Positions 1-24,000 of a stretch of DNA of 24,000 nucleotides are shown here, one piece after another. This DNA comes from Bacteroidales bacterium. Its GTDB lineage: Bacteria; Bacteroidota; Bacteroidia; Bacteroidales; P3. The first letter of the stretch is position 1, and every line of letters begins with the position of its first letter. Made by a program: the position numbers and the translations under genes. The DNA lies in assembly GCA_041662185.1 (NCBI GenBank), contig JBAZSY010000007.1, positions 19,924-43,923 of the forward strand, given 5' to 3'. The notes under the pieces are model-generated. The model had not been told where the DNA came from and made no database searches. It saw only the letters and a program-made list of their open reading frames with translations.

Positions 1-1198
1 CTTTTGTTAGAGGAGACATTTCTTTTGGATAGTCATATATAAATGTTGGTTGAATATAATTAGCTTCACATTTTGCTCCAAAAATTTCATCTATTAACTT
101 ACCCTTTCCCATTGTTGAATCAACTTCAATATTCATCTTCTTACAAGCCTCAAACATTTCTTCCTCATTCATCTTTGTTATATCATAGCCTGTATATTCC
201 AAAATAGCTTCACTCATCTTAACTCTATTGTATGGACGTTTAAAGTCTATTTCCTTATCTTCTAAAGTAACTTTTGTTGTTCTATTAATAGCTAATGCTA
301 CCCTTTCAATCATTTCTTCTGTGAAATTCATCATCCAAAAATAATCCTTATAGGCAACATACACTTCCATACAAGTAAATTCTGGATTATGAGTTCTATC
401 CATTCCTTCATTTCGGAAGTTACGAGAGAATTCATATACTCCATCAAAGCCACCTACTATAAGACGTTTTAAGAATAATTCATCTGCTACTCTAAGATAA
501 AAAGGAATATCAAGAGCGTTATGATGAGTGATAAAAGGTCTTGCAGAAGCACCACCAGGTATGTTTTGAAGAACTGGAGTTTCTACTTCTAAATATCCTT
601 GATCATTAAAGAAATTACGTATAGTATTTATAATCTTAGTTCTTTTAATAAATACATCTTTTACTTCTGGATTTACTATTAGGTCTAAATAACGTTGACG
701 ATATCTTTGTTCAGGATTAGTGAAAGCATCGTAAACAACGCCATCCTTTTCCTTTACAATTGGAAGTGGACGTATTGATTTAGAAAGAACTGTTAATTCT
801 CTAACATGAATTGATATTTCTCCCATTTGAGTTACAAAAACATATCCCTTAACACCAATAATATCTCCTATATCCAATAACTTTTTGAATATAGTATTAT
901 ACATTGTTTTATCTTCTCCAGGACATATTTCATCACGTTTTACATAGAGTTGAATCTTTCCAACACTATCTTGTATAACAGAAAATGATGCAGCACCCAT
1001 TATACGACGAGACATTATTCTACCAGCAATACTTACTTCTTGAAAAAGACTATTATCTTGAGGAAACTTTTCTAATATCTCTGTTGTTTTTGCATTTACT
1101 TCATAGAGTGGAGCAGGGTAAGGATTCACGCCTAAACTACGCATCTGTTCTGCCGCTTGACGACGTAATACTTCTTGTTCGCTAAGTTCTATACTCAT
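1..1198 (-). CDS. lysS: Lysine--tRNA ligase (class II LysRS), first ~399 codons; 3' end runs off the left window edge
   Basis: My own reverse-strand translation from the ATG (complement of 1198..1196) gives MSIELSEQEVLRRQAAEQMRSLGVNPYPAPLYEV... It continues to ...FRNEGMDRTHNPEFTCMEVYVAY... and ...PTFIYDYPKEMSPLTK, which are typical LysRS-II motifs. The frame is open to position 1. It is absent from the ORF track only because the window truncates it. Confidence 0.93.
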   Translation of the reverse strand, partial: MSIELSEQEVLRRQAAEQMRSLGVNPYPAPLYEVNAKTTEILEKFPQDNSLFQEVSIAGRIMSRRIMGAASFSVIQDSVGKIQLYVKRDEICPGEDKTMYNTIFKKLLDIGDIIGVKGYVFVTQMGEISIHVRELTVLSKSIRPLPIVKEKDGVVYDAFTNPEQRYRQRYLDLIVNPEVKDVFIKRTKIINTIRNFFNDQGYLEVETPVLQNIPGGASARPFITHHNALDIPFYLRVADELFLKRLIVGGFDGVYEFSRNFRNEGMDRTHNPEFTCMEVYVAYKDYFWMMNFTEEMIERVALAINRTTKVTLEDKEIDFKRPYNRVKMSEAILEYTGYDITKMNEEEMFEACKKMNIEVDSTMGKGKLIDEIFGAKCEANYIQPTFIYDYPKEMSPLTK

Positions 1199-1228
1199 AC
1201 TAAATCAAATTATTTAAAAATCAATTTG

Positions 1229-1236
1229 CAAAAATA
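1229..1236 (-). promoter_or_regulatory. Possible Bacteroidetes -7 box (TATTTTTG on minus strand) for lysS
   Basis: Plus-strand CAAAAATA is minus-strand TATTTTTG, matching the TAnnTTTG consensus about 30 nt upstream of the lysS ATG. No convincing -33 TTTG was found. Confidence 0.4.
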
Positions 1237-1362
1237 CACGTTTTATTGCTTTATATCTAATTTTTATTTCACTTTTTGTTCTGAATCAAAAGGGAAACAT
1301 ATATAAAAAGAAAAAGGACAACCGAAGTTATCCTTTTCAAAACAATTATAATTAACCTTTAG

Positions 1363-1434
<72 letters not shown>

Positions 1435-1450
1435 TCCTGTTTTCGTTTTG

Positions 1451-1481
1451 CAAAAGTACTACTTTTTCTTTTACTACCAAA
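1451..1481 (-). promoter_or_regulatory. Bacteroidetes-type promoter for tRNA-fMet (-7 TACTTTTG, -33 TTTG)
   Basis: The minus strand has TACTTTTG (plus 1451-1458), ending about 17 nt upstream of the tRNA 5' end. A TTTG (plus 1478-1481) lies 19 nt further upstream, matching the TTTG / TAnnTTTG consensus and spacing. Confidence 0.6.
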
Positions 1482-1605
1482 TAAAAACGAATAATAATTA
1501 AACAATTATTATTTCTCTAACCAGAAAGTAATATATAACATACTGCAATACATTGTATTGCAAACTATTTATAATCTAAAATTCTTCCTGTATTATTTAC
1601 AAATA

Positions 1606-1633
1606 AAGCTCTTTTTATTTGAAAAAAGAGCTT
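1606..1633 (-). terminator. Hairpin terminator downstream of hslR
   Basis: A perfect 11-bp inverted repeat, AAGCTCTTTTT (1606-1616) and AAAAAGAGCTT (1623-1633), has a 6-nt loop. It lies 20 nt past the hslR stop and is T-rich after the stem on the transcribed strand. Confidence 0.7.
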
Positions 1634-1652
1634 ATATATTTATTTGATGGTC

Positions 1653-2021
1653 TTATTCTTTAAACGATTCTATATTACGTCGTTCTTTCTTTGTCGGTCT
1701 TCCTGCTCCATGTTCTCGTTTTTCAAAGGCAAATTTTCTTGCAAATTCTATTCTGTCATACTCTTCTTTTGGAGTTATGTCTGTCATAAAATTTTCTACT
1801 AACTTAGCAGATATACGATTATTTAGCAACTCTTTTACTTCAATTATCTTGTGTAATTGGTCTATATTTATTTCATATTTATCACCAATTTTTACTTCTC
1901 TTGAAGCTTTTGCTGCAATTCCGCTACAGATTACTTTTCCTAAACGACAAGCATCTGTTGCCAAGGCTCGTGTTTTATAGAGTCTAACTGCCCAAAGCCA
2001 TTTGTCTAATCTTACTTCCAT
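1653..2021 (-). CDS. hslR: S4-domain RNA-binding protein, heat shock protein 15 (HslR)-like
   Basis: The 122-aa ORF begins with RLDKWLWAVRLYKTRALATDACRLGKV...KIGD, a typical Hsp15/S4 motif. It lies 15 nt downstream of der on the same strand. Confidence 0.8.
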   Translation of the reverse strand: MEVRLDKWLWAVRLYKTRALATDACRLGKVICSGIAAKASREVKIGDKYEINIDQLHKIIEVKELLNNRISAKLVENFMTDITPKEEYDRIEFARKFAFEKREHGAGRPTKKERRNIESFKE

Positions 2022-2036
2022 TAAAGATTACTCCTA

Positions 2037-3347
2037 TTATTTTGCTCTAAAATAAATTATTATTGGTACACCATTGAAGTCATACATTTCTCGCATTCTG
2101 TTCTCAATATAACGTTTATATGGATCACGTATGTATTGAGGTAAATTACAATAGAACACAAATTGTGGAAATGGTGTTTTTAATTGCATAACATACTTAA
2201 CCTTTATATATTTTCCTTTATATGCTGGTGGTGGGTTTTGGTCTTTTACTATTGGCAAAACATCTTCATTTAATTTTGAAGTTGGTATTCTTTGTGAACG
2301 ATTTTCATAAACCTTCTTAGCCGTTTCAAGAACTTTGAAAATTCTTTGTTTATTAATTACAGATGTAAATATAATTGGCACATCACTAAAAGGAGATATT
2401 TTTTCTCTTATTCTTTCTTCAAATTCTTTTGATGTGTTGGTTTCTTTTTCTAATAAATCCCATTTATTTACCACAATTACAACACCCTTATTGTTCCTTT
2501 GTATTAAACTAAATAGATTTAAATCCTGAGATTCTAATCCTTCTGAAGCATCAAGCATAAGAATACATACATCAGCTCCTTCTATTGAACGGATTGAACG
2601 CATAACAGAATAAAATTCAATATCTTCATTTACCTTACTCTTTTTCCTTATTCCTGCTGTATCTATAATCATAAAATCGAAACCGAACATATTATAGCGT
2701 GTATTTACTGAATCTCGGGTTGTACCTGAAACATCAGTAACTATATTTCTATCAGTTCCAATAAGTGCATTAATCATAGAACTTTTACCAACATTTGGTC
2801 TTCCTACAACAGCAATCCTTGGCAAGCCAACTTCAAAATCTTCTTCATCTTCTAGCTCAAAATCTCTTACTAATTCATCTAACAAATCTCCTGTTCCACA
2901 ACCATTAATTGATGAAATACTATATATTTCACCAAGTCCTAAGGCATAAAACTCCATGTGATCATTAGCTCTTTGTGTATTATCTGCTTTGTTTGCAACC
3001 AAAATAACTTTCTTATCTGTTCTACGAAGCATATCTGCAACATCTTCGTCCATTGAAGTTAAGCCGTCCTTCACATCAACCATAAACATTATTACATCAG
3101 CCTCTTCTATGGCTAAGGTTACTTGCTTACGGATTTCTCCCTCAAATTCATCTTCACTGCCATTAATATAACCGCCTGTATCAATTAAAGAAAACTCTTT
3201 ACCATTCCAATTACTCTTTCCATAATGCCTATCTCTAGTCACACCAGCAGTTTCATGAATTATGGCATCCCTTGTTTCTGTCAAACGATTAAACAGGGTT
3301 GATTTACCTACGTTTGGTCTCCCTACTATGGCTACAATTTTTCCCAT
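2037..3347 (-). CDS. der: Ribosome-biogenesis GTPase Der (EngA), double G-domain plus KH-like C-terminus
   Basis: The 436-aa ORF has two P-loops ([12 protein letters not shown] and [12 protein letters not shown]) with DTGG/DTAG and NKAD/NKWD boxes. This is the canonical Der architecture. Confidence 0.95.
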
Positions 3348-3374
3348 ACTATTTTATTTATTATTTTGTTTATT

Positions 3375-4436
3375 CTATTTTCTTATTATTCCTAAGTCGT
3401 ATAATATTCTTTTCCAACGACGATATATTGATTTATTACCTCCCGAACGACTAATACGCATTGGCATTTCGCTTTCATCAATGTCTTTATTTATTTCCCT
3501 TTTGTATCCTTCAGTTATGGCATAGGCTATACTTGCATTTAACTCAAATCCTATTATTAATATATATGAAACCATATAAACCCACAAAAGAGAAATTATT
3601 AATGCTCCAATAGAGCCATAAAGTGCATTATAGTGTGAGAAATGAGTTATATAAAAGTTAAATCCAGATATTGATAGTATAAAAAGAGTTGTTGCTAATG
3701 TTGCTCCAGCAGAAAAGAATTTGAAGTTTGATTTATCTTTTGGACTATAATAGTAAATAACTACAAACATCATATAAACCAAAGAAATTAACAATATCCA
3801 TTTTGCAGTTTTTAATAAAAAAAGCATAAACCCTTTTTCTATTATCCCATTTGAAAGCAGAAAATTAAAAAATGACTTTGAGCCTACAATTAACGAAAAA
3901 GAACAAAGAACAACAAATCCAATAGCAAAAACCATTACTATGCTTATAGCCCTACGTTTTAACCATTTTCTTCTTTCAGGATTATACTTTGAATTATTAA
4001 ATGAAATTATCATTGCATTTATACCATTTGAAGCAACATAAATTGATGAGAGAAACCCTATAGACATAAGTCCTCCATGTTTTTGTAAAAATATTTCATT
4101 AATAGTTTCTGTTACTTTTTGAGAAACCGCCTCAGGAAGAAACTCTTTCATAAATACAGATACTTGTATATAAAGAGAATCAATAGGAATATAAGGCAGA
4201 AGGGTAAAGAAAAATAGTAGTAGTGGAAATATAGCTAATACAAAATGAAAAGCTAATGCGGCAACTCTTTGGTTGAGAGAATTCTTTATTAACCCATTAA
4301 TAAAAAATCTTACAACATCAAAAATAGGCACACCTTGGAAACCAGGTAGGACAACAAGTCTTGAAACATGCAATACATTCCTTACTGGTCGCCAATACAA
4401 GAGTTTTCTTAAATATTTTTCGTTTCTCTTTCCCAT
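3375..4436 (-). CDS. YihY/BrkB family inner-membrane protein
   Basis: The 353-aa polytopic membrane ORF has a YihY-like N-terminus (...NDRVAALAFHFVLAIFPLLLF-type segment) and about 6 hydrophobic helices. The call comes from recalled family resemblance, not a search. Confidence 0.75.
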   Translation of the reverse strand: MGKRNEKYLRKLLYWRPVRNVLHVSRLVVLPGFQGVPIFDVVRFFINGLIKNSLNQRVAALAFHFVLAIFPLLLFFFTLLPYIPIDSLYIQVSVFMKEFLPEAVSQKVTETINEIFLQKHGGLMSIGFLSSIYVASNGINAMIISFNNSKYNPERRKWLKRRAISIVMVFAIGFVVLCSFSLIVGSKSFFNFLLSNGIIEKGFMLFLLKTAKWILLISLVYMMFVVIYYYSPKDKSNFKFFSAGATLATTLFILSISGFNFYITHFSHYNALYGSIGALIISLLWVYMVSYILIIGFELNASIAYAITEGYKREINKDIDESEMPMRISRSGGNKSIYRRWKRILYDLGIIRK

Positions 4437-4484
4437 TAATACTTAATTTATCTATAGTGAAGAGGCAAAACCTCATCCACTACA

Positions 4485-5342
4485 TTACCTATCAGCAACC
4501 AAACTTAAATCCAATGATTTTATTTGATGAGTTAGACTTCCAACTGAAATATAATCAACTCCGCTCCTTGCATAACTTAATATTGTTTCTTTAGTTATTC
4601 CTCCTGAGCTTTCTGTTTCGTAGCTTTTACCTATTCTATCAACGGCTTTAGTTAATAGCTCTGGCGTAAAATTATCTAACATTATTCTATCAACTCCACC
4701 TATTTCCATAACCTGCTCCAATTCTTCCATTGAACGAACCTCTATCTCTATCTTTAAATCCTTTCCTATTCTTTTCAAATATTCTTTTGTCTTAGTTATG
4801 GCTTCTTTTATTCCACCTGCAAAATCAATATGATTATCCTTTAACATTATCATATCGTAAAGTCCAATCCTATGATTGTATCCTCCACCAACTTTAACGG
4901 CATATTTTTCAAACAAACGCATTGAAGGAGTTGTCTTACGAGTATCAAGAAGTTTCGTTTTAGTTCCTTTTATTATATCAACATATTTATTTGTTGCAGT
5001 TGCAATTCCTGAAAGGCGTTGCATATAGTTTAGAGCCGTTCTTTCTGCAGTAAGAATACCTATTGCAGGACCTTCTACCTTAAAAACAATATCTCCTTTT
5101 TTTATTTTATCTCCATCTTTAAGAAAAGGAGTAAAAATAATTTTATCATCAACTAATGAATAAACCTTTCTCGCTATTTCAATTCCACAAATTATCCCAT
5201 CTTGTTTTACAACAAGCTTGGCTTTATCAGTTGCATTTTTTGAAATACAAGCCATTGAAGAATGATCTCCATCTCTTACATCTTCCTCTAATGCCAAAGT
5301 AATATGTTGTACTAAATATTCTTCAGGAATCAAATTATACAT
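4485..5342 (-). CDS. nadC: Nicotinate-nucleotide pyrophosphorylase (carboxylating), quinolinate phosphoribosyltransferase
   Basis: The 285-aa ORF contains ...ERTALNYMQRLSGIAT..., DTRKTTP, LKDNHI and LDNF..., all typical NadC motifs. Confidence 0.92.
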   Translation of the reverse strand: MYNLIPEEYLVQHITLALEEDVRDGDHSSMACISKNATDKAKLVVKQDGIICGIEIARKVYSLVDDKIIFTPFLKDGDKIKKGDIVFKVEGPAIGILTAERTALNYMQRLSGIATATNKYVDIIKGTKTKLLDTRKTTPSMRLFEKYAVKVGGGYNHRIGLYDMIMLKDNHIDFAGGIKEAITKTKEYLKRIGKDLKIEIEVRSMEELEQVMEIGGVDRIMLDNFTPELLTKAVDRIGKSYETESSGGITKETILSYARSGVDYISVGSLTHQIKSLDLSLVADR

Positions 5343-5398
5343 AAATATATTGATAATTTATTATTGATTTTGTTCTTATAATTCTATTAATTTCTGTA

Positions 5399-5406
5399 CA
5401 AAGGTA
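5399..5406 (-). promoter_or_regulatory. Possible -7 box (TACCTTTG on minus strand) for the nadC-yihY-der-hslR run
   Basis: Plus-strand CAAAGGTA is minus-strand TACCTTTG, which fits TAnnTTTG. It lies about 57 nt upstream of the nadC ATG. Confidence 0.4.
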
Positions 5407-5481
5407 CAAAAATTAGTCAAATAGCTTTCCTTCGTCCTTATTTTCTTTATAAAAAAACAGCCATTTAAAGAAACAAATAAT

Positions 5482-5489
5482 TAACTTTG
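5482..5489 (+). promoter_or_regulatory. Possible -7 box (TAACTTTG) for cinA
   Basis: TAACTTTG fits TAnnTTTG and lies about 82 nt upstream of the cinA ATG, in the divergent nadC/cinA intergenic region. Confidence 0.45.
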
Positions 5490-5570
5490 CCGAGCTGTTT
5501 TTAACCCACTTAAGGTTAAAGATGATATTTTTTCTTCAAATTATTAATTGCATTTAGTCTAAACAAAAAA

Positions 5571-6809
5571 ATGAATATAGAAATAATAAGTATAGGGGAT
5601 GAACTACTAATTGGACAAGTTGTAAATACAAATGCTTCTTTTATGGCTCAAGAGTTAAATAAAGTAGGTTTGAATGTCAATAGAATTACTACAATTGCTG
5701 ATGATGCTCAAGAAATTGAATCATCTGTTCTTGTGGCTTTAAACAATTCTGATTGCGTTTTAATCACAGGCGGGTTAGGACCAACAAAAGATGATATAAC
5801 TAAGTATACTTTGGCAAAACTCTTCGATAGCAATATGATAGAAAACAAAGATGTTTTGGAGAACATAAGGAATATATTTAATCATAGAAATTATATACTT
5901 ACGCCAACAAATCGTCTTCAAGCTCAAGTCCCTGAAAAATGTAAAGTTATTGAAAACTTAGTTGGAACAGCTCCTGGAATGTGCTTTGAAAAAGATAATA
6001 AATTAGTAGTGTCTATGCCTGGTGTTCCTTTTGAGATGAAGGAAATGATGACTAAACACGTCATACCTATCTTGCTTTCTCATTATAAACCTTCAGCAAT
6101 ATTTCATAAAACAATAATTACTCAAGGCGTAGGCGAGAGCTTTCTTTCTGATATGATTGAAGAATTTGAGGTAGCTCTTCCTAAATATATTAAGCTTGCA
6201 TATCTCCCTGCTCCAAATATGCTAAGGTTGCGTTTATCGGCAAGAGGAGAAGACCAAAAGGCAATAAAACAAGAATTAGACAATCAAGTTAATAAATTAA
6301 TGCCTTTAATTGAAGACTACTTTATTGGCTTTGATGAAGGAGATTTAAGTCTTCTTCTTGCAAAACTATTATTAGAAAAAGGGAAAACTCTTGCAACAGC
6401 AGAAAGTTGTACAGGAGGAAATATTGCACACTGCATTACAATTAATGCAGGTTCTTCAAATTATTTTAAAGGCTCCGTTGTTGCTTATTTAAATGAAACA
6501 AAGATAAATGTTTTGGGAGTTGATGAAGAAGCTATAAAAACAAATGGTGCTGTTAGTGAACAAGTAGCAAAACAAATGGCTATTGGAGCTTTAAAGAAAA
6601 TGAAAACAGACTACGCTATTGCGACAACAGGAATAGCAGGACCAACTGGAGGAAGTGAAGAGAAACCAATAGGCACAGTTTGGATTGCTATTGCAAACAA
6701 TAAAGGAGAATGTATTGCATCAAAACATAATTTCTTTTCAAGCAGAGAAAACTTTATCAATAGAACAACAAATGAATGTTTTGCAATGTTAATAAGACTT
6801 ATAAAATAA
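5571..6809 (+). CDS. cinA: CinA family protein: N-terminal MoCF-like domain plus C-terminal nicotinamide-nucleotide amidohydrolase (PncC)
   Basis: The 412-aa ORF starts EIISIGDELLIGQVVNTNA...ITGGLGPTKDDIT. Its C-terminal part has ...ATAESCTGG...AIATTGIAGPTGG..KPIGTV, the classic CinA/PncC pattern. Confidence 0.9.
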   Translation: MNIEIISIGDELLIGQVVNTNASFMAQELNKVGLNVNRITTIADDAQEIESSVLVALNNSDCVLITGGLGPTKDDITKYTLAKLFDSNMIENKDVLENIRNIFNHRNYILTPTNRLQAQVPEKCKVIENLVGTAPGMCFEKDNKLVVSMPGVPFEMKEMMTKHVIPILLSHYKPSAIFHKTIITQGVGESFLSDMIEEFEVALPKYIKLAYLPAPNMLRLRLSARGEDQKAIKQELDNQVNKLMPLIEDYFIGFDEGDLSLLLAKLLLEKGKTLATAESCTGGNIAHCITINAGSSNYFKGSVVAYLNETKINVLGVDEEAIKTNGAVSEQVAKQMAIGALKKMKTDYAIATTGIAGPTGGSEEKPIGTVWIAIANNKGECIASKHNFFSSRENFINRTTNECFAMLIRLIK

Positions 6810-6817
6810 TACCGTAA

Positions 6818-6838
6818 GGGAAGGTTCAAAACCTGCCC
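6818..6838 (+). terminator. Weak hairpin after cinA
   Basis: GGGAAGGTT CAA AACCTGCCC forms a 3+5 bp stem with one mismatch, 9 nt after the cinA stop. No T-tract follows. Confidence 0.3.
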
Positions 6839-6855
6839 CAATAAATAAAAATATT

Positions 6856-7731
6856 ATGAATACAAAATTAGCAGCGTCAGAATTAGTATTAGCACCAGAC
6901 GGAAGTCTTTATCATATACATTTAAAACCTCATCAATTAGCTGATAATATAATTTTAGTTGGAGACCCAAACCGTGTTGATATGGTTTCAAAACACTTCG
7001 ATGAAATTGATTATAAAGTAAGCAATAGAGAAATAAATACTCATACTGGAACATATAATGGGGTTGGAATAACTGTAATATCAACAGGAATGGGAACAGA
7101 TAATATAGATATTGTTCTTACTGAACTTGATGCTTGTGCAAATATAAACTTAGAGACAAGAGAAATAAATCCTAAACATAGAAGACTAAATCTTATTCGC
7201 TTAGGAACTTCCGGTTCTTTGCAAGAAGATATTCCTTGTGGAGCTTTTCTTGCTTCTAAATACGTTATTGGAATTGATGGCTTGATGTACTTCTATCAAA
7301 ACAATGAAAATGTTTTAGAAAAAGGACTTGCTGATAATTTTGTTTCCTTTATGCAATGGAATGAATGTTTGCCTAAACCTTATGGAGTTAAAGTATCTGA
7401 TAGTCTTTTCTCAAAAATTGCTTATGATATGACATCTGGAATTACAGTAACTGCTCCTGGGTTTTACGGACCTCAAGGAAGAAACATTCGTCTTCCTCTT
7501 GCTTTTCCTGATATAAATGACAAGATTTCTAACTTTCAATACAAAGATAACAAGATAACAAACTATGAGATGGAAACATCTGCACTGTATGCTTTAAGTA
7601 AAAATCTGGGGCATGAGTACCTTACTGTATGTGCAATAATAGCTAACAGAAAGAGAGGTGAGTTCTTAGATAATTATCATAATGAAATGGAAGAACTAAT
7701 AACATTAGTATTGAAAAGAATATGTAGTTAA
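6856..7731 (+). CDS. Nucleoside phosphorylase, PNP/UDP family (uridine/purine nucleoside phosphorylase-like)
   Basis: The 291-aa ORF has ...ILVGDPNRV...ISTGMGTDNIDIVLTEL...RLGTSGSL...EMETSALY..., the typical PNP_UDP_1 motif order. Confidence 0.75.
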   Translation: MNTKLAASELVLAPDGSLYHIHLKPHQLADNIILVGDPNRVDMVSKHFDEIDYKVSNREINTHTGTYNGVGITVISTGMGTDNIDIVLTELDACANINLETREINPKHRRLNLIRLGTSGSLQEDIPCGAFLASKYVIGIDGLMYFYQNNENVLEKGLADNFVSFMQWNECLPKPYGVKVSDSLFSKIAYDMTSGITVTAPGFYGPQGRNIRLPLAFPDINDKISNFQYKDNKITNYEMETSALYALSKNLGHEYLTVCAIIANRKRGEFLDNYHNEMEELITLVLKRICS

Positions 7732-7743
7732 TAATTATTTAAT

Positions 7744-7751
7744 TATCTTTG
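7744..7751 (+). promoter_or_regulatory. Possible -7 box (TATCTTTG) for the large oxidoreductase gene
   Basis: TATCTTTG fits TAnnTTTG and lies 49 nt upstream of ATG 7800. It overlaps the TTG at 7749 used by the ORF track, which argues for the ATG start. Confidence 0.45.
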
Positions 7752-7799
7752 TGCTCGTTTTTCAAAATAACATTTATAATTAACCAAATATATTTAATC

Positions 7800-10700
7800 A
7801 TGTTTAAGATTAACTCACACCCTATCCTCGATATACCTAAGGATAATGAAACATCATTTAAGTTTAATGGCATAGAAATAAAAGGACAAATAGGCTTTAC
7901 TATTGCTGCTGCCCTTCACCAAGCTGGATTCCCTGTTCACTCTCATTCTATCAACGACCGCAAACGTTCTTTAGAATGTGGTATTGGTAAATGTGGAGCA
8001 TGTGAAATGTTAGTTGACGGTTGCGTAAAGAGAATTTGCGTTACTAAAGTTGATGGAGTGAAAGAAGTAAGTGAAATACCTAAAGACTTCTTAGCTGAAA
8101 AATGTTCTATTTCTCAAAAAGAAACTAAAATTTATAAAACTCAAGTATTAATAGTTGGAGCTGGTCCTGCGGGTTTAGCTGTAAGAGAAGAGTTAAATAA
8201 GCTTGGCATTAAGAATATTGTTGTTGATGCTAATGATAAAATAGGTGGACAATTCCTTATGCAAACTCACCAATTCTTTTTCTTTGAACAAGAAAAGAAG
8301 TTTGGAGGAATGAGAGGCTTTGATATAGCAACAACATTAGCCGGTGAATCTAATGAAGGCATTTTCCTTGACTGTTCTGTTTGGGATATATTGAAAGGTA
8401 ATAGAGTTGGGATAAAGAATACTCTTAATGGTGAAATATTTTATATTGACACAGAGCATTTAGTTGTTGCAACTGGTGCTGTTCCTTTTATGCCTGTATT
8501 TAAAAACGATGACCTTCCTGGAGTTTATTCAGCTGCTGTTGTTCAAAAGATGATGAATTCAGAGCTAACTCTTTTAGGTAAAAACATATTAACTGTTGGT
8601 GCTGGCAATATTGGTTACTTAACTTCTTATCAAGCTATTCAAGCTGGAGCAAAGGTTGTAGCAATATTAGAAGCTATGCCAAATGAAGGAGGTTTCCCTG
8701 TTCAAGCAAATAGAGTAAGGCGTTTAGGCATTCCAATTCTTACTTCTACTATTCTTTTAGAAGCAATACCAAATGAAGATGGAACAGGAATTAAAGGGGC
8801 TGTTATTGCAGACTGCAAGAACTTTGAACCAATTCCTGGAACCGAAAGAGTGGTTGAAGGAATTGATGTAATTAATGTTTGTACTGGTTTAATTCCCGAC
8901 AATCAACTCTTAACTAAAGGCAATGTTCTATTTGGAAAGAATTGTCATGGAGTTGGAGATTCTGTAAGGATTGGAGAAGGAACATCTGCTGTGCTTAGAG
9001 GAAAACAATGTGCTTATGAAATAGCTCAAATGCTTAACGTAAGATATAATTACGATGATTATTTAGATACAAGCAAGAGTTATATTGAATCCCAACAACA
9101 CCCTATTAGGATAATAGAAAAAGCTTATAGCCCTAATCAAGAAAGAATGGATAAGCGTAGTTTTGTACGTTTGGAATGTTTGTATGGCTTTGCTTGTAAT
9201 CCTTGTCAATTTGCTTGTAAGTATGGAGCAATAACAAAAAGCTCAACATCCGTTGTTCCTGAAATAGATTACAATAAATGTATAGGCTGTATGGAATGCG
9301 TTAATCAATGTCCTGGCTTAGCTATTTTTGGATACAACACTAAAAAGAAACAAGTTTATCTTCCATTTGAATATGAAGTAGAAGAAGGAATTGATGTATT
9401 CTTAGTTGATAATAATGGAAAGAAATTAGCTACTGGAAGAATTGAAAAGATAAAGAAAAACGAAAACAAGACTTCTGTTGCAAGAATTAATGTAAGTGAT
9501 ATTGAAGAAAAAGACTTATTAAATATCAAAGGGTTTATAGTTCCTGATAAATTCCCAGAAGCATTAGAGTTTTCTCTTTTAGAAGAAATAGATGAAAAGA
9601 CTTTTGTTTGCCATTGTGAAGATGTGTCATTAGAAAGATTATTAGAACAAATTGGAGATAGAAAGATCATATCTGTTGATGAATTAAAGCATACAACAAG
9701 AATGGGAATGGGAGATTGTAGAGGCAAACGTTGTATTCCAAGAGCAAAACAAGTTCTTCGCTCTTATGGAATAGAAGTAACTGATGACGCAACCCCAAGA
9801 GCCCCTCTTTCAAATCAATTATCACTTGGAGAGTTAAGAAACTATGAAAAGAAAGATATATTTATTGCATATAATACAAAGAAGGTTGAGGTAAAGAGTT
9901 TAATTGCAGGAGGAGGTATTGCAGGAAGTTCATTATTTAGATATATGTCAGAAGCTGGTTTAGAGCCTATTCTAATAAACTATGATAGAGGAGCTTCTTG
10001 GCGTAATATAGCAGGAGGTCGTCCTGCCTTTTCAAATCCAGAACTTGCCGACATAGCAAAGCATAACCATGAATTGTTTGTTGAACTTAACAAACAATCA
10101 AATATAGATTACTATCCAACAAGATATGTAAACCTTGCTCATGATGAAACATCTTATAAAGGATTGGAAGCAGCAATGAAATGGTCAGATGCTTATATGG
10201 TTTCTCCGAAAGACTTCCAAAAAGAAATATCACCTTACTTCAATAAAGATAATACCGACTATATAGCAGCCCAAATAACAAATCAATGCTGGCAAGCTAC
10301 TCCTGGAAAGACAATTGATTTATTAAGATTGATTGGAAAAGAAAACAAAGGTCAAGTTATTGAAGGAGCAAAACTAATAGAACTAACAAAAGAAGGAAAG
10401 AAATTCCATGCCCTTGTTAAAAGAGGAAACGAATATACAGAATATATAACAGATATATTTGTTAATGCCTTAGGCTACGGAGCAGAAAAGTTTGCAAAAC
10501 AAATAGAAATAGAAACAGGTCTTTATCCAGTAAAACACCAAGCATTTATAACAAAACGCTTGCCGATGTTAGGAAAAGAAGGTAATATATTAGATATGGT
10601 AATAGACCGTCGTCAATATAAAGGCTTCTCTTCAATCTATGGACAACAGCTACATGAAACAGGACAAATAATAGGTTGCGCTTCCCCAATGTTTGACTCT

Positions 10701-11012
10701 CAAGAAGCATCACAAGAACTAAAGGTAACATCTCTTGAATTCTTAGAAATAGCATCTGAAATATTCTCAAACTGGATACCAGAACTAAAGAACGTAAGCT
10801 TCCAAGCCGTTTGGTCAGGCTACTACACAGAGCCAAGATACATAGTAGATCCAGAATTAGGTTTATTTGTAGGAATGCGAGGTCATGGCTTTATGCTTTG
10901 CCAATACATAGCAAAACTATATGTTGATAAACTCTTAGGTAAAGAAACCCCAACCTATTTCGACAAACTAAAACTCAGCAGAGAAGGAATCTCCGAAACA
11001 GCATTAAAATAA
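7800..11012 (+). CDS. Multi-domain Fe-S flavoprotein oxidoreductase: [2Fe-2S] + FAD/NAD(P) disulfide-reductase fold + 2x[4Fe-4S] ferredoxin + BFD-like [2Fe-2S] + DAO-type FAD dehydrogenase
   Basis: The Cys cluster CGIGKCGAC..C....C is at 7977-8039. Dinucleotide loops are VGAGPAG (8154-8174) and VGAGNIG (8595-8615). Ferredoxin motifs are CNPCQFAC (9195-9218) and CIGCMECVNQCP (9279-9314). BFD-like motifs are CHC (9609-9617) and CRGKRC (9717-9734), and a third Rossmann loop GGGIAG lies at 9909-9926. I place the start at ATG 7800 (MFKINSHPIL...) rather than the track's TTG 7749. Confidence 0.8.
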   Translation: MFKINSHPILDIPKDNETSFKFNGIEIKGQIGFTIAAALHQAGFPVHSHSINDRKRSLECGIGKCGACEMLVDGCVKRICVTKVDGVKEVSEIPKDFLAEKCSISQKETKIYKTQVLIVGAGPAGLAVREELNKLGIKNIVVDANDKIGGQFLMQTHQFFFFEQEKKFGGMRGFDIATTLAGESNEGIFLDCSVWDILKGNRVGIKNTLNGEIFYIDTEHLVVATGAVPFMPVFKNDDLPGVYSAAVVQKMMNSELTLLGKNILTVGAGNIGYLTSYQAIQAGAKVVAILEAMPNEGGFPVQANRVRRLGIPILTSTILLEAIPNEDGTGIKGAVIADCKNFEPIPGTERVVEGIDVINVCTGLIPDNQLLTKGNVLFGKNCHGVGDSVRIGEGTSAVLRGKQCAYEIAQMLNVRYNYDDYLDTSKSYIESQQHPIRIIEKAYSPNQERMDKRSFVRLECLYGFACNPCQFACKYGAITKSSTSVVPEIDYNKCIGCMECVNQCPGLAIFGYNTKKKQVYLPFEYEVEEGIDVFLVDNNGKKLATGRIEKIKKNENKTSVARINVSDIEEKDLLNIKGFIVPDKFPEALEFSLLEEIDEKTFVCHCEDVSLERLLEQIGDRKIISVDELKHTTRMGMGDCRGKRCIPRAKQVLRSYGIEVTDDATPRAPLSNQLSLGELRNYEKKDIFIAYNTKKVEVKSLIAGGGIAGSSLFRYMSEAGLEPILINYDRGASWRNIAGGRPAFSNPELADIAKHNHELFVELNKQSNIDYYPTRYVNLAHDETSYKGLEAAMKWSDAYMVSPKDFQKEISPYFNKDNTDYIAAQITNQCWQATPGKTIDLLRLIGKENKGQVIEGAKLIELTKEGKKFHALVKRGNEYTEYITDIFVNALGYGAEKFAKQIEIETGLYPVKHQAFITKRLPMLGKEGNILDMVIDRRQYKGFSSIYGQQLHETGQIIGCASPMFDSQEASQELKVTSLEFLEIASEIFSNWIPELKNVSFQAVWSGYYTEPRYIVDPELGLFVGMRGHGFMLCQYIAKLYVDKLLGKETPTYFDKLKLSREGISETALK

Positions 11013-11027
11013 AATTATCGGGAAAAA

Positions 11028-11048
11028 ATGGGCGAAATTTTCGCCCAT
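11028..11048 (+). terminator. Hairpin terminator after the oxidoreductase gene
   Basis: ATGGGCGA-AATT-TCGCCCAT forms a perfect 8-bp GC-containing stem with a 4-nt loop, 16 nt after the stop. It isolates the downstream cassette. Confidence 0.7.
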
Positions 11049-11139
11049 AACCTTTTATAATTTATTATGAGCAAATTAATAATAAAGAGTATAATAATAT
11101 AGATAATAATAGGGTTGGTTTTAAAATAAATAGAATAAT

Positions 11140-12189
11140 ATGATAGATATAAATGATTATATAAAAGGCAGAAAATGTTTCCCTGTAATGAGTTTGAATC
11201 ATCAGATAATTGAGAAATTAGAAAAGCTAGATTCTATAGGGATAAAAAACCTAATAGAAAAAGGCCTAAACAAAACAATAACTTTTACAGAATTTCAAGA
11301 ATCCATAAAGAACCCAGCAGAAATAAAAAAAGAAATATCAGATGAAAACCATTCGATTGATAGCATATTCTTATCTGCTGCATATTGCCAATTTCTTTGG
11401 ACAATAAGTTATGTTGCATTAAATGTGTATGATTGTAACAATGTTAACGATGAACTAAAAAATAATCCAACATATAAAGATGATTTAATCAATGAACGTG
11501 AACATGCAAATAAAATAATAGTAAATATTTCAAGTAAAGAACTAAAAGAAAAGTGCCTTGAAGTCATTAATAAAGTAGATCACATATACAAATACATAGA
11601 TAAAGATAAGGTTTTTAATGAATGTCATGATGTTTTTATTGAAGGTATGAAATTAACTGATAAAAACAACACGAAAATAGATATAAAAAGGTATTATGAA
11701 TTAACTAGTGTTTTTACAAAAGGCAATGAAAAGGTTAATGGAATTTATCTTTATGCAGTATTATTTGTGTTGATTCATGAAATACAACATTTTTCATTAG
11801 AACATCTGGAGTCAACAATAGATAATGAATTTGAAGCTGATAGTGCATCTTTTTGGACTTTATTTTCGGATGTAGAAGAAAATGAAAAAACTACTGCCAA
11901 TATAGGAGTATTGGTGGGGTTATGCTCTCTTATATTTATTAATGATCTAGATGGTGGTGGTACACATCCTGATAATGATGATAGAATAATGGAAGTATTA
12001 AAAAATATAATTGAAGAAAATCCTCACTATACTGGTCTTGTTACAACGATATTCAATATGTGGGCTTATTATTATGACGTTTTAGAAATACAAGAACTTC
12101 AGAATAATACATATAATAGTGATAGAGACTATTTAGATGAAATACTTGGAATATGTAAAAAGATAAAAATAAATAAATATGGATGCTGA
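11140..12189 (+). CDS. Hypothetical protein with a minimal gluzincin signature (HExxH ... ExxAD ... HPxxxxR); predicted Zn metallopeptidase of M48 / ImmA-IrrE / Lit-like type
   Basis: The 349-aa ORF carries HEIQH at 11776-11790 (aa 213-217), EFEAD at 11827-11841 (aa 230-234) and THPDNDDR at 11962-11985 (aa 275-282). I recognise no motif in the N-terminal ~210 aa. Its stop overlaps the next ORF's start by 11 nt. Coding status is solid, but the functional call is motif-level only. Confidence 0.6.
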   Translation: MIDINDYIKGRKCFPVMSLNHQIIEKLEKLDSIGIKNLIEKGLNKTITFTEFQESIKNPAEIKKEISDENHSIDSIFLSAAYCQFLWTISYVALNVYDCNNVNDELKNNPTYKDDLINEREHANKIIVNISSKELKEKCLEVINKVDHIYKYIDKDKVFNECHDVFIEGMKLTDKNNTKIDIKRYYELTSVFTKGNEKVNGIYLYAVLFVLIHEIQHFSLEHLESTIDNEFEADSASFWTLFSDVEENEKTTANIGVLVGLCSLIFINDLDGGGTHPDNDDRIMEVLKNIIEENPHYTGLVTTIFNMWAYYYDVLEIQELQNNTYNSDRDYLDEILGICKKIKINKYGC

Positions 12190-12955
12190 TTACAAAAGTT
12201 TATTTTTAAATATTCTAGGAGGTGCATTACTTATCATACTAGATAGATTGTGGTTATACTTTAAACATAAATTTAATTGCTTACGCTACAAATGGATTTT
12301 TGGGAATGGTATTAATAATGATTTTAGTATTGTCTATGCTAAGTTTAAATTAAAACCAATTTTCAAAGAAGATGATTTCAATTATTGTAAGCCTGGAAAT
12401 GGTAAATTGCATTTTAAGATATCTGAGGTTGTATCTTTTACAGAGACAAAATCTGCAAAATACATTTCTGATTCAATAGCGAAAAATACAAAACATGCAT
12501 CGAAAATAATTTCAGACAATGAAATAAAAGATAAGGTAAATATTTCTTATTGTTCATTAGGAGGGCGTAGTAATTATAAAACTAATGATATTTTAGATGC
12601 TGATAATAATTACTATTTCAATTTTGATATTGATAAATCTCAAATTTCTTCAAAGATTGACTCTTCAAAATCATTTCCAATAAATAACGATTACGATTAT
12701 GCTGTAATAATTAAATTAAAGAATAAGTCTTTCCCTGACAAAACACAAATCTGTGTTGCTGGTCTAGGAGAGTGGGGTACAAGCGGGGCATCATGGTTTC
12801 TTGCTAATAAATGGAAAATACTATTGAGAAAAGCGTGGTGTAGAGAATTTGGATGTGTGATAAGAGTAAAACATGGGAAAGATGAATCTGCTGAAATAAT
12901 AGAGATGATTACTTATAAGGATTATAAACGTTTTATTAATAGAACTAATAAATAA
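12179..12955 (+). CDS. Hypothetical membrane-anchored protein (1 N-terminal TM helix plus an alpha/beta domain with LOG/SLOG-like Gly loops)
   Basis: The 258-aa ORF has a hydrophobic helix SLFLNILGGALLIILDRLWLYF at aa ~7-28. Strand-loop motifs are NISYCSLGGRS and TQICVAGLGEWGTSGASWFLANKW (GLGEWGT at 12761-12781). It is translationally coupled to the upstream ORF through ATGGATGCTGA. The function is unknown. Confidence 0.55.
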   Translation: MDADYKSLFLNILGGALLIILDRLWLYFKHKFNCLRYKWIFGNGINNDFSIVYAKFKLKPIFKEDDFNYCKPGNGKLHFKISEVVSFTETKSAKYISDSIAKNTKHASKIISDNEIKDKVNISYCSLGGRSNYKTNDILDADNNYYFNFDIDKSQISSKIDSSKSFPINNDYDYAVIIKLKNKSFPDKTQICVAGLGEWGTSGASWFLANKWKILLRKAWCREFGCVIRVKHGKDESAEIIEMITYKDYKRFINRTNK

Positions 12956-12983
12956 CTTATTTATAGTTTGTTTTATTAATAAA

Positions 12984-13008
12984 GAAAAGCCCTCTCTCGG
13001 GGCTTTTC
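12984..13008. terminator. Bidirectional hairpin terminator between convergent genes
   Basis: GAAAAGCCC (12984-12992) and GGGCTTTTC (13000-13008) form a perfect 9-bp stem with a 7-nt loop. The flanks are A-rich on one side and T-rich on the other. It sits between the stop at 12955 (+) and the stop at 13049 (-). Confidence 0.8.
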
Positions 13009-13048
13009 TTTATTTTCTTCTTCAATCTTTTCCTTGAAACATAACCAT

Positions 13049-13486
13049 TTAGTTTGTAATTCTTATTTCTTTTATAATTGTTTCTATTTCATCTATTAAT
13101 TCAGGTAAAAAGGATTGGTCTATTCCGTAATTAATCACTAACATTGATTCATACATATCATGTGTAGAATTATCAAAATCTATATAATTCATTTTTATGG
13201 TTGCAGCGATATTTCCCAATTCTAATTGTTTAAAGTAAACTTCAAGTTGTCTTTCTATTAGTTGAAACTTTGCTATCTTTATTTTATTCTCATAAAGTAA
13301 ATTCAACTCTTTTAGGAAGTTCTCAAAACAAATCCTATAGTCTTCTATATCTCGCAAAGCTTTATAAAAGGCATAAGAAATACTTGAGGAAAATCTAATC
13401 TTTTGTTCTTCTTCGTTATCAAAAGAAAAATTAGATAATTCCATTACAAGCTTTCTGTTTTTATCATAAAAATGTATTGCATTCAT
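13049..13486 (-). CDS. Hypothetical protein (145 aa, acidic, predicted mostly helical)
   Basis: An intact ORF in an intergenic-free context with no family motif that I recognise. It is rich in E/D/I/L and has heptad-like stretches (KELNLLYENKIKIAKFQLIERQLEVYFKQLE). Confidence 0.55.
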   Translation of the reverse strand: MNAIHFYDKNRKLVMELSNFSFDNEEEQKIRFSSSISYAFYKALRDIEDYRICFENFLKELNLLYENKIKIAKFQLIERQLEVYFKQLELGNIAATIKMNYIDFDNSTHDMYESMLVINYGIDQSFLPELIDEIETIIKEIRITN

Positions 13487-13593
13487 AATTAATCTACTAT
13501 TTGAAGTATTCCATAATATTTTTCCCTTCTCTAATCTTCTTTATTTATTACTTGAAAAATCACCCCCTAATCAGAAACAACACTAATATAAAC

Positions 13594-14277
13594 TTAGTTT
13601 GTGAACTTAAAAATATTTTTTCTAGATTCAGGCAATGTAATTTGTATTATATTATCAACTAATTTAATTCCTTTAAAAGTGAATTTTAAATACTCATCAT
13701 AAAATTCTATTATATTACCATGCTCCTTCCACTTACCTTCTGAGATTTTATAAAATTCTCCTCTTATTACATAACTGCCATCTTTATTAATGTTTATTGT
13801 AGTATAGTTATAGTTTGAATATCTCCCACAATTTATTTTTTCTTCAGAGGTATCAATATCAAGTATTTCAGATTGATTATTAGTAGGCTTAATATCATAA
13901 TCCAGCTCTAGTTTATCTAATTCTTCTTGAAGTGTTACTCTGTGGCTAAATAATATAAATCGTTTATCGGCCAAGAATACTGGACACTTGTTTCCTGATA
14001 ATATAATAGAATCTTCTTTTCTAAAAACCATTTCAAAACCATATTTATCATCTTTAAGAATTAATAAATCATCATTTGTTATATAATTGCCTGATGAAAA
14101 AGAAGAAGCTAATATAAAGTCTTCTGTCATATGTTCAGTGAATGAAATTTGATACCTATTTTGGTTAAAGGCTAAATTCAATGAAGATATACCATCCTTA
14201 AAATTATAAATATAAGATTGAGGATACAAATGTAATGAAACAAGTATAAAGACAATTGTAAATAATATCTTTCTCAT
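13594..14277 (-). CDS. Hypothetical secreted protein (227 aa) with N-terminal signal peptide
   Basis: MRKILFTIVFILVSLHLYPQS is a typical signal sequence, with no lipobox Cys. The remainder is beta-rich and Y/N/K-rich, with no recognisable catalytic motif. Confidence 0.65.
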   Translation of the reverse strand: MRKILFTIVFILVSLHLYPQSYIYNFKDGISSLNLAFNQNRYQISFTEHMTEDFILASSFSSGNYITNDDLLILKDDKYGFEMVFRKEDSIILSGNKCPVFLADKRFILFSHRVTLQEELDKLELDYDIKPTNNQSEILDIDTSEEKINCGRYSNYNYTTININKDGSYVIRGEFYKISEGKWKEHGNIIEFYDEYLKFTFKGIKLVDNIIQITLPESRKNIFKFTN

Positions 14278-14348
14278 ATTAAAAGGTAATAATAATTCAG
14301 CGGGTAATTAAATTAACGAATTCTATTGCAAAATATTTTACTTATCCT

Positions 14349-14792
14349 CTATTCTTCTTTATTTTCTTCTTCCAACATTTTCTTGGTTACATAACCTTTT
14401 GGTATTGGTTTTTCTTTGGTGTACTTCATTTCTTTAAGGGTTTGAACCAATTTTTTGTCAGCTCTATAACTTACTTTGCTGAATTTTACTTTCTTTGGGT
14501 CTAATTCTTTTTCTGTTGCAAAGCCTTTGCTGGTTATGGCTACTCCAAACACTCCTATTCCTTCAAGCTTTACTTTAAAGCCATCAGTTAGCATTTCTTT
14601 CATAAGGGTTGAAAGTCCCATTAAAGTGGAATGAATATCTCCTTGAGTTAAGGAGGAACGATATGAAAGTAATTCTGCTAACTCTCCTATTTCAACCATA
14701 CGTGTTGATTTGGAAATTGCATAATAGGCTTCTTCAAAAACTCCTTCTTTGTTTTTGAACTTCTTTTTTCTTGCACGATATTGATAAGACAT
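14349..14792 (-). CDS. HU-related histone-like DNA-binding protein (Bacteroidales HU_rel type)
   Basis: The 147-aa ORF has ...YYAISKSTRMVEIGELAELLSYRSSLTQGDIHSTLMGLSTLMKEMLTDGFKVKLEGIGVFGVAITSKG...VKFSKVSYRADKKL. This matches the pattern of the Bacteroides 'DNA-binding protein, histone-like, putative' family as I recall it. Confidence 0.8.
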   Translation of the reverse strand: MSYQYRARKKKFKNKEGVFEEAYYAISKSTRMVEIGELAELLSYRSSLTQGDIHSTLMGLSTLMKEMLTDGFKVKLEGIGVFGVAITSKGFATEKELDPKKVKFSKVSYRADKKLVQTLKEMKYTKEKPIPKGYVTKKMLEEENKEE

Positions 14793-14872
14793 AACTACTT
14801 GGTTTTAAATTATAAATATTATTTACCTTGATTTTGATTCAATATAATAAGGTTTCTATAAATTTAAACGCC

Positions 14873-14909
14873 ATATAAAACTCAAAAGATGCTATCCAAA
14901 ACTATTTTA
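14873..14909. repeat. Left arm of a 37-nt imperfect inverted repeat (pairs with 15097-15133)
   Basis: ATATAAAACTCAAAAGatgcTATCcAAAACTATTTTA matches the reverse complement of the right arm at 32 of 37 positions (hand alignment). The arm contains an outward-facing TAGTTTTG (minus strand, 14897-14904), a -7-like box pointing at the HU-like gene. Confidence 0.85.
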
Positions 14910-14997
14910 ATAGGCTTTGAAACTCAAAAGTCTTATTTAAATGTTATTGAGCTATATATATCCATATAACGTAATAGTATATTTAAATATTATTTAG

Positions 14998-15089
14998 ATG
15001 TACATTTAAGCAATGCTAAGATGTACATATAAGTAAGTGTTAAATGTACATTTAAATAATGCTAAGATATACATCTCAACAACATTTAG
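14998..15089. repeat. Four head-to-tail 23-bp tandem repeats, each starting with a palindromic ATGTACAT-type core
   Basis: The copies are ATGTACATTTAAGCAATGCTAAG (14998), ATGTACATATAAGTAAGTGTTAA (15021), ATGTACATTTAAATAATGCTAAG (15044) and ATATACATCTCAACAACATTTAG (15067). A degenerate partial copy precedes them (about 14976-14997, ...TATATTTAAATATTATTTAG). Confidence 0.9.
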
Positions 15090-15096
15090 ATAACGA

Positions 15097-15133
15097 TAAA
15101 ATAGTTTTAGATAAGGACTTTTGAGTTTTATAT
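15097..15133. repeat. Right arm of the 37-nt imperfect inverted repeat
   Basis: TAAAATAGTTTTAGATAAGGACTTTTGAGTTTTATAT is complementary to 14873-14909. It carries TAGTTTTA (15102-15109), one base off a -7 box, pointing rightward. Confidence 0.85.
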
Positions 15134-15344
15134 CCTATCTTCTTAGGTTTATATGGGCTTTAATCTTGGTTAGATCGACTTTTATTGTGGCTATATTAGA
15201 TTAGAATTTGGTTTGGTTATACTTTATTTGGTTATGTTATATTTATTTGCACAACACGTAGAGGAAGGGCTTACATCTGCCGATATAAATATTGAGATAT
15301 AGATTGTTGTATAATTATATTAAAGTAACATTATCGTAATCTGG

Positions 15345-15378
15345 AAAGATAATCAAAGGAGAATCGCTGATTATCTTT
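15345..15378. repeat. Perfect 11-bp inverted repeat (AAAGATAATCA / TGATTATCTTT) with 12-nt loop
   Basis: Read directly from the sequence. It lies 140 nt upstream of the histidine kinase ATG. It could be an operator or an RNA hairpin, and no T-tract follows. Confidence 0.5.
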
Positions 15379-15410
15379 ACAAATATTACATCCTTACTAA
15401 TTGTATGATA

Positions 15411-15445
15411 TTTGGGTGCAAGTTTGATTATTTATTGTACTTTTG
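15411..15445 (+). promoter_or_regulatory. Possible promoter of the HK-RR operon (-33 TTTG, -7 TACTTTTG)
   Basis: TACTTTTG at 15438-15445 fits TAnnTTTG and lies 70 nt upstream of ATG 15516. TTTG at 15411-15414 is 23 nt upstream, slightly longer than consensus spacing. Confidence 0.4.
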
Positions 15446-15515
15446 CATTAATCTAATGTTTATTCATCTTAAATATAACAAATAGCATTTTAAGTTAACT
15501 CTCATATTTCAAAAT

Positions 15516-16535
15516 ATGTATAAGAATAAATTATATAAGACTGCGCTTTTATCTTCTCCTATTATGGCAGCATTTGAGTTGTCTCCTATTTTTTTCCTGC
15601 AATCACCAGAATATCCACTGAATTTTTGGTTTTCATTTACAACTTTAACTATTCTAACAATAGTTATTTGGGGAGTGAATATCTATGTGGAAAGCATATG
15701 GGTAAGTAGTGGCAGAAAAAACAACATTGAATGGTATTCATTGAGTTACATTTTTATATTACTTTTGTTTGCATTGTTGTGGATCGTATTACATCTTTTC
15801 ACTGAATTGGATAATAATAGAAACAGACCGTCGATTTTATTTCCAATAATCAATATTCTCACTCTCAACACTATTATATTGATCATATCGAATGCAATTA
15901 TTGTCAGATCAAAAAGAGAACAAGCCGATAAAGAATTAACTGAATTGAAAATAAAGAATTTAGAGGCAGAACAACAGGCACTGGTAAGTCAATTGCAACC
16001 TCATTTTTTATTTAACACACTAAGTACCCTTAGTTCTATTATAAGTACCGATTCTGATCTGGCTAAAAAATATGTTATCAGGCTTTCAGATTTTCTGAGA
16101 TATACGATATCCGCCAACGAACACGTGCTTATTCCTCTTTCTGAAGAATTGAAATTTACACAGGACTATATTGAACTTCAGAAATTACGATTTGAAGACT
16201 CCTTTTATTGTTCGATTACTGTGGCTCAGGAAAAGATAAATCAGTACCAAATTCCTGTATATGCTCTCCAATCGTTAGTAGAAAATGCATTTAAGCATAA
16301 TTCGTTTAGTTACGAAAAACCACTAAAGGTTAATATTGAATTAAAAGATGATTTATTGATCGTATCCAACAATAAAATGCCCAAGCCCATGTTTTTGGAT
16401 GAAGAAAGAAATGGTATCGGACTTAAAAATCTCAACAGAAGGTATCAATTGATAGTTGGGAAAGACATAGATATCAAAGACACCCAAACAGAATACACTG
16501 TTATACTTAAATTGATTAAGACAACACAATTATGA
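15516..16535 (+). CDS. Sensor histidine kinase, LytS/YehU-type (multi-TM sensor + His_kinase + HATPase)
   Basis: The 339-aa ORF has about 4 N-terminal TM helices and a coiled linker (LTELKIKNLEAEQQAL). The phosphoacceptor region is LQPHFLFNTLSTL and the N-box is LVENAFKHN. The stop overlaps the RR start (ATGA). Confidence 0.9.
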   Translation: MYKNKLYKTALLSSPIMAAFELSPIFFLQSPEYPLNFWFSFTTLTILTIVIWGVNIYVESIWVSSGRKNNIEWYSLSYIFILLLFALLWIVLHLFTELDNNRNRPSILFPIINILTLNTIILIISNAIIVRSKREQADKELTELKIKNLEAEQQALVSQLQPHFLFNTLSTLSSIISTDSDLAKKYVIRLSDFLRYTISANEHVLIPLSEELKFTQDYIELQKLRFEDSFYCSITVAQEKINQYQIPVYALQSLVENAFKHNSFSYEKPLKVNIELKDDLLIVSNNKMPKPMFLDEERNGIGLKNLNRRYQLIVGKDIDIKDTQTEYTVILKLIKTTQL

Positions 16536-17302
16536 AAGTAATCATTATTGAAGACGAAAAACATACGGCAAAGGAACTGGCAACTACACTTAAAGCTATT
16601 GACGATCAAATAGAAGTTGTTGCGATTCTTCCATCTATAGAACAGACCATATCCTACCTGCAAAACAATTCAGACTTTGATTTAATTTTTTCAGATATAC
16701 AACTCAGCGATGGGCTTAGTTTTGAAATATTCAATAAAATACGGCTGTCAGTACCTGTTATTTTTTGTACGGCTTATAATAAATATGCGTTGGAAGCATT
16801 CAAGACTAATTCAATCGATTATATACTAAAACCCTTTAACCGCAACTCGATTGCAAAGGCTTTGGAAAAATACCATACATTAAAATCAAATTTTTCTTCT
16901 TTAAACATCGGTCTCGACAATTTATTACAAACTATTGCTGCTCCGTCATCAGCTATACAAAAAACTTCCACTTCTATTGTCATTAGTCAGGGAGATAAAA
17001 TTATACCTATCAGAACAACTGAAATAGCTCTTTTTGTGCATGAAGACGATTATGTGTTTGCATTGACATTTGATTTAAAAAGGCACCTTGTTTCTCAGTC
17101 ATTAGAAGAACTTGAATCAATTTGCGGAGATACATTTTTCAGAGCAAACCGTCAATATCTAATTAACCGAAAAGCCGTAAAAGATGCTTCTCGTCATTTC
17201 AATCGTAAAATACAGGTCAATCTGACTTTTAATTATCCTGATCAGATACTCATAAGCCGACTCAAAGTCACCCAGTTTATAGAATGGTTGGCACAAAATT
17301 GA
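16532..17302 (+). CDS. LytTR-family response regulator (REC + LytTR DNA-binding domain)
   Basis: The 256-aa ORF has REC motifs (IIEDE..., DLIFSDIQLSDG, ...ILKP). The C-terminal LytTR segment is ...FFRANRQYLINRKAV.... It overlaps the HK gene by 4 nt. Confidence 0.92.
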   Translation: MKVIIIEDEKHTAKELATTLKAIDDQIEVVAILPSIEQTISYLQNNSDFDLIFSDIQLSDGLSFEIFNKIRLSVPVIFCTAYNKYALEAFKTNSIDYILKPFNRNSIAKALEKYHTLKSNFSSLNIGLDNLLQTIAAPSSAIQKTSTSIVISQGDKIIPIRTTEIALFVHEDDYVFALTFDLKRHLVSQSLEELESICGDTFFRANRQYLINRKAVKDASRHFNRKIQVNLTFNYPDQILISRLKVTQFIEWLAQN

Positions 17303-17499
17303 TGTATTTGGCAACTCAGCCCCTTTTTTGAACAATTCACGGATAATTCCTTTGCATAACTTCCTCTTATAAGGTTCCTTTGCATGCTATTTCGAAAATG
17401 CAATATGAACCTGATAAAAAAAATACACCATATCTCAAAAAAAATAACTACCTACTCTATTAATCGGAATTAAATTATATCTAAAATAACATTTTAATT

Positions 17500-18864
17500 A
17501 TGAATGTGAAATTAAAAACACAGAGGGTATTTTTGATTTTTGTGCTACCAATTCTACTATCATACCAGATAAAAGCACAAAATCAAACTTTATCATTGAA
17601 AGAATGTATCAACTACACACTGCTGCACCATCCCAACAGTACTATTTATGAGTATTCTGCAAAATCAGCAGAAGAAAAAATCCGTGAAACCAAGTCGGCA
17701 CTATTACCATCTGTTTCCATAAATGTTGGACTGGATTATAATCTCAAACTAGCAACTTCAGTGATACCTGCCGGAACACTTTCGTCGAAAGAAACAACGC
17801 TGCAGATGGGAAGCAAATACAGCAATTCGGCTTATGTACAATTGGATCAAAAGCTATTTGACAGAAGTGCATCACTAGACGTAAAAACATCAAAGGTCAA
17901 TAAAGAGATTGCCGATCTGAATTTGCTGAAAGAGAATGAAACGCTAATTTATAATACGGCTTCAGTCTATTACGAAGTACTTACTTATGCTGAAAAAGGG
18001 AAACTTTTACTGGAGAGCGAAAAGCAGTATGAAACAACAGTAAAAATTCTTGAATTGCGTTATGCTCAAGGGGAGGCTAAAAAAAGCGAGTACAACAGAG
18101 CCCAAGTTAACTACAACAATGTACAATTTGAGATTGAGTCCAATAACAGTTCTTATAAACTAGCGCTGAACAAGCTTAAAAACAGCATTGGTATGGACAT
18201 AGAAGTAGCCATTAGCATTGAGGAGAACGTTACAGACATAAATGTGAAAGAGGTGCCATTAGCTACTATTGGTTTAAATATGTTTGACGTCAACCGGCTA
18301 CTTGATTTTCAGATTGATCAAAAAAATCTGGATTTAAAAAGATTAGATCTTAAGCAGAAAAAAGTAGCTTACTTCCCCACTTTGTCATTATATGGTAAAT
18401 ATGGCGGCAATGCCTATGGTTCGGATTTTTTTCCAACACTCGGCAACTGGTATGATTACTCTGTGATTGGTTTAAAAGCCACTATTCCACTTTTCAGCGG
18501 ATTCAAAAAACAAAGCCAATTTGCCCAAAGCAAATTAAGTCTTGCGTCTTTGGAACTTACCAATAAATTAAACCTTCAAGCATATAAACTTAACATAGAA
18601 AATGCATCAACGAACATTATAAGTACTTATACTAATCTGAAAAAAGCCAAAGAAAACTTACAACTTGCTAAGGATATGATGGATGCCTCCACGATTGAAT
18701 ATCGGGAAGGAACAGCTACTCTTTCTTCGTTATTAGATGCTGACTATTCTTACAAGGAAGCAAGAACTAATTATATAACATCTTTGCTGGACTATCTGAC
18801 TGCACAATTAAGCTATTACAGAAATACAGGTACTATTGCACAATTTATAAATGAATTAAAATAA
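17500..18864 (+). CDS. TolC-family outer-membrane efflux protein
   Basis: The 454-aa ORF has a signal peptide and LSLKECINYTLLHHP... It shows the duplicated OEP helical repeat pattern and is the first gene of the OMP-MFP-RND operon. Confidence 0.9.
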   Translation: MNVKLKTQRVFLIFVLPILLSYQIKAQNQTLSLKECINYTLLHHPNSTIYEYSAKSAEEKIRETKSALLPSVSINVGLDYNLKLATSVIPAGTLSSKETTLQMGSKYSNSAYVQLDQKLFDRSASLDVKTSKVNKEIADLNLLKENETLIYNTASVYYEVLTYAEKGKLLLESEKQYETTVKILELRYAQGEAKKSEYNRAQVNYNNVQFEIESNNSSYKLALNKLKNSIGMDIEVAISIEENVTDINVKEVPLATIGLNMFDVNRLLDFQIDQKNLDLKRLDLKQKKVAYFPTLSLYGKYGGNAYGSDFFPTLGNWYDYSVIGLKATIPLFSGFKKQSQFAQSKLSLASLELTNKLNLQAYKLNIENASTNIISTYTNLKKAKENLQLAKDMMDASTIEYREGTATLSSLLDADYSYKEARTNYITSLLDYLTAQLSYYRNTGTIAQFINELK

Positions 18865-18873
18865 CAATAAAAA

Positions 18874-19944
18874 ATGAAGTATAAACGAATCTTGACGATC
18901 ATAGTAATCGCATTGATACCCATTGCTATAATTATTGGGTTGTTGATAAATAAAGAAAAACTGAATGAGGCTAAAAAACCTATTGACAGAAGTAATATCG
19001 CGATTAAAGTAATAGTTGATACTGTTTCGTATAAAACCGTTGATGGTTCCTTTTCACAGCCAGCTACCATTATTGCTGACGAGGAAGCCAATATAACAGC
19101 AGAAACATCGGGAAAAATTGCCACTCTCAATATTGATTTAGGAACAAGTGTTAGGAAAGGACAGGTAATTGGTCATATTGATGTCGTTGAGACACAACAA
19201 AAACTGGAAGCCACTGAGCTTTCAATCAATAAACTTAGCGCAGACTACGAAAGAAAAAAAGTACTTGCTGCTGGAGATGCAACTAACGCAAATGCAGTTT
19301 CAGATGCCAAATATGACCTTGATTTAAAAAAGCTGGAGGCAGCACAACTACGCACGCAAATCAGGCATGCAAATATTATTGCACCAATAAACGGCATAAT
19401 TGTAGAGAGACAAAAAATTACAGGGGAATATGTAAATACGGGAACTACGATTGCAACCATTACCAATACCCAATCTCTAAAAGCTGAGGTAAACGTACCT
19501 GAAAATCAATTATCTTACCTCAAAAAAGGACAAAAGACAATTATAACTTCCGATGCTTATCCTGAAAAAACTTTCTCAGGTATTGTCAATTTTATTAGTC
19601 CTAAGGGAGATGAAAACCACAATTACATTGTTCACATAGACATCGCAAACAAGAGTTCAATACAATTAAAATCTGGTATATATATAAATGTAGAATTTTC
19701 AGGTATATCTGCTCATCAAACACTGCTAATGATACAAAAAAATGCATTGGCAGAAGGCGTAAAAAATCCATTAGTGTATGTATATAAAAATGGAGTTGTA
19801 GAGGAAAGAAAATTAATTTTAGGACTTGAATCCGGTGATTATATAGAAATCAAAAAAGGGTTGTCTCCTGGTGAACAGGTAGTAACAAGTGGACAAATCA
19901 ACTTATCAAATGGCTCCAAAGCTGAAATCATTAAAACACGATAA
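18874..19944 (+). CDS. Efflux RND periplasmic adaptor (membrane fusion protein, HlyD family)
   Basis: The 356-aa ORF has an N-terminal anchor helix, a lipoyl-like VRKGQVIGHID, a coiled-coil hairpin and IIAPINGIIVERQKITGEYV. Confidence 0.9.
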   Translation: MKYKRILTIIVIALIPIAIIIGLLINKEKLNEAKKPIDRSNIAIKVIVDTVSYKTVDGSFSQPATIIADEEANITAETSGKIATLNIDLGTSVRKGQVIGHIDVVETQQKLEATELSINKLSADYERKKVLAAGDATNANAVSDAKYDLDLKKLEAAQLRTQIRHANIIAPINGIIVERQKITGEYVNTGTTIATITNTQSLKAEVNVPENQLSYLKKGQKTIITSDAYPEKTFSGIVNFISPKGDENHNYIVHIDIANKSSIQLKSGIYINVEFSGISAHQTLLMIQKNALAEGVKNPLVYVYKNGVVEERKLILGLESGDYIEIKKGLSPGEQVVTSGQINLSNGSKAEIIKTR

Positions 19945-19985
19945 TACATAGGCAATATGACTGTTAATAAAATAATTATTGAATA

Positions 19986-22900
19986 ATGACTATTACAGAA
20001 CTATCAATAAAACGGCCGTTACTAATAATAGTAATATTTGTAACATTAATACTTTTTGGTATTATAGGGTATAACTCTCTTAATCTTAATTTGTTGCCAA
20101 AATTCACAACAAATATGATAACTGTTAGTACAACTTATAGGGGTGCTTCGCCAGAAGAAGTACTCACAAGTGTTACCAAACCATTGGAAGATGCTCTATC
20201 TTCGGTTGAAGGGATAGATGCAATAAGCTCATCCTCGCAAGAAGGATACTCTTCAATAACATTGGAACTGCTTAATAGTGTCAAGTCCAGCGATGCACAA
20301 TTGGATGCGGAAAGAAAAGTGAAACAGGTTTTATCAACTTTGCCGGATGATATCGATGAGCCTGTAGTAAGTCGAATGAGTGCTGATGATATGCCAATTT
20401 TCAAAATGAGTGTCAGTTCAAATTTAAGCGAAACAAAACTCTATGATTTAGTAGATAAAGATGTTAAACCCATTCTGACCAACATTCCGGTGTGTCGGAT
20501 GTAACCATTATAGGTGGAACGCAAAGGCAAATTAATGTAGATATTGATAATAACAAGCTTAAAGCTTATAAGCTTTCTTTATTAGATGTGAACACAGCTG
20601 TTGCTGCGAGTGGAGCTTCTTTCCCAGGTGGAAAAATTGAAAACAGAACAAGCCGATATTCATTGGATTTGAATGCAAAAGTAAAAACAGTAGAACAATT
20701 GCGCAATGTAGTAATTAGGGAGGGACAGAACGAAAGCCGGATACTATTGAAAGATATTGCTTCTGTAACAGATGGGAAGGAACGAGTTACTACACTAAAC
20801 AGACTAAATGGAGAACCTGCCATTGGTATTCAAATAAAAAAACAAAGTGATGCAAATACAGTAGATGTATGCCGCCGTGCAGCTGAGCGAATGGAAGAAC
20901 TGAAAAAAACTTATGCCACTGATAATTTTAACTATCATATTGCTTCAGATCAATCCATTTATACACAAGCTTCTGTAGATGCCGTGGTGGATGATTTACT
21001 ACTTGCTATTATCATTGTTGCATTTGTTATGCTTTTCTTTCTGCATAGTTTTCAAAGTTCCTCATTTGTATTGGTGGCATTGCCCTCTGCCATTATCCCA
21101 ACATTTATGTTGATGTGGGCATTTAATTTTTCCCTCAATATGATGAGTTTGATGAGTCTATCATTAGTCGTGGGGATTTTGGTCGACGATAGTATTGTGG
21201 TATTGGAAAATATCTTCCGTCATCTGGAAATGGGAAAAAATAAACGCACCGCAGCATTGGATGGCCGTAATGAGATAGGATTTACCGCTTTAGCTATTAC
21301 CATGGTAGACGTAGTCGTATTTCTCCCTCTCGGTTTGGTCAGCGGTATGATTGGAAATATTGTAAGAGAATATGCTTTTGTGGTGGTATTCTCCACATTG
21401 ATGAGCCTGCTGGTTGCCTTTACACTTACACCTTTGTTGGCATCCCGCTGGGGGAAACTCATACACCTCAGCAAAAATAGCTGGTGGGGGAGACTGAATA
21501 TCTGGTTTGAATCACTCATTGACAGTTTTCGTGAGTTTTACACCAAAGTACTTCTATTAGCTTTAAATCATAAGCGTTCCGTAATACTAATTGTATCAGG
21601 TCTTATCTTAGGAAGCATTGCATTAATTCCGGCAGGATTTGTAGGGACGGAACTAATGCCACAGTCTGACCGCGGTGAATTGAATATACAAATAGACCTC
21701 GAAGGAAATACTCCATTAAAAGAAACGAATGCGAAAATAGCCATAGTAGAGGGAATTATTATGAAACATCCCGAAGTCGTAAATGTTTTTTCAAACGTGG
21801 GAACTCAATCAGGCGCAATGGGTAGTTCTTCATCAAATAGCAATCTTGCTGAGATATCTATAATGCTGACAGATGCCAATAAAAGAAAAATGAGTACCAT
21901 TGAATTTGGAAGAGTCATAAGAGAAGAAATTATGCAAGTAACTGGTGTGAAACCTACTATTAAATCAGTTGGTATGACCGGTAATGCAAGCTTTGATATT
22001 CAAATGGCTGTTGAAGGAACAAATCGGGACTCCATAATGAAAACTGCTGCAATAGTCAAGAAAATCATGGAAAAAACGTCGGGTACTGATTACGTACAGT
22101 ACAGCACCAAAGAATCAAAATCCCAGGTATCTGTCATTCTTAACCGTGAAAAGATGGCCAAATACGGTGTAAAAATAAACGATGTAGGAAGTGCTGTTCA
22201 ATATGCCTTCAGTGGCAATAACAATGCCAGATTCAAAGAAAACGGAGAAGAATATGACATAAATTTGCAAATAGATGAATCCAACGCAAAAAGCATAAGT
22301 GATGTAAAAAAATTCAACATTTACAATTCCAGAGGTGTAGTGGTTCCATTGGAAGCTATTGCCGACATTACAGAAACAACAAGCCAGTCGGTATTAGAAA
22401 GAAAGGACAGGCTTAACTCAATCACCGTTAATGCTGTTGCAATAGGTCGTCCTTCGGGAAGTATCAGTTCTGAGATCAAGGAAAAACTTACAACTATTAA
22501 ATTGCCGGTTGGTGTACAGGTTATGGAATCTGGTATGGGAAAAAATCAAAATGACGCATTTTCCAGCTTATTTCTGGCTGTAGGATTAGCTATTATATTG
22601 ATGTACTTGATTATGGTGGCATTGTATGAAAGCCTAATCTATCCTTTTGTTGTTTTATTCTCACTTCCTGTTGCTATCATTGGGGCAATATTAGCACTGG
22701 CACTTACTTTGAAAACAATCAATCTGTTTTCTATTTTAGGTATTATAATGCTTCTTGGGCTGGTAGCTAAAAATGCCATTCTTATTGTAGACTTCGCTAA
22801 TCAGGAAAAAGAAAAAGGTCTGTCGGTAAGAGAAGCCCTAATTGCAGCCGGTCGTGAACGTTTACGCCCAATTTTAATGACAACTTTTGCCATGATTTTG

Positions 22901-23104
22901 GGCATGTTGCCTATGGCTCTTTCAACAGCCGCAGGTTCAGAATCCAAAAATGGTATGGCATGGGTAATTATTGGAGGTCTAACAAGTTCTTTGATATTCA
23001 CACTTGTTTTAGTTCCGGTTATGTACACAATTATCGAGAAATGGAAAAATAAAATAAATGACAGATTTAGGAAAAAACAAACCAAGAAAGTCTCAACAAC
23101 TTAA
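19986..23104 (+). pseudogene. RND efflux permease (AcrB/HAE1-like) interrupted by a 1-nt frameshift at ~20490; fragments 19986-20504 (172 aa) and 20492-23104 (870 aa)
   Basis: The N-terminal fragment (MTITELSIKRPLLIIVIFV...) ends ...LTNIPVCRM*. The next frame continues (V)SDVTIIGG... Inserting one G after CCGG (20487-20490) restores ...LTNIPGVSDVTIIGG..., the conserved RND motif, and gives a ~1040-aa protein of normal length. Confidence 0.85.
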
Positions 23105-23153
23105 TTAGTTCTACTTTTTGATTATTACACAAAAAAACAATTAAAAAATGGTA

Positions 23154-23182
23154 GTAGGGGCAGAGGCAAGCCCTGCCCCTAC
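23154..23182. terminator. GC-rich bidirectional hairpin between convergent genes
   Basis: GTAGGGGCAG (23154-23163) and CTGCCCCTAC (23173-23182) form a perfect 10-bp stem with a 9-nt loop. It lies between the RND stop (23104) and the minus-strand stop (23221). Confidence 0.75.
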
Positions 23183-23220
23183 ATGTCGGAACAATTATTG
23201 ATAAATTATTTGGTTCTTCT

Positions 23221-24000
23221 TTATTCTTGTGGTTCCTCTTTTGTTGTGTCTTGTGCGGCAAGGACTCCTGTTGAGAATGCTATTTGTAGGTTAAATCCTC
23301 CTGTGTCGGCGTCTAAGTCCATTACTTCTCCTGCAAAGAATAAGCCTTTTATTAGTTTTGACTCTAAGGTTTTTGGATTTATTTCTTTTAAATCTACTCC
23401 TCCTTGGGTTACTATTGCTTGTTCAAAGCCAAAGTCGCCTATGATTTCAAATGGACAACGTTTTAGGAAGGTTAGGATTTCTTTTCTTTCTTGTGATGTT
23501 ATTAGGCTTGATTTCTTTCTTGGATCGAAATTCATTTTATCTATTGCAAGATAGATTAGTTCGTGGGGGAGGAAGCCTCTTAGTACTGTTTTTATATCTT
23601 CTTTTCCTCTGGCGTTAAATTCTCTTATTAGTTTGTCGTCAAGTTCTCTTTCTTCTATTGCTGGCTTAAAGTCTAAGAGTAGAGTTAGTTTTTCTTTTTG
23701 TGATAAACGGCGTGCTATTTCTCTGCTTAAAGTTAAGATTATTGGTCCATAAACTCCATCTTCTCCAAAGGTTAATTCACCAAATTCTTCACATAGTTTC
23801 TTGCCGCTTTCCTGTATTACGGTTGCATTTGTGTTTCTAACGCTGAAATTTTCTATTGAAGGGTTTATTTTTTGTGCGTAAAAATCTTTAAGACGTAAGC
23901 CTACTAATGATGGTAGAGTTGGGATTATGTTATGTCCTGCTTCTTTTGCTAAACGTATTCCATCTCCTTCACTTCCTGTTAGGGGATAGCTTTCTCCTCC
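23221..24000 (-). CDS. HI0933/YhiN-like (BaiN/aminoacetone-oxidase family) FAD-binding flavoprotein, C-terminal 259 codons; 5' end beyond the right window edge
   Basis: My reverse-strand translation is open from 24000: GGESYPLTGSEGDGIRLAKEAGHNIIPTLPSLVGL...GPIILTLSREIARRL... It joins the track ORF ...QGGVDLKEINPKTLESKLIKGLFFAGEVMDLDADTGGFNLQIAFSTG, the typical family C-terminus. Confidence 0.85.
   Translation of the reverse strand, partial: GGESYPLTGSEGDGIRLAKEAGHNIIPTLPSLVGLRLKDFYAQKINPSIENFSVRNTNATVIQESGKKLCEEFGELTFGEDGVYGPIILTLSREIARRLSQKEKLTLLLDFKPAIEERELDDKLIREFNARGKEDIKTVLRGFLPHELIYLAIDKMNFDPRKKSSLITSQERKEILTFLKRCPFEIIGDFGFEQAIVTQGGVDLKEINPKTLESKLIKGLFFAGEVMDLDADTGGFNLQIAFSTGVLAAQDTTKEEPQE

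Follow-up and report, generated by a model that had tools for sequence, protein, structure and literature searches.

Genetic organization of the locus

The analysed window is a stretch of 24,000 nucleotides from a Bacteroidales contig, and all positions given below refer to it. Two genes on the forward strand form the core of the locus. ORF A (11140..12189, +; 349 aa, ATG start) is predicted to encode a zinc metalloprotease of the Lit family (peptidase U49). ORF B (12179..12955, +; 258 aa, ATG start) encodes a transmembrane (TM) helix followed by a cytoplasmic α/β domain, and its family has no model in the searched libraries. ORF A and ORF B share 11 nt (12179-12189, ATGGATGCTGA). A preliminary description of the window, made from the sequence, had reported this overlapping pair, two strong hairpins flanking it and a high AT content, and all three features were confirmed.

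The upstream hairpin (11028..11048, +) has a 9-bp stem with 5 GC pairs and an energy of -13.9 kcal/mol (z = -3.1). It was assigned as the terminator of the 1087-aa oxidoreductase gene because it lies 16 nt past the stop of that gene, and it marks the left edge of the cassette. The right edge is a bidirectional terminator hairpin (12978..13014, both strands) with a 16-bp stem, about -21 kcal/mol on each strand and z = -6.8 / -7.9. This hairpin sits between ORF B and a convergent gene for a WapI-like immunity protein of 145 aa (13049..13486, -), which matched Pfam PF24716 with 27.9 bits against a cut-off of 27. The region 10900-15600 contained six terminator-like sites, compared with 0.9 +/- 0.9 in shuffled sequences.

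The G+C content was 0.268 in ORF A and 0.277 in ORF B, against 0.322 in the window and 0.343 in the oxidoreductase gene. The low G+C extends to about 14.3 kb, with values of 0.251 in both the WapI-like gene and a 227-aa ORF. The locus was thus found within a small low-G+C islet beside an orphan immunity-like gene, in line with the orphan-gene islet described earlier.

The pair had also been described as a self-contained, bracketed unit. The unit is real; however, the ORF A leader (11048..11139, +) is more than an intergenic spacer. It consists of the degenerate 3' end of a PD-(D/E)xK-like gene, here called gene U, and is homologous to the last 30 or so codons of the ORF that precedes the Lit-like gene in two relatives (L047 and L046). 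Both relatives carry this gene upstream of ORF A, whereas a remnant of about 90 nt is left in the window, which by our own reading of the sequences has PFIIYYEQINNKEYNNIDNNRVGFK where L047 has KPFIFNYEQNNNKEYDLYVDNDRVGFKIKK and then the stop. The ORFs in the fetched loci were called by a simple longest-ORF method, which makes their starts and the gaps between them approximate.

ORF A belongs to the Lit family

The profile searches placed ORF A in the Lit family. Residues 196-288 matched Pfam PF10463 with 26.5 bits, above the gathering score of 23.9, and this domain was carried by all ten subfamily homologs (10/10). The PADLOC Lit model matched at 2.2e-12. The NCBIfam Lit model (NF007238) matched at 7.5e-15 with 54.9 bits, far under its equivalog cut-off of 274, and hhalign aligned ORF A with E. 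coli Lit with a probability of 92.6% (E 4.5e-7). Judged by these matches, ORF A is a Lit family member and not an ortholog of E. coli Lit. The pair had been said to match no named system, which is incorrect for ORF A. The preliminary description had also named Lit (U49) as one of three candidate gluzincin families, and of these the Lit assignment held.

The three motifs read earlier from the translation are all present. The zinc-binding and catalytic motif HEIQH (H213-H217, 11776..11790, +) is invariant in ten homologs and corresponds to HEISH 160-164 of E. coli Lit. EFEAD (E230-D234, 11827..11841, +), which corresponds to EREAD 181-185 of Lit, contains the candidate third zinc ligand; E230 and A233 are invariant, and D234 is conserved in at least 90%. 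The U49 core motif HPDNDDR (H276-R282, 11965..11985, +) corresponds to HPAAYER 232-238 of Lit, with H276, P277 and R282 invariant. The conservation of the HExxH and ExxAD residues, which had been proposed as a check, extends together with that of the HPxxxxR residues to homologs with identities down to 28%. From these matches and motifs, ORF A has an intact catalytic core and adds a new protein to an established abortive-infection family. The AF2 model had a pLDDT of 83.7; a fold search gave no meaningful PDB match, and no sequence relative was found among solved structures.

The E. coli Lit mechanism has been described (PMC3014915, PMC13228613): the protease of the e14 prophage cleaves EF-Tu between Gly59 and Ile60 when a phage capsid peptide is bound, which excludes the phage (PMC3014915). 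ORF A shares with it HExxH, E-x-E-A-D and H-P-x4-R at similar spacing, although only about 90 columns can be aligned, at 29% identity. Furthermore, ORF A lies in an operon with ORF B, and its N-terminal 195 or so residues, which include an AYCQFLW motif, fell outside the hhalign alignment with E. coli Lit and are common to the Bacteroidota relatives. This N-terminal part, for which a sensing role had been suggested, is not a lineage-specific addition: it is conserved throughout the subfamily, and an alignment with a Spirosoma plasmid protein annotated as Lit family spans residues 59-292. Relatives occur in prophages and on viral contigs; those with 31-34% identity were found on 17 viral contigs in hicA-hicB-lit cassettes, which recalls the prophage-borne Lit in e14. 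Elsewhere, subfamily members stand alone or beside HicAB, AAA_21/RloB, DUF6946/REase-ARP or gene U.

To our knowledge, little is known about Lit beyond the enterobacterial paradigm. The results delimit a distinct Lit subfamily in Bacteroidota and gut phages that combines with HicAB, PD-(D/E)xK-like genes, RloB-type ATPases or ORF B, and it provides material to study the triggers and substrates of Lit-type proteases in other hosts.

ORF B represents a large family without a name

ORF B matched no family in Pfam, NCBIfam, PADLOC or PHROG. The search nevertheless returned 104 homologs, and the family comprises 1,191 representative clusters (50% identity) at E <= 1e-3, distributed patchily over more than 10 phyla. 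The family was absent from the phage and plasmid collections searched by tblastn and from IMG/VR searched by pattern scan, and the literature search returned no paper on the GLGEWGTSG motif.

ORF B is predicted to start with a short tail on the outside, to cross the membrane with one TM helix and to continue into a cytoplasmic α/β domain that carries a near-invariant AGLGEWGTSG loop. The N-terminal TM helix and the two loops (LGG 127-129 and GLGEWGTSG 195-203) noted earlier were all recovered. The TM helix (residues 8-26, 12200..12256, +; Kyte-Doolittle 1.86) presents a conserved polar/small face, N11-x-x-G14-G15, in which G15 is invariant and N11 and G14 are conserved in at least 90%. The net charge in the family averages -0.9 ahead of the helix and +4.5 behind it, and this positive-inside bias indicates an N-out/C-in topology. 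Within the loop (G195-G203, 12761..12787, +), G195, G200 and G203 proved invariant when the conservation check proposed earlier was made, and L196, G197, E198, T201 and S202 are conserved in at least 90%. In the AF2 model (pLDDT 92.6), a helix spans residues 2-41 and the loop joins strand 189-195 to helix 198-210.

The fold searches returned nothing in PDB or BFVD at E <= 1e-3. The best PDB fold matches were BcsB (E 7e-3, TM-score 0.42) and the N-terminal domains of GH67/GH115 (TM-score about 0.4), and the PDB sequence search with the ORF B profile gave chance-level matches only. A patatin-like lipase, in which GGxxNxK would be the oxyanion motif, GTSGA the GxSxG motif and DESA the Asp motif, was considered and rejected: no Patatin or hydrolase profile matched among 54 members, and in the AF2 model the Ser lies within a helix and not at a nucleophile elbow.

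Most members consist of one TM helix and the ORF B domain, but the N-terminal element is exchangeable. In three proteins (P0180, P0057 and P0140), a TIR domain (PF10137 or TIR_2) stands in place of the TM helix, and the ORF B profile follows the TIR from position 31-36 or so on. By eye, P0239 resembles these TIR fusions. A further relative (L038) has DUF4062 fused to the ORF B domain; in others, the TM helix is kept and follows a signal peptide and a periplasmic domain. The relatives with periplasmic N-terminal domains suggest that the ORF B domain could be an output domain rather than a sensor.

The ORF A-ORF B pair is not a conserved system

For the distribution of the pair, 160 loci (129 with ORF B and 31 with ORF A) were searched with HMMs. 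ORF A and ORF B occurred together only in the contig of the window and in L047, which holds a copy of the cassette with 93% nucleotide identity in a different genomic context. The nucleotide homology between the two copies starts at 11046 and ends at 12987. A Lit-like gene was found in none of the other ORF B loci (0/127), and ORF B in none of the other ORF A loci with readable downstream sequence. In a relative with 61% identity to ORF A, the homology stops exactly at the start of ORF B, at position 12178. The preliminary description had proposed a two-gene system, to be abandoned if the homologs were not syntenic in other genomes, and they are not; the pair is not a conserved system. Between the two cassette copies, dN/dS was 0.26 for ORF B and 0.65 for ORF A, and ORF B is under purifying selection. 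The recent dN/dS of ORF A, together with the lost gene U, may indicate a cassette in decay.

We give about an even chance to a reading in which two separable defence-type genes are transcribed together from a small mobile cassette (11046-12987). The juxtaposition would be recent: ORF B would have joined right at the stop codon of ORF A and lost its own upstream region, an arrangement that points to co-expression and not to an obligate partnership. By analogy with the e14 Lit, ORF A would stay latent until a late phage protein presents a host target, and cleavage of this target would then shut down the infected cell. For e14 Lit itself, this target is EF-Tu in complex with the Gol peptide of the capsid; the trigger and substrate of ORF A are assigned to this model by analogy.

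An alternative is a true two-component module, in which one of the two proteins senses infection: as the sensor, ORF A would license ORF B by cleavage, following the logic of protease-gated pore formers, or else ORF B would sense it and recruit or activate ORF A at the membrane. The 11-nt overlap, the shared terminators, the joint movement into a second genomic context and the lost upstream region of ORF B, which in this locus has no promoter region of its own, fit functional coupling as well as separable genes. In the closest unpaired relatives of ORF B (61% identity), a gap of 170-215 nt lies upstream of the gene, and the neighbours differ. Modules that combine a protease with an effector are widespread in defence (10.1101/2025.11.14.688446); they include gasdermins with caspase-like or U49 proteases and Pepco, EACC1 or MBL with trypsin-, caspase- or subtilisin-like proteases. 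As in these modules, a protease gene lies directly upstream of, and translationally coupled to, a gene for a membrane-targeted protein, and peptidase U49 genes are reported among the proteases encoded beside bacterial gasdermins (PMC9612521). Additionally, the title of a 1988 paper, cited in PMC13228613, reports E. coli Lit as a membrane protein.

However, ORF A and ORF B co-occur in no more than the two near-identical copies, and the other members of the ORF A subfamily stand alone or beside different genes. The ORF B relatives have no recurrent protease neighbour in the Pfam survey of 114 neighbours or in 93 dereplicated loci. The surveyed modules use trypsin-, caspase- or subtilisin-like proteases that are phylogenetically congruent with their effectors, a congruence that is absent here, and ORF B falls in none of the ten effector families surveyed (10.1101/2025.11.14.688446). 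By Pfam and Foldseek, it is not a gasdermin, Pepco or EACC1. We therefore regard the two-component module as unlikely.

Neighbourhoods and proposed function of ORF B

The ORF B neighbourhoods are heterogeneous, as seen in the Pfam survey of 114 neighbours. No neighbour family occurred in more than three of 93 dereplicated loci, and all-against-all BLAST of 389 neighbour proteins revealed no hidden conserved partner, in a BLASTP comparison that would miss very remote homology. PADLOC identified no partner system for ORF B as far as tested. Regarding signal synthases, neither a CD-NTase, a cyclase nor a ThsB-type TIR was a recurrent neighbour in the 93 dereplicated loci, and no such family was present among the 25 most frequent families listed for the 114 neighbours or beside a TIR fusion. 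The results show the architecture and topology of ORF B and its lack of a fixed partner, and we read it as an autonomous protein within a large family that is so far uncharacterised.

Since a TIR of the CAP12/Pycsar type replaces the TM helix in relatives, ORF B might be divided into a sensor and an output part. The C-terminal domain would be a regulatory, ligand-binding module and the N-terminal element, a TM helix or a TIR, the output; upon activation, helix-helix oligomerisation may damage the membrane. This sensor and effector assignment and a role in defence are suggested by the domain exchange. More broadly, the family might be a widespread autonomous immune family, in which a new α/β sensing domain (AGLGEWGTSG) controls an N-terminal killing module (a self-associating TM helix or a TIR NADase) with no dedicated signal synthase, here wired behind a Lit-type protease as a two-layer abortive-infection unit. 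We put this forward tentatively, as a possible reading that we would sooner expect to fail in some part than to hold in full. The conflict or defence role proposed earlier is retained inasmuch as the exchange of TM helix and TIR in the ORF B family points to conflict biology, but the fixed pairing with ORF A is not.

The architecture resembles the effector-sensor fusions of CBASS, Pycsar and Thoeris (PycTM/PycTIR, TM-/TIR-SAVED, TIR-STING and ThsA) in having a constant C-terminal domain and a swappable N-terminal TM or PF10137 TIR. It differs from them in three respects: the neighbour surveys found no cyclase, CD-NTase or ThsB gene near ORF B; the constant domain does not detectably resemble SAVED, CARF, cNMP-binding, STING, Macro or SLOG domains; and some members have periplasmic domains before the TM helix.

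Alternatively, ORF B may have no immune function and be an accessory membrane protein, with a role in signalling or the envelope, that lies beside a Lit gene by chance. In 41 genomes, most of the genes around it are ordinary ones of metabolism or transport, the PADLOC models match neither ORF B nor, as far as tested, a partner system, and the relatives with a periplasmic domain, a TM helix and the ORF B domain look like receptors. The housekeeping-like neighbours and the absence of the family from phages, plasmids and viral contigs also speak against the cassette reading of two separable defence-type genes. Nevertheless, the fusions to TIR (PF10137, TIR_2) and DUF4062 argue against a non-immune role, as do the sparse, patchy occurrence over phyla, the variable context and a G+C content that is low relative to the host. 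In several unrelated loci, moreover, the immediate neighbours are of defence type: Lit, a type IIG R-M enzyme, PDC-S11, PDC-S48/DEDDh, a NOV_C protein and a NACHT protein. On this evidence, a non-immune ORF B seems rather improbable, and even then it would define a widespread membrane-protein family without a model in Pfam, NCBIfam and PADLOC. As a large and strongly conserved family with no name, and with its TM-or-TIR modularity, it is a candidate for a new defence family of single genes, whose regulatory domain would also be new.

Finally, the cytoplasmic domain had been likened to LOG/SLOG Rossmannoid domains, and a divergent member could receive a nucleotide second messenger like ThsA in Thoeris. 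On sequence reading, S-L-G-G-x-x-N-x-K-T (126-135) and A-G-L-G-E-W-G-T-S-G (194-203) form two glycine-rich strand-loop-helix motifs in the order of the LOG loops, GGG and PGGxGT, and the TM/TIR exchange recalls the CBASS, Pycsar and Thoeris proteins; however, this origin is very improbable, as Pfam scans of 54 members, at a cut-off as loose as E <= 10, matched no LOG, SLOG or other family, aligning the family profile with the E. coli LOG protein PpnN by hhalign gave a probability of 0.1%, no LOG, ThsA, DprA, SAVED or CARF was present among the best 50 Foldseek PDB matches listed, and the neighbour surveys showed no recurrent TIR or cyclase that could make the signal. The invariant residues of ORF B include D113 and N132, and motif conservation this strong could be expected of an enzyme no less than of a sensor.

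Organization of the Locus

The only long ORFs of the region are ORF A (11140..12189, forward strand, 349 aa) and ORF B (12179..12955, forward strand, 258 aa), which share a stretch of 11 nt, ATGGATGCTGA. Strong hairpins bracket the pair. The hairpin at 11028-11048 (-13.9 kcal/mol, z = -3.1) is the terminator of the upstream 1087-aa oxidoreductase gene, and that at 12978-13014 (about -21 kcal/mol on each strand, z = -6.8 and -7.9) is a bidirectional terminator common to ORF B and the convergent gene at 13049..13486. Terminator-like sites were enriched in this islet (6 observed vs 0.9 expected). Compared with a G+C content of 0.32 over the window as a whole, A and B have 0.27-0.28, and the two genes that follow them have 0.25. 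The overlapping ORFs, the bracketing hairpins, and the AT-richness reported in the preliminary description were thus all recovered, and every motif that it quoted for A and B was found at the residues it gave. Housekeeping genes flank the locus, with der, a BrkB-like gene, nadC, cinA, a PNP-family gene, and the oxidoreductase on one side, and a LytS-type kinase, a LytTR regulator, and an RND efflux operon on the other.

Assignment of ORF A to the Lit Family

Residues 196-342 of ORF A matched the Lit family in Pfam (Peptidase_U49, 26.5 bits, gathering score 23.9), PADLOC (Lit, E 2.2e-12), and NCBIfam ('phage exclusion protein Lit', E 7.5e-15, 54.9 bits), although the last score is far under the equivalog cut-off of 274. 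The E. coli enzyme is an HExxH protease that stays latent until EF-Tu is bound by the Gol peptide of the T4 major capsid protein, whereupon it cuts EF-Tu at Gly59/Ile60 (PMC3014915; PMC13228613). A profile built from ORF A together with nine of its homologs aligned to the E. coli K-12 lit product (e14) with a probability of 92.6% and an E-value of 4.5e-7. The motifs correspond one to one: HEIQH (213-217) to HEISH (160-164) for HExxH, EFEAD (230-234) to EREAD (181-185) for ExEAD, and HPDNDDR (276-282) to HPAAYER (232-238) for HPxxxxR. Additionally, H213, E214, H217, H222, E230, A233, H276, P277, and R282 were invariant in homologs down to 28% identity. The sequence evidence therefore bears out the suggested gluzincin of the Lit kind and assigns ORF A to the Lit-family proteases, as a newly found member of an already known family.

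The N-terminal half of A, which had been suggested as a possible sensing domain matching nothing recognizable, is conserved across the subfamily too (motif LSAAYCQFLW), and a protein from a Spirosoma plasmid that carries the annotation 'phage exclusion protein Lit family' can be aligned with residues 59-292. For these reasons a private sensing domain was rejected, and the half is assigned to this Lit-family branch. The AF2 model of A (pLDDT 83.7) comprises a helical bundle and a small three-stranded sheet; no structural neighbor of it was found in the PDB, and no solved structure was found among the relatives of A.

Mobility of the Cassette and Co-occurrence of A and B

A second copy of the cassette (L047) has 93% nucleotide identity to the window, confined to 11046-12987. 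As this homology runs from hairpin to hairpin between unrelated flanks, A and B have moved together. The dN/dS between the two copies, based on small counts, was 0.26 for B, which is clearly maintained, and 0.65 for A, which is either fast-evolving or under relaxed constraint, with its catalytic residues intact.

The 92 nt 5' of the ATG of A (11048-11139) are the decayed 3' end of a further gene, U, which in the window is deleted up to the terminator. Gene U precedes the Lit-like gene in L047 (L047:1-384, partial) and in a second locus (L046:1101-2040, frameshifted, about 311 aa) and carries a PD-(D/E)xK-like motif, RRPDLIALSNDFMFAIEAKGF, with the residues PDLIAL...FAIEAKG. Its similarity to the DUF6946/REase-ARP gene (L061:1052-1798) found 3' of the A homolog P0110 is weak (pairwise E 0.002). 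With these three occurrences, an REase-like gene goes with this Lit subfamily in three lineages, and it may be a recurrent partner.

The A subfamily comprises ten members. P0106 (89% identical to A) is adjoined at a 2-nt gap by the B homolog P0001 (92% identical to B). In P0107 (61%), B is missing, and nucleotide homology to the window ends at 12178, one base before the ATG of B. P0110 (38%) is followed by the DUF6946/REase-ARP gene, P0113 (32%) is a solitary gene in the vicinity of PIN_12 and AbiEii genes, and P0114 (32%) comes after an AAA_21/RloB pair. P0112 and 17 IMG/VR contigs (31-34%) carry hicA, a hicB-like gene, and lit adjoining phage structural genes. This arrangement is conserved in the viral contigs L144-L160 and in L045, with hicA of 62 aa, a hicB-like gene of 130-143 aa, and a 4-nt overlap or 2-nt spacing between the latter and lit; it looks like a phage-borne exclusion moron.

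HMMs of A and B were run over the complete set of 160 loci and detected the two together only in L047 and in the window's own contig (L058). Likewise, no neighbor family recurred in more than three of 93 dereplicated B loci (389 neighbor proteins), a Pfam survey of 114 B neighbors was heterogeneous, and in the closest B relatives lacking A (61% identity) the upstream spacer is 170-215 nt and the neighbors are unrelated. The A-B pair is not a conserved system, contrary to the two-gene module first proposed.

In the best-supported reading, which we give an even chance, the locus is a mobile cassette with two separable defense-type genes, namely a Lit-family abortive-infection protease and an autonomous B-family member that would have joined A recently and be co-expressed with it. 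True functional coupling of A and B is unlikely. The 11-nt overlap and the joint mobility speak for it, and precedents exist in U49 peptidases next to bacterial gasdermins (PMC9612521) and in protease-licensed effectors (10.1101/2025.11.14.688446); however, the conserved co-occurrence that defines such modules is lacking in A-B.

The ORF B Family

ORF B is the interesting part of the locus, as a large family with conflict-type modularity. It had no match in the Pfam, PADLOC, NCBIfam, or PHROG models, and 54 members scanned singly (E <= 10) had no consistent Pfam family. A word-indexed search returned 104 homologs, and the profile run against 1.84 billion cluster representatives returned 1,191 at E <= 1e-3 and 262 at E <= 1e-30. 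A narrow pattern scan (one genome per species) gave 41 loci, almost all in MAGs, from Bacteroidota, Patescibacteria, Desulfobacterota, Nitrospirae, Chloroflexi, Verrucomicrobia, Planctomycetes, Acidobacteria, Actinobacteria, Omnitrophica, and Ignavibacteria. G15, G42, D113, N132, G195, G200, G203, W206, and W212 are invariant, and the segment AGLGEWGTSGASWFLANKW is near-constant across phyla. The AF2 model is confident (pLDDT 92.6, pTM 0.87), with a helix at 2-41 followed by an alpha/beta domain. In neither PDB nor BFVD did a Foldseek match reach E <= 1e-3; BcsB (E 7e-3, TM 0.42) and the GH67/GH115 N-terminal domains came closest. The family is large, and its domain has neither detectable relatives nor a model in the libraries that were searched.

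The hydrophobic segment spans residues 8-26 (hydropathy 1.86). Over the 54 members, the 15 residues that precede the helix carry a net charge of -0.9 and the 15 that follow it one of +4.5, which indicates a predicted N-out, C-in orientation. This agrees with the longer relatives, where the same TM helix and the B domain come after a signal peptide or first TM segment and a putative periplasmic domain. This putative domain is T2SS-G pseudopilin-like in P0142, SecDF-P1-head-like in P0005, trypsin plus TPR in L015:436-2508, and of no named type in P0126, P0146, and P0168. The signal peptide and periplasmic domains of L015, P0142, and P0005 suggest that the family includes envelope-facing variants.

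In other members, TIR replaces the TM helix: P0180 and P0057 (CAP12/Pycsar-type, PF10137), P0140 (TIR_2), and, as judged by eye, apparently P0239. The PF10137-type fusions, also read by eye, retain the conserved DNVxFExG segment, and in L038 DUF4062 is fused to B. A TM or TIR on a constant C-terminal domain is the effector architecture of CBASS, Pycsar, and Thoeris. By this likeness we infer a regulatory role for the B domain, with the TM helix and its conserved N11-x-x-G14-G15 face as the output; an enzyme would be equally consistent with such strong conservation and with the invariance of the Asp and the Asn.

Genes tightly linked to B are often of defense type: a type IIG R-M enzyme whose gene overlaps B by 14 nt, a DEDDh-BRCT protein with a PDC-S48 match, a DUF4268 protein with a PDC-S11 match, a NOV_C protein, and an RNase H. 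Additionally, in L162:3959-8040 a spacing of 326 nt separates the TIR-B fusion P0057 from a downstream 234-aa ORF, after which comes a NACHT-family STAND ATPase. These neighbors are guilt by association for B and no evidence for a fixed partner. The function proposed for the family is read from architecture and neighborhood alone. We allow about one chance in five that B is not immune at all. A SLOG-type second-messenger receptor, suggested by the LOG/SLOG-like loops, is very improbable, since no LOG or SLOG Pfam family matched any of the 54 members, the match of the profile to PpnN, a genuine LOG protein of E. coli, had a probability of 0.1%, no LOG, ThsA, DprA, SAVED, or CARF structure was among the Foldseek matches listed, and no signal-producing partner gene was found as a recurrent neighbor in the 93 dereplicated loci, among the 25 most frequent families listed in the 114-neighbor survey, or next to the TIR-B fusion.

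Other Genes in the Window

The 145-aa ORF at 13049-13486 (reverse strand) matched a WapI-like immunity protein family (PF24716, 27.9 bits, cut-off 27); no toxin gene is visible nearby, and it looks like an orphan immunity gene within the same low-G+C islet. The 227-aa ORF at 13594-14277 (reverse strand), with a signal-peptide-like N-terminus, MRKILFTIVFILVSLHLYPQ, had no family match and belongs to the islet by its G+C of 0.251. At the islet edge, 14349-14792 (reverse strand) encodes an HU-HIG / HU_rel DNA-binding protein (PF18291, 4e-20; TIGR01201 above cut-off).

The AcrB-type RND pump gene (19986-23104, forward strand) is split in two. A 172-aa N-terminal ORF (19986-20504) overlaps an 870-aa ORF (20492-23104) whose Pfam ACR_tran match begins at profile position 172, which indicates a frameshift near 20495-20504, from either a pseudogene or an assembly error. 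The multi-domain oxidoreductase (7749-11012, forward strand; Fer2_4, Pyr_redox_2, Fer4, Fer2_BFD, DAO) is listed with a TTG start at 1087 aa; the public call for the same DNA (L058) is 1070 aa, so the true start probably lies downstream.
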